A DNA stretch of 64,000 bases, from positions 53,598 through 117,597 of the IMG/VR virus record IMGVR_UViG_3300040856_002888. One strand, written 5' to 3'. The notes under the pieces are model-generated. The model saw only the letters and a program-made list of their open reading frames with translations. It had not been told where the DNA came from and ran no database searches. Below are positions 1 through 64,000 of the stretch, piece after piece (position 1 is the stretch's first letter; the number at the start of each line of letters is the position of its first letter). Source of the DNA: a virus. Lineage: Duplodnaviria > Caudoviricetes. The translations under genes and the position numbers were made by a program.

Positions 1-469
1 GGTTGATCGCATTACAGCATGGATGGAAGATACTGCAGAAATGCAAACAGAATCTATGCTAGAACTAGGTGATGCTATCCGCGACGAATTGGGCCAAGAA
101 CAATCACAAACATTTATCGATTCTGTAAAACCAGCACTTGAGGCACTATATCAAGCACTTGAAAGCACAAGAGGCACACTAACACAAGGTGTAACCATGT
201 TAACAGGCGAAGAAATGCCTGCTCCAATGGGTGCAGAACCAGGAATGGAAGAACCAGGAATGGAAGAACCAGGAATGGAGCCTACTGTTGATGCTGAAGC
301 AGAGATGGGCGACGAGTTTGCTGCAGCCGAACCATCCGCAGGCGGAATGGAAGAAACAGGCAGAGAACAAAGAGAATCAATCCGCAGGGAATTCCGAAAA
401 GCTAGAATTATTGAAAGACAAAATTTATCAAGATCTCTAGGCCAAATCCTTAGCTCAAAAAAAAACTAA
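1..469 (+). CDS. Acidic phage protein, 5'-partial (frame open from window start); possibly scaffold/assembly-like; ends at a slippery site
   Basis: No stop upstream of ATG 23 in this frame; E/M/P-rich low-complexity tail; ends SSKKN*. Confidence 0.6.
   Translation, partial: VDRITAWMEDTAEMQTESMLELGDAIRDELGQEQSQTFIDSVKPALEALYQALESTRGTLTQGVTMLTGEEMPAPMGAEPGMEEPGMEEPGMEPTVDAEAEMGDEFAAAEPSAGGMEETGREQRESIRREFRKARIIERQNLSRSLGQILSSKKN
236..280 (+). repeat. 3 x 15-nt in-frame tandem repeat (GAACCAGGAATGGAR) encoding EPGME
   Basis: Seen directly at 236, 251 and 266. Confidence 0.9.
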
Positions 470-528
470 GTATTACTGAAGACTTGGACCATTCTAAAAA
501 GTTAGTCCAAGTCCTTCGCACAGTAATA
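457..528 (+). promoter_or_regulatory. Candidate -1 recoding signal: A9 run / A_AAA_AAC heptamer plus downstream long hairpin
   Basis: A9 at 457-465; TATTACTG(471-478)/CAGTAATA(521-528) and GACTTGGAC(481-489)/GTCCAAGTC(505-513) are perfect inverted repeats. Confidence 0.65.
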
Positions 529-855
529 GCAACAGCCGATAAGGATAATGTTGCATTATTCTTACACTTTAATACCCCTCCAAAAAAAGAAGATATGAAA
601 CAAGATGCAATGAATCTTGACCTTAATAAACTCATGCAAAATGTCGAAGGAGAACAGTTTGATTATGGTAGTTTTAAGGCTGCATATGATACTGATCCTA
701 GAATCAAAACTATGGTAAACAATTTTAATCAAACAGGAATTGAACCTAAAACAGCAAATACTATATCAGATCAACCTGAACAAGGAGATGCTGGAGGCGA
801 CGAAGTTGCACAAATGGCAAAATCAGCAACCGATTTAGGAGACCAGTTGACATAA
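484..855 (+). CDS. Hypothetical protein; probably the -1 frame extension of the upstream ORF
   Basis: TTG start buried in a hairpin with no clear SD; frame open from 454. Confidence 0.6.
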   Translation: MDHSKKLVQVLRTVIATADKDNVALFLHFNTPPKKEDMKQDAMNLDLNKLMQNVEGEQFDYGSFKAAYDTDPRIKTMVNNFNQTGIEPKTANTISDQPEQGDAGGDEVAQMAKSATDLGDQLT

Positions 856-875
856 ACTTAAATTAACGTTACAAT
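847..875 (+). promoter_or_regulatory. sigma70-type promoter
   Basis: TTGACA-17 nt-TACAAT upstream of the NifU-like gene. Confidence 0.7.
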
Positions 876-893
876 TAAAAATTAAAAGGTTTT

Positions 894-1223
894 ATGACTG
901 AAAGAACAAACGAAGAAATAGTTACCGCAATTAAGGAAGCATTAGAAGATTATGTACAACCAGCAGTGGCAGAACATGGCGGACATATAGACTTTGTAAG
1001 CTTTGATAACGGCACTGTTGAATTAATGCTTAGTGGAGCATGTAGTGGTTGTGCAGGCAGCATGTACACATTGAAGCAGGGTGTAGAAGGTATGTTAATG
1101 CATTTTGTACCCGAAGTTACTAATATTATTGCTCAAGATGATCCAAACAGCTCTGTTGATCCTTTCTATCAACACGATCCATTTATGTATCAAGATTATT
1201 ATTTTAATGAAGAGGATGAATGA
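894..1223 (+). CDS. NifU C-terminal domain (Nfu-type) Fe-S carrier
   Basis: VQPAVAEHGGHI...LSGACSGC (CxxC)...TLKQGVE motif. Confidence 0.9.
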   Translation: MTERTNEEIVTAIKEALEDYVQPAVAEHGGHIDFVSFDNGTVELMLSGACSGCAGSMYTLKQGVEGMLMHFVPEVTNIIAQDDPNSSVDPFYQHDPFMYQDYYFNEEDE

Positions 1224-1903
1224 CTCTTCTTGTTAAGAAATTCAATTATGCTTCTATATCTAGAAAACAAGTTAATGGTAAAAGATTATACCTTACGCCA
1301 GACGGTAATGCTGTAGCTAGTGTGACTACAATATTAAATAAGACGAAAGATAATACGCATCTTTTCGAATGGAAAAAAAGGGTAGGCGAACAGAAAGCTC
1401 AAGAGATAACAACAGAAGCAGCCGGTGTAGGCACAAGGATGCACAAATATTTAGAAGATTATATAGAAACAGGATTCTGGCCAGAGGCTGGTAGTAACCC
1501 TTACGCATCTCAAGCAAATAAGATGGCTCAAATTATTAGAGAAAATGCATTTTCCTACATAGATGAAATTATAGGGTCAGAAATTAATTTATGGATGCCT
1601 AATCTATATGCAGGAACAACAGATTTAGTTTGTACTTATAAAAGTAATCTTTGTATTTGTGATTTTAAACAAACTAACAAACCTAAAAAAGAAGAATGGG
1701 TAGATGATTATTATCTACAACTTGTTGCATATATAGAAGCTCATAATGAACTATACAAAACTTCAATAAACGAAGGACATATCTTTATGTGTAGTCGTGA
1801 TTTACAATATCAGCAGTTTGACTTATTACCTAAAGACTATTCCTATTGGAAAAATGAATGGTATAATCGATTATATGCCTATTATGAATCTACTATTAGC
1901 TGA
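1220..1903 (+). CDS. PD-(D/E)XK exonuclease (phage Cas4-like/exonuclease family)
   Basis: SVTTIL, GTRMH, AGTTD, ICDFKQ, YYLQLVAY motifs. Confidence 0.85.
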   Translation: MTLLVKKFNYASISRKQVNGKRLYLTPDGNAVASVTTILNKTKDNTHLFEWKKRVGEQKAQEITTEAAGVGTRMHKYLEDYIETGFWPEAGSNPYASQANKMAQIIRENAFSYIDEIIGSEINLWMPNLYAGTTDLVCTYKSNLCICDFKQTNKPKKEEWVDDYYLQLVAYIEAHNELYKTSINEGHIFMCSRDLQYQQFDLLPKDYSYWKNEWYNRLYAYYESTIS

Positions 1904-1909
1904 TAAATA
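1904..1909 (+). promoter_or_regulatory. T4-like late promoter motif TAAATA (recurs at 9127, 13452, 14789, 16039, 17999, 18525, 20107, 26073, 43265, 53007, 57030, 58786)
   Basis: Motif sits repeatedly at gene junctions just upstream of starts; the full T4 consensus TATAAATA occurs at 16037-16044. Confidence 0.6.
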
Positions 1910-1933
1910 TTAGTTATAAACAAGGAGAGGTAA

Positions 1934-3604
1934 GTGGCAATAGTTCAAATCAGTAGGATACAAATTAGAAGAGGCCAAAAAAATCAAAATGAAGGATTAC
2001 CACAACTTGCAAGTGGAGAGCTTGCCTGGGCAATTGATAGTCAAGAATTATATATAGGCAATGGTAGTTTAAGTGAAGGCGCTCCGTTTGTAGGTAATAC
2101 AAAAGTTTTAACACAATCTGATGATTTATTTGAGCTTGCTGCAACTTACATTTACAAAAAAGGATCAACACAAACAGGCGATGCGTCATCTAGTCCTGTT
2201 GCAAGGACGTTACAAGATAGATTAGATGATATGGTCAGCATCCGTGCGTTTGGTGCAACCGGTGATTTTGATCAAGATGCTACCCCGATAATTCAAAGAG
2301 CTATTGACCAACTTTATCTTACAGCGGCAGGAAGTGTAGAAGCTGGAAGAATAACAATAAATTTTGAACCTGGACATTACAAAATTCATAGTACTATTTT
2401 TATTCCTCCGTTTACTACACTCGTAGGAGCAGGTCCTGAAAAAACGGTTATAGAACTGGTTGATCCTGCAGGCACAGAGATACCAATATTTAAAACTGTA
2501 AACGGATTAAGCGAAATTAATCAGCCATCTCATGACAGTGCAACTGATTATGGAAATGCACCGAGAGAAATTTTAATTAAAGGCTTTACGATCAAACATT
2601 CCGTTGATGATATTGGTTTACATCTTGCCAGTTGTAGAGATAGTATTTTTGAGAACCTGCATATTATTGGACCGTGGAATATTGGACAACAAATTAAAAC
2701 CACTAATCCAATTGGTATATCTGTAGGAGTTGGCATTGTTTTTGATTCATTAAGCCCTGCAGTAAGATCAACAAATAATAAATTTAACAATTGTAAAATT
2801 AGTGGATGGTCTTATGGAATATCAGCAAATCAAGAAGTAAACAATAATATAATTGAAAATACCACTTTTCAAACATTAGGGCAAGGTGTGGATTTTGGGT
2901 CATGGGTTGTTAACAATGAACATCCAAAAAATAATATTATTAAATACTCTAAGTTCCAAGATATCCAATATGAAGCTATTAAAATAATCCAAGGCAGCTT
3001 TAACAGCAGCCAATATAATCATTTCCGTGATGTAGGTAACGACGGAGGATCAGAATTTCAGGCTTTAAGAAGCATTATTAAATTTGAGTCTATTTCAAAT
3101 CAGACTTTAGGCGATTATTTTTATAGAACTGATATGCTTTCACAAGAAAATTTCCGTGTATCAAGTCGTCCTTATGTGCCAGAGGTCAGTGGAGCCACAC
3201 ACCATATTGATAATGCCCTTAGACGAATAACCATCATTCCTGCCACAGAAGAAAGAGATATTTTAAAATTACCTGGAGGTCAGGATCAAGCCTATATAAT
3301 TAAATACTATCTCTTTAATGCACTGGATAGTTTTCATAGAGTAGGAACTATAACCATTTTATGTGATACCACCGGCGGACTAGTGGCTAATCTTACCGAT
3401 GAATACGAACACATTGGCACAGGAAATTTCAACGAAGGTGATGCTTATATATCACGAGATATAACATTCTATAGTGAGTTTGTTAATGATGGTAGCGAAG
3501 AAGCTCCTGTTTATAGTGTTTATTTAAAATCAAAAACTGGTAATCAGGTTCAAAATGCAAGTGAATTTCGATATACAATAGAAACTCGTAGATTTACTTA
3601 TTAA
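1934..3604 (+). CDS. Virion structural/tail protein with pectin-lyase-like beta-helix
   Basis: N-terminal IQIRRG..LPQLASGELAW motif; VSIRAFGATGD..DAT..IQRAI beta-helix start; late motif upstream. Confidence 0.7.
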   Translation: MAIVQISRIQIRRGQKNQNEGLPQLASGELAWAIDSQELYIGNGSLSEGAPFVGNTKVLTQSDDLFELAATYIYKKGSTQTGDASSSPVARTLQDRLDDMVSIRAFGATGDFDQDATPIIQRAIDQLYLTAAGSVEAGRITINFEPGHYKIHSTIFIPPFTTLVGAGPEKTVIELVDPAGTEIPIFKTVNGLSEINQPSHDSATDYGNAPREILIKGFTIKHSVDDIGLHLASCRDSIFENLHIIGPWNIGQQIKTTNPIGISVGVGIVFDSLSPAVRSTNNKFNNCKISGWSYGISANQEVNNNIIENTTFQTLGQGVDFGSWVVNNEHPKNNIIKYSKFQDIQYEAIKIIQGSFNSSQYNHFRDVGNDGGSEFQALRSIIKFESISNQTLGDYFYRTDMLSQENFRVSSRPYVPEVSGATHHIDNALRRITIIPATEERDILKLPGGQDQAYIIKYYLFNALDSFHRVGTITILCDTTGGLVANLTDEYEHIGTGNFNEGDAYISRDITFYSEFVNDGSEEAPVYSVYLKSKTGNQVQNASEFRYTIETRRFTY

Positions 3605-4011
3605 TGTTCACCGAAAAAACATTCGAAGAGAGAATGGCTTCTTGGAGCCTTTATAGAAACTCTCTTGAGCTAGTTGAAAATCCTAGTGAGTTAGCTTTTA
3701 AAGATTTTTCTAAAATAACACTGCATACTTTACAATTTGATCCTTGGAACGAAAACACCTGGCCAGATCCTTGGACATTAATAGATAAAAATAAATATTG
3801 TGCTTTTAGTCAAATCTTGTTTTTGTGCTATACCCTGCAGCTAATTAAACAATATACACAAAAAAAATTCTCTATTGTAATATATCAAAATCATGATACA
3901 CACTCTATTGAATTTGCTTTCATGATCGACACTATTTATTATTTTGATCCAACAAAAAATACAAACAATCGAACAATATTAAATATAAAAAACATACCAC
4001 TAGTACACTGA
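3604..4011 (+). CDS. Hypothetical phage protein
   Basis: ORF coupled to neighbours; DPW..TWPDPWTLI motif. Confidence 0.6.
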   Translation: MFTEKTFEERMASWSLYRNSLELVENPSELAFKDFSKITLHTLQFDPWNENTWPDPWTLIDKNKYCAFSQILFLCYTLQLIKQYTQKKFSIVIYQNHDTHSIEFAFMIDTIYYFDPTKNTNNRTILNIKNIPLVH

Positions 4012-4018
4012 GGAAAAA

Positions 4019-6319
4019 ATGAAAACAGAGATACAAATTGTCAAAAGAAAAGGATACAAAGAAAATTTAAACATTGATAAGATACATAAAGTTGTTGAGT
4101 TTGCGTGTGAAGGATTAGCTGGTGTAAGTAGCAGTCAAATAGAAATGAACGCTAATCTACAGTTTTATGATGGTATGACAACAAAAGAAATACAAGAAAT
4201 CCTTGTACGTAGTGCAGACGATTTGATATCACTTGATCATCCAAATTACCAATATGCAGCAGCAAGACTACTTCTTTACGGTATGTACAAAGAATTGTTT
4301 GGATCGTATGATGTTATTCCTTTGTATGACATTGTAAAAAATAATGTAGAAAGAGGTGTGTATGACAAGGATATCTTCCTTTATTACACAGAGGAAGAAT
4401 TTAGCAAGTTAAACTCTTATATTAATCATAAAAGGGATGAAAATTTTACTTACGCAGGACTACGACAAATTGCTGACAAATATCTCTGTCAAGACCGGTC
4501 AACAGGTATTATCTTTGAATCTCCACAATACATGTATATGCTAATTGCTGCGACACTTTTTGCAAAATATCCGCCCGAGACTCGCATGCACTATATAAAA
4601 CGTTATTATGATGCGTTGTCATTATTTAAAATCAACATACCTACTCCGGTAATGGCTGGTGTTAGGACGCCAGTTCGACAATTTGCAAGTTGTGTGCTTG
4701 TTGATAGTGACGATACCCTCGACAGTATTTTTTCAAGTGATATGGCAATTGGAAAATATATTGCACAGAGAGCAGGAATTGGTATTAACGCCGGTAGAAT
4801 TCGTGGCGTTAACAGCAAGATCAGAGGTGGCGAAGTTGCACATACTGGCGTCGTGCCTTTTCTAAAAAAGTTTGAAGCCACTGTAAGATGTTGTACACAA
4901 AATGGTGTGCGTGGAGGTAGTGCAACAGTGCATTTTCCTTTGTGGCATCAAGAAATTGAAGACATTTTGGTCTTGAAAAATAATAAGGGCACAGAGGATA
5001 ACAGGGTTAGAAAGTTAGATTATTCTATCCAGCTTAACAAAACAATGTATGAAAGACTATTAGCTGGAGAACATATAACACTATTTTCTCCGCATGATGT
5101 TCCGGATTTGTATGATGCATATTTTAATGATACAGAACAGTTTAAAGAACTTTACGAAAAGTACGAAAGAGCAACCAGTATCAAAAAGAAAAAGATCGAT
5201 GCAATGGATCTGTTTAGTGCGCTGATTAAGGAAAGAGCAGAAACTGGTAGAATTTATATAATGAATGTAGATCACTGTAATACCCACAGCAGTTTTACTG
5301 ACACCGTTTACATGTCAAATCTATGCCAAGAGATTACGTTACCCACTAAACCACTGCAGCATATTGATGACTGCGATGGCGAAATAGCATTGTGTATACT
5401 CAGTGCAATTAACGTTGGCATAATTAAAGATCTTGGCGATTTAGAAGAACTGTGCGATTTAGCTGTAAGAGGCTTAGAAGAAATTATTGATTATCAAAAG
5501 TATCCTGTAAAAGCAGCAGAAATTGGAACAAAGGCACGTCGGTCATTAGGTATAGGTTATATTGGACTTGCACATTATCTAGCAAAAAATAAAATGAGTT
5601 ATAGTGATCCAAATGCTGCTGTCCTAGTGCATGATTTAACTGAGGCATTCCAATACTATCTTTTAAAGGCAAGTAATAGGATTGCACAGGAAAAAGGTGT
5701 GTGTGATGGTTACAAGAAAACAAAATATGCAAAAGGCCTATTACCAATTGATACTTACAAGAATGATGTAGATACTATTGTTCCAAATCAACTAAAAATG
5801 GACTGGGACGATTTACGTAAACAAATAGAAATCTGGGGATTACGACATAGTACATTATCAGCACAAATGCCTAGCGAAAGCAGCTCTGTGGTTTCAAATG
5901 CAACAAATGGTATTGAACCTCCAAGAGGGTTTTTATCAGTTAAGAAAAGTAAAAAAGGACCATTAAAACAAATAGTTCCGCAGTATCAAAGTTTAAAAGC
6001 ATATTACACATTACTGTGGGATATGCCAGACAACCAAGGATATATAAATATCGTAGCAGTGATGCAAAAATTCTTTGATCAGGCAATCAGTGGAAATTGG
6101 AGTTACAATCCTACACATTATCCTAATAACGAAGTACCAATGAGCGTTATGATCAAAGATTTAATTACAACCTACAAGCTCGGATGGAAAACAAGTTATT
6201 ATCAGAATACATATGATTTTAAAATTGATCCAAATGATGTTGAAGAGAAAGAAGAAGAACAACTAATTGCTCCAAAGTTAGAAATCCCTGGCGAGGAGTG
6301 TGAGGCATGTGCAATTTGA
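4019..6319 (+). CDS. nrdA: Ribonucleotide reductase class Ia alpha subunit
   Basis: N-terminal ATP cone, QFASC, SNLCQE, KTSYY, C-terminal CEAC. Confidence 0.97.
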   Translation: MKTEIQIVKRKGYKENLNIDKIHKVVEFACEGLAGVSSSQIEMNANLQFYDGMTTKEIQEILVRSADDLISLDHPNYQYAAARLLLYGMYKELFGSYDVIPLYDIVKNNVERGVYDKDIFLYYTEEEFSKLNSYINHKRDENFTYAGLRQIADKYLCQDRSTGIIFESPQYMYMLIAATLFAKYPPETRMHYIKRYYDALSLFKINIPTPVMAGVRTPVRQFASCVLVDSDDTLDSIFSSDMAIGKYIAQRAGIGINAGRIRGVNSKIRGGEVAHTGVVPFLKKFEATVRCCTQNGVRGGSATVHFPLWHQEIEDILVLKNNKGTEDNRVRKLDYSIQLNKTMYERLLAGEHITLFSPHDVPDLYDAYFNDTEQFKELYEKYERATSIKKKKIDAMDLFSALIKERAETGRIYIMNVDHCNTHSSFTDTVYMSNLCQEITLPTKPLQHIDDCDGEIALCILSAINVGIIKDLGDLEELCDLAVRGLEEIIDYQKYPVKAAEIGTKARRSLGIGYIGLAHYLAKNKMSYSDPNAAVLVHDLTEAFQYYLLKASNRIAQEKGVCDGYKKTKYAKGLLPIDTYKNDVDTIVPNQLKMDWDDLRKQIEIWGLRHSTLSAQMPSESSSVVSNATNGIEPPRGFLSVKKSKKGPLKQIVPQYQSLKAYYTLLWDMPDNQGYINIVAVMQKFFDQAISGNWSYNPTHYPNNEVPMSVMIKDLITTYKLGWKTSYYQNTYDFKIDPNDVEEKEEEQLIAPKLEIPGEECEACAI

Positions 6320-6329
6320 AAGGAAAAAA

Positions 6330-7430
6330 ATGAAAACTGTTTTTAATAGAGATAAGATCGATTTTAGTAAACAACATATGTTTTTTGGTGCTGACCAAAA
6401 CGTGCAGAGATATGACACTTTTAAATTTCCGCAATTTGATAAATTAAATCAGACGATGTTAGGTTATTTTTGGCGTCCTGAGGAAGTAAGCTTACAAAAA
6501 GATCGTGCAGATTATCAAAATTTCCGATCAGAACAAAAACATATTTTTACTGCTAATTTAAAATATCAGACCCTGCTTGATAGCGTCCAGGGTAGAGGTC
6601 CTTGCCTAGCTTTCCTTCCATATGTATCACTGCCAGAATTAGAAGGATGCATTGTTACATGGGATTTCTTTGAAACCATCCACAGTCGATCTTATACACA
6701 TATTATGAAGAACGTGTATGCGAATCCAGAGGAAGTATTTGATACAATACTAGATGACGATATGATTATTAAACGTGCAAACAGTGTAACAAAGTACTAC
6801 GATGAATTTATGACACTGGCACAACAGTATGCACATGATAAATCAATAGATAAAAAAATCCTAAACAAAAAACTTTTCCTTGCAATGATGACAGTGAACA
6901 TACTTGAGGGGTTGAGATTTTATGTTTCATTTGCATGTACGTTTGGATTTGGCGAATTAAAATTAATGGAAGGATCTGCGAAAATTATATCGTTAATTGC
7001 ACGTGACGAAGCACAGCATTTAGCAATTAGCACACACATTTTAAAATTATGGATGCAAGGCAAAGACGATCCTGCTATGCAACAGGCAGCAAAAGAATGC
7101 GAAGAAGAAGTATATGATATCTGGCGAGAGTGTGTAGGCGAAGAAAAAGCCTGGGCGGAGTATTTATTTAGGGATGGATCGATGATTGGACTAAATAAAA
7201 CGCTGTTAGATCAATATGTAGAATATATTGCTAACAGACGGTTGAAAGCACTTGGATATGAAACAATATTTGAGCAACCTGTAAACACTAATCCTCTGCC
7301 ATGGACAACACATTGGTTAAGCAGTTCAGGTTTACAAGTTGCTCCCCAAGAAACAGAAGTAGAGTCGTATATAATTGGCGGTATTAAACAAGATGTTAAC
7401 AAAGACGTATTAAAAGGATTTTCATTATGA
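6330..7430 (+). CDS. nrdB: Ribonucleotide reductase class Ia beta subunit (start ATG 6330)
   Basis: FWRPEEV, ETIHSRSY, LEGLRFYVSFAC, DEAQH, VAPQETE. Confidence 0.97.
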   Translation: MKTVFNRDKIDFSKQHMFFGADQNVQRYDTFKFPQFDKLNQTMLGYFWRPEEVSLQKDRADYQNFRSEQKHIFTANLKYQTLLDSVQGRGPCLAFLPYVSLPELEGCIVTWDFFETIHSRSYTHIMKNVYANPEEVFDTILDDDMIIKRANSVTKYYDEFMTLAQQYAHDKSIDKKILNKKLFLAMMTVNILEGLRFYVSFACTFGFGELKLMEGSAKIISLIARDEAQHLAISTHILKLWMQGKDDPAMQQAAKECEEEVYDIWRECVGEEKAWAEYLFRDGSMIGLNKTLLDQYVEYIANRRLKALGYETIFEQPVNTNPLPWTTHWLSSSGLQVAPQETEVESYIIGGIKQDVNKDVLKGFSL

Positions 7431-7678
7431 TAGAAATTTTTGGAAAAAGTTCTTGTCCTAAGTGTCACCAAGCAAAAGTTTTCTGTGAAACTAGGAATCT
7501 AGATTACGAGTATAAGCAACTAGACAAAGATTTTACAAGAGAACAAATCTTTGAATGGTTTCCAGGCGCAAAGACTTTTCCACAAATTACCATTGACGGT
7601 AAAAGTGTAGGTGGGTGTGATCAAATGATTACATACGTAGAAACTATGAATTATCAAAACATTATGCACAAAGGATAA
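7427..7678 (+). CDS. Glutaredoxin
   Basis: CPKC, TFPQI, VGG; follows nrdB. Confidence 0.9.
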   Translation: MIEIFGKSSCPKCHQAKVFCETRNLDYEYKQLDKDFTREQIFEWFPGAKTFPQITIDGKSVGGCDQMITYVETMNYQNIMHKG

Positions 7679-7679
7679 A

Positions 7680-7973
7680 ATGTTAATAGAAGCACCTTAT
7701 ACAACAGGTGATGTAATATCGGTTAGACTTTCGTCAGGAGAAGAAATAGTAGGAAAACTACTAGCAGACGACACAAATACAATGAAATTAAAACAGCCAC
7801 TTGCGGCAATGATGTCAGAAAAAGGATTAGCAATGATACCTTTTATGCTGACCGTTGATCCAGAAAAGGATTTAACCGTAAGTAAAAACCAAATAGTAAT
7901 TACTGCAAAAAGTCACAAAGAAGTTGCAGATCATTACTTACAATCAACAACAGGAATAAGTTTAGGAGTATAA
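7680..7973 (+). CDS. Small conserved phage protein (possible Sm-like fold)
   Basis: VRLSSGEEIVG pattern. Confidence 0.55.
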   Translation: MLIEAPYTTGDVISVRLSSGEEIVGKLLADDTNTMKLKQPLAAMMSEKGLAMIPFMLTVDPEKDLTVSKNQIVITAKSHKEVADHYLQSTTGISLGV

Positions 7974-7974
7974 A

Positions 7975-8151
7975 ATGACATTACATGAACAAATAGTACA
8001 TGCCTATACAATGTATATGGCAGAAACAGCTACATTTGATGACAAAGGCGTAAAAGCAGCCGCAGCAAGGGCAAGGAAAGCTCTTGGTGATCTAGGCAAA
8101 TTAACAAAAGATCGCAGGAAAGAAATCCAAGACAAAAAGAATGCGATGTAA
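7975..8151 (+). CDS. Small basic protein, histone-H1-like (Hc1-type) family; not in ORF track
   Basis: SD AGGAG; 58 aa containing KGVKAAAARARKALGDLGKLTKDRRKEIQ. Confidence 0.75.
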   Translation: MTLHEQIVHAYTMYMAETATFDDKGVKAAAARARKALGDLGKLTKDRRKEIQDKKNAM

Positions 8152-8153
8152 TT

Positions 8154-8453
8154 ATGGCAGCAGTAGCAAGGAAAGACGATAAAACATTTGGTGTCTGTTC
8201 TGCACACAGTCCTCCTTTAGCAATAGGAGGAAAAATTACAGGTAGCTCACCGACCACCTATGCAGATGGAATTGCAGTTGGAAGGGTAACTGACACAGTA
8301 ACCGCAGACTGCGGTCATACAGGAAAAATTTCTAGTGGAGCTAGTACTACCTATGCAGATAATTTAGCCGTTGCAAGGACAGGCGATCCTTTCTCTGGAA
8401 CCTATTCTGGTACAATCGTAGACTCTTGCTCACCTACTACTTTTGCTGTTTAG
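8154..8453 (+). CDS. PAAR-domain spike tip protein
   Basis: AAVARKDD, CSAH, CGH, LAVARTGD repeats. Confidence 0.85.
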   Translation: MAAVARKDDKTFGVCSAHSPPLAIGGKITGSSPTTYADGIAVGRVTDTVTADCGHTGKISSGASTTYADNLAVARTGDPFSGTYSGTIVDSCSPTTFAV

Positions 8454-8460
8454 GAGAAAT

Positions 8461-8592
8461 ATGGCACAATTTAAAATACAAAAAAGAACAAGATTTCGTA
8501 AAAGGACTAGTATAGGAAACAGTGGCTATAGCCGTCCCAAGAATAAAGGAATTCGAAGGGCATGGAAAAGATATCGTGGACAAGGCAAATAA
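8461..8592 (+). CDS. 43-aa very basic peptide ending KRYRGQGK; not in ORF track
   Basis: SD AGGAG, ATG 8461, TAA 8590-8592. Confidence 0.7.
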   Translation: MAQFKIQKRTRFRKRTSIGNSGYSRPKNKGIRRAWKRYRGQGK

Positions 8593-8613
8593 ATACTTGA
8601 CAAGGAGAAAATT

Positions 8614-8694
8614 ATGTGTAATAATCCAAACTGTAAATGCAATCCGTGCAACTGCAAAGACTGTAAACCTAATTGCAAAGAGTGCGGCTGCTAA
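8614..8694 (+). CDS. 26-aa Cys-rich metallothionein-like peptide MCNNPNCKCNPCNCKDCKPNCKECGC; not in ORF track
   Basis: SD AAGGAG; 9 Cys in CxC/CxxC spacing; no aromatic residues. Confidence 0.75.
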   Translation: MCNNPNCKCNPCNCKDCKPNCKECGC

Positions 8695-8708
8695 CGTAAG
8701 AGATTAAG

Positions 8709-8813
8709 ATGCGTGACGGTAAAAACTTGGCTATTTGGTTATTGTGCATGTTTATTATATACATATTAATTTGGTCAGCAGAAATTGCTTTACACGTACC
8801 TGATCTAAACTAA
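8709..8813 (+). CDS. 34-aa putative single-pass membrane peptide
   Basis: MRDGKNLAIWLLCMFIIYILIWSAEIALHVPDLN; weak SD. Confidence 0.4.
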   Translation: MRDGKNLAIWLLCMFIIYILIWSAEIALHVPDLN

Positions 8814-8814
8814 T

Positions 8815-9112
8815 AACGATGACGCTGAACAAAAGCTGAACTTGGACGCCGGTTCGATTCCGGCCACCTCCACCACACATTTTTCAACATACGGGGGTGT
8901 TCAGGTATTCGACAAGCAGTAAGTAGGGATGCTGAGTTATCCGGAGCAAGCTCGGTTAATGCAAGAAACTTTTATAAGTGCAAACGAAAATTTTGTACCT
9001 GGAGCATTTACTTCATTAGACATGTCAATGGCTAGTGAAGGTGAATTACTCGCAGCCTAATACGTTGTGAACTCCGCGGCATAGTCCACCGGGCAACAGA
9101 ACGGACTATCCC
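8815..9112 (+). ncRNA. ssrA: Circularly permuted (two-piece) tmRNA; outer ends approximate
   Basis: T-arm plus acceptor 3' half ...GGTTCGATTCCGGCCACCTCCACCA (ends 8875) precedes the 5' half GGGGGTG..ATTCGAC (from 8893); G3-U70 pair; tag ORF 8980-9060 ANENFVPGAFTSLDMSMASEGELLAA*. Confidence 0.92.
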
Positions 9113-9156
9113 TCCTGCTTTTTTGCTAAATATAAAAAATGATGTAAGGATATACA

Positions 9157-10566
9157 ATGTTAGCAAATGAAATTTTATTTGAAGAAAAAAAGATGTCACT
9201 TAAAGACGTTGGGGAATGGTTTCAAACCTACGACCACGGTGGTATGTTTAAACGTGGCAAAAAAGGGTTGATTAAACCTCAAGTTATAGCTGTGCAACAA
9301 TTTCTATCCGATAATGGTTTTAAATATAAGGTTAAAAATAAAGCTGGAAAAATTGTAACAGGCTTACCTAAGCCAGACGGTTGGTATGGTGCAAAAACTG
9401 CATCTGCTGTAAAAGCATTCCAAAAGCAGGAAGGTTTAAAACCAGACGGCGATGTTGGACGAAACACTCTAAAGGCTATGATCAACTTTGGGAATGATGA
9501 ATTAGATCCAGCTGGTGCACCAAGTAAGTTATCAGGCGATAATGCTAAATTAAAAGGACCAGAACACATTGAAGTACTTTATCAACAATGGGCTGATAAT
9601 CCAGATAGTAAAGATAAAATTTTTGCTCCTAAACCTGATTGGAGTGAAGATTTAAAAAGAATGGTGAAACCATTACTACAAAAAATGCAAAACGATCCTG
9701 TATCAGAAGTTGATGCACTTGGCCTTAATGGTGTAATAACTCAAAAAAATATAGATTTCTGGGTTAAAAACGTAACAAGGAGACTTAAAGATCCAAATAA
9801 TATCCGCGAACGAGAAAAACAAAGTTTACTTAATGGGTTTATGGAAGCTATTAAACATGCAAGGATAAGTCCTGCAAAAATTGCTACTGTAAATAACCTT
9901 ATTACCAAAGCAGGTTTAAAGCAACTAGGTAAAATCGGTAATGAATTGACTGGTAATAAAACCACAGATTTAGAAGATGTTAAGCACCGATTAGAACATC
10001 CTGCTACAACCGACAAAGACAAGGAAAAGATATTAGCTAGCCTCAAATTACCGCCACAGCAAATGAAAGAATTTTTAGCAAGCCTGGCTCCTGGTGTAGT
10101 AGATACCCTTGCTCCTGTTTTAAAAGGATTAACATCGGTTGGTAACATGATTAGTTCAACAATGTCAAATTTGAGTAAAACAGGAAAAGAAGCAAGAGCT
10201 AAGAATAATGAATGGGCAAAACAAAATCATGGTATGTCTTTTGTAAAACTTATTAACAGTGCAAAAAATGATCTACTTGATTTTAATAATATGAGTAAGC
10301 GTGAACTTGATCAGTATAGCCGGCGAGATTTAAGATTTATAATACCACAACTTACGAGATTAAATAAAGAAGTAACTGCGGCAGAAGAATTTTTGAAAAA
10401 AGTAAATCCCAACGATACACTGTCTGATAGAGATTACAAGATGATAAATTATTGGATGAAAGAAATTAGACTTTTTAGTACAAAACTTTCTCAACTTACA
10501 CAAAAAATTTCAGGAAAAGGAGATAGTCCGATTAGCTGGACATCATCTCCGTCAGATAGGAAGTAA
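9157..10566 (+). CDS. Protein with N-terminal peptidoglycan-binding domain
   Basis: DGWYGAKTASAVKAFQKQEGLKPDGDVGRNT PG_binding_1 motif. Confidence 0.75.
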   Translation: MLANEILFEEKKMSLKDVGEWFQTYDHGGMFKRGKKGLIKPQVIAVQQFLSDNGFKYKVKNKAGKIVTGLPKPDGWYGAKTASAVKAFQKQEGLKPDGDVGRNTLKAMINFGNDELDPAGAPSKLSGDNAKLKGPEHIEVLYQQWADNPDSKDKIFAPKPDWSEDLKRMVKPLLQKMQNDPVSEVDALGLNGVITQKNIDFWVKNVTRRLKDPNNIREREKQSLLNGFMEAIKHARISPAKIATVNNLITKAGLKQLGKIGNELTGNKTTDLEDVKHRLEHPATTDKDKEKILASLKLPPQQMKEFLASLAPGVVDTLAPVLKGLTSVGNMISSTMSNLSKTGKEARAKNNEWAKQNHGMSFVKLINSAKNDLLDFNNMSKRELDQYSRRDLRFIIPQLTRLNKEVTAAEEFLKKVNPNDTLSDRDYKMINYWMKEIRLFSTKLSQLTQKISGKGDSPISWTSSPSDRK

Positions 10567-11162
10567 TGTTAAAAAAAATAATTTATGCATTAGGCGGAAT
10601 GTTATTGCTTTCCGCTTTTACCAATCCCCAGTCTCTTGGCTCTCCTAATTTAAATGAGCTGTCTAATAAATCATTAAGTGACCTACTTCCAGCTGAAATT
10701 TATACTATCACTGAACCTGAACTAGATTGCCTTGCAAAAAACATTTATCACGAGGCACGCAATGATATGATGGCAGGACAATTTGCAGTGGCAGATGTGG
10801 TTTTAAATCGAGTGCATGACAAGCGATACCCAAATGATATCTGTTCAGTTATATATGAAGGCCCTGTTTACGAATCATGGAAGACTAAACAAACACCAGA
10901 TCCAAACGATGCTGTATTTCATCCTGTAAAAAATAAATGCCAATTTAGTTGGTATTGTGATGGCAAACCAGATGAGATAGACGATCAACAATCTTGGAAA
11001 CAGGCCCAAGCAGTTGCCTATATGTTATTGAGCAGGAATGTAATGCGTGGCATCAGCGAAGGTAGCACCCATTATCATGCTACATATGTATCCCCAAAAT
11101 GGGCCCCTACACTATACCCAATTGGTAGGATTGGAAAGCATCGTTTTTACAAATGGTTGTAA
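10566..11162 (+). CDS. SleB-like cell wall hydrolase (Hydrolase_2)
   Basis: CLAKNIYHEAR, VVLNRV, CQFSWYCDG, THYHATYV, IGKHRFY. Confidence 0.92.
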   Translation: MLKKIIYALGGMLLLSAFTNPQSLGSPNLNELSNKSLSDLLPAEIYTITEPELDCLAKNIYHEARNDMMAGQFAVADVVLNRVHDKRYPNDICSVIYEGPVYESWKTKQTPDPNDAVFHPVKNKCQFSWYCDGKPDEIDDQQSWKQAQAVAYMLLSRNVMRGISEGSTHYHATYVSPKWAPTLYPIGRIGKHRFYKWL

Positions 11163-11169
11163 AAAATAC

Positions 11170-11197
11170 TTGACACATTGAACATGTGTGTTATTAT
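11170..11197 (+). promoter_or_regulatory. sigma70-type promoter for the lipoprotein cluster
   Basis: TTGACA-16 nt-TATTAT with TG extended -10. Confidence 0.6.
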
Positions 11198-11225
11198 ATA
11201 GTAAAACCTTAACCAAATAGGAAAT

Positions 11226-11798
11226 ATGAAAAAATTATTTATTGCTGCTGTTGTAGCAACACTTGCGGCCTGTGGCGGAGGAACAACAACTGTAAAAGTT
11301 GCGACACACAAAGAATATGTACAACCAGACTGGTATCAAAATTGTAAAGATATCGATACAGAATCATCTGGTTGGAAATTTTGGGAATCTACTACTTACT
11401 ATTATAGTTGCGGTAGCAGCTCAAGTGGGTTTGAATCTGCAGCCCATATCAAATCATTACAAATTGCAAGACGTAATTTAGCAGACAGGATTAATGGCGA
11501 AATTTCAAGTGGTAGCAAAATCCGCATGAATGACATTGGCACTGAAAGCGAAATGCGCTCGGAAACTGAGACAGAAATGCTTATCGTAAATAAAATTACA
11601 GATACAGCCCTGCTACACTATTCTGAAACTGAACATTATAGTTATAAAATGGGAGGAAATTACCACTCCTTTACTATGATTAAACTTAGTAAGGAAAATG
11701 TAGACGAGATGATAGAATATGCTCAGAGACGTAAAGCAGAGAAAAATGCTACCATGCCTCAAAAGCAATTTAACACTGATAAACTTTCCCAAAACTAA
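11226..11798 (+). CDS. Lipoprotein (LPP20-like)
   Basis: Signal peptide with lipobox LAAC; PDWY motif. Confidence 0.7.
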   Translation: MKKLFIAAVVATLAACGGGTTTVKVATHKEYVQPDWYQNCKDIDTESSGWKFWESTTYYYSCGSSSSGFESAAHIKSLQIARRNLADRINGEISSGSKIRMNDIGTESEMRSETETEMLIVNKITDTALLHYSETEHYSYKMGGNYHSFTMIKLSKENVDEMIEYAQRRKAEKNATMPQKQFNTDKLSQN

Positions 11799-11799
11799 T

Positions 11800-12126
11800 A
11801 TGAAAAATTCATTCCTGTTCGGTTTGATCGCACTAGGTGCTTGTGCTAGTAATAACGTAAACACCCTAACCGAGCAGGGTGTTCCTTACTGTTACTCTAC
11901 CGAAGTAATGGTAGATGTAGAAGGAGAACTTAAATCAGCTACTATACTTGAATGTACTGATAAACCACGTGTTGAACATTTTGTAAAAGATACAGGTATG
12001 GCAGAAGATTGCCGTCCTTATGATATTGCTTATTCAGTAAAAGGAAGAGGTAGAAATGTTAAAGGATTTTTATGTAAATTTCCAGACGGTAGCTGGCAGG
12101 CTGTTGATGGCAGGTACGCTTATTAG
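11800..12126 (+). CDS. Lipoprotein (start ATG 11800)
   Basis: MKNSFLFGLIALGAC lipobox; C-terminal C..PDGSW. Confidence 0.7.
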   Translation: MKNSFLFGLIALGACASNNVNTLTEQGVPYCYSTEVMVDVEGELKSATILECTDKPRVEHFVKDTGMAEDCRPYDIAYSVKGRGRNVKGFLCKFPDGSWQAVDGRYAY

Positions 12127-12517
12127 TGCAGGTGCTTGTTCTCAACATTCAACAGCATATTATGGTGAAGAAACAACAGCTAATAGAACGAATACTGGTA
12201 ATATCTGGCATAGGGTAATGCCTAAACTTAAAGGCAGTGCCGATGCCTATGCTATTCCTTTAAAAGACAGAGATAGACACCAACGTTGTGTATTTTTTGC
12301 ATTAGAAAATCTCAATCTAGGAGAATCCTGTCGCTGGATAAGTCCTGATAGCAGTGCCAGAGGCGAAGTTAAAGTGGTATTTGTATATCCATCTGGCAGT
12401 AAAATGTGCCATGTATTTTATACTAACCTACAATACAAAGGTCAATCGCAAAATTGGCAAGATACAGCCTGCTACTCAGGTATAAACGGCGACTGGCATT
12501 TTAAAAGCAAAACCTAA
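12056..12517 (+). CDS. Lipoprotein resembling the 17-kDa surface antigen family (start uncertain)
   Basis: AGAC lipobox; ALE..GE..W..P...G.V, C..F, TAC....W pattern. Confidence 0.6.
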   Translation: MLKDFYVNFQTVAGRLLMAGTLISAGACSQHSTAYYGEETTANRTNTGNIWHRVMPKLKGSADAYAIPLKDRDRHQRCVFFALENLNLGESCRWISPDSSARGEVKVVFVYPSGSKMCHVFYTNLQYKGQSQNWQDTACYSGINGDWHFKSKT

Positions 12518-12535
12518 CAAAAAAAATTAACGGCT

Positions 12536-13408
12536 ATGAAAAATTTTATATCTACTATCATTAGTGCAGCAGTGTTGTCTGGTTGTTTAACTCCACTTGC
12601 TGATAATCATTATCGTGGGCCAAGATATGAGACAATGACTGAGAGTGGGCAAGCATATTTTGATGATAAGGGTAACATCGAAGGATTACATGCGAACTCT
12701 GATAATATTGTAGCATCAAAGCCAGGGAGGATAGTTATAGATGATACAGAAGCAAGGGTTGGAAAAGATTCGATTAGATTCGTGCTACATCCTGGAGATT
12801 GTAGCAAGACATGGAATCATGGTTGGGATGACTGTGAGCAGAAAAACGAAAGGATTGAACTGCAGATGACGTCGCGAGAACGTACTAAAGAAGAGTTCTA
12901 TACTGTTTCGTTAAAATTAGATGAAAATTTCAAATACCAGAAACCATTAAGGCACAAAACCACTGCAATAATTAATTTATATCAATTTTACACTCTTGGA
13001 GTCCAGGGTTGTTTTAATTTAGTATATCGTTATTGGGGGGAAAATGGTTTATGGATAGATGAACGATGTGCAGATCAAAAAAGTTATCGCCGTCATCGAT
13101 GGACTGAACTAACAGATGAAACAAACACTCTAAACAGATGGCATGATTTTTTATGGCACATAAAGTGGTCAACTAAGGATGATGGATTTATTGTTCTGAA
13201 GCTCAATGGTGAAGAAGTATTTACGTACAATGGCATCACAGTAATTGAGTCTGAAGAAAGCTCAAATGAGCATGATGTTAGAAATAATTTATTCATATAT
13301 CGTTATGGAAAAGAATTCCACGAAAATACAACTCCTCTCACAATGTGGGCAGATGGTATTGGTAGATATGACTCCATTGAGAAAGTTCCAGCCTTATACA
13401 AAAAATAA
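12536..13408 (+). CDS. Lipoprotein with polysaccharide lyase-like (beta-jelly-roll) domain
   Basis: LSGC lipobox; SIRFVLHPGDC, ERIEL, QF, WHDF..HIKWS..DDG...LNG motifs. Confidence 0.7.
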   Translation: MKNFISTIISAAVLSGCLTPLADNHYRGPRYETMTESGQAYFDDKGNIEGLHANSDNIVASKPGRIVIDDTEARVGKDSIRFVLHPGDCSKTWNHGWDDCEQKNERIELQMTSRERTKEEFYTVSLKLDENFKYQKPLRHKTTAIINLYQFYTLGVQGCFNLVYRYWGENGLWIDERCADQKSYRRHRWTELTDETNTLNRWHDFLWHIKWSTKDDGFIVLKLNGEEVFTYNGITVIESEESSNEHDVRNNLFIYRYGKEFHENTTPLTMWADGIGRYDSIEKVPALYKK

Positions 13409-13462
13409 GTCTATTCTATAAAACACTTAGATTTCCAATATAACATGTGAATAAATATTTAC

Positions 13463-14791
13463 ATGATATATTTTTACCTCACCCTTATCACAGCACTTTC
13501 TATTAGTGCAATTGCAATTTATTACAGTGTAGCAGGTTTAGTTGCTATTTTCTCTGCTGCAGCAATCCCTATTATAATAATGGGAGGCACACTAGAAATT
13601 AGCAAACTTGTAACTGCAGTATGGTTACACAAATTCTGGTTTAAAGCTAAATGGTGGCTTAGGACATATCTCGCTGCGGCAGTCATTGTATTGATGTTTA
13701 TTACATCAATGGGAATATTTGGCTTTCTATCAAAAGCCCATATAGAACAAACTAGTGCAAGTGAAGAGAGTGTAGCACAAGAAGAACGTATAACACGAGA
13801 AATATTGCGTTACGAAGATGCTATTACTAAGTCTGAAGCATCAATTGCGAAGTTAGAGGAAAAAGGTACTGGCGGACAAGCTGTAATACAAACGCAAATA
13901 GATAAAGAACAAGAACGTATAGATGCTGCATATGCTCGCATCCAGCCTTTGATAGATGAACAAAATCGCATCATTGCATCTGCTACCCAACTTTACCAAA
14001 CTGAATTAGCAAAGATTGATAAAAATTTAGCTCTATTACAATCTTTTATTAATAATGGAGAAATTGCTAAAGCGCAAGGCATGGTTGGTACAAAAGCTGA
14101 CGGAAAGTACGGACCTAATACAGCCAGTGCATTTACAGCCTATCAAGAGCAAAAGTCTGCAGAAAGGCAAGAATGGCTAGATAAAATACAAAATGCTTCT
14201 GATACTGATACAGTAAAACAAGCTAAAGAAGAAATTGCAAGGTTACGAGCACAAGCAGAAAAACAAATTGCGGAATCTAATCAATTAATCACATCGTATA
14301 GATCACAACTACAAAGCACAGAAGCAAAAGATGTTTCTAGTTTATTAGAAGAAGAGCAAAATAAAATAAAAAACAATAATGCAGAATTAGATAAATTATT
14401 ACAGGAAAAATTTGCATTGCAAGCAGATGTAAGGAAACTTGAAGCAGAAGTAGGACCAATTAAGTATATTGCAGAAATGGTCTATGGCGAATCAGCTGAC
14501 AAAGATATTTTAGAAAAAGCAGTAAGGTGGGTAATAATTACTATAATTTTTGTTTTTGATCCTTTAGCAGTTTTATTATTAATTGCTAGCCAATATACTT
14601 TAGAATTTATTAAAACTAAGACTTCAAATAAAAGTACAGTACTTGAAGAACAAATAGTTAATACTGAAGTTATTCAAGAACTAAATGAAAAAATTATAGT
14701 TGCCAATAACGAAGAAATTAACACAAAAATAGATAAAATAGTTGAAGAAAAGAAAAGTAACGAAGAATGGGTGAACAAGAATACTATCTAA
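13463..14791 (+). CDS. Membrane protein with long coiled coil and PG-binding-like motif
   Basis: N-terminal TM helices, GFLSKAH, ADGKYGPNT, EVGPIKY, FVFDPLA. Confidence 0.7.
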   Translation: MIYFYLTLITALSISAIAIYYSVAGLVAIFSAAAIPIIIMGGTLEISKLVTAVWLHKFWFKAKWWLRTYLAAAVIVLMFITSMGIFGFLSKAHIEQTSASEESVAQEERITREILRYEDAITKSEASIAKLEEKGTGGQAVIQTQIDKEQERIDAAYARIQPLIDEQNRIIASATQLYQTELAKIDKNLALLQSFINNGEIAKAQGMVGTKADGKYGPNTASAFTAYQEQKSAERQEWLDKIQNASDTDTVKQAKEEIARLRAQAEKQIAESNQLITSYRSQLQSTEAKDVSSLLEEEQNKIKNNNAELDKLLQEKFALQADVRKLEAEVGPIKYIAEMVYGESADKDILEKAVRWVIITIIFVFDPLAVLLLIASQYTLEFIKTKTSNKSTVLEEQIVNTEVIQELNEKIIVANNEEINTKIDKIVEEKKSNEEWVNKNTI

Positions 14792-14810
14792 ATAAATAAC
14801 TTTAGGTTAT

Positions 14811-15191
14811 ATGAGCGATATAAATTTAATTACCCCTCCTGATAAATTATATAGTAGAAATTCTTCAGTCCTATTAATAAATCCATCTGAAGGTTTACGA
14901 TTAGAATTACAAAATTTATTACAAAACACAAAACAATATTTCGATATTTATCTCTATGAGGTAAATACAGATAATCATGAATTCACATGGTTACTAGATG
15001 TTCATAGAATGGTTACCTGGTGTATCCTTGAATTAGAAAATTTACCACCTAAAATAAAAAAAATTGAATCCTATTTGATATCATTTGGTAATACCTATTA
15101 CATTACGCAAGGCGAAGACATTCTATTTAATCTTATTAGCAATAATAAAATTTACTCACTAGACCAATTAAAAGATATTTTACGAGGATAA
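14811..15191 (+). CDS. Hypothetical phage protein
   Basis: ORF with late motif upstream; LITPPD start. Confidence 0.6.
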   Translation: MSDINLITPPDKLYSRNSSVLLINPSEGLRLELQNLLQNTKQYFDIYLYEVNTDNHEFTWLLDVHRMVTWCILELENLPPKIKKIESYLISFGNTYYITQGEDILFNLISNNKIYSLDQLKDILRG

Positions 15192-15192
15192 G

Positions 15193-15447
15193 TTGGCATT
15201 CTTTAAGAAAAAAGATTATAAAAAAAATTATATATATAATAATTTATTCATTCCAGGAATAGCAGTAGTTGTTCAAAATAATAATACAGATGCTGCCCTA
15301 AGGAAATTCAAGAAAAAAGTACAAGAAGAAGGAATACTTCAAACAGTAAGGAACAAACAAGAATACGTGAAACCTAGCGAAAAAAGGAGGAAAGCAAAAG
15401 CTGCAGCAAAAGCTAGGTGGATGAAACGTCTTTATAAACCTACATAA
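15193..15447 (+). CDS. rpsU: Ribosomal protein bS21
   Basis: V.V.NNN.DAALRKFKKKV..EG.......EYVKPSEKRR. Confidence 0.88.
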   Translation: MAFFKKKDYKKNYIYNNLFIPGIAVVVQNNNTDAALRKFKKKVQEEGILQTVRNKQEYVKPSEKRRKAKAAAKARWMKRLYKPT

Positions 15448-15455
15448 GAGGCAAA

Positions 15456-16028
15456 ATGGCAATGCATTCGGAGCTTTGGTTTCCTAATGTAATCTGGTCT
15501 GCAATAGTTCATGCGGTTGATAATACTGCAATTAAAAAATGGGCATATGAGAAAAAAAGAAATGATCCTGGCAGACGAGTAAGTAATTATATTGGCTACC
15601 AATCTACTGATATCAAGCAAAAAGAAAATACAGAAATAGATACTTTGATTGACTATGTCAACAAGGAAGTGTATAATTGTTGTGAGCAAGTGGGTTTACC
15701 ACAATGTAAAATTTATAATATATGGTTAAATATAAATCCTCCTGGTGCATATAATACCCTGCATAATCATGCTGGAGCGTTATTTAGTGGTGTCTATTTT
15801 GTAGATGCCACTCCTGACATGGGAAATTTATTATTTGAAAGAGGTGACGGAGCAGAATATTTTTTACCAGACAACCAACAACAGTTAACTTACTATAATT
15901 GTAGTAAAACAATGTATGCCGCCAAAACTAATGCCCTATATATTTTTCCAGGGTGGTTAAAACATTGTGTAGAGGGTAACAAAACAAATCAGGATAGGAT
16001 TAGTTTATCATTTAATTATGGTATTTAA
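15456..16028 (+). CDS. 2OG-Fe(II) oxygenase (TIGR02466-like)
   Basis: WLNIN..G.YN..HNH, SGVYF, IFPGWLKHCV, RISLSFN. Confidence 0.88.
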   Translation: MAMHSELWFPNVIWSAIVHAVDNTAIKKWAYEKKRNDPGRRVSNYIGYQSTDIKQKENTEIDTLIDYVNKEVYNCCEQVGLPQCKIYNIWLNINPPGAYNTLHNHAGALFSGVYFVDATPDMGNLLFERGDGAEYFLPDNQQQLTYYNCSKTMYAAKTNALYIFPGWLKHCVEGNKTNQDRISLSFNYGI

Positions 16029-16048
16029 AAATTTTTTATAAATAGTTT

Positions 16049-16105
16049 TATAGCAGATGCCAATGGTGGGTCTGCTATAGATCTTGCTTAATTAAGGAGA
16101 AAAAA
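16049..16105 (+). promoter_or_regulatory. ROSE-like RNA thermometer in the dnaK 5' UTR
   Basis: Hairpin with GATGCC..GGGTC core, then TCTTGCTT able to pair with SD AAGGAGA. Confidence 0.7.
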
Positions 16106-17986
16106 ATGGCAAAAGTAATCGGCATTGATCTCGGTACCACTAATAGTTGTATTGCCGTATTAGAGAACAAACAACAAAAAATCATCGAAAACGCAGACGG
16201 TGGAAGAACAACCCCGAGCATTGTGGCATACAAGGACGATGAAATCCTAGTCGGAACAAGTGCAAAACGACAGGCAGTCACTAATCCAAAAAACACCCTA
16301 TTTGCTGTTAAAAGATTGATAGGTAGGAAACACAGTGACAAAGAAATACAAAAAGACATTAAAAAATTACCTTACGAAGTTGTTGCATCTGCAAATGGAG
16401 ATGCATGGGTACGTGCCAATGGAAAAGACCTTGCTCCACAGCAGGTATCGGCAGAAATTCTTAGAAAAATTAAAGAATATGCCGAAAGCTATTTAGGCGA
16501 AACTGTTACACAAGCTGTAATTACAGTGCCTGCATACTTTAACGACAGTCAACGACAGGCTACTAAAGATGCTGGTAAGATCGCCGGACTAGAAGTATTA
16601 CGCATTATTAACGAGCCTACTGCTGCTGCACTTGCATATGGTGTAGATAAAGACAGCAAGAAAGATATGAAGATTGCTGTATATGATCTAGGTGGTGGTA
16701 CATTTGATATTTCAATTATTGAGATTGCAGATGTAGACGGCGAAAAGCAATTTGAAGTACTTAGCACAAATGGTGATACATTTTTAGGCGGTGAAGATTT
16801 TGACCAAGCTATCCTAGATTATCTAGTTGCAGAATTTAAAAAATCAGATGGTGTAGATCTCAGCACAGATAAAATGGCACTACAGAGATTGAAAGAATCT
16901 GCAGAGAAAGCAAAGATTGAACTTTCAACTAATACACAAACAGAAGTTAATTTGCCATTTATTACTGCAACAACTGACGGTCCTAAGCACCTCATTGTAA
17001 AACTTACACGAGCAAATTACGAAGCAATGGTAGAAAAGTTGATTACAAGGTCAATTAACCCTTGCAAAATCGCTCTAAAAGATGCTAAACTACAAGCAGG
17101 AGATATTGATGAAATCATCCTTGTAGGTGGACAAACACGTATGCCAGCGGTACAAGCAGCAGTAGAAAAATTCTTTGGAAAAGCTCCACGTAAAGATGTC
17201 AACCCAGACGAAGCTGTAGCAGCAGGTGCCGCTATCCAAGGTAGTGTGCTTGCAGGTGATACAACAGATGTACTACTTTTAGATGTAACACCACTTAGCT
17301 TAGGTATTGAAACAATGGGTGGAGTAATGACAAAGCTGATTGAAAAGAATACTACTATTCCAAGTAAAAAGTCGCAGATTTTTTCAACAGCAGAAGATAA
17401 TCAACCTGCTGTAACTATTGTTGTAGCACAAGGAGAACGTGAATTTGTACGTGATAATAAGATGCTTGGCACATTTAATTTAGATGGCATTACACCTGCA
17501 CCGAGAGGATTGCCACAGATTGAAGTAACATTTGATATTGATGCAAATGGTATCCTAAGTGTAAGTGCTACAGATAAGGCAACTGGCAAAGAACAAGCTA
17601 TTACAATTAAGGATTCAAGTGGTCTGAGCGACGAAGAAGTAGAAAAAATGATTAAGGATGCAGAAGAGAACGCAGAAAAGGATAAGGCACAGAGAGAGCT
17701 AGTAGATACACGTAATTCTGCAGAAGCTGCTGTCCATACATATCAGAAAGACTTTGACGAAGTTAAAGACGATCTTACTGAAGACGAACGTACAAAGTTT
17801 GAAACTGCTGTAACAGAGCTACAAGAGTCTATTAAAGGTGAAGACAAAGAAGATATGACTGCAAAAGTAACTGCATTACATGAAGCAGTTGCTCCAGTAT
17901 TTGCTGCAAAGCAGAAAAAGACAGAAGCAACAACAGAAACAAATGATGACAATGTTGTTGAAGGAGAAGTTACTGAAGCTGCTTAA
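16106..17986 (+). CDS. dnaK: Chaperone DnaK (Hsp70)
   Basis: [36 protein letters not shown]. Confidence 0.98.
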
Positions 17987-18006
17987 TTGAGTTTTTGGTA
18001 AATAAC

Positions 18007-18061
18007 AGTGGATGCCGATGGTCGGGTCCACTACTAATCTTGCTTATTAAAGGAGAAAAAA
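18007..18061 (+). promoter_or_regulatory. ROSE-like RNA thermometer in the hsp20 5' UTR
   Basis: Same GATGCC..ATGGT..GGGTC hairpin and ATCTTGCTTA..AAGGAGAAAAAAATG as in front of dnaK. Confidence 0.75.
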
Positions 18062-18523
18062 ATGACAAGACTAACTACTCTCGACTTACCTTCATATTAC
18101 AAAGCTACAATTGGATTTGATAAAATATTTGACGAATTAGAAAGAACTTTTGCTAATAGTCAAAGTAATTCCTATCCTCCATACAATATCGCAAAACTAG
18201 ACGATAATGAATTTGTTATCAGTTTAGCAGTAGCAGGGTTTACTATGGATGATCTAGAAATCACTAAAGAATCTAATGTGCTCCGTATTGAGGGATCATC
18301 GCCTAAAAGCGAAGACAAAGTGAATTACATCCATAAAGGTATTGGCTCTAGGAACTTTAGGAGAGAATTTGCTCTTGCAGATTATGTTGAAGTTATAGAA
18401 GCTAGACTTTCTGTAGGTATGCTAAACATTCGTTTACGCAGAGAAATTCCCGAAGCATTGCAGCCTAAAAAGATTGCAATTACTGCAGGAGAAGATTTCA
18501 CTATCAAATATAACGAAGAGTAA
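18062..18523 (+). CDS. Small heat shock protein (Hsp20/IbpA-like)
   Basis: IGFD, YPPYNI, LAVAGF, HKGI..RNF.REF.LA, PE..QPKKI. Confidence 0.95.
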   Translation: MTRLTTLDLPSYYKATIGFDKIFDELERTFANSQSNSYPPYNIAKLDDNEFVISLAVAGFTMDDLEITKESNVLRIEGSSPKSEDKVNYIHKGIGSRNFRREFALADYVEVIEARLSVGMLNIRLRREIPEALQPKKIAITAGEDFTIKYNEE

Positions 18524-18534
18524 TTAAATACTAT

Positions 18535-18552
18535 AGGGAGGGCGACCTCCCT
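18535..18552 (+). other. Intergenic GNRA-tetraloop hairpin (stabiliser or weak terminator)
   Basis: AGGGAGG-GCGA-CCTCCCT, no U tract. Confidence 0.55.
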
Positions 18553-18568
18553 TCAACAAGGAAACACA

Positions 18569-18880
18569 ATGACTACAGAAACAATTGAAGAAATCATAAT
18601 TGACGAAAAAATCAAACATAGCATCGAAGAACCTGGTAAGTGGAGTGTAATTTTTTTAAATGACGATCAAACCCCAATGGATTTTGTAACAGAACTGTTG
18701 ATAATTATTTTTAAACATTCAAAAGAAACTGCCGAACAAATTATGTTAACTGTTCATGAAAAAGGCAGTGCAGTTGTTGGTACCTATACATTTGAAATTG
18801 CAGAACAAAAAACTACAGAAGCGACCCTTTGTGCCCGTCAACAAGGATTTCCACTAGGAATACAAATGGAAAGGGCTTGA
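18569..18880 (+). CDS. clpS: ATP-dependent Clp protease adaptor ClpS
   Basis: VIFLNDDQTPMDFV, MLTVHEKGSAVVG, EIAEQK, GFPL. Confidence 0.93.
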   Translation: MTTETIEEIIIDEKIKHSIEEPGKWSVIFLNDDQTPMDFVTELLIIIFKHSKETAEQIMLTVHEKGSAVVGTYTFEIAEQKTTEATLCARQQGFPLGIQMERA

Positions 18881-18881
18881 C

Positions 18882-19457
18882 ATGAGCTTAAAAGATCTTA
18901 CCTGGGAACATCATAAAAATGCAGAACGACAAGAATTTGTCAAAATTATGATGAGTGGTAATATACATCCTAAATTTTATGCAACATTCCTCTACAATTT
19001 ACATCCAAGATACGATCTTCTAGAAGCAATGGGCAGGGTTCATTCATTGTTTAACGACATACCGGATGTTCAACGTCATAAGCTCATCCTAAACGATTTT
19101 AATTATCTCTGGAAAGAATCTTCTCCTCCGCCAACGTTGCCTAGCACTACCGCTTACATAGAGCATATGAAGACTTGCATGAACGACCCTGACAAGATAA
19201 TGGCACATATTTACACTTTCCATATGGGGGATTTAAGCGGCGGACAAATGATTGCACGGAAAGTTCCTGGTTTAAAATCAATGTTTGATTTCAAAGGTGA
19301 TATAGATGCAATAAAAAATAAAATTAGAGAAAAACTAAATGACGATATGGCAGAAGAGGCACGCTACGCATTTGATTCTGCAACCCAACTTTTTAAAGAA
19401 ATGATGGAACTAGACTGTGAGCATTATCTGGAACAAACTGATAACATGTCAGAATGA
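18882..19457 (+). CDS. Heme oxygenase (HemO/Ho1-like)
   Basis: LKDLTWEHHKNAE proximal His helix; AHIY..HMGDLSGGQ. Confidence 0.9.
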   Translation: MSLKDLTWEHHKNAERQEFVKIMMSGNIHPKFYATFLYNLHPRYDLLEAMGRVHSLFNDIPDVQRHKLILNDFNYLWKESSPPPTLPSTTAYIEHMKTCMNDPDKIMAHIYTFHMGDLSGGQMIARKVPGLKSMFDFKGDIDAIKNKIREKLNDDMAEEARYAFDSATQLFKEMMELDCEHYLEQTDNMSE

Positions 19458-20109
19458 CATTATAAAGATTTTTGAAGACACCTGCAGTGAATATGAAGAA
19501 CCCGGACTTGATGCTTTTAATCAGCCTGATAGTGGTTGGGTTAATCGTGTTTTTGCTAATAAATCTGTACGTAGAGCACATATTGATGTAGTTGATGCAC
19601 GTGATACACGTGGGTTATGGATGATGCATGTTTGTGTATTTCCTATCCTTACAAATCCCAGTCCTATTTACGGGTTTGATGTTATCGCAGGAAAGAACAA
19701 AATGACTGGTGCATTCCACGATTTTTCTCCAAGTGCTTATCGCATACATCCTATGCTGAATTTATATTTTGACAGTGTAAGAGATTTTGTACCTAACAAG
19801 CAGAGAGAGTTGCCAGATTGGGCTAAACGTATTTTTACTGACAAGATGCTAGCAGCAGGCAATGTCAACACAGATGAAGAAGCGCAACAGATTATTGACA
19901 TTGCAGTTGTTAACCTCCGCATGTATATGGAAGAAGTAGGAAAATACGACGATTACTTAGACGGTGACGGTGTTAAAGTTGCACAAAATCACTATTGTAA
20001 TCATCAAAAACAAAATCCACACACACCTAAAGTAATGAAGAGTTTAGGATTAGACGAAGCAATGGTTGATACATTCTGTAAGGATATGTTATTCCCTAAT
20101 ATAGAATAA
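19417..20109 (+). CDS. pcyX: Ferredoxin-dependent bilin reductase, PcyX/PcyA-like
   Basis: RRAHIDVVD, WMMHVCVFP, PIYGFDVIAG, FHDFSP, QKQNPHT; directly after heme oxygenase. Confidence 0.82.
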   Translation: MSIIWNKLITCQNDIIKIFEDTCSEYEEPGLDAFNQPDSGWVNRVFANKSVRRAHIDVVDARDTRGLWMMHVCVFPILTNPSPIYGFDVIAGKNKMTGAFHDFSPSAYRIHPMLNLYFDSVRDFVPNKQRELPDWAKRIFTDKMLAAGNVNTDEEAQQIIDIAVVNLRMYMEEVGKYDDYLDGDGVKVAQNHYCNHQKQNPHTPKVMKSLGLDEAMVDTFCKDMLFPNIE

Positions 20110-20129
20110 ATATCTAAAAGGAATTTAAA

Positions 20130-21797
20130 ATGCGATTTAGAGAATTTAAAGTTGAGTTAGTTGAAGCAGAAGAAGTTGAAATTGATGGCGAGGTGCATAC
20201 ATTACCATCGACCAGAATGGCTCCGAAAGAATGGGATAAAAAAATCTCTAAAACAACTCCAGATCCTAGGAAATATGTATATAAAGTTGCCGATGGTATT
20301 GCAAAAGAAAAAACCTTTTTATGGAAAACAGGATCAGGAAAAAATGCTACAGTAATAGCAGGCAAAGTTGATAAGATTACTACAAATTGGGGAGACGGAG
20401 GAGAATTATCTGCAGAAGAATGGGCAAAGTGGGCTTCGGATACTGTTAACGTAAGCGCACAAGACATAGAAAATTCAACATTTTTTTGGGTTGACGGAGA
20501 AGAAATGGCTCCATCTCAAATGTACAAAACAGATGCAGCAACAGGGTCTCTCACTCCAAATTTAGGCGATATTGCAGAGGCTGTTTTAGGTGCAGCTATT
20601 ACAGCAAAATTTGAGCAGGGCGGTGCGAATATTGATGCTGCTATGGTTGTCGACATACTAAAAGAAGTTTGTAAGGCCAAAGATAAAAAAGCAAGAAGGA
20701 TTGCAAATTATGGTGATAAAGCTGTTGCAAACGACGATGTAACATTTTATCTTACATTAAATGCAACCAGCACTAAAGGCTTAAAAGTCTGGATGAGAGA
20801 AAAAGATCCATTGGCTAATCCTGCTGATTTCTTGCTTGTAAAAGAGTTTGACTGTCCAGTGAAAACAGTAAAAGGTATGCAAGAGCATGTTGCTAATGCA
20901 GTAAAATATGCAAATACCAGTCGTCGGGCGCAGGTAGCTGTTGATAAAGCAATGTTAGATCCAAAACAGAATTTAGTAGAAGTTGTATCAGATGGCGCTA
21001 ACCCAGAAAATCAAACAACAACTAAAGTTGATTTAAAAATCTTATATGACGGAACCATAACAAGATTATTGAGTTTAAAAGCAGGTGGTGTTAAACAATT
21101 TGGTCAAGTAAGCGGAGGAGTTTTTGAAAACCTTTGCCAATTCTTTTATGAAACTGTAGGAATTCAAGTGAGTGAGCATCTTAAACAAGAATTCCAGTTT
21201 AGAACTCCTGTAGGTGAGAGAGATAAAACTGCAGCTCAATATAATTTTAGCGAAGGACCATTTAATAAATTATATGACTTTGTTGCACAAGAATTAAAAA
21301 ATAATGTCTTAACAAACGACGATACAAAGAAAGAATTTCAACTTGTAGAAAAAATCTATAATAACATTGTACTTCATGCGACACGACTAGAACAAGGTGT
21401 AACTATGGTAATCCTTGGTTTAAATAAATCTACTCCTTACAAGGAATTAGCTTTTGACACAAGATTATACGAAGCCTTAACATTGTATGATTTACAAATG
21501 AAATACACAAAAGGAACAATGTCCATTGAAATTTATGGAGTCCTTTTAAAAGATAGGGCGGCAAAAAAACTTGGATCAAATGTAGATGATTTAGATAGCA
21601 AAGCTAGATTAATAACCTTTACTACAAGAATGATGGGCGGAAATGTACGGAATTTAGTAGAAATGGGTGATCTGCTTAAAAATCTTGCTGATATTGAAAA
21701 ACTAGACGCTGCTGAGGCACAGAGACAGCAAAAACAAGTACAGCAACAGCAAGCGCCAAACATGCAAAAACCTGCACAAGAACCTTTAAACGCTTGA
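20130..21797 (+). CDS. Large hypothetical protein, possibly virion-packaged, with a weak PD-(D/E)XK-like motif
   Basis: Late motif; MRFREFK leader; GDIAE..., KVDL...LSLK. Confidence 0.55.
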   Translation: MRFREFKVELVEAEEVEIDGEVHTLPSTRMAPKEWDKKISKTTPDPRKYVYKVADGIAKEKTFLWKTGSGKNATVIAGKVDKITTNWGDGGELSAEEWAKWASDTVNVSAQDIENSTFFWVDGEEMAPSQMYKTDAATGSLTPNLGDIAEAVLGAAITAKFEQGGANIDAAMVVDILKEVCKAKDKKARRIANYGDKAVANDDVTFYLTLNATSTKGLKVWMREKDPLANPADFLLVKEFDCPVKTVKGMQEHVANAVKYANTSRRAQVAVDKAMLDPKQNLVEVVSDGANPENQTTTKVDLKILYDGTITRLLSLKAGGVKQFGQVSGGVFENLCQFFYETVGIQVSEHLKQEFQFRTPVGERDKTAAQYNFSEGPFNKLYDFVAQELKNNVLTNDDTKKEFQLVEKIYNNIVLHATRLEQGVTMVILGLNKSTPYKELAFDTRLYEALTLYDLQMKYTKGTMSIEIYGVLLKDRAAKKLGSNVDDLDSKARLITFTTRMMGGNVRNLVEMGDLLKNLADIEKLDAAEAQRQQKQVQQQQAPNMQKPAQEPLNA

Positions 21798-21822
21798 CAA
21801 TTTAATTTTAAACTGTTATTAT
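21794..21822 (+). promoter_or_regulatory. sigma70-type promoter
   Basis: TTGACA-17 nt-TATTAT with TG. Confidence 0.65.
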
Positions 21823-21845
21823 TAACTTTTAACCTAAAGAGGAAT

Positions 21846-22091
21846 ATGCAATTAGATATTACTGGTTCAGTTGTATTTCGGCATGAGTCCTTTCCGGCTT
21901 GTGAAAAATGTGAAGAAGGAGCAGAATTAATGCGTGAACGAGGCATTAAATTTGCAACCGTCACATGCGACAAGTCTATGTTTGGATCTCTGATGAAAGT
22001 AACTAAATCTCAAGACGTTCCCCAATTTTTTGTAAAAGGCGAGTTTATTGGAGGATTGTCAGATCTAAAAACTCATCTTGAAACACTTTAA
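21846..22091 (+). CDS. Glutaredoxin-like protein
   Basis: CEKC, VPQFF..GEFIGG. Confidence 0.8.
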   Translation: MQLDITGSVVFRHESFPACEKCEEGAELMRERGIKFATVTCDKSMFGSLMKVTKSQDVPQFFVKGEFIGGLSDLKTHLETL

Positions 22092-22112
22092 CACACACAT
22101 AAGGAGAAACTA

Positions 22113-22604
22113 ATGATTGTACCTAACAAAACTTTTAAATTCCGTGTTGGACCCGATTGGGATGATAAATCTACTGATGATCTTTTTAAAGGTAAGCGGG
22201 TAGTAGTTGTATCATTGCCAGGTGCTTTTACACCAACCTGCAGTAGCAAACAACTGCCTAAGTACGAAGAAATGTATGATCAATTTCAAGCAGCAGGAAT
22301 TGATGCTGTATATTGTGTATCGGTGAATGATGCTTTTGTAATGAATGCATGGGCGAAAGATCTAGGCGTTGAAAAAGTAGAAATGGTACCAGACGGAGAT
22401 GGAGTATTTACACGTGGTATGAACATGCTGGTAGATAAACCTGCACAAGGCTTTGGTTTGCGAAGCTGGCGATATGCTATGGTTGTAAACAACAAGAAAG
22501 TAGAAAAGATGTTTGTCGAGGAAGGTTTGAACAATCTCGGACTTGACAGCGATCCCTACACTGAGTCTACTCCAGAAGCAGTGCTTGAATATCTTAAAAA
22601 ATAA
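22113..22604 (+). CDS. Peroxiredoxin (Prx5-like)
   Basis: LPGAFTPTCS, SVNDAFVM.AW, RSWRYAM. Confidence 0.95.
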   Translation: MIVPNKTFKFRVGPDWDDKSTDDLFKGKRVVVVSLPGAFTPTCSSKQLPKYEEMYDQFQAAGIDAVYCVSVNDAFVMNAWAKDLGVEKVEMVPDGDGVFTRGMNMLVDKPAQGFGLRSWRYAMVVNNKKVEKMFVEEGLNNLGLDSDPYTESTPEAVLEYLKK

Positions 22605-22610
22605 TTAAAA

Positions 22611-23156
22611 ATGTTCTCTTCCGAATACTACGATTGGAATACATTAATAGATAACGACGCACGGAATCGGATGACGTGCAATATCCGAGAAGCTATTAAT
22701 ACAGGTCACTTTTGGACTAACAGTCCAAAATACCAAACTAATTATAATGTATTTGGAACTTCGCAGCAAGACTTTATAAACTTAAAAATGAGTTTTATTT
22801 GGTCTTGCTTTGCATTCCTTAATAAAGAAGTTAAAATACATAATATCCAGTCATGGGCATACATGACTAGTTTAAACTATCCTGAAGACAGAGACACCCT
22901 TTGGCATCATCACAATCATAATCCTGCAACTAAGACTGTGAGTGGTATATACTACTTAGAGCTGCCGGATGATGTATATAATTTAAAAGAAGCTGGTACA
23001 GAAATGGCACCAGATGGTGTTGACAGCAATAATAAATTCTTTCTTGATTGGCGAACTGGACACTGGCTAATTTATCCAGGAACTACATATCACCGGCCAG
23101 GAATCCTACAATCAAATAATGATAGATTTATCATTGCAGCCGACCTAGAATTTTAG
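22611..23156 (+). CDS. Putative 2OG-Fe(II) oxygenase
   Basis: WHHH, SGIYYL, IYPG..YHRP, RFIIAAD. Confidence 0.7.
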   Translation: MFSSEYYDWNTLIDNDARNRMTCNIREAINTGHFWTNSPKYQTNYNVFGTSQQDFINLKMSFIWSCFAFLNKEVKIHNIQSWAYMTSLNYPEDRDTLWHHHNHNPATKTVSGIYYLELPDDVYNLKEAGTEMAPDGVDSNNKFFLDWRTGHWLIYPGTTYHRPGILQSNNDRFIIAADLEF

Positions 23157-23164
23157 GAAATATT

Positions 23165-23803
23165 ATGGCTACCTCTGAAGAAAAACAAGAATTTATTAAT
23201 GATATTAAATTTCCGTTCAAATTTTATAGGATTAAAGTATATGGACGTGGAGGGCATGATTTTTTATATAAGCTAGATAAGTATGGATTTGATTATTGGT
23301 CTAGGGAAGTACAAAAAAATCCTAGTGCAATTATAGATTATATAAATGATGCTCGCCATAGTACTGTTAAAAACAATTTACCTCCTTACGCTGATTTCCT
23401 TAACGATAATGATAGCTTAATAGACATGGAATGGGGCGCAAGTTTTTCAAGCTGTGATGTGAGCGTAACGCAAACTGACGGAGAAGATATAGGATCTAAT
23501 AATGTTAAAACTATAATCCAAGGTACTCCTTTATTATCGCTTAGCCGTCCTACTATTCAATTAGACAGAACACAACTTCCTAAATATGTTTTAGCGTACA
23601 GCAGTCACGAAGTAGGTGATTTTATAGAATTAATTCTAAAAATTGGTCATCCATTTGATATTAAACATCTAAAATTTGGTATCTTAGAAAGGGCAAAAGG
23701 AGATATAGTTCTCCAGGATTTAATATACCAAAATATAAAATTAGAAACCAACTTTGGACCTACTAAAGAAACAAACGAAACTACTAATATTTGGAAAACA
23801 TGA
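23165..23803 (+). CDS. Hypothetical phage protein
   Basis: ORF with SD; similar pattern to 36910-37707. Confidence 0.55.
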   Translation: MATSEEKQEFINDIKFPFKFYRIKVYGRGGHDFLYKLDKYGFDYWSREVQKNPSAIIDYINDARHSTVKNNLPPYADFLNDNDSLIDMEWGASFSSCDVSVTQTDGEDIGSNNVKTIIQGTPLLSLSRPTIQLDRTQLPKYVLAYSSHEVGDFIELILKIGHPFDIKHLKFGILERAKGDIVLQDLIYQNIKLETNFGPTKETNETTNIWKT

Positions 23804-24000
23804 GTAAATCATATACATTTAATGTAGAAGATATTTTAATCAATGACCCGGATAATCCTAACCAGAGTATACTGCAGATTCCTGATAATATAATGAAAGA
23901 GCAAGGATGGGGTCCTGGTACAGAAGTCAAAATTCTATTAGGTGATCAGGGTACTATAATAATCCAAGAAGTCAAGAAAACTATTGACAAATCTGAATAG
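23800..24000 (+). CDS. AbrB/MazE-like small DNA-binding protein
   Basis: LQIPDNIMKEQGW.PGTEV pattern. Confidence 0.6.
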   Translation: MSKSYTFNVEDILINDPDNPNQSILQIPDNIMKEQGWGPGTEVKILLGDQGTIIIQEVKKTIDKSE

Positions 24001-24011
24001 TATGCTATAAT
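23984..24011 (+). promoter_or_regulatory. sigma70-type promoter
   Basis: TTGACA-16 nt-TATAAT with TG extended -10. Confidence 0.75.
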
Positions 24012-24041
24012 ACTCTTATACGTTAACAACAGCGAGGGCTT

Positions 24042-24506
24042 ATGCACATTGAAATTACAGGCGGCAGTACAACACAGAAGTTTTATGTTGAAAGCATGAT
24101 GCGCTTCTGTCACGAGAAACTGTTTCCTCGGATGCGTACATTGTATCTTAATGTACACATTAAGAATTTTGGTGATGATGATAGCTGTGGTTATTGCGTA
24201 CCTACCGAACCAGGCTCCCGTCCACGAGAATTTGATATAGAGTTAAATCGCAGTTTACGTCTGCGTACACTGCTTGAAACTGTAGGCCACGAAATGGTAC
24301 ACGTCAAGCAGTATGCACGTGGCGAATTGCGTGAAAACGCTGGTGTGGGCAAGCACCTATGGAAAGGTGCTTGGGTAAGCAGTAATATTGACTATTACGA
24401 TTTGCCGTGGGAAATTGAAGCTCATGGAAGAGAAACTGGTTTGTTTATCCGTTACATACAAAAGCATAATTTGTGCTATAAGAAATGGACTAAAACACAA
24501 CACTAA
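24042..24506 (+). CDS. Zinc metallopeptidase-like protein
   Basis: HEMVHVKQ (HExxH) and PWEIEA. Confidence 0.75.
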   Translation: MHIEITGGSTTQKFYVESMMRFCHEKLFPRMRTLYLNVHIKNFGDDDSCGYCVPTEPGSRPREFDIELNRSLRLRTLLETVGHEMVHVKQYARGELRENAGVGKHLWKGAWVSSNIDYYDLPWEIEAHGRETGLFIRYIQKHNLCYKKWTKTQH

Positions 24507-24514
24507 GAGGGCTT

Positions 24515-25219
24515 ATGTTTAACAAAGTTTCTTCTAAAAATACCAAAATGTTTAACACACTAGAAGTTCTTGCTGTAGCTTATGCAGCACATCGCATCAA
24601 CAAAGGTTACATTAAGTTTGGTAGTTATGATTATCACAAGAATATTGTAATTAACAAAGCTAATAAAGAAATTGTTAAAGACCATTTTTGGAATTATAAA
24701 GGCGACGAGGCTCTGATGCACAAGGTTACCGTCACTGATGAAGATCGTGAAAATGCTTCTAAAGCTCGAGCTCACTTTAATAAGTATACACTTGGATTAC
24801 TTGGCAATACATTAAATGAATTCCAGCAGGATTTATTTGCTGCTGTTACTGCAGAGGAAGTATCTAGTTCAGAGTTAGGTATCATTGCCTATGTACCAGA
24901 AATGGTAAAACGTGAACAAGCAGAATCTGCTCTTAAAAAGACTGTAAAACAAGAATTCCGTGAGAGCAAACATGTTGGTGCTCGTGGCGAAACTTTTGAA
25001 GGTATTTGTAGGATACTTTCTAAGCAGTGGTTTAGCTCTTTTGAACGTTGGGGTTATACTGTTGAATCTGAAGGTAATCTATTATCATTTTTTAACAAGT
25101 TTGAATTCCAAGAAGGAGAAACTCGTTTAGTAAAAGGTAAGATTAAAGATCTTGTAAATAACAAGAAGTTTAAAGTAGATGAAACACGATTAAATTATGT
25201 TAGACTATTTAATGTATAG
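24515..25219 (+). CDS. Hypothetical protein (possible C-terminal OB fold)
   Basis: HVGARGE...KGKIK...TRLNYV. Confidence 0.55.
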   Translation: MFNKVSSKNTKMFNTLEVLAVAYAAHRINKGYIKFGSYDYHKNIVINKANKEIVKDHFWNYKGDEALMHKVTVTDEDRENASKARAHFNKYTLGLLGNTLNEFQQDLFAAVTAEEVSSSELGIIAYVPEMVKREQAESALKKTVKQEFRESKHVGARGETFEGICRILSKQWFSSFERWGYTVESEGNLLSFFNKFEFQEGETRLVKGKIKDLVNNKKFKVDETRLNYVRLFNV

Positions 25220-25225
25220 GAGAAA

Positions 25226-25810
25226 ATGCCAAATTTAGTACCAGTCGTAATCGAAAAAGAAAGTAGAGGAGAGCGATCTTATGATATTTACAGCAGATTG
25301 CTAAAAGATCGTATTATAATGTTAGACACTGATGTAAACCAAACAAGTGCTAGTTTAATTGTTGCACAAATGCTTTTCCTTGAATCACAAAATCCAGATA
25401 AACCTATTAATTTTTACATTAATTCTCCAGGAGGCAGTGTTACTGCAGGAATGAGCATTTATGATACTATGAATTATATCAAGGCACCTGTGCATACTAT
25501 TGTAATGGGACAGGCTGCTAGCATGGGTTCTTTGCTTGCAAGTTCTGGCACAAAAGGACATAGATATATGCTTCCTTATAGTCGTCATATGATACATCAG
25601 CCATTAGGCGGCACACAAGGTCAAGCCAGTGACGTTGAAATACAATTTAAAGAATTACAATACTGGAAAGAAGCTCTTACAGAAATTTATCATAAAAATA
25701 CTGGCAAGACTGTTAAACAATTAGAAAAAGATATGGATCGAGATAATTTTATGAGCGCAGAAAAAGCAAGGGAATATGGACTCGCAGACAGTGTCATCTC
25801 ACATCGCTGA
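25226..25810 (+). CDS. clpP: ATP-dependent Clp protease proteolytic subunit
   Basis: [39 protein letters not shown]. Confidence 0.97.
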
Positions 25811-26072
25811 GATTAAAGGTATACCCGCAAAGGATATCCTAGAGCAAAATCTCAAAAATGGTATTTTTATTGTAACATTTAAAAAGTTAAATGGTGACGA
25901 AAGGAAAATGACCTGTACTAAACAAACAGATCTAATTCCAAAAGACCGGTTACCAAAAACCGAAAGTAAATCTAATGATAAAACTGTAACAGTATGGGAT
26001 ACTAATGCCATGGATTGGCGTAGTTTTAGATATGATAGAATTATTTCCGTCGAAGAATTATCTACAATCTAA
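25776..26072 (+). CDS. SH3/WYL-like beta-barrel protein (DUF2693-like)
   Basis: [14 protein letters not shown]...VWD....WRSFR. Confidence 0.7.
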
Positions 26073-26085
26073 TAAATAATTTGTT

Positions 26086-26271
26086 ATGGATAAACACACT
26101 ACATTTTCTTCATTAGCAACATTAAGAAATATTTGTGCAGATATAGAGCAACAGATAAAAGAAAAGCATACAAAAATGACAGAATTAAGGTATGACTTTT
26201 TAACCTTACAACGACAGTATAAAGATTTACAATCCGTTATTGCAAGTTTAGAAGAGAATGACTCTAAATGA
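26086..26271 (+). CDS. Small coiled-coil hypothetical protein
   Basis: Late motif upstream; heptad pattern. Confidence 0.5.
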   Translation: MDKHTTFSSLATLRNICADIEQQIKEKHTKMTELRYDFLTLQRQYKDLQSVIASLEENDSK

Positions 26272-26929
26272 AACTGAATTAGTCGAACTGAAAAGGATTG
26301 GGTATTTTACATATCCTTTAACAGAAGAACTTAAAAATATTACAAATTTTATTTTTGAAAGTATCGACTCAATTTACTCTAATATTAATGAACAGGAAAT
26401 TAATGATAATGAGATTGATCCTCCGATAAGTGAATTAATACCTTGTCAATTTCCATTATATGATCTTTACAAAGATAAAGTAATAGAAAAATATTATGTA
26501 AAAGATACAAGTATAAGATGTCAAGAAGTTTCGGCACAACCTTATAAATCTATACAATATGATCAATACATAGAAGCTTATAATTCTTTAATGAATATGT
26601 ATTTTCAAAAAATAAATGAAAAGGTTTTTCAGCAGGAATTTTATACAATTTATTATATAATTAAATATCATCCTTGGCCAAAAGAATTTCATGATCTAGA
26701 ATTTCCTAGGATGGGATTTCATTATGATACTAGTATCCTATCAAATGTAATAAGTAACAGTGAGGGATTGGTACTAGAAAATAATACTATCTCTGCAACT
26801 AGCTTAGGAATTATGCTAGCAGGAGCAGATCAAAGTTTATTTCCACAGTGTTTTCATGGTGTTGGAAAGAGAAAAATAAATAAAAAAAGATATTCAATTG
26901 TAAGTTTTATGATAAAAGGTACATGTTAA
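26258..26929 (+). CDS. Putative 2OG-Fe(II) oxygenase
   Basis: HYD...H...RYS triad pattern; very AT-rich. Confidence 0.6.
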   Translation: MTLNETELVELKRIGYFTYPLTEELKNITNFIFESIDSIYSNINEQEINDNEIDPPISELIPCQFPLYDLYKDKVIEKYYVKDTSIRCQEVSAQPYKSIQYDQYIEAYNSLMNMYFQKINEKVFQQEFYTIYYIIKYHPWPKEFHDLEFPRMGFHYDTSILSNVISNSEGLVLENNTISATSLGIMLAGADQSLFPQCFHGVGKRKINKKRYSIVSFMIKGTC

Positions 26930-27014
26930 GGAAAATATTAAGCAATTTATTTTTTTATGGAAGCATCTTTGCTTCTTTATTTTTCCTAATTTTTATAATC
27001 ATATATTGGCATCC

Positions 27015-27090
<76 letters not shown>

Positions 27091-27103
27091 CTTAAAAAGG
27101 TTT

Positions 27104-27910
27104 ATGAAACATTTAGTTAGTATCACAGACGCAAATATACCCTATTTACTTTCCTCAGCACATTGTATAGAAAATACATTTATAAATTACAAATTCAATA
27201 AAATTTTAACCAATTTATTTTACGAACCCAGCACAAGGACAAGCTCTAGTTTTGCAAGTGCTATGTATAAACTTGGTGGTAAAGTTATTAGCATTAACGA
27301 TGTAAATTATAGTTCTGTAGCTAAAGGTGAAAATCTTGAAGACACTATTAGGACTATGGGTACATTCTGCGATGCTATTGTATTAAGGAGCAGGACTGCC
27401 GGGGAAGCAGCAAGGGCGGCTTTTGTATCCGAAGTGCCCGTAATTAATGCTGGAGACGGTAACGGAGAACATCCTACACAAACACTAGCAGATCTATACA
27501 CTATACATAAAGAATTTGAGAGATTAGACAATTTAACTGTAACTTTTGTTGGCGATATTGAAAACGGAAGGACTGTACATAGTTTAGATAAAGCATTACC
27601 TGATTGCGAGAAACATTTCATTGATACATTTGATAAAAGCATATGGCCAGCAAGTGATGTATATTATTTGACACGGGTGCAGAAAGAACGTGGAAGTGAA
27701 GGTAGCTATCGTATGCGGAAAGAGCACATAAAACATATTCCAGATCATGCAATTGTAATGCACCCTTTTCCACGTAATGAAGAAATTCCTACTTGGTTTG
27801 ATAACGATCCTAGAGCTAGGTATTTCCAACAAATGCGTAATGGATTGATAATGCGTATTGCCGTGTTGGCTGACATTTTTACTGAACAAGATAAATACCT
27901 CGATACTTAG
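27104..27910 (+). CDS. pyrB: Aspartate carbamoyltransferase catalytic subunit (compact)
   Basis: FYEPSTRT, KGE.LEDT, NAGDG.GEHPTQ, RVQKER, MHPFPR. Confidence 0.93.
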   Translation: MKHLVSITDANIPYLLSSAHCIENTFINYKFNKILTNLFYEPSTRTSSSFASAMYKLGGKVISINDVNYSSVAKGENLEDTIRTMGTFCDAIVLRSRTAGEAARAAFVSEVPVINAGDGNGEHPTQTLADLYTIHKEFERLDNLTVTFVGDIENGRTVHSLDKALPDCEKHFIDTFDKSIWPASDVYYLTRVQKERGSEGSYRMRKEHIKHIPDHAIVMHPFPRNEEIPTWFDNDPRARYFQQMRNGLIMRIAVLADIFTEQDKYLDT

Positions 27911-27972
27911 AGTATCGAAAATTTTTTTGACCAATTTTTTTTGAACAAAATTTAAGTAAGGAAAAAGAAAAA

Positions 27973-28815
27973 ATGACACAACTTATAGACCCAGATAATT
28001 TTACCTATACCACACAAAAATTGCGGAATTTTTTTTTAGAAAAAGGATTCGCTGAAGTACACACCCAAAATAGACTATCTATCCTAGCAGCATGTGAAGA
28101 CCCGTTTAATGTTGCTACCTATAATTACGCAGGCGAAACATGGCCTCTGCCACAAACAGGACAGATGTGGTTAGAACATGAATTGCTTACAAAACCAGAT
28201 GCTAAAGGATTTTTTTGTGTAAGTACAAGTTACAGACAAGAACCTAACGCTATTCCTGGTAGACATGACATTATCTTTCCTATGTTTGAATTCGAATTTC
28301 CAGGTGATATAAACGATCTAAAAAAGATGGAATATGAGCTATGCGATTATTTAGGATTTAAACAACCTACAGAAAAAACATACGCAGAATGGCAACAACA
28401 TTATGGGCTAAAAGATGACGCCGAATTAACAGCGGAACATGAAGAAAAAATGGCTGTTCAATTTGGCACAACAATGATTACAGACTTTCCAGAATTTACA
28501 AGTCCATTTTGGAATATGAGCAGATATGATGATGGTGTACATAGCAAGAAAATAGATGTTATCCTTGGTGGAATGGAAACAATTGGTAGTGCAGAACGCA
28601 GCACAGATGTCGAAATGATGCGGGATACTTTCCATACCATAACAAATGGTGAGTATAGTGAATTACTGTACAAGTTATTTGGTAAAGACAGGGTCGAAGC
28701 AGAACTAGAAAAGTTTCTGTCATTTGAATTTTTTCCTAGAGTAGGCGGAGGCATTGGACTCACTAGAATGATTTCTGCATTGGAAAGAAATCAAACTTTT
28801 GCACAAGCTGCCTAA
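27973..28815 (+). CDS. Stand-alone class II aaRS catalytic-domain paralog (AsnRS-like/asparagine synthetase-like)
   Basis: LPQTGQ, SYRQE..RH (motif 2), ETIGSAER, GGGIGLTR (motif 3); no anticodon-binding domain. Confidence 0.75.
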   Translation: MTQLIDPDNFTYTTQKLRNFFLEKGFAEVHTQNRLSILAACEDPFNVATYNYAGETWPLPQTGQMWLEHELLTKPDAKGFFCVSTSYRQEPNAIPGRHDIIFPMFEFEFPGDINDLKKMEYELCDYLGFKQPTEKTYAEWQQHYGLKDDAELTAEHEEKMAVQFGTTMITDFPEFTSPFWNMSRYDDGVHSKKIDVILGGMETIGSAERSTDVEMMRDTFHTITNGEYSELLYKLFGKDRVEAELEKFLSFEFFPRVGGGIGLTRMISALERNQTFAQAA

Positions 28816-28824
28816 AACATATTG

Positions 28825-28847
28825 GCCAGGTACGGCCTGGCTTTTTT
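28825..28847 (+). terminator. Rho-independent terminator
   Basis: GCCAGG-TACGG-CCTGGC followed by T6. Confidence 0.8.
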
Positions 28848-28888
28848 ACATCACTTCATAAGTATAATTTTACACACATAGAGGCAAT

Positions 28889-30322
28889 TTGTGCGGAATA
28901 GTAGGAATATTTTCCTTCGATAAAGACAGAAACGTTGTACCTGAACTTGTAAAAGCATTAATGGATTTACAAAATAGGGGACAACTAAGTGCTGGCATTA
29001 CTACATACAACGAAAACCGCAAACGCATCTTACAAACCTACAAAGACAACGGAAAAGTAGACGATGTTTTCCGTACCAACCATAAAGAAAAACTCCAACA
29101 TATAAAAAACACCTACGCAGGTAACATTGGCATTGGTCATGTCCGCTATGCTACTAGTGGAGATGACTCCGACACACTTGCACAACCTTTTGAGCGCCCG
29201 CATGGCAGATTATCAAAATGGTTTAGTATTGCATATAATGGTAATCTAGCAAATTACAGCACACTAAAATCGCAGCTAGAGTCAGTAGGCTATAACATGA
29301 CCTACGACAGTGACACGGAAGTTATCATGCATTATCTCAGCAGAGAAATGCAAACTAAGACTCCTACTGATGCACTAAACTTTGAAGAAATACTGCGAAA
29401 ATTAGATGGTGAGTTTGATGGTGCTTGGAACCTGTGTTTCCTTAATGCACAGGGTAGATTTTTTGCCAGCAGAGATAAGCACGGATTCCATCCACTAGTT
29501 TATGGCATGACAAAAGACTATCTTGTAGTTGCAAGCGAGAGTTCTGTACTAGATAATTTACAAATAAAATCATTTGATGTTCCGCCAGGATGTGCAATTA
29601 GTGTAGATATGCCAAACAAATGGTGGCACATACATAAATTTGCAGAAGCTGAGAAAAAACACTGTTTCTTTGAATATATATATTTTGGAAACAGTGGAAG
29701 TAAGATGGATGATGTTAGCTTATATCATACACGCACTGCAATAGGAGAGGCGCTTGCACAGGAAGAAACAGAATTTTATGATCCGTTTGATCAAGTTGTA
29801 GTACCTGTGCCTGAAACAAGTTTTATTGCAGCAAATAGTTACGCAAATAGCTTGCGATTACCTTACGAACAAGCTATAATAAAAAATCATCAAATAGGAA
29901 GAACGTTTATCGAAAGCAAAGATCGTCGTGAACGTGTAAAGATGAAATTTAGTTTTATTAAAGAAGTGCTTAAAGGTAAAACTGTATTCCTAGTTGACGA
30001 CAGCATAGTAAGGGGTAGCACACTAAAGGAATTAGTTGCGATACTAAAAGATTGGTGCGAAGTAAGAGAAGTACACATAAGGATAGGATGTCCGCCTATT
30101 ATCAAACCATGTTATTATGGTATAGATTTTCCAACAGAACAGGAGTTATATGCAGGAAATACTGCCCCTAGTGCTGACGATTTCAATGCTGATAGTCTGC
30201 ATTATCTTACTTTACAAGGGCTTATGAACAGCATTAGGAAAAAACAAGATCAATTATGCTCTGCTTGTATTACAGGCGAGTACCCAACACCTTACGGAAT
30301 TACGAGGATAAATGCACAATAG
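28889..30322 (+). CDS. purF: Amidophosphoribosyltransferase (Fe-S type)
   Basis: N-terminal MCG nucleophile, GHVRYAT, CFFEYIYF, VDDSIVRG, PCYYGID, LCSAC. Confidence 0.96.
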   Translation: MCGIVGIFSFDKDRNVVPELVKALMDLQNRGQLSAGITTYNENRKRILQTYKDNGKVDDVFRTNHKEKLQHIKNTYAGNIGIGHVRYATSGDDSDTLAQPFERPHGRLSKWFSIAYNGNLANYSTLKSQLESVGYNMTYDSDTEVIMHYLSREMQTKTPTDALNFEEILRKLDGEFDGAWNLCFLNAQGRFFASRDKHGFHPLVYGMTKDYLVVASESSVLDNLQIKSFDVPPGCAISVDMPNKWWHIHKFAEAEKKHCFFEYIYFGNSGSKMDDVSLYHTRTAIGEALAQEETEFYDPFDQVVVPVPETSFIAANSYANSLRLPYEQAIIKNHQIGRTFIESKDRRERVKMKFSFIKEVLKGKTVFLVDDSIVRGSTLKELVAILKDWCEVREVHIRIGCPPIIKPCYYGIDFPTEQELYAGNTAPSADDFNADSLHYLTLQGLMNSIRKKQDQLCSACITGEYPTPYGITRINAQ

Positions 30323-31601
30323 ATATACTGATCAAGAAATGGCTAGTATTTGGAGTGAGCAAGAAAAATACGAAACTTGGTTTGAAGTTGAACATAAAGT
30401 TTGTGAGATTTATGCAGACCTAGGTAAAATTCCTTATGCTACTCCCAAGACAATGGAAAGCCTACGTGAATCATGTTTTGCCGGAGATTTTGTAGGTAAG
30501 ATTGAAGAAATTGAGCGTGTTACAAAACATGATATTATAGCTTTCCTTACTCATTTATCAAACGTTATTGGAGAACCTGCAAAACACATACATTACGGAA
30601 TGACAAGCCAAGATCTTATTGATACAGCCCAAGCAATATTGGTAAAAAGATCTATCTTGTTAATCCTTAATAGACTGTCTGATCTCAAAGCTGCAATAAA
30701 AGAAAAAGCTGTCCTATACAAGCAAACAATTTGCATGGGTAGGTCACACGGTGTACACGCAGAGCCAATGACATTTGGATTAAAACTGTTAACACATTAT
30801 GCAGGATTTGATCGTTGTGCTAAAGCACTTTGGAGAGACTTACCCGAACTGGTAAGGATTAAATGCAGTGGTGCAATTGGAACATACAGCATGATTGATC
30901 CCCAGATAGAAACTACACTCTCGAGCAAACTAGGAATTCCTGCAGAAGACATCTCAACACAAGTCGTACCTAGAGATAGGCTAGCACTGTTATTCAGTCA
31001 TCTAAGCATCACGGCAAGTTGCATTGAGAGACTAGCAGTAGAAATTAGACATCTACAAAGGACAGAAGTGGGCGAAGTGATTGAAAGCTTTACACCTGGA
31101 CAAAAAGGATCCAGCGCAATGCCACACAAGAAAAATCCTATACTAACAGAAAATTTAACAGGATTAGCTAGGGCAGTCCGTATGAGCTTGACACCGGCTA
31201 TGGAGAATGTAGCACTGTGGCACGAACGAGACATTAGCCACAGCAGTTTAGAACGTATTGCACTACCTGATACGTTTACACATCTTAGTTTTGCATTGGA
31301 TCGTTTAACAGATGTTGTTAATCGTATGTATGTAAATACTGATCGTATGCGAGACAATGTTTGGTCACAAGGAGGAACATTCTTTTCACAACGTATCCTG
31401 CTTGCATTGATTGACAAAGGTATGACACGAGAAGATGCGTACAAGATTGTACAAGAAGCAGCTCATAATAACACTGATAATTTTAGATATGCTATTATGA
31501 GTAAAGACCTATTTTCAAAAGAAGAATTAAACGAATATTTTGGTTTAACACAATACACAAAGAATGTAGATTATATTTTTAACAAAGTTTTACAGGAGTA
31601 A
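30312..31601 (+). CDS. purB: Adenylosuccinate lyase
   Basis: [38 protein letters not shown]. Confidence 0.96.
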
Positions 31602-31603
31602 TA

Positions 31604-32092
31604 ATGGCCGATGTTGCAATAGTAATGGGTAGTATTAGTGATTGGGATGTAATGAAGGCAGCATGTGATGTGCTTGAAGAATATGGAGTAAGCTACGACA
31701 AACGTATTTTATCCGCACACCGCACACCACTTGAAATGATTGAATATAGTAAAAATGCAAAAGCAAATGGGTTTAAGGTTGTTATTGCCGGAGCAGGGGG
31801 AGCAGCACACCTACCAGGTATGTTTGCCGCAATGACAACCCTTCCTGTTATCGGAGTTCCAATCCGTACTAGCACAGCAGAAGGATTAGATAGTTTATTA
31901 AGCATCGTACAGATGCCACGTGGAGTACCTGTTGCTACAGTAGCAATTGGTAATAGTACAAATGCAGCACTATTAGCTTGTGAAATCTTAGCTTTATCAA
32001 ACAACGAACTAAGCGATAAGATTGTTGCAGCTCGTGCAAAAAGAGAAGCAGAAGTAAAGGCATTAAATGACACCGCTTGGGACAACTCTTAA
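31604..32092 (+). CDS. purE: N5-CAIR mutase (class I PurE)
   Basis: [33 protein letters not shown]. Confidence 0.96.
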
Positions 32093-33431
32093 ACATCTTA
32101 ACCCCTGTCACGGTCGAGGTAAACGAATTATCGTCATAGGCGACGGTGGCAGGGAAGATGCGTTACGTTGGAAATTAGAAAAACACGATCATTGTATCGT
32201 GGAGGGGTTAGCTGATTTAACAGTAGTGGGACCGGAGAAAGAAATAGCAGGAGGCATTGCTGATAGGCATGCACATAAACATATTGTAGCACCGTCACAG
32301 CTTGCTGCTAGATTAGAAAGCAGCAAGCTGTGGGCTAAACAGTTTATGCAAAGGCATGATATACCTACTGCTAGATGGATGACATATACAAGGAGTCCAG
32401 ACGGTATGAATCAGGCTATTTTTGATATGGATAATATGCGTGATGACCATACACCTGTAGTAATTAAGGAAGACGGTCTTTGCGGAGGAAAAGGAGTAAT
32501 TATTGCGAAATCTAAACAAGAAGCTTGGAGCCATCTTCCACATATTTTTACTAACAATGTTTTTAATTCCCCTTCTAATAAAGTACTATTCGAAGATTTT
32601 ATTGAAGGATTTGAAGCGAGTTGTTTTGTTATGTCAGACGGAGAAAATTATAAAATGCTTCCGTTCTGCAAAGACCACAAACGATTAGGGGACGGAGATA
32701 CTGGACCTAATACAGGAGGTATGGGTGCTTATTGTCCGCATCCAGGCATAGACGAAAAACTAGCAAAAGAAATAGAAACAAAAATTGTTTTTCCAACATT
32801 AAATGGAATGCGACTAGAAGGATTGCGATACAAAGGCATCCTTTATGTTGGCTTGATGATCTCAAAAGATGGCCCTTATGTAATTGAGTACAATGTTAGA
32901 TTTGGTGACCCAGAGTGTCAAGTATTAATGATGTTAATGGAAGATGATTTATATCCATACTTAGAAGCAATCACAAATGGAACATTAGATAAATTACCAG
33001 AGCCTAAATTTAAAACAGGTGCTGCTGTAACTGTTACACTATGTTCACAGGGTTATCCCCGAGACTATGTTACAGGACATGAAATTACTGGATTAAACGA
33101 TCTTGATGATGTAGTAGTTTTCCACGCTGGTACCGAATTGAATGAGAACACTGGCAAGTATAAAACAACCGGAGGCAGGGTATTAAACGTTACTGCAGTA
33201 GGCGAAACCGTTGACCAAGCTAGCGAAAAAGTATATAATGCTATTAACAAGATCAATTTTGCAAATATGATTTACAGGACTGATATAGGAAAAAATGAAG
33301 AAAGTAACAATACAGACAAAGCTGCGAAGTGGAATCAAAGACGTAGAGGGAGAAACAATACTGAACAGTGTAGGAAAAAGTTCAAAAATCACTCACATTT
33401 CCGTAGGGCAGATCTTTTATCTAGAAGTTGA
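32067..33431 (+). CDS. purD: Phosphoribosylamine-glycine ligase (C-terminal extension overlaps purS)
   Basis: [46 protein letters not shown]. Confidence 0.95.
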
Positions 33432-33510
33432 GGATGATGTTGACATACATGATATTGCTAAAAATATCTTTGTCAACGAATTACTATATGACTACACTAT
33501 AGATGCGTAA
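33295..33510 (+). CDS. purS: FGAM synthase subunit PurS
   Basis: [13 protein letters not shown]...VG...N pattern; size and context. Confidence 0.75.
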   Translation: MKKVTIQTKLRSGIKDVEGETILNSVGKSSKITHISVGQIFYLEVEDDVDIHDIAKNIFVNELLYDYTIDA

Positions 33511-34213
33511 AATTTTAATATTAGGCTGTAGCCATTCTTTAGGAAGTTTTAAACCCTCTGGTACAAATGAAGAATACCTTGCACATGAATATGGCTGGTG
33601 GTCATTTGTAGACTCGATACAAGACGATAAAAAAATTATTTTCGCAGGTGCCGGACTTAGTTGGATGTTTTGGAGTTACCTAATTTATAGTAAGTTTGTA
33701 AATATAAATGATTATGACTTTTGTATTATTCAAGACACCGCAAATGGTAGAATGTCATTGCTAGATGTTAATTGGAAAAATAAATTAAAAATTAAAAGTC
33801 TAAGTAAAAACATAGAATGGCATGGATTATTGCATCCAAGTGAAAGCAACATTATTATCAATAATGCTAATGCTATGATTAATATTATTAGAAAATTTTC
33901 ACTTACAAAAAAGTTAGAAACATTGTATAAATTTTGTGAAGCTATAATAAATTCTCCAACTAATGATTTAGCTTATATTACTCACCGTAATTGGCTGCTT
34001 GAGAAATTTCAACAGCAAAAAATTCCTGTTTTTATTTTCAATATGGAACAGGATAATATTGATTCAATACCGTATGGTCAAAAACTTGGTTGCAACGGTT
34101 TTATCTATAGATTAAGACAATATAGAACATTTCACAGCGGTCACTTTACAGAAATAGGAAACCAAAAAGTTGGAAACGCTGTGAATAAAGAATTGAGTAA
34201 TTATGTTAACTAA
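33503..34213 (+). CDS. SGNH-hydrolase-like hypothetical protein inserted in the pur cluster
   Basis: ILGCSHS near N-terminus; GHF..GN near C-terminus; AT-rich. Confidence 0.55.
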   Translation: MRKILILGCSHSLGSFKPSGTNEEYLAHEYGWWSFVDSIQDDKKIIFAGAGLSWMFWSYLIYSKFVNINDYDFCIIQDTANGRMSLLDVNWKNKLKIKSLSKNIEWHGLLHPSESNIIINNANAMINIIRKFSLTKKLETLYKFCEAIINSPTNDLAYITHRNWLLEKFQQQKIPVFIFNMEQDNIDSIPYGQKLGCNGFIYRLRQYRTFHSGHFTEIGNQKVGNAVNKELSNYVN

Positions 34214-35795
34214 AGAAGAAGAAAAATTAATTGAAAATAGGATATGGCGTAAACCCTTTCCAACTGAACAAGCTGTTTTTGATGCTATGTGGAGCGAACA
34301 CTGTAGCTATAAAACAAGCAAACCGCACTTAAAAAGGTTGTACACAGATAACAAATACGTTTTCTCTGGTCCTGGTGAAAATGCTGGTGTAATCAGCATA
34401 GGCGGTTCGGATAGGATTGCATTTAAAATGGAGTCACACAATCATCCTAGTTATATTGAGCCGTTCCAAGGTGCAGCAACAGGTGTAGGTGGCATACTAC
34501 GAGATATATTTACAATGGGTTTTAGACCAATTGCATTAACTAACAATTTATTCTTTGGTGATCCTGCACTATCAGCTGATCCTAAACGTGTAATGGATGG
34601 TGTAATAAAAGGTTTAACACATTATGGTAATTGTGTTGGTGTGCCAACAGTTAGTAGTAAAATTTTATTCCATAAAAGTTATGAAAAAAACCCACTTGTA
34701 AATGCAATGGCCGTAGGTCATACACGAGGTCCTATGTTAAAATGTGGAGCAAAAGATCCAGGCAAGCTCTTATATGTAGGTGCGAAAACAGGTCGTGATG
34801 GCATTGGCGGTGCAGTAATGGCCAGTGATAGCTTTACAGATGGGGTAGACTTACGCCCTACTGTACAAGTAGGAGATCCATATTTAGAAAAATTATTAAT
34901 AGAAGCCTGTCTTGAACTAGCTGAAACAGGGCATGTAATTGCAGCACAAGATATGGGCGCAGCAGGACTTACAAGTTCAGTAACAGAAATAGGCATTAAA
35001 GGTGGATCTGCAACATTTCAAGGAAAATGTGGTATCGAACTAGATCTAGACAAAGTACCATTGAGAGAATCAGGAATGGAAGCATGGGAAATACTGTTAA
35101 GTGAGTCTCAAGAGCGTATGCTGTTTGTTGTACACGAATGGGGTATAGAAGAAGCAAAAGCAATTTTCCGTAAATGGGATTTAGATTGTGTTGAAATTGG
35201 TCATTTGACAGAAGATGGAAATTTTGTAGTTTACAAAGATAGCAAAGTTTGCTGTAATTTTCCACTTAGTGCCTTAGAATACCCAGAGCTAGAAAGACCG
35301 TGGACTCCTCGATTTAATCGTGCAGAAATACAATCAGAGTACAGGTATGTTACCGAAAACGTAGTATCACAATTTGATAGTGAAGTTCAAGGAAATACTA
35401 TAAAAGGTATACGTGATGAAGTTGCCGTAATAGAAATCCCTAAGAAAGACAAACGTGGTAAGGATAAACGTATTGCTATATATACAGATAGCTTTCCCTA
35501 CCACAGTTTTGTAAATCCAGATCAGGGTGCTGAATTTTGTATAAGCTCCATTTATGATAAATTAGTTAATGTAGGAGCCAAACCTATTGCACTAACAAAC
35601 TGTTTAAATTTTGGCAATCCAGAAAATCCGGAAATCATGTTTGAATTTAAAGAAACAATAGACGGAATGGCCAGGATTTGTGAAAAACTTGACTTTCCTA
35701 TCGTTAGTGGCAATGTTAGTTTTTACAATGAAACTTCAGGACAAAATATTTTACCAACTCCAGTATTTGGAGCAATTGGACTAATGGAGCACTAA
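34203..35795 (+). CDS. purL: FGAM synthase subunit PurL (short form)
   Basis: WSEHCSYK, ESHNHPS, GRDGIGGA, DMGAAG, SESQERM, VSGNVSFYN. Confidence 0.95.
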   Translation: MLTKEEEKLIENRIWRKPFPTEQAVFDAMWSEHCSYKTSKPHLKRLYTDNKYVFSGPGENAGVISIGGSDRIAFKMESHNHPSYIEPFQGAATGVGGILRDIFTMGFRPIALTNNLFFGDPALSADPKRVMDGVIKGLTHYGNCVGVPTVSSKILFHKSYEKNPLVNAMAVGHTRGPMLKCGAKDPGKLLYVGAKTGRDGIGGAVMASDSFTDGVDLRPTVQVGDPYLEKLLIEACLELAETGHVIAAQDMGAAGLTSSVTEIGIKGGSATFQGKCGIELDLDKVPLRESGMEAWEILLSESQERMLFVVHEWGIEEAKAIFRKWDLDCVEIGHLTEDGNFVVYKDSKVCCNFPLSALEYPELERPWTPRFNRAEIQSEYRYVTENVVSQFDSEVQGNTIKGIRDEVAVIEIPKKDKRGKDKRIAIYTDSFPYHSFVNPDQGAEFCISSIYDKLVNVGAKPIALTNCLNFGNPENPEIMFEFKETIDGMARICEKLDFPIVSGNVSFYNETSGQNILPTPVFGAIGLMEH

Positions 35796-36403
35796 TGTAT
35801 ACTGTAGGAGTAATTATATTTCCAGGCAGCAATTGTGATGCAGAAACTGTTGATTTTTTAAACACTTACACTGGATTACGGGTAAACAGGATTTGGCACA
35901 AAGATACAAACATTAAAATGCATGACATGTATATATTTCCGGGTGGATTTAGCTACGGTGATTATATGCGAGCAGGTAAACTTGCTACATTCAGTCCTGC
36001 AATTACAGAAATAGAGAGGCATATCAGATTGTATGAAAAGAAAGCACTAGGAATTTGTAATGGTTTCCAAATACTATGTGAATTAGATTTACTTCCTGGT
36101 ACATTAAGGCAAAATGAGAACTTGCAATTTATCTGTAAACCTGTTACTATATACAATGAAGACGAAGAGTATAAGGTTCCGATTGCCCACGGTATGGGCA
36201 ATTACTATCACCCACATCCAGAGTTAGTAAATGTCGCATATAGATATTCTGATAATCCAAATGGTAGTACAAATAATATTGCTGGGGTTTATAATCACCG
36301 CGGAAATGTCCTCGGACTAATGCCTCATCCTGAAAGAGCATTTAAACATTATCACGTTAGCCAAGATGGTTACAAGATACTAGAAAATTTTGCAAAGAGA
36401 TAA
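35795..36403 (+). CDS. purQ: FGAM synthase glutaminase subunit PurQ
   Basis: FPGSNCD, PGGFSYGDY, GICNGFQ, MPHPER. Confidence 0.96.
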   Translation: MYTVGVIIFPGSNCDAETVDFLNTYTGLRVNRIWHKDTNIKMHDMYIFPGGFSYGDYMRAGKLATFSPAITEIERHIRLYEKKALGICNGFQILCELDLLPGTLRQNENLQFICKPVTIYNEDEEYKVPIAHGMGNYYHPHPELVNVAYRYSDNPNGSTNNIAGVYNHRGNVLGLMPHPERAFKHYHVSQDGYKILENFAKR

Positions 36404-36404
36404 T

Positions 36405-36917
36405 ATGATAAAAGAATCATTATCAAAACCACATAAATTTACAGATTTTGTAAATTTCAAATATGTAGTTGATCGTAAGGGAGAAAGACTAACCCTTAGG
36501 ACAACAGGTAAAAAATTACCAAAAGGGATATATCAACTATATTTGCCATCATTTGGAATCTTTTATGTTGGCATTAGTTATACCGATAATAGTAATGGAA
36601 TTGTAAATCGTTTTTTGGCTCATGCCCAGAAATTGACAGGAGCTTTTAAAGGTGCAAAAGATACACGTGAATTTAAGCGTTTTAGGAATTTACTTGAAGC
36701 ATCTGGTAACGATTTAAGAACTATACTTAGCCATGTATCTGTGTATTTTATCCCTTGTCCAAAAATGAAAACTAAAGAAATTGAAGCATGGGAGACAATT
36801 ATTTTTAATTCTTTAAAAAACAAAGGACAAGCTATTTGTAATAGTGCTAAAAAAGTCGAATTAATGGATAAAGAAACTATAGACTATATTCTAAATCAAA
36901 AATATTTAAATGACTAA
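36405..36917 (+). CDS. GIY-YIG-family nuclease-like protein
   Basis: GIY..(10)..YVG, RF..H, later E and N. Confidence 0.6.
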   Translation: MIKESLSKPHKFTDFVNFKYVVDRKGERLTLRTTGKKLPKGIYQLYLPSFGIFYVGISYTDNSNGIVNRFLAHAQKLTGAFKGAKDTREFKRFRNLLEASGNDLRTILSHVSVYFIPCPKMKTKEIEAWETIIFNSLKNKGQAICNSAKKVELMDKETIDYILNQKYLND

Positions 36918-37707
36918 AGAAGAAGAGAAAAAAATTATAGATGAAATTTGTGAAATAACTGCATCAGATTTGGATATTTATGAGAGAAAACCTATGACAA
37001 AACGAAAATTTAGAGTGGTTGGTGAAAGATACGGTGGTGAACTTACTGTTGGCACTGTGAGTGCAGAGTTTGTAAGATATTGGCAAGACAAAGATACTGA
37101 TGATTTACAACAGCATTTATTAGGATTAGAATGGCAAGAAGAAGATAATATTGATCCAGATAGTCCTCCTGTTTTAGATGATGGGGAAGAATTTGTAGCT
37201 TGGAACGAAGTTGATGATTTAGAACACCTAACAGGCTATGCCGCTGACAGTAGGTTTATTGTTTCAGAGATAACTGATCGAAATGATGATTGGGCGTATG
37301 ATGAAAACGAAATAGAATTTTCTCCATATCCATTGAACAGTAGAGAATGTTATGCTGATGAAACGGAGCCTGAGAATCCACCAGAAGATGCTGAGTATAT
37401 TCCAGTATTGATGTGGTACAGTGCTGAAAAAGGAAATTTTGGTACTTGGTTTGTTGAAACTGATGGAGAAGATTTTAACCCCAAAAAGTTTGCAATTAGT
37501 TATATTGAAACTAATCTAGGCGAAATGGTTGAATTAGCTTACTACGACAAAGTTCCAATTGATTGTGAATATGATTTTGCTGAGTCTGTTGGCAAAGGAT
37601 ACTATGCATTTGTAGGTTGGATGAATAAGAAATGGCATGATACTGAGTACTTTATTGGTAATGATGAAGTTTGGGAAGGTTACGAAGATAACTTGCGAGA
37701 AGAATAA
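36910..37707 (+). CDS. Acidic hypothetical phage protein
   Basis: Long ORF; YGGE, S.EKG.F motifs. Confidence 0.6.
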   Translation: MTKEEEKKIIDEICEITASDLDIYERKPMTKRKFRVVGERYGGELTVGTVSAEFVRYWQDKDTDDLQQHLLGLEWQEEDNIDPDSPPVLDDGEEFVAWNEVDDLEHLTGYAADSRFIVSEITDRNDDWAYDENEIEFSPYPLNSRECYADETEPENPPEDAEYIPVLMWYSAEKGNFGTWFVETDGEDFNPKKFAISYIETNLGEMVELAYYDKVPIDCEYDFAESVGKGYYAFVGWMNKKWHDTEYFIGNDEVWEGYEDNLREE

Positions 37708-38312
37708 TGGATTATGATAAATCAAAAGTAATTTTAGCACTTGATAATTATTCTGTACCAATGGCAGAAGAAATTATCAGTAGATGGCAAAGTGAAGTGT
37801 GGGGATTTAAATTAAATCACAACCTCTACCCTTATATTGGTAAAAATTATAATAACATATTTTGTGATTATAAGCTGTATGACATTCCTAACACCATGTG
37901 CGGAGTATTAGATAGATTAGTTGACGATGGATGTGAGATGGTAACTGTCCATATGACTAATAATAAAGCTGCGATCGAAAGTCTTAGGAAATATGCGGAC
38001 AAAATTAAACTGTTAGGTGTGAGTGTTTTGACTAGTTGGAATTTTGCGGATATCGACAAGGTTTTTAGGTCATCTGTAGAAGACATATACTCTCGAACAA
38101 TATGGCTAATGGAAGACAATGGATTTTATGGAATGATATGTTCAGCCCAAGATTTACAATATCTTCCGAAAACTGAGCTAAAGAAAATTTGTCCAGGAAT
38201 TAGACATAATACGATCGCAGATGATCAAATAAGGATTGCAACTCCACAAGAGGCGTATGACTTAGGAGCAGATTACATTGTAATGGGGAGGAGCTTCTTT
38301 GAAAACGCATAA
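37707..38312 (+). CDS. pyrF: Orotidine 5'-phosphate decarboxylase
   Basis: ALD, DYKLYDIPNT (DxKxxD), VLTS, PGIR, DQ.R..TP, GADYIVMGR. Confidence 0.92.
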   Translation: MDYDKSKVILALDNYSVPMAEEIISRWQSEVWGFKLNHNLYPYIGKNYNNIFCDYKLYDIPNTMCGVLDRLVDDGCEMVTVHMTNNKAAIESLRKYADKIKLLGVSVLTSWNFADIDKVFRSSVEDIYSRTIWLMEDNGFYGMICSAQDLQYLPKTELKKICPGIRHNTIADDQIRIATPQEAYDLGADYIVMGRSFFENA

Positions 38313-38574
38313 ACTAATGCCTATGATTTTGCGAGGATTTTTTAGTTATTTGCCGTTTACAGCAATTACAATTTCAAAGGATACTGCTTGGTACATTGAC
38401 TATAAATCTCTTGACAACGAAAATTTACGCAAGCATGAAGAAGCGCACATGGCACAGTTTGAACAGCATGGTTGGTTTAAATTTGTTCTAAAATATTTTT
38501 ACTACAGTTGTAGATACGGTTATTGGGATAATCCTTTCGAGGTTGAAGCAAGAAATGCCACTATACGAAAATAA
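38299..38574 (+). CDS. Small HExxH protein (DUF4157-like)
   Basis: HEEAH..Q, NPFEVEA. Confidence 0.65.
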   Translation: MKTHKLMPMILRGFFSYLPFTAITISKDTAWYIDYKSLDNENLRKHEEAHMAQFEQHGWFKFVLKYFYYSCRYGYWDNPFEVEARNATIRK

Positions 38575-39229
38575 TAAAACAGAAGAAGATCTAGCACTTT
38601 ATGTTGGCTGCGATTGTTATGATCCTAGCCATGCTGTTCATCTTAGTAGATTTGCAGAAGATGAACTTTTATGTGATCAACTATATCTCACATTTGTTAA
38701 TCAACCCATGTCTTTCATTGAAAAGTGTAAGGCAATGTGGCAGCTAATAAGACACAACACATTTCATCATAATGAAATTGTATTAAACAGAGAAACATGG
38801 CTAGAACTGGCAAACGTATTAGCGCAGGCATCTTTACGTAGGGTAAATAACATACAAGGAGATGAAATGGCTGATAAGATATTAAATCTAACACAACATG
38901 AAGCAACACAAACACAACTAGATTTAGGAGTGTTTGAGCCAGAGAACAAACAACAAGTTCGAAATCTATTAACATTTGAAGAACCGCCTAATCATAAAGA
39001 TATGGTTAGAAGGGCAAAAGAACTTGCAGAAATTTGTCGTAAACACGGTGCAACCCGTGCAATGATAGGAGGAGCAGGTTATTTTATGGGTACATTAGAA
39101 TACGTCCTTAGAGAAGAAGGAGTAATAGGTATGCATTCTTTCACAAAAAGGGTTGTATATGAAACAGATAATGGCGACGGTACAACAACTAAACAATCAG
39201 AATTTGTGCATACTGGATGGGTTAGGTAA
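38555..39229 (+). CDS. Hypothetical protein; possibly two domains with an internal start at 38867
   Basis: AAGGAG precedes in-frame ATG 38867 (MADKILNLTQH..AMIGGA). Confidence 0.55.
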   Translation: MPLYENNKTEEDLALYVGCDCYDPSHAVHLSRFAEDELLCDQLYLTFVNQPMSFIEKCKAMWQLIRHNTFHHNEIVLNRETWLELANVLAQASLRRVNNIQGDEMADKILNLTQHEATQTQLDLGVFEPENKQQVRNLLTFEEPPNHKDMVRRAKELAEICRKHGATRAMIGGAGYFMGTLEYVLREEGVIGMHSFTKRVVYETDNGDGTTTKQSEFVHTGWVR

Positions 39230-39232
39230 GCA

Positions 39233-40024
39233 TTGTTAGATCACGTTAATATTGCTCGATTTATTTCTTCTTACGAATCAAAATATAATCTTTCGATACA
39301 AGAGTTTCTTACCGAATCTGATAGAAAAGAAATAATAGGGTTAAAATTAATTAGAGGAAAAAATCACATTTTTGATTTTGCTACAAATGATATCAAAACA
39401 TTTTTAGAGAAAAAAGTTAAAAAATATCTTCACGAAGATTTATTAGTTTCGCATACTTGTATACTTAAACTTATAAATCCTGCTCCTCCGCATATAGATG
39501 GACATTTTCCTTTTTATGTCCATTATAATAAGATTTATTGTATTATAAAAGTTTTCATTGTTCCTCTTGCTTTTGATACTGATCTAGATGCCACAGCGAT
39601 TGAAACAGGTATAGTTACATTCAAACAACATTATTGTAAACCAAGAGCTGCAGGCTATGAATTTCTTAATCTTTTTTTACAAGATAATTTAGCATTTGAA
39701 AACTTTTCTTTTGTTGATCAATCTAATTTACCGTTGACAAAACACTCAAATTTTTATGCAGATAAAAGTATTTTTAAATACTTAAACTCAGAAAAAATAA
39801 AGCAAGGTTTAGATATTGATAGAATTTCTTATCTAAAACTGGGAGATTTATCAACTTTAAACCCTTATCAAGTTCACTGTTCTACTGATTTTGAAGATAA
39901 ATTTTCTTCCAAGTATGTCTTACGTTTTGCTATTTCGAAACTGTATAATAAAAATTTATTAAAAGATTTTGCTATTACCAATGATCCGCATCAGTTGTTA
40001 TTGATGCTAAAAAGTAATTTTTAA
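39233..40024 (+). CDS. AT-rich hypothetical protein (possible oxygenase-like HxD...H)
   Basis: PHID...QVHCS. Confidence 0.45.
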   Translation: MLDHVNIARFISSYESKYNLSIQEFLTESDRKEIIGLKLIRGKNHIFDFATNDIKTFLEKKVKKYLHEDLLVSHTCILKLINPAPPHIDGHFPFYVHYNKIYCIIKVFIVPLAFDTDLDATAIETGIVTFKQHYCKPRAAGYEFLNLFLQDNLAFENFSFVDQSNLPLTKHSNFYADKSIFKYLNSEKIKQGLDIDRISYLKLGDLSTLNPYQVHCSTDFEDKFSSKYVLRFAISKLYNKNLLKDFAITNDPHQLLLMLKSNF

Positions 40025-40035
40025 GGAGTAATGAA

Positions 40036-40239
40036 TTGGGAACATTTAAAGAATTTTTGCTTGAAACAACTGGCAAAAACTATAGTCACGAACTAAACAC
40101 TCTTTTGAAGATTTGTAAATTACAACAGAGTTTACTGAAAGAGGTTAGCAATGAATGGAATCCAGACGTGCAATCTAAGATTGCCGAAATTGATAAAGCA
40201 ATTGTCAGCTTAGAAAATTTTACAAAAGTAAAAGAATGA
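40036..40239 (+). CDS. Hypothetical protein
   Basis: SD AAGGAG; coupled to the next gene. Confidence 0.5.
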   Translation: MGTFKEFLLETTGKNYSHELNTLLKICKLQQSLLKEVSNEWNPDVQSKIAEIDKAIVSLENFTKVKE

Positions 40240-40616
40240 CAGAAAAAGTAAATCATCCTAAGCACTATAATAATCACCCAAGTGGTGTAGAAGCAATTGA
40301 TGTTATACAATATATGAATTTTTGTTTAGGTAATGCATTTAAGTATGTATACCGTTACAAAGACAAGAACGGCATAGAAGACCTTAAAAAGGCAGTATGG
40401 TATTTAGAAAAACAAAAAACAGCTATGCTAAAAGCACATCTTGCAATTACACACACAGGTACTAATGATTTTTACAGGATTTTGCATCACGAGCCTGATA
40501 CCGATATCGCTAATGTTTTAGAAATTATATATTCGGTATCGTTCCATGATAAACCGTTTAAACTGCTAGATGAAGCTGTAGAAATATTAAAAAAGAAGTT
40601 GACAAACCCAGAATAA
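40236..40616 (+). CDS. DUF3310 (SaV-like) protein
   Basis: VNHPKHY, EAID, GNAFKY..R..KNG.EDL.KA.WYL. Confidence 0.88.
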   Translation: MTEKVNHPKHYNNHPSGVEAIDVIQYMNFCLGNAFKYVYRYKDKNGIEDLKKAVWYLEKQKTAMLKAHLAITHTGTNDFYRILHHEPDTDIANVLEIIYSVSFHDKPFKLLDEAVEILKKKLTNPE

Positions 40617-40626
40617 CTGTTATACT
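40599..40626 (+). promoter_or_regulatory. sigma70-type promoter for the coiled-coil gene plus ncRNA unit
   Basis: TTGACA-16 nt-TATACT with TG extended -10. Confidence 0.7.
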
Positions 40627-40653
40627 AAACGAATAACACACACAAGGAGCCTT

Positions 40654-41238
40654 ATGCAAATTTCACTTCGTAAAGCTAACACAATCCAAAACGAGATTGC
40701 TAACTACATCGTCAATGGCTTTGACAGCATTGATCGCTCAGTTGATGCTATCCTAGTTGACGATTGGCAAGGAGTGACCGCACGTCTTGAACAAGAACAC
40801 GCAGAGCAGGTTGCAGAGCGTCGGGAACTGATTGGTGCCCGTTGGACGATTAGGAATATGATCGCAGAGGCTAATCATCATGCTGGTATTAACAAGCTGA
40901 TGGGACATATCGCTAGCGATGACTATGAAGTCAGCATGCTAGAGAATGCCCTGCATCACTGTGATGTACAGCAAGACGCTGCAATCTACGAAAGAAAGAT
41001 TGAGCTGAAGCGCAAAGATATGGAAAAGACTGAGCGCAGCCCTTATCAGCGTGACAACGTTGAGATTCCTGTGTTTACAAAACCATATCGCAAAAACATT
41101 GAGCGTGAGATCGCTACGCTGAAAAAGCAGATCAATCGCTACAAAGATCTACTGCTAGAGAAAAATATCACTACCAAAGTGACACTGACCGAAAATTTGG
41201 TTGACTTGCTCGCCAAGTACAATCTTATTGACGCTTAG
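40654..41238 (+). CDS. Helical coiled-coil protein of unknown function linked to a downstream structured RNA
   Basis: SD AAGGAG; MQISLRKAN..Q..I, I..AN..AGI, L...N...V pattern; visibly GC-richer than neighbours. Confidence 0.75.
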   Translation: MQISLRKANTIQNEIANYIVNGFDSIDRSVDAILVDDWQGVTARLEQEHAEQVAERRELIGARWTIRNMIAEANHHAGINKLMGHIASDDYEVSMLENALHHCDVQQDAAIYERKIELKRKDMEKTERSPYQRDNVEIPVFTKPYRKNIEREIATLKKQINRYKDLLLEKNITTKVTLTENLVDLLAKYNLIDA

Positions 41239-41245
41239 TGTCCAA

Positions 41246-41445
41246 GGATGGGGAGTAAGCAAAAACGTTGCTGTTCGCAGTAACACATCCAACTACGGTG
41301 TTGTCACCACCTCATGGAATTACATGTTCCCTGCACTGCCGGATTTTTGTTTTTTGTTAGGTCGCCGGTGCCTATTTGCTACAGGGGTATAATTCTTGTA
41401 ATTTGTCGGTTGTAGTTTGTGATTTGTCCTGCTTATTGTCCATCC
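41246..41445 (+). ncRNA. Candidate ~200-nt structured ncRNA with 7-nt periodic TTGT units
   Basis: Terminal stem GGATGGGGAGTAAGCA/TGCTTATTGTCCATCC; hairpin GTTGCTG-TTCG-CAGTAAC; GGTG/CACC, GGAA/TTCC and TAGG/CCTA hairpins. Confidence 0.65.
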
Positions 41446-41492
41446 TACCCCTCACCTTAACACTCTCCTAACACTTCATTAAGTAAATACCA

Positions 41493-41801
41493 ATGAGAAC
41501 TCTAATAGTAATACTAACAGCAGTTCTAATAGCTTCATCAGTTTCGGCTGACAACAAGACTGATAATTTATCTGTGTCATTTGAAACTGAAGAAGAATTT
41601 GTCGAACATCTAATTAACAAGAGCATAGATCTATATGCTCCTAAGCGGATGGTTGACATAGGGTTGAGGAACTTGTTCTATGATGATCAAATCTCAATCA
41701 CAGTAAATCTGAAGGACGCCCAGATTAAACTTTACGCCCCGTTTGGCGTTGTAGATGAAAAATACGACGGGACATTATTAACAATTGAGTATCGATTTTA
41801 G
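41493..41801 (+). CDS. Secreted hypothetical protein
   Basis: Signal peptide; C-terminal YRF. Confidence 0.55.
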   Translation: MRTLIVILTAVLIASSVSADNKTDNLSVSFETEEEFVEHLINKSIDLYAPKRMVDIGLRNLFYDDQISITVNLKDAQIKLYAPFGVVDEKYDGTLLTIEYRF

Positions 41802-41810
41802 GAGAGACTA

Positions 41811-42779
41811 ATGGATGCAACATTACTCTATACAGTAGTCGGTTTTACACTCGCTGCTTATTCAGTTATAGCTAACGACTCGGTCCAGACGCTAGGAACT
41901 TGGATAGCAAGTAATTCTGATCGCTTTAAATGGTATATAATGTGGGCTGCGAGTAGCTCAGTATTATTGTTTACACTATGGTATGGCTGGTACATTAACG
42001 GTGGTGACATATCTTATGGAAGGCTAGAAAAAATCCCATATCAAACAATCCAGTGGTATCATGCTGTAGCACCTCTTGTGTTAGTTGCACTAACAAGATT
42101 TGGTGTTCCGGTTAGTACTACATTCCTTGTGCTAAGTGCTTTTGCAAGTACAGTAGTCCTAGAGAAGGTTTTGCTTAAATCTGCAATGGGCTATATTGTA
42201 GCGGCTGCAAGTGCTTACATAATATGGATGGTAGTATCAAAATATTGGGAAACAAAAACTGACATTCCAGAAAGCCACGACAAATGGTGGCGTGTAGCAC
42301 AATGGTGTACTACTGGATGGTTATGGTATACTTGGCTAAGTCACGACATGGCTAATATTGCTGTATTCCTTCCTAGACAAATTCCTACTGACACAATGAT
42401 TTTAATCAGCCTAGTGTTTGTAGCAGGACTAGCTTACATGTTTTACGAAAAAGGTGGTAGGATACAAGAAGTTGTATTAAGCAAGACAAATACGAAATAT
42501 GTCCGTTCGGCGACACTTGTTGATCTTATCTACAGTATTATCTTATGGTACTTTAAAGGATACAATAGTATTCCAATGAGTACAACGTGGGTATTTGTAG
42601 GATTGTTAGCAGGTAGAGAACTGGCGTTTGCTACTATCAATGATAAGTATAAATTTAAAACTGTATTTCCTCTAGTAGGAAGAGACTTTTTTAAAATGAT
42701 GATCGGACTTGCATTAAGCGTAGCAATTGTACTAGCAATACATGGATTTGCATTTAGTGGATTTGCAAATTTAGATTGA
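41811..42779 (+). CDS. PiT/PHO4-family inorganic phosphate transporter-like protein
   Basis: Multiple TMs; duplicated AND.../HDMAN and PVSTT/PMSTT signatures. Confidence 0.72.
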   Translation: MDATLLYTVVGFTLAAYSVIANDSVQTLGTWIASNSDRFKWYIMWAASSSVLLFTLWYGWYINGGDISYGRLEKIPYQTIQWYHAVAPLVLVALTRFGVPVSTTFLVLSAFASTVVLEKVLLKSAMGYIVAAASAYIIWMVVSKYWETKTDIPESHDKWWRVAQWCTTGWLWYTWLSHDMANIAVFLPRQIPTDTMILISLVFVAGLAYMFYEKGGRIQEVVLSKTNTKYVRSATLVDLIYSIILWYFKGYNSIPMSTTWVFVGLLAGRELAFATINDKYKFKTVFPLVGRDFFKMMIGLALSVAIVLAIHGFAFSGFANLD

Positions 42780-42894
42780 CATAACTTAACAGAGGTGCTA
42801 TGCTAGAAGCTATAACATTGTATATGGTGACTATTGGTATAGGTTGCCTCTGTTTTGTAGCAATGCTTTTAATTTTAGTATATAGAGACACACA

Positions 42895-43065
42895 ATGATT
42901 GAATTAATTTTAGGAACTGGTTTAGCAATGTCTGCTTTTACAGGAGCTTGTGCTATTGTTTTTGTAATCTATAAGATGATTACAGAATTACACCATGACT
43001 ATTGGTGTCATACTGACAGTATAGACCCTGAATTAAGCCATGGCAATGCTGAGCCGCATATTTAA
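42895..43065 (+). CDS. 56-aa single-pass membrane peptide with His-rich tail; not in ORF track
   Basis: MIELILGTGLAMSAFTGACAIVFVIYKMITELHHDYWCHTD... Confidence 0.5.
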   Translation: MIELILGTGLAMSAFTGACAIVFVIYKMITELHHDYWCHTDSIDPELSHGNAEPHI

Positions 43066-43079
43066 TTGGATTTACAGAC

Positions 43080-43271
43080 ATGTTTACTAACCCTGAATTT
43101 ATGCTGGCACTAGGCTTTGCTCTTGGCATAGTAGCTGGATTAAATATAGCACGTTTTTGCTGGCCAGACGAAGGTGTTTGGCGAGGCAAACTGAAAGAAC
43201 GTGAACGAGCACTTTGGAACAAAGAGCGAGAATTAGAAAAAAAAGAAGCTGAAAAGTCTGATGATAAATAA
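43080..43271 (+). CDS. Small single-pass membrane protein
   Basis: Hydrophobic N-terminus, charged tail. Confidence 0.55.
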   Translation: MFTNPEFMLALGFALGIVAGLNIARFCWPDEGVWRGKLKERERALWNKERELEKKEAEKSDDK

Positions 43272-43289
43272 TTTGTATGGAGATAAAAG

Positions 43290-43727
43290 ATGAGTATTCA
43301 GCGACCAGATAAAGTACCTGCAGGACCTACACAAGGACGTACATATTTTAATGCATCAGTTGGAGAATGTAGTATTCAAGTATACCCTAACTTCCAACAC
43401 TTTGCAGTTCGTATATTTTTAATTAGGGCGAATAGATGGTACGGGTCATTGTTTGAAATGCATCTCGGGGCAAGAGGAAATGGATTTGAGTTTGATTACT
43501 TCGATTTTATGTTCTTGAGATATTTCTTAAAACAATTTAATCCTAGTATGTTTAAAAAATTGTTATCTCCGCTAACAATGCCGTGGAATTTACTTGACAA
43601 AGGTATTCAAAGTGTAGTACAATTAGATGCGTGGAGAGAAATTAACAAGGCAATTCCTACAGCTCAGTCAATCAAAGATAATCTTAAATCTAAAGAAAGA
43701 GATGTCATTAGAACAAGATCTAATTGA
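43290..43727 (+). CDS. Hypothetical protein
   Basis: SD GGAG; late motif upstream. Confidence 0.55.
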   Translation: MSIQRPDKVPAGPTQGRTYFNASVGECSIQVYPNFQHFAVRIFLIRANRWYGSLFEMHLGARGNGFEFDYFDFMFLRYFLKQFNPSMFKKLLSPLTMPWNLLDKGIQSVVQLDAWREINKAIPTAQSIKDNLKSKERDVIRTRSN

Positions 43728-43768
43728 AATAAAAGAACTACTCGATACAATAAATCACAATAAACAAA

Positions 43769-44134
43769 ATGAAAAAATATCTTTTAATGCTAGCGATAGC
43801 ATCTGGCCTAGCCGTCTGCACAGCTCCTCCGAGTCCGGCACAGGATTGGTCATTCATGAGAGGCTGGAACGACGAAAAACGTAATACATTTACCGCTTCT
43901 TGTGTAGATGCGTTGAGTCGTGATCCCGGTATTGTAGCAAAATTCCCTATTGAAAAAATAGGCGAAGCGTGTAAGTGTGTAACTGCATATTATGAAGCTA
44001 CTTACGATTATGATACTTTTAGATTCATGATGGATTCGGAAAATTTTAATTCTACAGAGTCTTATAAACAGGAAATGTTCAACATTTCATATCAATGCGC
44101 CCAATGGGTTTTAGGAGCAGGACAAGGGACATGA
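43769..44134 (+). CDS. Secreted Cys-containing hypothetical protein
   Basis: Signal peptide; C..CKC..C. Confidence 0.55.
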   Translation: MKKYLLMLAIASGLAVCTAPPSPAQDWSFMRGWNDEKRNTFTASCVDALSRDPGIVAKFPIEKIGEACKCVTAYYEATYDYDTFRFMMDSENFNSTESYKQEMFNISYQCAQWVLGAGQGT

Positions 44135-45096
44135 TTGAAGGAAAAACTAAAAAAATTACAAAACTAGACCCTGCTATAGCAGGAAAGATGTGGAGTGCAA
44201 AAGTACCTCCATACCCACACTTAGTAAATATTGAAACTAAAGATAGGTTAACCGCGAATGATGCTGCTATTGATGCAACTGCTACTGTAGCAGCATATAA
44301 AACAAATCAAACATGCGATGTTTTCCGTTACTTAATGGATAAGGAAATTCCTACAGCATTTATCTCACAGCAAGACAGTTTTAATTTTATTGCTCGTGAG
44401 TGCGAAATGTTTCCGTATGAATGTGTAGCAAGACGCAGAGCATGGGGTAGTTTCCTAAAACGTAAACTGCAAATCCAACCAGGACATGTATTTGGTAGAG
44501 CAACAGGCGGCAGGTATCAGGATCCACTAATTGAGTTTTTCTATAAACTTGCTGTAGCACCTAATGGTGAGATAATCACTGAAGATGAAGCTAGAGCTAG
44601 ATATCTGCGAGACGGCAAGTGGACAGAAACTGTTCATACAGACCCTCTTGCTGTTTGGGAATGGAGTGATTGGCGAAAAGCATGTGACGATGAAAATAGC
44701 TTTGAAGAATTTAAGCTTAAACTTTATCCGCCTAAACAACCAGGACCTAATGTTAATACAGTTTTAGCAACAGTACCAAGTGTTATTACACCAGCTGAGT
44801 ACAAGAAAATTTTCAGTTTAACTGCTAAGACGTTCATGGCACTAGAAGAAGCATGGAAACATTTTGACGTTGAACTAATTGATATGAAAATAGAGTTTGG
44901 ACGTGATTTGAATACTGGTGAAATTTTAGTTGCTGACGTAATTGATAACGACAGTTGGCGTATTTGGCCAGGAGGCGATCACGAGAAACAGTTAGACAAG
45001 CAAAGTTTCCGCGATGGTGAACCGTTAGATGAAGTTACTGAAAAGTATCGCATCGTAACTGATTACACTAAACAATTTAATCACATAAACAAATGA
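44131..45096 (+). CDS. purC: SAICAR synthetase (with insertions)
   Basis: EGKTK, KD..TA.D, E.VARR.A.GSF..R, LIDMKIEFG, ADVIDNDSWRIW, DKQ.FR. Confidence 0.92.
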   Translation: MIEGKTKKITKLDPAIAGKMWSAKVPPYPHLVNIETKDRLTANDAAIDATATVAAYKTNQTCDVFRYLMDKEIPTAFISQQDSFNFIARECEMFPYECVARRRAWGSFLKRKLQIQPGHVFGRATGGRYQDPLIEFFYKLAVAPNGEIITEDEARARYLRDGKWTETVHTDPLAVWEWSDWRKACDDENSFEEFKLKLYPPKQPGPNVNTVLATVPSVITPAEYKKIFSLTAKTFMALEEAWKHFDVELIDMKIEFGRDLNTGEILVADVIDNDSWRIWPGGDHEKQLDKQSFRDGEPLDEVTEKYRIVTDYTKQFNHINK

Positions 45097-45338
45097 CACA
45101 ACTTACATCAACAGAATGGCGTCTTTTTCCTACTGTTACACGAACTGTACTAAAGTCCGGTAAAGTTATCTTTAGGCCACGCAATGAACAGGCTAGGAAT
45201 CTACTGTACAAGATTGATACAATCCGTGCTGGGTTTAGAGAAAATGAAGTTAAGAACAAAAAGATGATTATTGTTGATGTAGACGACAATGTTATTAGCT
45301 ATAGTCGCAAAGCAGAACAGTTCCATAAAGCGCAATGA
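45093..45338 (+). CDS. Hypothetical protein
   Basis: ATGA-coupled on both sides. Confidence 0.55.
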   Translation: MTQLTSTEWRLFPTVTRTVLKSGKVIFRPRNEQARNLLYKIDTIRAGFRENEVKNKKMIIVDVDDNVISYSRKAEQFHKAQ

Positions 45339-46039
45339 CTGTCTATATCGCAGCACCGTTTGGTAATTATATTAAAACTAAGAACACTAGGAGTGTTGTT
45401 GGTAGTTTTACCCTAGAGCGTAGGACAGGTTTACTACGCCAAATTGCTACTACGCTGAGGTATCGCGACGGTGCTTGGTATAATGCACTAGGACTTAGGA
45501 ACCCTGGAATTGAATTTGGTTTAAAACATTATTATCGCAGCAAGAATGATATATTGTCGCTTGCTGCAATAGACGAAGGCGATTGGGAAAGACTAAGTGA
45601 AATTGTACCAGATGACATAGATTTAGAAATCAATTTAAGCTGTCCAAACATTGAACACTTTGACAACTATTCACAAGGTATTGACAATTTCCTTACAGGA
45701 AAACGTAAGGTCATTGTCAAACTCTCACCTCATGCTGAAGATGCGCTGATAGAAAATTTAATACAGAGAGGATTTAGCACTTTCCATGTTTGTAATACGC
45801 TACCTACAGAACATGGCGGAATGAGTGGTGAAAAGCTCGTGCCTTATGTTGTAAGGCTTTGTACAGTAATTAAATTTTATTCCAGTGAAGCAGAAATAAT
45901 TGCTGGCGGAGGAATTTCTCAAATCGAACACATACGTTATTACAAAAATTTTGGAGCAACTAGTTTCTCAGTAGGAACTCTTTGTTTCAATCCTGTACGA
46001 TTTTATAAATTTTTAAAGGAAATAGATGGATTATACTAG
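45335..46039 (+). CDS. pyrD: Dihydroorotate dehydrogenase (compact)
   Basis: NALGLRNPG, EINLSCPN, VKLSP, NT...GGMSG, IAGGGI. Confidence 0.85.
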   Translation: MTVYIAAPFGNYIKTKNTRSVVGSFTLERRTGLLRQIATTLRYRDGAWYNALGLRNPGIEFGLKHYYRSKNDILSLAAIDEGDWERLSEIVPDDIDLEINLSCPNIEHFDNYSQGIDNFLTGKRKVIVKLSPHAEDALIENLIQRGFSTFHVCNTLPTEHGGMSGEKLVPYVVRLCTVIKFYSSEAEIIAGGGISQIEHIRYYKNFGATSFSVGTLCFNPVRFYKFLKEIDGLY

Positions 46040-46958
46040 CTCGGGTGTAAACGTTGCACTAGCAGATAAACTTGTAGATAATTTAAAGTCACAGTCAGAT
46101 CAGATAGGAAAATATGCAGCAGAATTTACACTGCCGATTGGAACGTCTACTAGGCTTGTAAGCAGTTGTGACGGTGTTGGAACTAAAGTACTGCTTGCAC
46201 TCGAAGCTAAGAAACGTTTTGGTAGATCACTTTCAAGCATAGGAGAAGATTGTGTTGCTATGGTCATTAATGATTTGCTATGTGAAAATGCAAATCCTCT
46301 TTTCTTTATGGATTATTTTGCGACAAGTTCACTTAACGAATCCGACTACAATGAGGTCTTGGCTGGAATTATAGCAGCATGTCGTAGTATAGGGGTGCAA
46401 TTGATTGGAGGAGAAACTGCTGAATTACCAGGTATGTTCCAAGAAGGCGCACTAGATGTATGTGGATTTGGTGTGGGCACTAAAGATTTTTTAGATTGGT
46501 ATCCTGTAAAAGAAGGCGATGTTGTGATTGGTATTCACAGCACAGGAGTACATAGTAATGGATTTAGCCTAGTAAGGAAAATATTAGAGCACAATCCGGT
46601 AGACGATGAATTTATGTCTAAACTGCTCGTTCCTACTCCATTATATAAAAAAGAACTTGACATTTTGAGATCAAATTATTATTTTATTAAAGCAGCAGCC
46701 CATATTACAGGAGGGGGTTGGAGTAACATCGATAGGGTGCTGGACGCTAAATACGATATAGCGTGGGAAGTTACTGACACAATTTTACACCAGCATGAAA
46801 TATTCAGTTGGTTACAAACAAAAGGTAATCTTACAGATGAACAGATGCGAGATACTTTTAACTGTGGAATTGGAATGGTAGTAATACTTGAGAACAGGAA
46901 TGTGGATAAACTTCCATTGTACAACTATACAAGATTAGGAACTGTAAAAACAAAATGA
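46026..46958 (+). CDS. purM: AIR synthetase
   Basis: Y..SGVN, DGVGTK, GGETAELPG, GVHSNGFSLVRK, HITGGG, TFNCGIGM. Confidence 0.96.
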   Translation: MDYTSSGVNVALADKLVDNLKSQSDQIGKYAAEFTLPIGTSTRLVSSCDGVGTKVLLALEAKKRFGRSLSSIGEDCVAMVINDLLCENANPLFFMDYFATSSLNESDYNEVLAGIIAACRSIGVQLIGGETAELPGMFQEGALDVCGFGVGTKDFLDWYPVKEGDVVIGIHSTGVHSNGFSLVRKILEHNPVDDEFMSKLLVPTPLYKKELDILRSNYYFIKAAAHITGGGWSNIDRVLDAKYDIAWEVTDTILHQHEIFSWLQTKGNLTDEQMRDTFNCGIGMVVILENRNVDKLPLYNYTRLGTVKTK

Positions 46959-47329
46959 GCACACTACCTGCAGCTCAAGATTTTACAGAGCTTGCACTTA
47001 CAGCAGTAGATGTACAAAAAAACACTTCACTTGGTGCTATGCAGCATCATGTTTCAGAACAGAAACAAAAGCTATTAGAACAGGCAAGACTACTCCAAGA
47101 ACAATTACAAGAAATAGAACAAAGAGAAAAACTAGCAGAAAAAATTTATCGGGCAAATTACAATTTCACTCCTGTGCTCCTTAAACCTTACAGTTTATAT
47201 GAACAAGACAACGTTATCACACTGAGTATGATTGCTCCACACGAATGGAATAATGCAATTCCTTATGGTAAATTCGTCAGTTATGTTAGGCAATTAGGCG
47301 ACGGAACATGGGAACCAATTGAGGAATAA
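46955..47329 (+). CDS. DUF2452-like hypothetical protein
   Basis: IY.A.YNF.P....Y.LY...LS.I.P.EW...D.TW. Confidence 0.6.
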   Translation: MSTLPAAQDFTELALTAVDVQKNTSLGAMQHHVSEQKQKLLEQARLLQEQLQEIEQREKLAEKIYRANYNFTPVLLKPYSLYEQDNVITLSMIAPHEWNNAIPYGKFVSYVRQLGDGTWEPIEE

Positions 47330-47331
47330 AC

Positions 47332-47517
47332 ATGTGGAGGTACCTAATGGATATGTATTACTGGCAAATTAAACATAATGATAAAATTGTTGGAGAAACA
47401 CAACCTTTTACTATACATCAGATGGATGATAGTTGGGTAAAAGAGGAGAGGGATTATATTATGGATAAAAACACAGAAAATAACCACAAGCCAACAATGG
47501 AATTGAAAAGGCTTTAA
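47332..47517 (+). CDS. Small hypothetical protein
   Basis: SD GAGG, coupled ORF. Confidence 0.45.
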   Translation: MWRYLMDMYYWQIKHNDKIVGETQPFTIHQMDDSWVKEERDYIMDKNTENNHKPTMELKRL

Positions 47518-47741
47518 TGTGGCAAATACGTGAACTAAATGGGTTTGGAGAAACAATAGGAATAATTGATTTTGCCCACTTAAATAAAGTAAGTGGATTA
47601 GAAACCTATTGGAATACGAAAATTGAGAGGAAGGATTCCCGCTTGATTATTTTTGATTACAGTGAAGCAAAACGTGTTTATGAAATTTTAAATGAGAAAC
47701 ACGAGTGGAGGATTTTCGAATTAGTTAATCTACTTTACTAG
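47517..47741 (+). CDS. Small hypothetical protein
   Basis: TAATG coupling. Confidence 0.5.
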   Translation: MWQIRELNGFGETIGIIDFAHLNKVSGLETYWNTKIERKDSRLIIFDYSEAKRVYEILNEKHEWRIFELVNLLY

Positions 47742-47749
47742 GAGATAAA

Positions 47750-47950
47750 ATGAAGAGGACACAAGCAAACAATGAGATTTACAAACAGGCAAAGTGGTTG
47801 CGAGGAAAAGTGCCTTTAGACAGCAATGTGTATATACATTGGAAGGATGACAATCCTACCGTGTTAGCTGATAAACAGAGCGGCTATGATCTAATAACAA
47901 CTGTAAAACTAACCAGTATCTTAAGGAGGCAAGTTTGGCTAACAGCGTAG
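47750..47950 (+). CDS. Small hypothetical protein
   Basis: SD AGGAG. Confidence 0.5.
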   Translation: MKRTQANNEIYKQAKWLRGKVPLDSNVYIHWKDDNPTVLADKQSGYDLITTVKLTSILRRQVWLTA

Positions 47951-48132
47951 TGTTCGAGGACGATAAAGAAAAAGCTTTGTACCAAAAGATAGAACAAGCA
48001 AGGAATAGATACGATTGGGCAGCATATTATAAATTAATGGAAGAAATTTGCAAATATAACCTAGAAAAAAGAGGTTACAATATGATAGATATAATGGTTG
48101 ATCGATAATAAATTATTTGCTAAAATATAATT

Positions 48133-48534
48133 TTGTTAACACTTTATCCATGGTATCATATGCGGCGCAAATTACGACTCAAAGAAAACAAGTTGACCAA
48201 ACTGCAGCACGAGCATAACAAGTATAACAAGGAGATGAGACAGATAGGTTGCCACAAGCAACAGAAGACATTCGACGAATATATTGCTTGGAAATATGGA
48301 AGATATCAGCCTAAGCTTTCTGGTGTTACTCCGAAAGAGGAACCTGTGTATCGTAGACCTGAGCAGTATGTACCTAGTCGTAACAGTGGTGTTTTTAATC
48401 AGTGCAGCAAGGCCAATGACCGCACATATACCGGAGAGCTTATTACTGGACTTGCTACTATGCACAAGAGCAATGTTGTGCCAATCTTCAACAAAGATCA
48501 AGCACACGATCTAGCAACAATGAGGAGAGGATAA
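48133..48534 (+). CDS. Conserved T4-like phage hypothetical protein
   Basis: YTG..ITG.ATMHKSN.VP......A.D...MRR motif. Confidence 0.7.
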   Translation: MLTLYPWYHMRRKLRLKENKLTKLQHEHNKYNKEMRQIGCHKQQKTFDEYIAWKYGRYQPKLSGVTPKEEPVYRRPEQYVPSRNSGVFNQCSKANDRTYTGELITGLATMHKSNVVPIFNKDQAHDLATMRRG

Positions 48535-48788
48535 TGAGGCGTTTCCAGATCGTAGGAACAACTGATAGCGGTTTTGAATTTGATGCAGTTTACACTGAAA
48601 AGGATATTCTGCATAGTGATTGGGCAAAACGATGGTTAGTGTTGATGACTGAAACAGAAAGGTTTAGAGAAATTAGCGATGCAAACTGTTTGAAAGAATG
48701 GTGCATTTTCCATTGGGCGCAGGAGTTATTAGACAATGGTGATTTAGTTACTCCAGATTTTATTAAAGACGAGTATAACAGGTATTAA
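48534..48788 (+). CDS. Hypothetical protein
   Basis: TAATG coupling, SD. Confidence 0.55.
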   Translation: MRRFQIVGTTDSGFEFDAVYTEKDILHSDWAKRWLVLMTETERFREISDANCLKEWCIFHWAQELLDNGDLVTPDFIKDEYNRY

Positions 48789-49129
48789 TGATTATTTACG
48801 TAGACATTGACGGGACGATATGCAATGAGCATCCTGACGAAAAAGGTAATAAAGATTACACAAAGGCAGAACCTTATAAAGACAGGATAAGTTATTTTAA
48901 CGAATTGTATGAAAAAGGACATACTATTACATACTGGACTGCTCGTGGTATTAAAAGCGGAAAAAATTGGTATGACTTTACAAAAAAACAGATCGAGGAG
49001 TGGGGTTGTAAATACCACGATCTACAAGTAGGTAACAAGCCTCATTTTGACGTTTATATTTGTGATAAAAGTTTTAACAGTGAGGCTTGGTTCCATCATC
49101 AAAAGTTACATAACGATATGCTTAAATGA
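48788..49129 (+). CDS. HAD-superfamily phosphatase
   Basis: YVDIDGT, WTARG, KP..D.YICDK. Confidence 0.85.
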   Translation: MIIYVDIDGTICNEHPDEKGNKDYTKAEPYKDRISYFNELYEKGHTITYWTARGIKSGKNWYDFTKKQIEEWGCKYHDLQVGNKPHFDVYICDKSFNSEAWFHHQKLHNDMLK

Positions 49130-49500
49130 GTATAAAAGACATTCCTGAAGAAATATTAAATGAATTACGATTTCAAGCTGAAACTGTATTTCGTTTAGCA
49201 TTATATAAACGTCCAGAGTTTAATTTTTTACCTTCTTTGGGAATACGTCATATATTTGAAACACTAATGGATAAAGAATATGGTTTTATTGGTATACTTT
49301 ATCTTAAATATAAAGTTGATGTAGATTATAGTCCTTATTGGAAATCTTATTGGTTTGATAAAGCGACTGAAGTAATACAACTAGCTGAAAACTTGCAAGA
49401 CAAAAAAATTGTGAACGAAGATAAAATTGTAGATTATCAGCAACATTACATTGATATGGTATATGGTAGGAAAAACACAGGAATTATTTTATTGAGTTAA
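49126..49500 (+). CDS. Hypothetical protein
   Basis: Coupled ORF. Confidence 0.5.
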   Translation: MSIKDIPEEILNELRFQAETVFRLALYKRPEFNFLPSLGIRHIFETLMDKEYGFIGILYLKYKVDVDYSPYWKSYWFDKATEVIQLAENLQDKKIVNEDKIVDYQQHYIDMVYGRKNTGIILLS

Positions 49501-49501
49501 T

Positions 49502-50221
49502 ATGCACATAATGCTTACAGGCCATAGAGGCTTTATCGGAACTGAGTTATTAAAAAGACTCACAAAAAATCATAGTGTAGTAGGATTTGATCTTGTTGAC
49601 GGACAAGATTTACTCACTGTGCCTTTAAAAGAAAAATTTGATTTAATTTTGCATTTAGCCGGTGTTGCTGGATTAAGAGAAAGTTTTGAGGATCCTAAAA
49701 GCCATTGGTACAATAATGTAGAAGTTATGAAACGACTGCTTAGTATATACGGTGATAACACAAGATTTATTTACGCAAGTTCTAGTTCGGCTGCTGAACC
49801 AGAATTAAATCCTTATGGGGCTAGTAAATTTTTAATGGAAATTGCAGCCGCAAAATATACAAATACACTAGGAATGCGTTTTTGCACTGTTTATTCAGAA
49901 ACTCCTCGAGAAGGAATGTTTTTGCAAAAGCTTATAGATGGAGAATTAACTTATGTAACAAATCACTATAGAGATTTTATTCATATAGATGATTTATGCG
50001 ATGCAATTGAATTACTAATAGAAAGTAATTATACTGACATTGTAGATATAGGAACAGGTGATCCTGTGTTAGTTGCAGATCTGGCTCCTAATTATCCTTT
50101 GAACTTAGATACTCCAGGCGAACGTGCAGAAACTTGTGCAGATACATTAAGGATGGCACAATTAGGATTTAAACCAAATTATGATATTAGAGAGTTTATA
50201 AAAACTTTACCAATTAAATGA
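49502..50221 (+). CDS. NAD-dependent epimerase/dehydratase
   Basis: TGHRGFIG, HLAG, YASSS, YGASK, RDFIHIDD. Confidence 0.9.
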   Translation: MHIMLTGHRGFIGTELLKRLTKNHSVVGFDLVDGQDLLTVPLKEKFDLILHLAGVAGLRESFEDPKSHWYNNVEVMKRLLSIYGDNTRFIYASSSSAAEPELNPYGASKFLMEIAAAKYTNTLGMRFCTVYSETPREGMFLQKLIDGELTYVTNHYRDFIHIDDLCDAIELLIESNYTDIVDIGTGDPVLVADLAPNYPLNLDTPGERAETCADTLRMAQLGFKPNYDIREFIKTLPIK

Positions 50222-51633
50222 GGAAAAAAGTACTATTAATAAATCTGCCAGGCATCTCTTCTGTAGCACCTCCTATTTCTCTCGCTACCCTTAAAGGAGC
50301 AATTAAACCGTACCATGATGTAACGTGTTTTGATCTAAATTTATATGTTAATAAGGCAATAAATATCAACGAAGATTTTGGATCATTTCACAATGATAAT
50401 AAAATGCAGAAAATTCAATTTTGTATTGAAAATTTTTTGCTACGAAATAAAATAGGAATGGTTCATTATGATGTTATTGGCATTTCTATTTTATCACAAT
50501 GGCAAGAAAAACTAGCGCACTTAACAATAACATTAATTAAAAAATATAAAAATTCTAAAATTGTTACAGGCGGTCCATACTTTGTCTATTCAAATTCCCA
50601 AAACTTTGATCTAGATTTCTACAAAAAAAATGTAGATGCATACATTGTCGGAGACGGAGAAATTTCATTTAAAGAATATTTAAATGACAATTTTACGTAT
50701 CCAGGCGTAAATTCGTACAAATACGATATTAAATTTGATCGTAATAGTATGCCATTTCCAGATTATGACGATTTTAATATTAGAGAGTATACCGAATTCA
50801 ATGTCGCACAATCAAAAGGTTGCGTAAGAAAATGTGCTTTTTGTACTGTTCCTGCTGTATGGCCAAAATATGTCTATAAAGAATCAAATAGAATGGTGCA
50901 GGAAATAATTTTTTTATATAAAAACTACCTTCATCAATTACCTGGCGAAAGTAAAAAAATCCAATTTGTAGATAGCCTAATAAATGGTAGCAAGAAACTG
51001 CTAATTGAAACATCAACACAACTCATAAGATATTTTGGCAAAAACCATAATAAATTCTATTACGGAGGTCAAGCTATTGCCACTTCTAAAAATCACATAC
51101 CTTTTGAAGCATACCAACTTGCTGCCCAAGCCGGATTACGATATTTAATAACAGGTGTAGAATGCGGTAGTGAAAAAGTAAGATGGGAAATGAATAAGCG
51201 TTTCACAGACGATGATTTAGTAAATCTTTTAGAAATCTGTAAAAGCTGTAATATTAAATTTGTTCCGCTGATGCTAATAGGATTTCCTACTGAAACCGAA
51301 GAAGATTTCCAAAAAACTTTGGATTTACTAGAAATTTTTGCTAAGTATGGTATTAATTGGATCACGCCACGAAATACTTCGCTAATGAGTCTAGGACCCA
51401 ATATGGCTATTACAATTGATCCTAAAAAATATAAGATTGAAGCAGTACACAACAATTGGCACTGGTCTAGTGAATTTCACGATTTAGAAGAAAGAGTTAA
51501 TCGGGCATACCGTTATGCAAAAAAAGCACAAGAATTAGGATTGTCATCGTTATGCCCAGATGAATTTGTAAAAAATTGTATACCTAATTTAGATGATATT
51601 TATAAACAAAAAGGATTTTCTTTAGTAAATTAA
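50218..51633 (+). CDS. B12-binding-domain radical SAM enzyme
   Basis: SKGCVRKCAFC (CxxxCxxC), GGP, GDGE, GVECGS, GFPTETEEDF. Confidence 0.88.
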   Translation: MRKKVLLINLPGISSVAPPISLATLKGAIKPYHDVTCFDLNLYVNKAININEDFGSFHNDNKMQKIQFCIENFLLRNKIGMVHYDVIGISILSQWQEKLAHLTITLIKKYKNSKIVTGGPYFVYSNSQNFDLDFYKKNVDAYIVGDGEISFKEYLNDNFTYPGVNSYKYDIKFDRNSMPFPDYDDFNIREYTEFNVAQSKGCVRKCAFCTVPAVWPKYVYKESNRMVQEIIFLYKNYLHQLPGESKKIQFVDSLINGSKKLLIETSTQLIRYFGKNHNKFYYGGQAIATSKNHIPFEAYQLAAQAGLRYLITGVECGSEKVRWEMNKRFTDDDLVNLLEICKSCNIKFVPLMLIGFPTETEEDFQKTLDLLEIFAKYGINWITPRNTSLMSLGPNMAITIDPKKYKIEAVHNNWHWSSEFHDLEERVNRAYRYAKKAQELGLSSLCPDEFVKNCIPNLDDIYKQKGFSLVN

Positions 51634-51636
51634 TTC

Positions 51637-51664
51637 TTGACATTTTTTCCTATACTGCTATAAT
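51637..51664 (+). promoter_or_regulatory. sigma70-type promoter
   Basis: TTGACA-16 nt-TATAAT with TG. Confidence 0.75.
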
Positions 51665-51701
51665 AAGTATTAGTTGAAACACACAACCCAAGGAGATAAC
51701 T

Positions 51702-53006
51702 ATGGCTATTGCAAAAAAGAAGCGAAATGTAAGAAATGCTGGTATCGCAGCAAAATCTGCTGTAAGAAATAAAAATTTAGAGCCCATTTGGACAGGCTGG
51801 GAGCAGATGACAGGCGAACAATTTTTCAAGCACAAGCAATCTAGCATCCGTTATTACTACACTACTTTTAAATTAGCTGATCTCCTTGCTAATGTGTATA
51901 GTTGGATGAAGGAAAATGATTACAGTAAAGAGGATATCCGTGCTGCAAAGGCTGCTAGCTCAGGTATTATCACTGCTACTGCTGCAATCCACGCTCGTAT
52001 GCTCTCAAATGGTATGCCTGATTTTAATCAAGAGGAGCAGAATTATTATGAGGAAATGCCCGGACTAGGAGATACAGTTGCTCCGGTTACAGATTATATC
52101 AAAGACCGTGTAAAAATGGCAATCCAAAATGGCAAAATAAATCTTGCTTTGAAAAAAGAAGAGGAGCCCGAAGAAGAAATGCCTGCTGCAAAGCCTTTTG
52201 TTCCTACAATACAAGAACGCATTGCAGAACAAGCTGGTTCAATGAGTGAGGATATTGATGAGTGGTTAGAAAGCTTCTTAGATAACAAGAAAACGTTCAA
52301 TCCAAACGGATTTGACTTTAAGCGGCATTTCACTGCAAAAGGTGTAACACAAGCCCATGCTCGCAAGCTACGCAGATTTTATGATGAACAATTAAATGAT
52401 TTCCGTGAGCTAGAGCAAATGCCTACTGCAGGTAAATTAAAAAAGATGACCGAAGAAGAAATCGACCAGTGGGAACAACTTAAAGAAGCTTATAGTCATT
52501 TTTCTAAGAATGATATTAAAAAGTACACAAGTGCAATTGTAGGTGTAATTGAGGCACTAGATTTTGTAATCGAAGCTAGTAAAGCGCAACGCAAACCTCG
52601 CAAAGCAAAGCCTAAGAGTGCTACAAAATTAGTAGAAAAATTAAAGTATTGTGTAACCGACGACAAATATCAAACTGCAAGTGTTGCACCGGAGCTTATA
52701 ATTGGTGCAGCAGAGCTATGGGTATTTAACACAAAAACCCGTAAGTTAGGAAAATATGTAGCAGAGAATGTCGATCCTACAGGACAAAGAGCAGACAGTG
52801 GACTTAGTGTAAAAGGAACAAGTATTATTGGATTCGATGCACATAAGAGTTTACAGAAGACCCTACGAAAACCAGCTGAGCAACTAAAAGAATTTAAAAA
52901 AGCAGGTAAGGTAGCACTTAGGAAATTTTTAGAAGATATTCCAACTACTGAAACCCTGCTGAACGGACGTTTGAATGATACTACTGTATTACTCAAAGTA
53001 AATTGA
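51702..53006 (+). CDS. Conserved large-phage hypothetical protein
   Basis: SD AAGGAG; LWVFNTKTRKL, VKGTSI.GFD, KTLRKP, NGRLN. Confidence 0.7.
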   Translation: MAIAKKKRNVRNAGIAAKSAVRNKNLEPIWTGWEQMTGEQFFKHKQSSIRYYYTTFKLADLLANVYSWMKENDYSKEDIRAAKAASSGIITATAAIHARMLSNGMPDFNQEEQNYYEEMPGLGDTVAPVTDYIKDRVKMAIQNGKINLALKKEEEPEEEMPAAKPFVPTIQERIAEQAGSMSEDIDEWLESFLDNKKTFNPNGFDFKRHFTAKGVTQAHARKLRRFYDEQLNDFRELEQMPTAGKLKKMTEEEIDQWEQLKEAYSHFSKNDIKKYTSAIVGVIEALDFVIEASKAQRKPRKAKPKSATKLVEKLKYCVTDDKYQTASVAPELIIGAAELWVFNTKTRKLGKYVAENVDPTGQRADSGLSVKGTSIIGFDAHKSLQKTLRKPAEQLKEFKKAGKVALRKFLEDIPTTETLLNGRLNDTTVLLKVN

Positions 53007-53017
53007 TAAATATTTGC

Positions 53018-54136
53018 ATGGAAGCAAATATAAGAACTATCCGTGAAGGATTGAAATTAATAGCAGATGTTATAGAAGAAGTAGATAATAAACCTAAAAG
53101 AAAAATATCCTATAGAGAATTATCAGGCGATCATATCAGTGGAGGCAAAATTACACAATTTAGCTCTACTGGTATTGTTGATAAAGCCTCACGTGGTATT
53201 TTAGAGGTGAGTGATAATGGATTAAGGGTTAGATATGCTGATATACAAGAATTAACTTCGCCTTTAAAAGTCCAAGGAAATTTAACAGTTTTTGGTGATG
53301 TATTTTCTGACAAACTTACAGTTAATGGAGAAATTAAAGCAGGTAAACTTACAGTAAACGAACTTACAGCCGATATTAGAATAGAACGTACAGATTCTTT
53401 GCAATTTTTAAACAGCAACGGTAATACATCTGGTATAGGTTTAATATGGAATAATGATAACATTCAGCATAAGTTTCTTTTTCGATCGCCTGATCAATTT
53501 TGGTCTAGCGAAAATATTAGTCTGCCAAAAGATAAAGCTATTATTATTAACAGCAGGGTAGTTTTAAATGAAACTGGATTAGGATCAAAAGTTACCAATA
53601 GTAATTTAGAAGTTTTAGGATGTGTTAAAAATCTAACCACAACTGGATCTTTAAATTTTGATAATCATATTTTTTACAATCACAATTTTAAACGATTAGG
53701 CATTGGAACCGACTCTCCTAATGCAACTTTACATATTTTAGATAAATTTGGCGATTTCAAAATCGATGCAAATACAGGCGGCTTTAGCATTGGAAGCAAC
53801 ACTACTACAGATATTTCTATTGTTACAGATGATACTGCAAGGATACAAATTTCAGCTACAGGAGAAATTGTTCTAAACAAAAAAATCTTTATCAATGGAC
53901 AATTAGGTATTGGCGTTAAAAATGTAAATCCAATGCTTGATTTAGCTACATCACGTCCAATTAGTATACAAAATAAGAAAATAGAAGTTGGCGGACATAT
54001 TCCTTCAGCTGGTATATACAATAGAGGTGATATGGTTTGGAATAGTTGGCCAATGCCAGGAGCATTTGTAGGTTGGATATGCATAGAATCAGGAGAGCCC
54101 GGTAAATGGAAACCTTTTGGACAGATACAAAATTAA
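53018..54136 (+). CDS. Tail-fibre/structural-like protein
   Basis: Late motif; RLGIGTDSP, GQLGIG repeats; GD.VWN..P..G..VGW.C...G.PG.W..FG C-terminus. Confidence 0.65.
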   Translation: MEANIRTIREGLKLIADVIEEVDNKPKRKISYRELSGDHISGGKITQFSSTGIVDKASRGILEVSDNGLRVRYADIQELTSPLKVQGNLTVFGDVFSDKLTVNGEIKAGKLTVNELTADIRIERTDSLQFLNSNGNTSGIGLIWNNDNIQHKFLFRSPDQFWSSENISLPKDKAIIINSRVVLNETGLGSKVTNSNLEVLGCVKNLTTTGSLNFDNHIFYNHNFKRLGIGTDSPNATLHILDKFGDFKIDANTGGFSIGSNTTTDISIVTDDTARIQISATGEIVLNKKIFINGQLGIGVKNVNPMLDLATSRPISIQNKKIEVGGHIPSAGIYNRGDMVWNSWPMPGAFVGWICIESGEPGKWKPFGQIQN

Positions 54137-54411
54137 CACAAATTACATTTTGGCAATGGTTTGGCAGGGTAGTTCCTATGATCCTTATTGTTGCCTTTTT
54201 ATCATTTTACATCTATGGCGGTGTAAATCTAATTGGTAACACAATTGCTTTCATCTTAACTGCCTTATCTTTTATACCTATAATTTGGTGGTGGTGGGCT
54301 ATGGATGTAATGAAGTGGCTTTCTAAATTATACGGCGAAACTATTGAGCATCAAACACTGATATTAGAAGAAATTAAAGATATCAAAAAAGAACTTTACA
54401 AACCTGAATAA
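54106..54411 (+). CDS. Two-TM membrane protein (holin-like size)
   Basis: Two hydrophobic segments, WWWW, charged C-terminal tail. Confidence 0.55.
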   Translation: METFWTDTKLTQITFWQWFGRVVPMILIVAFLSFYIYGGVNLIGNTIAFILTALSFIPIIWWWWAMDVMKWLSKLYGETIEHQTLILEEIKDIKKELYKPE

Positions 54412-54441
54412 TATAAGTACAATAAAATTTTAAAGGGTAAC

Positions 54442-54930
54442 ATGGCTAGATATTTTTCGACTAAAACTTATGGCAATGATCGTGGCTTGAGTTGTTGCTT
54501 TAGACAGTGGCGAGCTACACATTCCCATTGCAGTTTATTACATGGTTATTCGATTGGTGTCAAATTAATTTTTGAATGTGAAGAGCTAGATGAACGCAAT
54601 TGGGTAATGGATTTTGGAGGATTAAAGGAATTTAAAAATTGGCTTGAACATATGTTTGATCATACTGTGCTCGTAGCCGAAGATGATCCAAAGCTAGATT
54701 TGTTTAAACAATTAAATAGTATGGACGACGGATACAATGCTAAAGGCATTTGTGATCTTAGGATTGTACCAGGTGTAGGTTGTGAAAAATTTGCAGAACT
54801 TTGTTTTAAGAAAATGGCAGAGCTTTTAGAAGAAGACAAAAAAACCCATCGAGCACTTAATCCTACTGTCCGAGTAAAATCTGTAGAAGTATTTGAACAC
54901 GGAGCTAATAGTGCAATTTACGAAGGCTAG
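54442..54930 (+). CDS. queD: 6-carboxytetrahydropterin synthase (QueD/PTPS)
   Basis: HCSLLHGY, WVMDFG.LK, FDH, E...N.A. Confidence 0.85.
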   Translation: MARYFSTKTYGNDRGLSCCFRQWRATHSHCSLLHGYSIGVKLIFECEELDERNWVMDFGGLKEFKNWLEHMFDHTVLVAEDDPKLDLFKQLNSMDDGYNAKGICDLRIVPGVGCEKFAELCFKKMAELLEEDKKTHRALNPTVRVKSVEVFEHGANSAIYEG

Positions 54931-54935
54931 CCAAA

Positions 54936-55748
54936 ATGGCTAAAGTAGATAAATCTCTCTATTCAAAACAAGAATTTAAGTTAATAAAAGAAGAAAGAAG
55001 AATTGCAAAATTAAAACAAGTTAATAAAGAAAATCGTTGCGGAAACATAGTTAACATTGTATGTTTAAAGCATGGGGTTAAGTATAGTCCAGATTACGTA
55101 AACAAATTGTATTACGGTGTCAAAAATAATCTTACATTGCCATTTAAATTTTATTGTTTAACCGAGAGTTCAAAAAATGTCTGCAGTGATATAAATGTAC
55201 TTCCTTTACCAGAAATTGATATACAAGGCTGGTGGTATAAACCATACGTTTTTTCAAAAGACTTACCTATACAAGGAACAATTTTATACCTAGATTTAGA
55301 TTTAGTCATTACGGGCAATCTAGATAAACTGTTTAGTTTTGCTCCTACTCACTTTTGCATTATAAGAGATTTTAACAGGATTCTACGTCCTAACTATGAT
55401 AGATTTAACAGCAGTGTAATGAGATTCGAGCATGGAAATTTAGATTATTTATGGCAAAAATTTAAAAAAGAATATAAAAGAATTACAAGTAAATTTTTTG
55501 GTGATCAAGACTTTATCTATCATGAAAAAAAAGGTCAGGCACAATATTTTCCCGACCAATGGATCAAAAGTTGGAAATGGGAAATTAGAAAAAGTAGAAA
55601 ATATGCTCCAAACGGAGTTCGTGGAAATAGAAAACTACAAGGCGTAGAAGATGTAGTACCTCCTCGAGACTGTTGTATCGCAGTCTTTCATGGCGATCCA
55701 AACCCGCACTTATGCGATGATCCTTATATTAAACAAACATGGATATAA
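54936..55748 (+). CDS. Glycosyltransferase (GT-A, DxD)
   Basis: CLKHG.KY, GWWYK, YLDLD, NSSVM, GDQ, FHG.PNP. Confidence 0.8.
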   Translation: MAKVDKSLYSKQEFKLIKEERRIAKLKQVNKENRCGNIVNIVCLKHGVKYSPDYVNKLYYGVKNNLTLPFKFYCLTESSKNVCSDINVLPLPEIDIQGWWYKPYVFSKDLPIQGTILYLDLDLVITGNLDKLFSFAPTHFCIIRDFNRILRPNYDRFNSSVMRFEHGNLDYLWQKFKKEYKRITSKFFGDQDFIYHEKKGQAQYFPDQWIKSWKWEIRKSRKYAPNGVRGNRKLQGVEDVVPPRDCCIAVFHGDPNPHLCDDPYIKQTWI

Positions 55749-56827
55749 AAAGAATAGGTTTTGCATGCAAGTATATGCATCCTGACCAAACATTAAAAAA
55801 GCAGCAGTTAGAAGAATGTCAAAGACCACTAAATACGAAATGCACCACTGTTGCGTGGTTGAATAGACAAGAAAGGAACGTAGCAGAACAGCGTCTATGG
55901 GATATTATGGTACATAATATTAAATCCTTAGAACTCCTTATCCGCTACGTAGGAGGTTTACCAGATGAATTACGAATGGTTAGGCTTGGTAGTGATATAC
56001 TGCCTGTATATACCCAGCCCGATTGGAGTTATTATTGGCGGAACGCTAATGTACAAAACTATGCAGAAAATGCACTACGAAAAGTTGGAGAAATCAGTCG
56101 TGCGTATAACATACGCCTATCTATGCATCCTGGCCAGTTTACTGTACTGGCAAGTGATAATGCCGATATTGTTAACAACAGCATAGAGGAATTTGAGTAT
56201 CATGTGGATATCGCACGTTGGTTGGGCTACGGTAAAAGATTCCAAGACTTTAAAATCAACGTACACATTGCAGGTAGACAAGGTCCGGCCGGCATCAAAG
56301 CTGTATTGCCAAGACTATCCCCAGAAGCAAGGAATACCATCACAATCGAGAATGATGAAAACTCGTGGGGTCTTGAAGCAAGCCTCGAACTCGAAAAAGA
56401 TCTCGCACTCGTACTTGATATACACCACCACTGGATTAAAACAGGTGAGTACATCAAACCCACAGATGATAGATATAAACGTGTAGTAGATAGTTGGCGA
56501 GGTTTGCGTCCTACAATACATTATTCCTACAGTCGCAATGAGCATTTACCGGAAAATTTTGCACATGACAATTTTCCAGATATGGAACAATTACTCGCAC
56601 AAGGTTGTAAGAAGCAAAAGCTGCGAGCACATAGTGACTACTATCCGAACCCTGTTGTTAATCAATGGGCTGCTAGCTTTAGAGAAACAGCAGACATCAT
56701 GTGCGAATCCAAATGCAAAAATCTTGCAAGCATTGAATTTTATGAAAGTATAAATGGAAAAAATAATCAAGTTCTTCAAGGAGAGCTATCAGGCAAGTCC
56801 GCTGGCAACATATTGCGAGCTGCTTGA
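55739..56827 (+). CDS. uvsE: UV damage endonuclease UvsE/UVDE
   Basis: IGFACK, RLGSD, RLSMHPGQF, IENDE, LDIHHH, HYS, AHSD, MCESK.KNLA. Confidence 0.92.
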   Translation: MDIKRIGFACKYMHPDQTLKKQQLEECQRPLNTKCTTVAWLNRQERNVAEQRLWDIMVHNIKSLELLIRYVGGLPDELRMVRLGSDILPVYTQPDWSYYWRNANVQNYAENALRKVGEISRAYNIRLSMHPGQFTVLASDNADIVNNSIEEFEYHVDIARWLGYGKRFQDFKINVHIAGRQGPAGIKAVLPRLSPEARNTITIENDENSWGLEASLELEKDLALVLDIHHHWIKTGEYIKPTDDRYKRVVDSWRGLRPTIHYSYSRNEHLPENFAHDNFPDMEQLLAQGCKKQKLRAHSDYYPNPVVNQWAASFRETADIMCESKCKNLASIEFYESINGKNNQVLQGELSGKSAGNILRAA

Positions 56828-57032
56828 AGCATCTTTTTTAATCGTAGCAAGTGCTGTACTTAGTTTTACAATTCTAGACCCTGCTACTACTATCTTTATA
56901 CCACTTTACCTAGTAGGTAGCATACTGGCGGTTATAAGCACTTATATCCGTCGTAGCAGTGCTATAGTCTTATGCCTGTGGTTTACTGCTATGAATGGAT
57001 GGGCTTTTATACAGTTGTTCTTTTTAGGCTAA
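56754..57032 (+). CDS. Small three-TM membrane protein
   Basis: Hydrophobicity pattern. Confidence 0.6.
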   Translation: MEKIIKFFKESYQASPLATYCELLEASFLIVASAVLSFTILDPATTIFIPLYLVGSILAVISTYIRRSSAIVLCLWFTAMNGWAFIQLFFLG

Positions 57033-57061
57033 ATAAAGCAAAGAGCCGGAGCGTAGACCGA

Positions 57062-58480
57062 ATGCTATTAAGACAAATATTTGAACAACAATTAAACGAA
57101 GCACAGTTAAGCGATATTACTATAGGGTTTGAAATTGAATGCGTTATAGACGGAGATATGGTCAAAGTCTATAATGATCTTGCAAAGAAATATAATGTAG
57201 ACGGTGGCAGTGATTCCAGCATACAGCCTAATACTGTCTACGGAAACGAAATTGGAATGGAGTTTAGGATAGGTGCTTTAGCAAAAGGTGGACAGATGGC
57301 TGCTACACCTGCTAACATCATGACCTGTGCAAACTTTGTACATGATATTTTTAAACTTGGCGCTTACACAAATCGAACATGCGGCATGCATGCACATTTT
57401 GGTTTGGGTCCTATCACTAAGATGAGCACAGTTGAATCTAGTTGGGTAGCTGTAATGATGTTACAGAGCCCGTTATTCGAACAACTGTATACCACATACA
57501 AAGGACAAAATCTCTACGACAATGATTATGCTAATGTGCAACGTGTAAAAGACAGCGTAGATGAAATTGTACACATGGCGCAACAGATGAAAGGTGAAGG
57601 TGAAGACAAAGAAGAAATAGTTGAATATCTATTCGACAATTTGTTTAACCGAGACGAGTTTGAAAAATATTCTGCACTTTTTCCACACGGTCAAGGCACA
57701 TTAGAATGGCGTGGGTTGCGTGGAGTACTAAATGATAAACGACAAAACATTAACTATGAAACTATACTAGGGTTTTTTAAACTTGCATTAAGTTTTGCTA
57801 GAACAATTAAAATGATAATGAACAAGTATAATGAGCTTTCTATAGCTGGTGTTAAGATGCGAGACTTACAAGAACACGGTGCCAGCTACGGTATAGAAAA
57901 ACAACAAGAAGTTAAATCAAACGTCATTCCGTTAATAAAAGTTTCAGGTCTTAACAATGGAATGCAAAAGATCTTTATTAACCACTTTTCAAAACAGTTG
58001 CAGCAACCAAAATATAAAAAACAATATTGGGCTAGGGCAAATAGCGTTTTCAAAAACGACTTACGATTTGCTGCGCCTGTTTTAAACTACTTTTATGATA
58101 AATTCAAACAATATGATTTATCAATAAAAGAAGATTATCTTGTGTCAGCAGAATTTCCTATAGTTGCAAAAGAATTTATTAGAAGAGAAGATATTGTTAT
58201 AGATGATATGTGGCGTAAAGGTAGAGACTTTGGAATTCTTTTAAGCTTTGTGTTTAAGCATTGTAATTTTATTGCGAAAGACATATCATTCTTCGAAAAT
58301 CACGGCAGAATGTTTTTCCGTGTTCCTACTATAGACGAAACAAATAAAATAATTATAAAAGACAAAAAAGACGAAGCTAAGTTAGACAAAGCACTTGCAA
58401 TGGTGACACCAAAAAACAAAAGATTTATGGATGTAAGAAGGAATGTTGAAATAGATCCGTCAAAGTTTACTGATATCTAA
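57062..58480 (+). CDS. Amidoligase-2 (COOH-NH2 ligase) family protein (start ATG 57062)
   Basis: IGFEIE, DSSI, E, TNRTCGMHAH, KYSA, TLEWR. Confidence 0.8.
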   Translation: MLLRQIFEQQLNEAQLSDITIGFEIECVIDGDMVKVYNDLAKKYNVDGGSDSSIQPNTVYGNEIGMEFRIGALAKGGQMAATPANIMTCANFVHDIFKLGAYTNRTCGMHAHFGLGPITKMSTVESSWVAVMMLQSPLFEQLYTTYKGQNLYDNDYANVQRVKDSVDEIVHMAQQMKGEGEDKEEIVEYLFDNLFNRDEFEKYSALFPHGQGTLEWRGLRGVLNDKRQNINYETILGFFKLALSFARTIKMIMNKYNELSIAGVKMRDLQEHGASYGIEKQQEVKSNVIPLIKVSGLNNGMQKIFINHFSKQLQQPKYKKQYWARANSVFKNDLRFAAPVLNYFYDKFKQYDLSIKEDYLVSAEFPIVAKEFIRREDIVIDDMWRKGRDFGILLSFVFKHCNFIAKDISFFENHGRMFFRVPTIDETNKIIIKDKKDEAKLDKALAMVTPKNKRFMDVRRNVEIDPSKFTDI

Positions 58481-58747
58481 AGCACTGCTAGCTAGCAAAT
58501 CCCATACTGCTTTCCGTTCTTGACCTTTCCTCTGTGCAAATCTCTTTGCATCACAATTTCCGCAAACATGAAAGACATTATTATTAATCCTTTTAGGATC
58601 CATTTTACCTCTCAGTCTAGTAAAAATTTCGTTACACGAATCGCATCGTAAAACAAGCTCTATACTATGCCTGTAGTAAGTATGCTCTAAGCCAGTCTTA
58701 GATTTCCTTGTATATTTGTTTTTCATCATACGCTGATCTATAAACAT
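58460..58747 (-). CDS. Zn-ribbon small protein (only clear minus-strand gene)
   Basis: CDSC...HVC..C; minus-strand TAAATA at 58753-58758. Confidence 0.7.
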   Translation of the reverse strand: MFIDQRMMKNKYTRKSKTGLEHTYYRHSIELVLRCDSCNEIFTRLRGKMDPKRINNNVFHVCGNCDAKRFAQRKGQERKAVWDLLASSALDISKL

Positions 58748-58809
58748 ATAAGTATTTACTACATTAAGATTATAAAATTAACACATAAATATATTCATAA
58801 GAGGTAAAA

Positions 58810-59184
58810 ATGTCATTTGTAATCATCACTGATAGAGCAAAAGAAAAAATTAATCAGCTATGCGAAGAAAATAATGTATTTGCCATCACACTAAATCTAA
58901 AAGGTGGAGGTTGTGCAGGATATCAATATGACTGGGGAGTTACTGATACTCCGACAAGACATGACGAAGTAATTAATACAGGAGATGGAAATTTAGCAAT
59001 AGGTAAAAAAAGTATGTTGTTCCTAATGGGTACTGAGATAGATTATGTAACAAGTATAGTAGGATCTAATTTTGACATACGAAATCCAAATGCTAAATCC
59101 AGTTGCGGTTGCGGTACAAGTGTAAGCTTTGATGTTAGTACCTTACCAACAGAGAAAAAACCAGTGTTTACGCCAACCTGGTGA
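58810..59184 (+). CDS. A-type Fe-S carrier (IscA/HesB family)
   Basis: GGGCAG..Y, G.EIDY, NPNAKSSCGCGTS. Confidence 0.93.
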   Translation: MSFVIITDRAKEKINQLCEENNVFAITLNLKGGGCAGYQYDWGVTDTPTRHDEVINTGDGNLAIGKKSMLFLMGTEIDYVTSIVGSNFDIRNPNAKSSCGCGTSVSFDVSTLPTEKKPVFTPTW

Positions 59185-59203
59185 TAATATAGGAGAAATA
59201 TAA

Positions 59204-62200
59204 ATGGCTTTCCAAGAAGTTAACATTGGTGTAGAAGGAAACGACGGCACTGGTGATAGTATTAGACAATCATTTAGAAAAGTAAATGAAAATTTTAATG
59301 AATTATATGCTGTTTTCAACTTAGGCGGTAGAATTACATTTAAAGATCTAGACGACACTGCTACAGTCTATCAACCAAATTCTGTCTTCTTAGTAAATTC
59401 AAGCGGTCTTTTTATCGACAATGCTGTTCTTGATACAACTTATGTAACTGACGAAAATGGAAACCAAAGAGGATCAATAAACTTTCAGTATGAAGACGGA
59501 TATGTAACAACAGAAACCAATCCAGAAACAGGTGCAGACGAACAGGTTTACAATCCTGGAAAAATTATTATTTCTGCAGGATTTACAAGGGTTGCAGACG
59601 ACACTACTCCTAAACTCGGAGGACCATTAAGTGGACAAAATTTTGTAGTAGCTGGAGTACGAGTTCCATTAACAAACGACGACGAAGACTTACTTGCATT
59701 AAATGGCGTAAACGATAAAAATTATACAGTTGATAATGCAGTTATAACAAAAGGCTATGCGGACCAAAGATATATCACAACAGATATTCCAATTTCAATA
59801 ACAGACGAACCAGACGGAGTCTTACATTATACCTGGAGGATTTATGATTATATAAGCACACCCGGGGCAACTCAGTCTGCTCTTTATATCCTTTCACACT
59901 ACTTACCAGATCAAACAGAAAGTGTAACAGGACATGGGTTAACTGCTTCGTCAAATGGTTTAGAAGTAAAATTTGCCGGTAGACTCCATACTCCACAGGC
60001 ACTAGTTGGTGTTGAAAATTTATACATTAGAGTAGTAGATCCTTACCATTTATGGCTTTTTACAGATAAAGACTTTGCAAAATCACAAGATCCCAACGAA
60101 GCAGAAGCTAATAAAATAGATTTAACACAAGCTTCAGTAGAATTCAACGGAGAACCTGACACTCATACAATAACCTTAGCCACATTAGATCTTACGTTGG
60201 AAGGTTATTTTTTATCAGATCAAGCTGTGCCACGAAAATCTCTTGTGCTAAGGAACGGAGATACTATGACAGGAAAATTATTCCTATCAGATCATCCCGG
60301 AGATTTAGCAGGAAGCGGTACTCCTAATGGAGCAGAAGATTTACAAGCTGCGACCAAATTATATGTAGATCAAGGTGCAGCATACAGTTCGCCAGAAGTC
60401 CTGTTTGTTAGCACCGATGGCGATGATAACATGAAAGGCGTTCCTTTGGGTAAAGAAGGAACAGCGGCAGCATATGCTTTTAGAACAATTGGTGCGGCTG
60501 CAGCCAGGGCAAATGAATTAATACGAACTGCTCCGTCAACACCTGGACCATACATTCAAAAGCTTACATACACAACAAATAATGATGTTTTTGACGGAAC
60601 TGTACTAGGGTTTAATATAGAAGAAGGAGAAGAAGAAGGAGGTTATGCTTACAAAGCTAGAACATTATTAAGCCTGAATAGGACCTATATTCAAAAAGAA
60701 ACTATTGCCTGGATTAATGATACATTTCCAGAATTTTCTTATGATGCAGATTACTGTGAAAGAGACATAGGTCTATTAGTCGATGCCATTGTATTTGATA
60801 TATATAGAAAAATTGGAACAAACACGTTAACAAAGCAAGCTGCCGAAAGATACTTTAGTTCAGTAAGCGGTAGGAGAGCAGTTACAATACAGTTAAACGA
60901 AACCAATTCTGCTATACAATTTGCAAAAGAATTAAGCACTGATATACTACTAAAGCAATTATCTAATGCAGCAATTTTTTCTTCAATAAGCCAAGATGCA
61001 TCGTGCTCTATAATTTTTGATGGCGGATTGCCTGAGATTTATAACGACGGTGATTTAATAACCCTAAAGGATATACCTTTATCTGAATCATTGTCTTTCA
61101 TGAATGGCAAAACTTTCTATATCAAATTTACTAATGCAGAAAGAGACACTATACTTCTTTTCGAAGATTCTGCCCTAAATACTCCTTTTGATACGAGCAC
61201 ATACGATGCCTATGGAGGTAATGCAATTGCTACAATTGGTAAAGTATATCAAAAAGATTACAGTCAGCAAATCCCAGACACAATTGATCAAGCAGAGATT
61301 GCAGAACAAACAGCAGTTACTAGCCTATGGACATTGATTCAAACTATAATTACCAAAGGTATAGATTATCCCTTAATCGAAGATACCAATTACGGAAGAC
61401 CATATAGATTATATGTTAGCAATGGTGGAGAAGGCTATTTAAATCAGACAAGCGATACAAACTCCGATGCTTTACCAGGTAAAGTTGTAAGAGGAACAAG
61501 ATCAAGAGCAATAGGCCGCATAATCCGATTTGTTAATAATGATTCTGATAGCGGATTTGGCACAGATCTTACAAGATTTGATTTAAATCTTTTATCAGCT
61601 AGTCATTTTGAAGAAGGGGAACCGTTAGAATATGCAAATTATATCAAATTAAAAGAAGTTGTTATAAGAATAGAAGCAGGAAATTACTACGAAGACTATC
61701 CAATAAAAGTAGCAAATAATGTATCAATAAAAGGTGACGAATTTAGAAGAGTAATAGTTCAGCCTAAACAAGAAGAAGAGTCACACGTAGCTCGGATATC
61801 ACAAAGTAAATGGGCAAATACTTATTTTTATAGAGATGCAGAATTCGACGGTTTATCAATTACAGAAAACGGCACAAGTAAATTTTACAATCAAATACAA
61901 GATCCTAACACAGATCCTGATACATATCAGGGATGGTTTGGATATCACTACTTAGTTGATCCTTCAAAGCCTATTAACATAGACGATGCTGGGGCAATTG
62001 TTGTTGTGAATCCTAGCGGTAATTTCCACGCAGCAGATATATTAGAAAAAAACAGAGAATTTTTGCAATCAGAAACGGTAGCATGGATTAACTTTAATGT
62101 TGCAGCAGACAATGGTACATTTCCTACTAACTTTACCTATAATCAAGAAAAATGTTCAAGAGATGTAGGATTAATTATCAAAGCACTGGCACATGATTTT

Positions 62201-64000
62201 GAATATGGTGGAAGAGAAAAATCATTAGAAATACAAGGTTCTTATAACGGAAGTGGATATCCCGAATCTGTGAACGTCCTTGAAGATAATACCGGTCAAA
62301 TAGCTGCAACTCTAATTGCTATGGAGTTTATAAAAACAAGAGCAACAACACTCTTACAAGGAAATAGTTTTTCGTCTGCTGATATTTACGGTGATGTATT
62401 ACCTTTTGAAATATTAGACAGCACAGGTAATTTAATCCAGGGCGAAACAGGCACAGTTGCTACCATTGGCAATTTAATAGATCTTATTAAATTTGGGTTT
62501 GATACTGATTACAATCCGCCAAAGAGAACAGACGAAATGGATGTTTTCTTATTAGGTGATACAACTATTATTAGAAACCTTACCACCAGAGGTCATGGTG
62601 GATTTATGTGTGTATTAGATCCAGATGGGCAAATACTTACAAAATCTCCCTATACGCAAACAGCATCAAGTTTCAGTAAAAGCATAAATGCACAAACATT
62701 TTCAGGTGGAATGTTTGTAGATGCATATGTTGGGAATTTGCCAGCACGGATTTTAAATGAAAACGATCCTGCGATTGATGTTTCGGGTTATGTACAAAAT
62801 GACCCTTTCATCCTACCTATAATAAGCGACGATTCAGCGGATGGCGAAAAACAAGGATTAAGAATACGTGAACCACAACTACCCTGTCCTTTTTACAAAG
62901 ATGGAATCAGATATCAAGTAAATGCTATTAGCGATTACAATCAAGCATCTGGCTTTGCATTAATATATCTAGACCGGACCAGTGGTCCAGAAAACCCTGC
63001 AGATCCTGATGGGCCGCATTTAGGATTTAATACTGCAATACCTGTAGAAGGTATCAATATTTTCTTACAAACTGCAGGTAATAGATCGTTACTAGGAAAC
63101 GACTTTACACAGGTAAACGATTTAGGCTATGGTTTAGTAGTTACAAATGGTGCATTCTCTGAAATGGTATCCATGTTTACATATTATTGCCATGCTGCAT
63201 ACTATTCGTGCAACGGAGGCGAAATACGCTCATTAAACGGATCAAACGGATATGGTAATTTTGCTCTTGTCTCAGAAGGAGCAGATCCAAATGAAATTCC
63301 AGATCGTGTAACCCTAGATAGAACTATGACTAGACCTGCAACAGTTTTTGTAGGTACTGCAGTTGATGCTTCAAACAATCCTACGACTGCATATACAGCA
63401 AATTTTGAAGAAAGTTTTGTTGTTGTTTATAATCTAATAGATCCTCCGCAACCAGACAGTATAATAACTATAGATCATGCTGGCACAACAGGAATTCTTA
63501 ATTATAGAATTGCAGCAGTAAGCAGTTTAAGTAGCCTTGTAGGCGACTATGCTCCTGGTACAATTAATGCTGTTGACCCTGTAAATGCAAATGTCATAAT
63601 TAGAGATAAGACACTATACAGATTAGAATTAAGAGCAGACGATGTAATCCAAACTGATTACTTTGGTATTTTGCAAACAGCATTAACCCATGGCACACAG
63701 ATTGAATATCGAGATAATATTGATATCACGTTTAACAATGTAGCTATACCAACTAAATTAGTCACAAGACCAAGCACAGCCATAAACATGGACGAAAGCA
63801 GTGACACAACATATAGAAGTTTAGACTTTCAAACAGAAGATCCTTTCGGCACTCCATTAAGCTCAGAACTTATTTTGACATTTGCTCAAGCTGCTGTCGC
63901 TCCATTCAACACACCAGATGCAGTTATTAGCAACCAGGCAGGAGCTACTGCCCTTGTTTTAGAATCAAATTCCTTAGATCAAAACATTGTAAAAGTTTAC
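59204..64000 (+). CDS. Very large virion structural protein (baseplate/tail-fibre-like), 3'-partial; not in ORF track
   Basis: SD AGGAG; NIG..GNDGTGD.IR.SF.KVNENF.ELY (gp9/gp10-like N-terminus), AATK.YVD, C.RD.GL repeats, beta-helix-like SIKGDEFRR; no stop seen before the window end. Confidence 0.8.
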   Translation, partial: MAFQEVNIGVEGNDGTGDSIRQSFRKVNENFNELYAVFNLGGRITFKDLDDTATVYQPNSVFLVNSSGLFIDNAVLDTTYVTDENGNQRGSINFQYEDGYVTTETNPETGADEQVYNPGKIIISAGFTRVADDTTPKLGGPLSGQNFVVAGVRVPLTNDDEDLLALNGVNDKNYTVDNAVITKGYADQRYITTDIPISITDEPDGVLHYTWRIYDYISTPGATQSALYILSHYLPDQTESVTGHGLTASSNGLEVKFAGRLHTPQALVGVENLYIRVVDPYHLWLFTDKDFAKSQDPNEAEANKIDLTQASVEFNGEPDTHTITLATLDLTLEGYFLSDQAVPRKSLVLRNGDTMTGKLFLSDHPGDLAGSGTPNGAEDLQAATKLYVDQGAAYSSPEVLFVSTDGDDNMKGVPLGKEGTAAAYAFRTIGAAAARANELIRTAPSTPGPYIQKLTYTTNNDVFDGTVLGFNIEEGEEEGGYAYKARTLLSLNRTYIQKETIAWINDTFPEFSYDADYCERDIGLLVDAIVFDIYRKIGTNTLTKQAAERYFSSVSGRRAVTIQLNETNSAIQFAKELSTDILLKQLSNAAIFSSISQDASCSIIFDGGLPEIYNDGDLITLKDIPLSESLSFMNGKTFYIKFTNAERDTILLFEDSALNTPFDTSTYDAYGGNAIATIGKVYQKDYSQQIPDTIDQAEIAEQTAVTSLWTLIQTIITKGIDYPLIEDTNYGRPYRLYVSNGGEGYLNQTSDTNSDALPGKVVRGTRSRAIGRIIRFVNNDSDSGFGTDLTRFDLNLLSASHFEEGEPLEYANYIKLKEVVIRIEAGNYYEDYPIKVANNVSIKGDEFRRVIVQPKQEEESHVARISQSKWANTYFYRDAEFDGLSITENGTSKFYNQIQDPNTDPDTYQGWFGYHYLVDPSKPINIDDAGAIVVVNPSGNFHAADILEKNREFLQSETVAWINFNVAADNGTFPTNFTYNQEKCSRDVGLIIKALAHDFEYGGREKSLEIQGSYNGSGYPESVNVLEDNTGQIAATLIAMEFIKTRATTLLQGNSFSSADIYGDVLPFEILDSTGNLIQGETGTVATIGNLIDLIKFGFDTDYNPPKRTDEMDVFLLGDTTIIRNLTTRGHGGFMCVLDPDGQILTKSPYTQTASSFSKSINAQTFSGGMFVDAYVGNLPARILNENDPAIDVSGYVQNDPFILPIISDDSADGEKQGLRIREPQLPCPFYKDGIRYQVNAISDYNQASGFALIYLDRTSGPENPADPDGPHLGFNTAIPVEGINIFLQTAGNRSLLGNDFTQVNDLGYGLVVTNGAFSEMVSMFTYYCHAAYYSCNGGEIRSLNGSNGYGNFALVSEGADPNEIPDRVTLDRTMTRPATVFVGTAVDASNNPTTAYTANFEESFVVVYNLIDPPQPDSIITIDHAGTTGILNYRIAAVSSLSSLVGDYAPGTINAVDPVNANVIIRDKTLYRLELRADDVIQTDYFGILQTALTHGTQIEYRDNIDITFNNVAIPTKLVTRPSTAINMDESSDTTYRSLDFQTEDPFGTPLSSELILTFAQAAVAPFNTPDAVISNQAGATALVLESNSLDQNIVKVY

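What the first reader, a model, noticed from the sequence alone, without database searches (positions are those of the whole stretch)
40599..41460. Coiled-coil protein plus ~200-nt structured RNA with heptad TTGT repeats: candidate undescribed ribonucleoprotein system
Seen: a stand-alone unit with its own sigma70 promoter and a strong SD. It encodes a 194-aa helical protein and looks GC-richer than its neighbours. Just 7 nt after the stop begins a long non-coding gap, rare in this densely packed genome. The ends of the gap pair (41246-41261 with 41430-41445, including G-U pairs). Inside are a UUCG-capped hairpin (41267-41284), small stems (41297-41308 with a TTGT loop, 41316-41330, 41358-41374) and a possible long-range CCCTG/CAGGG pair (41329-41333/41382-41386). 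TTGT occurs at 41396, 41403, 41410, 41417 and 41424 (exact 7-nt period), at 41347 and 41354 (also 7 nt apart) and at 41436, with TTGC at 41376; the spacer bases vary. Inference: a conserved 4-mer with variable spacers on a fixed period suggests one site per subunit of an oligomeric ring or filament protein (compare TRAP, Hfq), probably the upstream product. It could be an RNA-templated assembly, a toxin-antitoxin-like pair or a sponge. The N-terminus loosely recalls DIP1984-like coiled-coil proteins (from memory, unverified).
Basis: partly seen in the sequence, partly recalled or inferred. Interest (0 to 1): 0.88.

Follow-up and report, generated by a model that had tools for sequence, protein, structure and literature searches.

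The report
Phage UG-heptad RNA with partner protein
The "empty" 250 bases behind this small helical-protein gene encode a folded RNA with UG marks exactly seven bases apart, and this RNA travels with that protein gene in many large phages, so the two probably work together in a way nobody has yet described.

Summary
Window 41243-41447 is a real non-coding RNA. Its two ends pair, it has several hairpins, and it carries five UUGU units at exact 7-nt spacing (0 of 100 shuffles match).

It matches no Rfam family. The 194-aa protein upstream matches no Pfam, NCBIfam or PADLOC family.

The protein belongs to a large family, with 416 cluster representatives. A covariance model of the RNA found it beside the gene in 28 of 28 related loci searched. 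It lies either upstream or downstream of the gene. Five of five large phage records hold one RNA and one gene.

By eye, the same layout occurs in Caulobacter and Brevundimonas jumbo phages.

Covariation is strong in the freshwater subgroup (19 of 36 pairs). It is not significant in the window's own subgroup. Metatranscriptome contigs cover the RNA.

A homodimer is predicted for the protein (0.64 against 0.00 for controls). Protein-RNA binding is inferred, not shown. The ring or filament idea is untested.

Earlier notes of this scan describe the same kind of pair on other DNA. I found no publication describing it.

The parts
40599..40626 (+). sigma-70-type promoter TTGACA-16-TATACT (with upstream TG) of the protein gene
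   Evidence: 11 of 12 positions match. The same hexamers stand before the L003 homolog (read). This is a consensus match only; no transcription start was mapped.
40644..40649 (+). Shine-Dalgarno AAGGAG, 4 nt before the ATG
   Evidence: Read directly.
40654..41238 (+). 194-aa all-helical protein, partner of the RNA. Conserved residues are L5 R6 K7 A8, R67, N74, D165 and N171.
   Evidence: - ORF.
- Family of 416 cluster representatives at E<=1e-3.
- AF2 model with pLDDT 95.9.
- No Pfam, PHROG function, NCBIfam or PADLOC family.
- Predicted homodimer, 0.64 against best control 0.00.
- Conservation and pI.
41243..41447 (+). the non-coding RNA (about 205 nt), bounds as matched by the covariance models
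   Evidence: - Model R1: 252 bits.
- Model R2, built on freshwater relatives, matches the same bounds at E 0.097 in the large search and E 0.00013 in a 501-nt search.
- No Rfam match.
- Metatranscriptome contigs cover it.
41246..41260 (+). P1, 5' strand of the closing stem (GGAUGGGGAGUAAGC)
   Evidence: It pairs with 41431-41445 in the MFE fold and RNAalifold. The equivalent stem covaries in the freshwater set and in the Caulobacter/Brevundimonas set.
41267..41284 (+). P2 hairpin with UUCG loop
   Evidence: A hairpin stands at the same place in L003, Colossus and Kabachok, with a UUCG or UCCG loop. The P2 helix covaries in A8: 5 of 6 pairs.
41290..41296 (+). 'box' CAACUAC, tentatively paired (P4') with 41412-41419 inside the heptad array
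   Evidence: RNAalifold proposes it. By eye, complementary pairs of different sequence occur in Colossus, Kabachok and Kikimora. It is not compensated within the marine set: 4 of 7 pairs depart only by unpaired cells. Tentative.
41297..41308 (+). P3 hairpin GGUG-UUGU-CACC
   Evidence: GGU/ACC in the window type corresponds to GGC/GCC in the L003 type (by eye).
41329..41386 (+). P4 (41329-33 with 41382-86) enclosing P5 (41338-42 with 41365-69). The P5 loop carries two more heptad-spaced UUGU, at 41347 and 41354.
   Evidence: P4 is invariant in 10 of 10 marine sequences. The equivalent P4 and P5 covary in the freshwater set: 5 of 6 and 3 of 4 pairs. R2 aligns its P4 to these bases.
41396..41430 (+). 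array of five UUGU units at exact 7-nt period, between the P4 domain and the 3' strand of P1
   Evidence: Family-wide, 35 of 39 RNAs have chains of 4-7 UG at period 7.
41431..41445 (+). P1, 3' strand (GCUUAUUGUCCAUCC)
   Evidence: One RNA-library contig ends at 41442 in adapter letters (table 7). This is only a weak hint of a 3' end.

Best explanation
This is a two-gene phage module made of a stable, folded non-coding RNA of about 205 nt and a dedicated helical protein of about 190 aa.

The RNA layout.
- The two ends of the RNA pair (P1).
- Inside are hairpins P2 and P3 and a P4-P5 domain.
- Between that domain and the 3' strand of P1 lies a stretch of five YUGY units, each exactly 7 nt from the next. 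I expect this stretch to be mostly single-stranded.

Proposed mechanism.
- The protein probably acts as a parallel homodimer.
- Its invariant polar residues (R6, K7, R67, N74, D165, N171) probably cluster at one tip. This is inferred from the secondary structure, not measured on the model.
- It most likely docks on the repeat units, one unit per 7 nt, so that the RNA templates a small ribonucleoprotein particle.
- In the window, the RNA is probably cut out of the 3' end of the gene's transcript. In most relatives it has its own promoter.

Shown: the RNA, its fold, its repeats, its presence in RNA libraries and its strict linkage to the gene.

Inferred: the physical binding, the stoichiometry, and any link to tRNA or translation. 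That link rests only on the module sitting in tRNA islands in relatives.
For: (1) Linkage from the protein side.
- Model R2 finds the RNA at E<=2.1e-19 within about 1.1 kb of the gene in 28 of 28 family-gene loci searched from the protein-first set.
- 14 of the 42 loci were not searched with R2. Two are the window-type contigs; the other 12 I took for near-duplicates.

(2) Linkage from the RNA side.
- The repeat-first scan gave 118 loci.
- Its three strong R2 matches, L124, L120 and L069, all carry the family gene next to the RNA.
- A fourth locus, L063, has the gene and six units, but R2 gives only E 0.097.

(3) Five of five phage records of 129-343 kb hold exactly one RNA and one gene, adjacent. 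The window's own record has one RNA.

(4) The order varies.
- The RNA is upstream in 23 and downstream in 5 of the 28 loci.
- In the window, L003, L024, L063, L120 and the seven cultured phages read, it lies directly downstream.

(5) The upstream form has its own consensus promoter, so the RNA is a gene and not a leader (read).

(6) Structure.
- A8: 97.8% of cells paired. 19 of 36 pairs changed on both sides, against 7.7 +/- 1.7 in shuffles (0 of 500 reach it) and 2-6 in slid controls.
- A6 (Caulobacter/Brevundimonas): 18 of 44 predicted pairs are compensatory.

(7) The repeat consensus is Y(0.90)-U(1.0)-G(1.0)-Y(0.90)-NNN over 176 units, with U and G fixed by the way chains were chosen. It holds across RNAs of 26-61% G+C.

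(8) RNA-library contigs from four runs cover the RNA.
- In X16 the contig over 41196-41379 has depth 289.8, against 6.77 for the ORF contig.
- In X19 the figures are 22.7 against 7.9.

(9) Homodimer score 0.64 against best control 0.00. That mark was reached by 20 of 30 proteins solved as pairs of one chain and 1 of 23 solved as single chains. Runs agree in at least 93% of contacts, and partner pLDDT is at least 85.
Against: - No call tests protein-RNA binding.
- The protein family is mildly acidic: median pI 5.86, net charge -2, window protein pI 5.90. It has no recognisable RNA-binding domain.
- Within the window's own marine subgroup, covariation is not significant. Two pairs changed on both sides, reached by 37 of 500 shuffles, and the covariation score equals the shuffled mean.
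- The tie between the window RNA and the well-supported freshwater family rests on three things: weak cross-model scores (R2 on the window E 0.097; R1 on L049 E 0.0033 and on L013 E 0.019), shared motifs read by eye, and the shared partner gene.
- R2 does not detect the five Brevundimonas phage RNAs, even with filters off for the three tested, nor the L003-type RNAs. Their membership is by hand.
- Four of 39 RNAs have UG chains of only 2-3.
- Fold energies are only modestly better than shuffles.
- In run X18 the RNA contig is shallower than the ORF contig (2.7 against 14). The tool also warns that contig depth is a poor measure and that DNA can be present in RNA libraries.
- Part of the array may be base-paired with the 5' box rather than free.
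Confidence: 0.5

Rival explanations
1. Decoy or sponge. The heptad array captures a conserved host factor, such as a single-strand RNA-binding protein or a tRNA anticodon loop. The phage protein helps in some other way (folding, stabilising, delivering) or binds elsewhere on the RNA, for example the conserved P1 internal loop.
For: - The YUGY unit is kept across phages of very different hosts and G+C (26-61%). That fits a universally conserved target as well as it fits the phage protein.
- The protein is acidic.
- UGY is the cysteine codon pair, and in relatives the module sits among tRNA genes. That reading is my own inference and is untested.
- High contig depth in one RNA library fits an abundant titrating RNA.
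Against: - No host factor is identified.
- Strict one-to-one linkage with the phage protein is not needed for a simple sponge.
- No known sponge motif (GGA, ARN) is present, as read. The motif knowledge is recalled.
Confidence: 0.22
2. Toxin-antitoxin-like or anti-defence pair. The RNA neutralises or regulates the protein, or a host defence nuclease, in the manner of type III systems.
For: An RNA with short repeats stands next to a small protein gene, often in the order RNA then gene with a promoter between them. That order is the one recalled for toxI-toxN.
Against: - Zero of 7 family members match any of 5027 PADLOC models.
- The repeats are 7 nt inside a complex fold, not tandem units of about 36 nt (recalled).
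- The fold is a helical bundle with no nuclease-like match.
- The module is single-copy in lytic-type jumbo phages, and no instance turned up in the prokaryote species genomes with the one motif scan that I could run.
Confidence: 0.08
3. Cis-acting element of the gene's own mRNA: a 3' stabiliser or processing site in the window, a leader in relatives.
For: - In the window the RNA starts 7 nt after the stop codon, and I found no good promoter inside the end of the ORF.
- One RNA-library contig spans the ORF and the RNA together (X13, 40428-41442).
Against: - The order of RNA and gene varies.
- In relatives the RNA has its own consensus promoter. A second promoter, whose -35 lies in the RNA's 3' strand, drives the next gene (read).
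- In L015 an RNA polymerase omega homolog lies between RNA and gene.
- In L012, L027, L028 and L030 another RNA lies between them.
Confidence: 0.07
4. An RNA-only machine or assembly, like the ornate phage-associated RNAs GOLLD and ROOL. The neighbouring gene would be merely syntenic.
For: - GOLLD lies 1.5-2.5 kb upstream in L015, L028 and L036.
- These phages pack many structured RNAs together.
- RNA-only cages are reported for GOLLD and ROOL. I saw only the search listing and the start of the abstract of 10.1101/2024.12.08.627333.
Against: Synteny alone would not survive to 23% protein identity, through changes of order, and into phages without tRNA islands such as the window.
Confidence: 0.05

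Closest known systems
HutP with the hut leader RNA, and TRAP with the trp leader (Bacillus)
   Same: Short conserved motifs with variable spacers recur on a fixed short period and are read one per subunit by an oligomeric protein. As I recall, HutP sites are also 7 nt apart. This is the best model for how the array might work.
   Different: - Those motifs are NAG triplets in mRNA leaders that control termination.
- Here the unit is YUGY inside a free-standing folded RNA with paired ends.
- The protein is an all-helical predicted dimer with no Pfam match to TRAP or HutP.
- No regulated downstream gene is evident.
Ro60 with Y RNA, including phage-encoded pairs
   Same: A phage-encoded non-coding RNA whose 5' and 3' ends form a long stem, encoded next to its protein partner. 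CcrColossus is cited as carrying a Ro60 homolog and Y-like RNA (PMC12135203, passages read).
   Different: - There is no TROVE gene in the window's record, which is 53% complete.
- There is no Rfam Y-RNA match.
- The partner here is a 190-aa helical protein, not a HEAT-repeat ring.
OLE RNA with OapA/OapB (recalled)
   Same: A large structured bacterial RNA of unknown chemistry with dedicated partner proteins encoded beside it.
   Different: It is an unrelated sequence in other organisms with a membrane-protein partner. Nothing here was tested against it beyond the Rfam scans.
GOLLD and ROOL RNAs of phages
   Same: Ornate structured RNAs of unknown function in large phages, next to tRNA genes. 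GOLLD is present in three related loci.
   Different: They are separate genes 1.5-2.5 kb away and much larger. No partner protein is known for them (recalled), and they have no heptad array.
RAGATH-27 motif (Rfam RF03100) and DUF6847/DIP1984 (PF20935, PDB 3KDQ)
   Same: Earlier notes of this scan name them as the only catalogued pieces of related heptad-RNA and protein pairs on other DNA.
   Different: - Here there is no RF03100 match at E<=10.
- PF20935 matched 0 of 56 members at E<=0.01 and nothing in CcrColossus or T5.
- 3kdq is only a weak fold tie.

Membership tests
Any Rfam 15 family | Match to a covariance model | tested here: not met
   - Window at gathering threshold: only tmRNA and tRNA elsewhere in the window.
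- 41150-41550 at E<=10: 0 matches.
- 13 related loci at gathering threshold: only tRNA, tRNA-Sec and GOLLD, none at the RNA sites.
- L028, L050, L024 at E<=1 and L052, L053 at E<=1: nothing at the RNA sites.
RAGATH-27 (RF03100) | Match to the 86-position model | tested here: not met
   There is no match at E<=10 in 41150-41550. The lead came from earlier notes.
Y RNA / Ro60 RNP | TROVE-domain protein encoded in the genome | tested here: inconclusive
   PF05731 is absent from the own record, but that record is only 53% complete.
Y RNA / Ro60 RNP | Y-RNA or YrlA covariance model match | tested here: not met
   No Rfam match.
TRAP / HutP-type attenuation systems | Protein of the TRAP or HutP family | tested here: not met
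   Pfam scans of the window protein and of 56 members give no such family.
TRAP / HutP-type attenuation systems | NAG triplet repeats in an mRNA leader with alternative terminator | tested here: not met
   The units are YUGY. The scan found no terminator-like site in the RNA. The RNA lies behind the gene in the window.
DUF6847 / DIP1984 (PF20935) | Match to the Pfam model | tested here: not met
   Zero of 56 members at E<=0.01. There is no match in the CcrColossus record at E<=1.
DUF6847 / DIP1984 (PF20935) | Same fold as PDB 3KDQ | tested here: inconclusive
   - Foldseek: E 0.72, probability 0.75, TM 0.43/0.52.
- VIA-align: Z 8.9, rmsd 8.1 over 144 residues, tied with generic helical hairpins.
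- Atlas: a rank-8 cluster at score 0.91 in which 19% of members carry PF20935.
Type III toxin-antitoxin / known defence systems | Protein matches a defence-system model | tested here: not met
   Zero of 7 members match PADLOC at E<=0.01.
The UG-heptad RNA family defined here (models R1, R2) | Closing stem, P2, P4-P5 domain, then at least 4 UG at 7-nt period, next to the family gene | tested here: met
   - R1 gives 252 bits.
- R2 matches the same bounds at E 0.097 and 0.00013.
- There are five units.
- The family gene is adjacent.

The most novel reading that the evidence does not exclude
A widespread, uncatalogued phage ribonucleoprotein particle. Dimers of a new helical protein line up on a 7-nt-register UG array of a dedicated folded RNA, giving an RNA-templated protein assembly. 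Its position among tRNA genes in relatives suggests it acts on tRNAs, the translation apparatus or RNA turnover of the infected cell.
Probability: 0.3. Interest if true: 0.9.

Novelty: categorically new. Interest (0 to 1): 0.8.

Why it matters
Large tRNA-rich phages appear to carry, as a fixed pair, an RNA and a protein that belong to no described family.

- The pair reaches from marine and freshwater uncultivated phages to Caulobacter phages CcrColossus and CcrPW and to Brevundimonas phages.
- CcrColossus and CcrPW grow on Caulobacter crescentus, which I recall is genetically tractable, so the question can be tested at the bench.
- If the two form a particle, it would add a new kind of phage RNP beside Ro60-Y RNA.
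- It would also add a new way of reading RNA: a 4-mer every 7 nt.
- It could explain part of the "dark" non-coding islands of jumbo phages, where GOLLD and a second unmatched RNA lie nearby.
- Even if binding fails, a new conserved structured RNA class with more than 35 distinct members is a useful addition to RNA catalogues and phage annotation.

Tried and rejected
Searches that found nothing useful.
- DNA similarity to 50,697 phage records: no match.
- The core-motif scan of viral contigs gave 4 stretches. Two are the known relatives and two are chance hits inside coding sequence.
- Fold searches of the AF2 model. Foldseek against PDB gave nothing at E<=0.001. VIA-align wide gave only generic helical hairpins at Z 8.4-9.8. 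PDB by sequence gave best E 0.061. BFVD returned only uncharacterised viral proteins.
- NCBIfam and Pfam over 56 members gave only scattered single-member hits.

Prokaryote genomes.
- A two-motif pattern found 0 stretches.
- A one-motif pattern found 9 stretches. None is the RNA by R2 with filters off; best E is 0.17, at another place.
- This is one strict motif, so it is no proof of absence.

Phage T5. Earlier notes name T5 as a carrier of related pairs. Three quick tests did not reproduce that:
- PF20935, no match;
- profile A2, no match at E<=10;
- seven UG at period 7, no match.
These tests do not refute the notes, since another unit or a distant protein could be missed.

Other items.
- A second RNA seen behind the gene in relatives ('class A') was sought in the own record by pattern and not found.
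- The box-to-array pairing (P4') stays tentative.
- I considered hammerhead, kink-turn, sarcin-ricin-like, RNase P, 6S and tmRNA readings of the conserved P1 internal loop. I dropped them on reading the sequence against recalled consensus motifs and on the empty Rfam scans. None was tested further.
- No RNA-library contig of the four runs laid covers 41480-42070. Contigs of X16 and X18 stop at 41379/41380. I draw no conclusion from missing cover.

Literature searches for a prior description.
- Terms 'CcrColossus, RNA'.
- 'GOLLD, phage, tRNA, novel RNA'.
- 'structured RNA, covariation, bacteriophage, novel RNA motif, tRNA genes'.
- 'DUF6847, DIP1984, RAGATH-27'.
- Heptad and 7-nt repeat terms.
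None returned a description of this RNA or protein.
Of that paper I read the outline, the abstract and sections 2.3 and 2.4.
Full report
**What is in the window.** The window is part of an uncultivated virus record of 117.6 kb, estimated 53% complete.
- At 40599-40626 stands a near-consensus promoter, followed by AAGGAG and a 194-aa ORF at 40654-41238.
- This unit is richer in G+C than its surroundings.
- After the stop come 254 nt without a sensible ORF.
These are the end pairing, the UUCG hairpin, the GGUG/CACC hairpin, the CCCUG/CAGGG pair and the TTGT positions.
- Five TTGY at a 7-nt period occur once in 64 kb and in none of 100 shuffles. They occur nowhere else in the record.
- Rfam has nothing for the gap, even at E<=10.

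**The protein.**
- It matches no family in Pfam, PHROGs (by function), NCBIfam or PADLOC.
- It has 416 cluster representatives at E<=1e-3 in a 1.84-billion-protein library. Of the 150 listed, nearly all are about 185-200 aa and aligned end to end.
- Invariant or near-invariant residues are L5, R6, K7, A8, R67, N74, D165 and N171.
- The AF2 model is confident (pLDDT 95.9). It shows a long helical bundle whose first and last short strands meet.
- Fold searches give only uncharacterised viral proteins, including one of Caulobacter phage CcrColossus, and generic helical hits.
- A homodimer is predicted: 0.64 against 0.00 for the best of three controls. That mark was reached by 20 of 30 proteins solved as pairs of one chain and 1 of 23 solved as single chains. 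The three runs share at least 93% of contacts, and partner pLDDT is at least 85. This supports pairing but does not show it.
- The family is mildly acidic, with median pI 5.86.

**The RNA in close relatives.**
- A 50%-identical homolog (L003) is followed by the same RNA. The ends, the box CCAACUAC, CCCUG/CAGGG and UUGUUAGGU are kept, and again there are five TTGY units with different spacers. Two tRNA genes follow.
- Twelve metagenome loci add population variants of both types.
- By eye, P5 changes from GCCGG/CCGGU to GCUAG/CUAGC, and P3 from GGU/ACC to GGC/GCC.
- The formal count on the model-made alignment of ten marine sequences is not significant. Two pairs changed on both sides, which 37 of 500 shuffles reach, and the covariation score equals the shuffled mean. 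I report this as a limit of the window's own subgroup.

**The RNA in distant relatives.**
- A protein-first scan of viral contigs gave 42 loci.
- A model built on the marine RNAs (R1) gave weak full-length matches just upstream of the gene in L049, L013, L015 and L023.
- Reading those stretches showed a clearly related RNA. It has a long closing stem with a conserved internal loop, a hairpin, a P4-P5 domain and UG units at period 7.
- Fourteen such RNAs align well. RNAalifold predicts 36 pairs.
- In the count, 97.8% of cells pair. 19 pairs changed on both sides, against 7.7 +/- 1.7 in shuffles (0 of 500) and 2-6 when partners are slid.
- The model built on them (R2) then found the RNA at E<=2.1e-19 in 28 of 28 family-gene loci searched. 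It is upstream of the gene in 23 and downstream in 5. Fourteen of the 42 loci were not searched with R2.
- R2 also matched:
  - L124, L120 and L069;
  - CcrPW at 3e-5 and CcrColossus at 9e-5;
  - the window at exactly the R1 bounds, at E 0.097 in the large search and 0.00013 in a 501-nt search.
- R2 did not match the L003-type RNAs or the Brevundimonas phage RNAs.
Only four carry the family gene. These four include all three strong R2 matches.
- In five large records there is one RNA and one gene each, side by side.

**Cultured phages.**
- Homologs at 23-33% identity exist in Caulobacter phages CcrColossus and CcrPW and in seven Brevundimonas phages.
- In all seven records that I opened, the gene is followed by an unannotated gap of 284-314 nt.
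- The gaps show a covarying closing stem, with 18 of 44 predicted pairs compensatory. They also show a UNCG-capped hairpin and five or six units at period 7. The units are UUGY in the Caulobacter phages and KUGC or GUGM in the Brevundimonas phages.

**Repeat statistics.**
- Over 39 RNAs of 26-61% G+C, 35 have chains of 4-7 UG at period 7. Four have only 2-3.
- The unit is Y-U-G-Y-N-N-N.
- Many freshwater members have a hairpin inserted in the array.

**Expression.**
- Six RNA-library runs hold part of the stretch.
- Contigs of the four runs laid cover the RNA. Contig depths are:

| Run | RNA contig | ORF contig |
|---|---|---|
| X16 | 289.8 (41196-41379) | 6.77 |
| X19 | 6.5-22.7 | 7.9 |
| X18 | 2.7 | 14 |
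| X13 | one contig of depth 58.9 over 40428-41442, ending in adapter letters | same contig |

- Contigs cannot give strand, ends or level, and DNA may be present in such libraries. This shows presence in RNA libraries and hints at accumulation, no more.

**Gene or cis element.**
- In the upstream form the RNA has its own consensus promoter.
- The UUGACC of its 3' strand serves as the -35 of a second TTGACC-17-TATAAT promoter for the next gene (read).
- In L015 that next gene is an RNA polymerase omega homolog (PF01192, E 4.4e-11).
- In four loci a different structured RNA without an Rfam match lies between gene and RNA.
- A leader or 3'-UTR role for the partner gene therefore fits poorly.

**Reading.**
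- The firm result is a new, conserved, structured phage RNA locked to a new protein family.
- That they bind each other, with the array as a multi-site platform for protein dimers, is the most economical reading, but it is an inference.
- A host factor or tRNA as the target of the array is the main rival. My note that UGY is the cysteine codon pair is speculation.

**Prior knowledge.**
- Five literature searches found no description.
- A 2023 catalogue of viral candidate RNAs may list it in supplements that I could not open.
- Earlier notes of this scan describe the same kind of pair on other genomes, one of them naming Caulobacter phages.
- Their leads to RAGATH-27, DUF6847 and phage T5 were not reproduced here.

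Noticed in passing
window 8731-9110: A permuted (two-piece) tmRNA gene is encoded by this phage: RF04321 at 88.4 bits over 8813-9060, and alpha_tmRNA at 52.2 bits. ARAGORN did not call it.
   Followed up: no
window 27015-27090: A single tRNA-Thr (anticodon UGU) is the only tRNA in the window. The RNA-protein module here is therefore not inside a tRNA island, unlike in most relatives.
   Followed up: no
L012, L015, L027, L028, L030, L036, L037, L045, L049, L050, directly after the stop codon of the family gene: A second structured-looking RNA of about 230-450 nt ('class A') follows the family gene and is followed by tRNAs. It has conserved blocks and a variable insert in a terminal hairpin. It has no Rfam match at gathering threshold, nor at E<=1 in L028 and L050. 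It is absent from the own record by pattern.
   Followed up: partly
L015 490-952, L028 55-518, L036 390-851: GOLLD RNAs (197-215 bits), each with an embedded tRNA, lie 1.5-2.5 kb upstream of the family gene. tRNA arrays lie between.
   Followed up: no
L015 2275-2517 (similar ORFs seen by eye in L023 and L050): A phage-encoded homolog of RNA polymerase subunit omega (PF01192, E 4.4e-11, 43.1 bits against cut-off 26) sits between the heptad RNA and the family gene.
   Followed up: partly
L029, L050, L015, at the 3' end of the RNA: The conserved UUGACC of the RNA's 3' closing strand is also the -35 hexamer of a TTGACC-17-TATAAT promoter for the next gene. One stretch is thus both RNA stem and promoter (read).
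   Followed up: no
window 40236-40616: The gene just upstream encodes a DUF3310 protein (E 3.6e-17). Its PHROG matches are annotated as nucleotide kinase.
   Followed up: no
window 41493-42779 and L003 5178-6463: A 102-aa protein with a signal-like N-terminus and a 322-aa multi-pass membrane protein follow the module in both phages. The membrane protein has a weak PHO4 match (E 0.0013, below cut-off). In L003 they are separated from the module by two tRNAs and a 351-aa lipoprotein-like gene.
   Followed up: no
L003 551-2949: The two genes upstream of the homolog in L003 look, by eye, like adenylosuccinate synthetase and a PurT-like ATP-grasp enzyme. This fits the purine-pathway note made on this window. 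They were not scanned.
   Followed up: no
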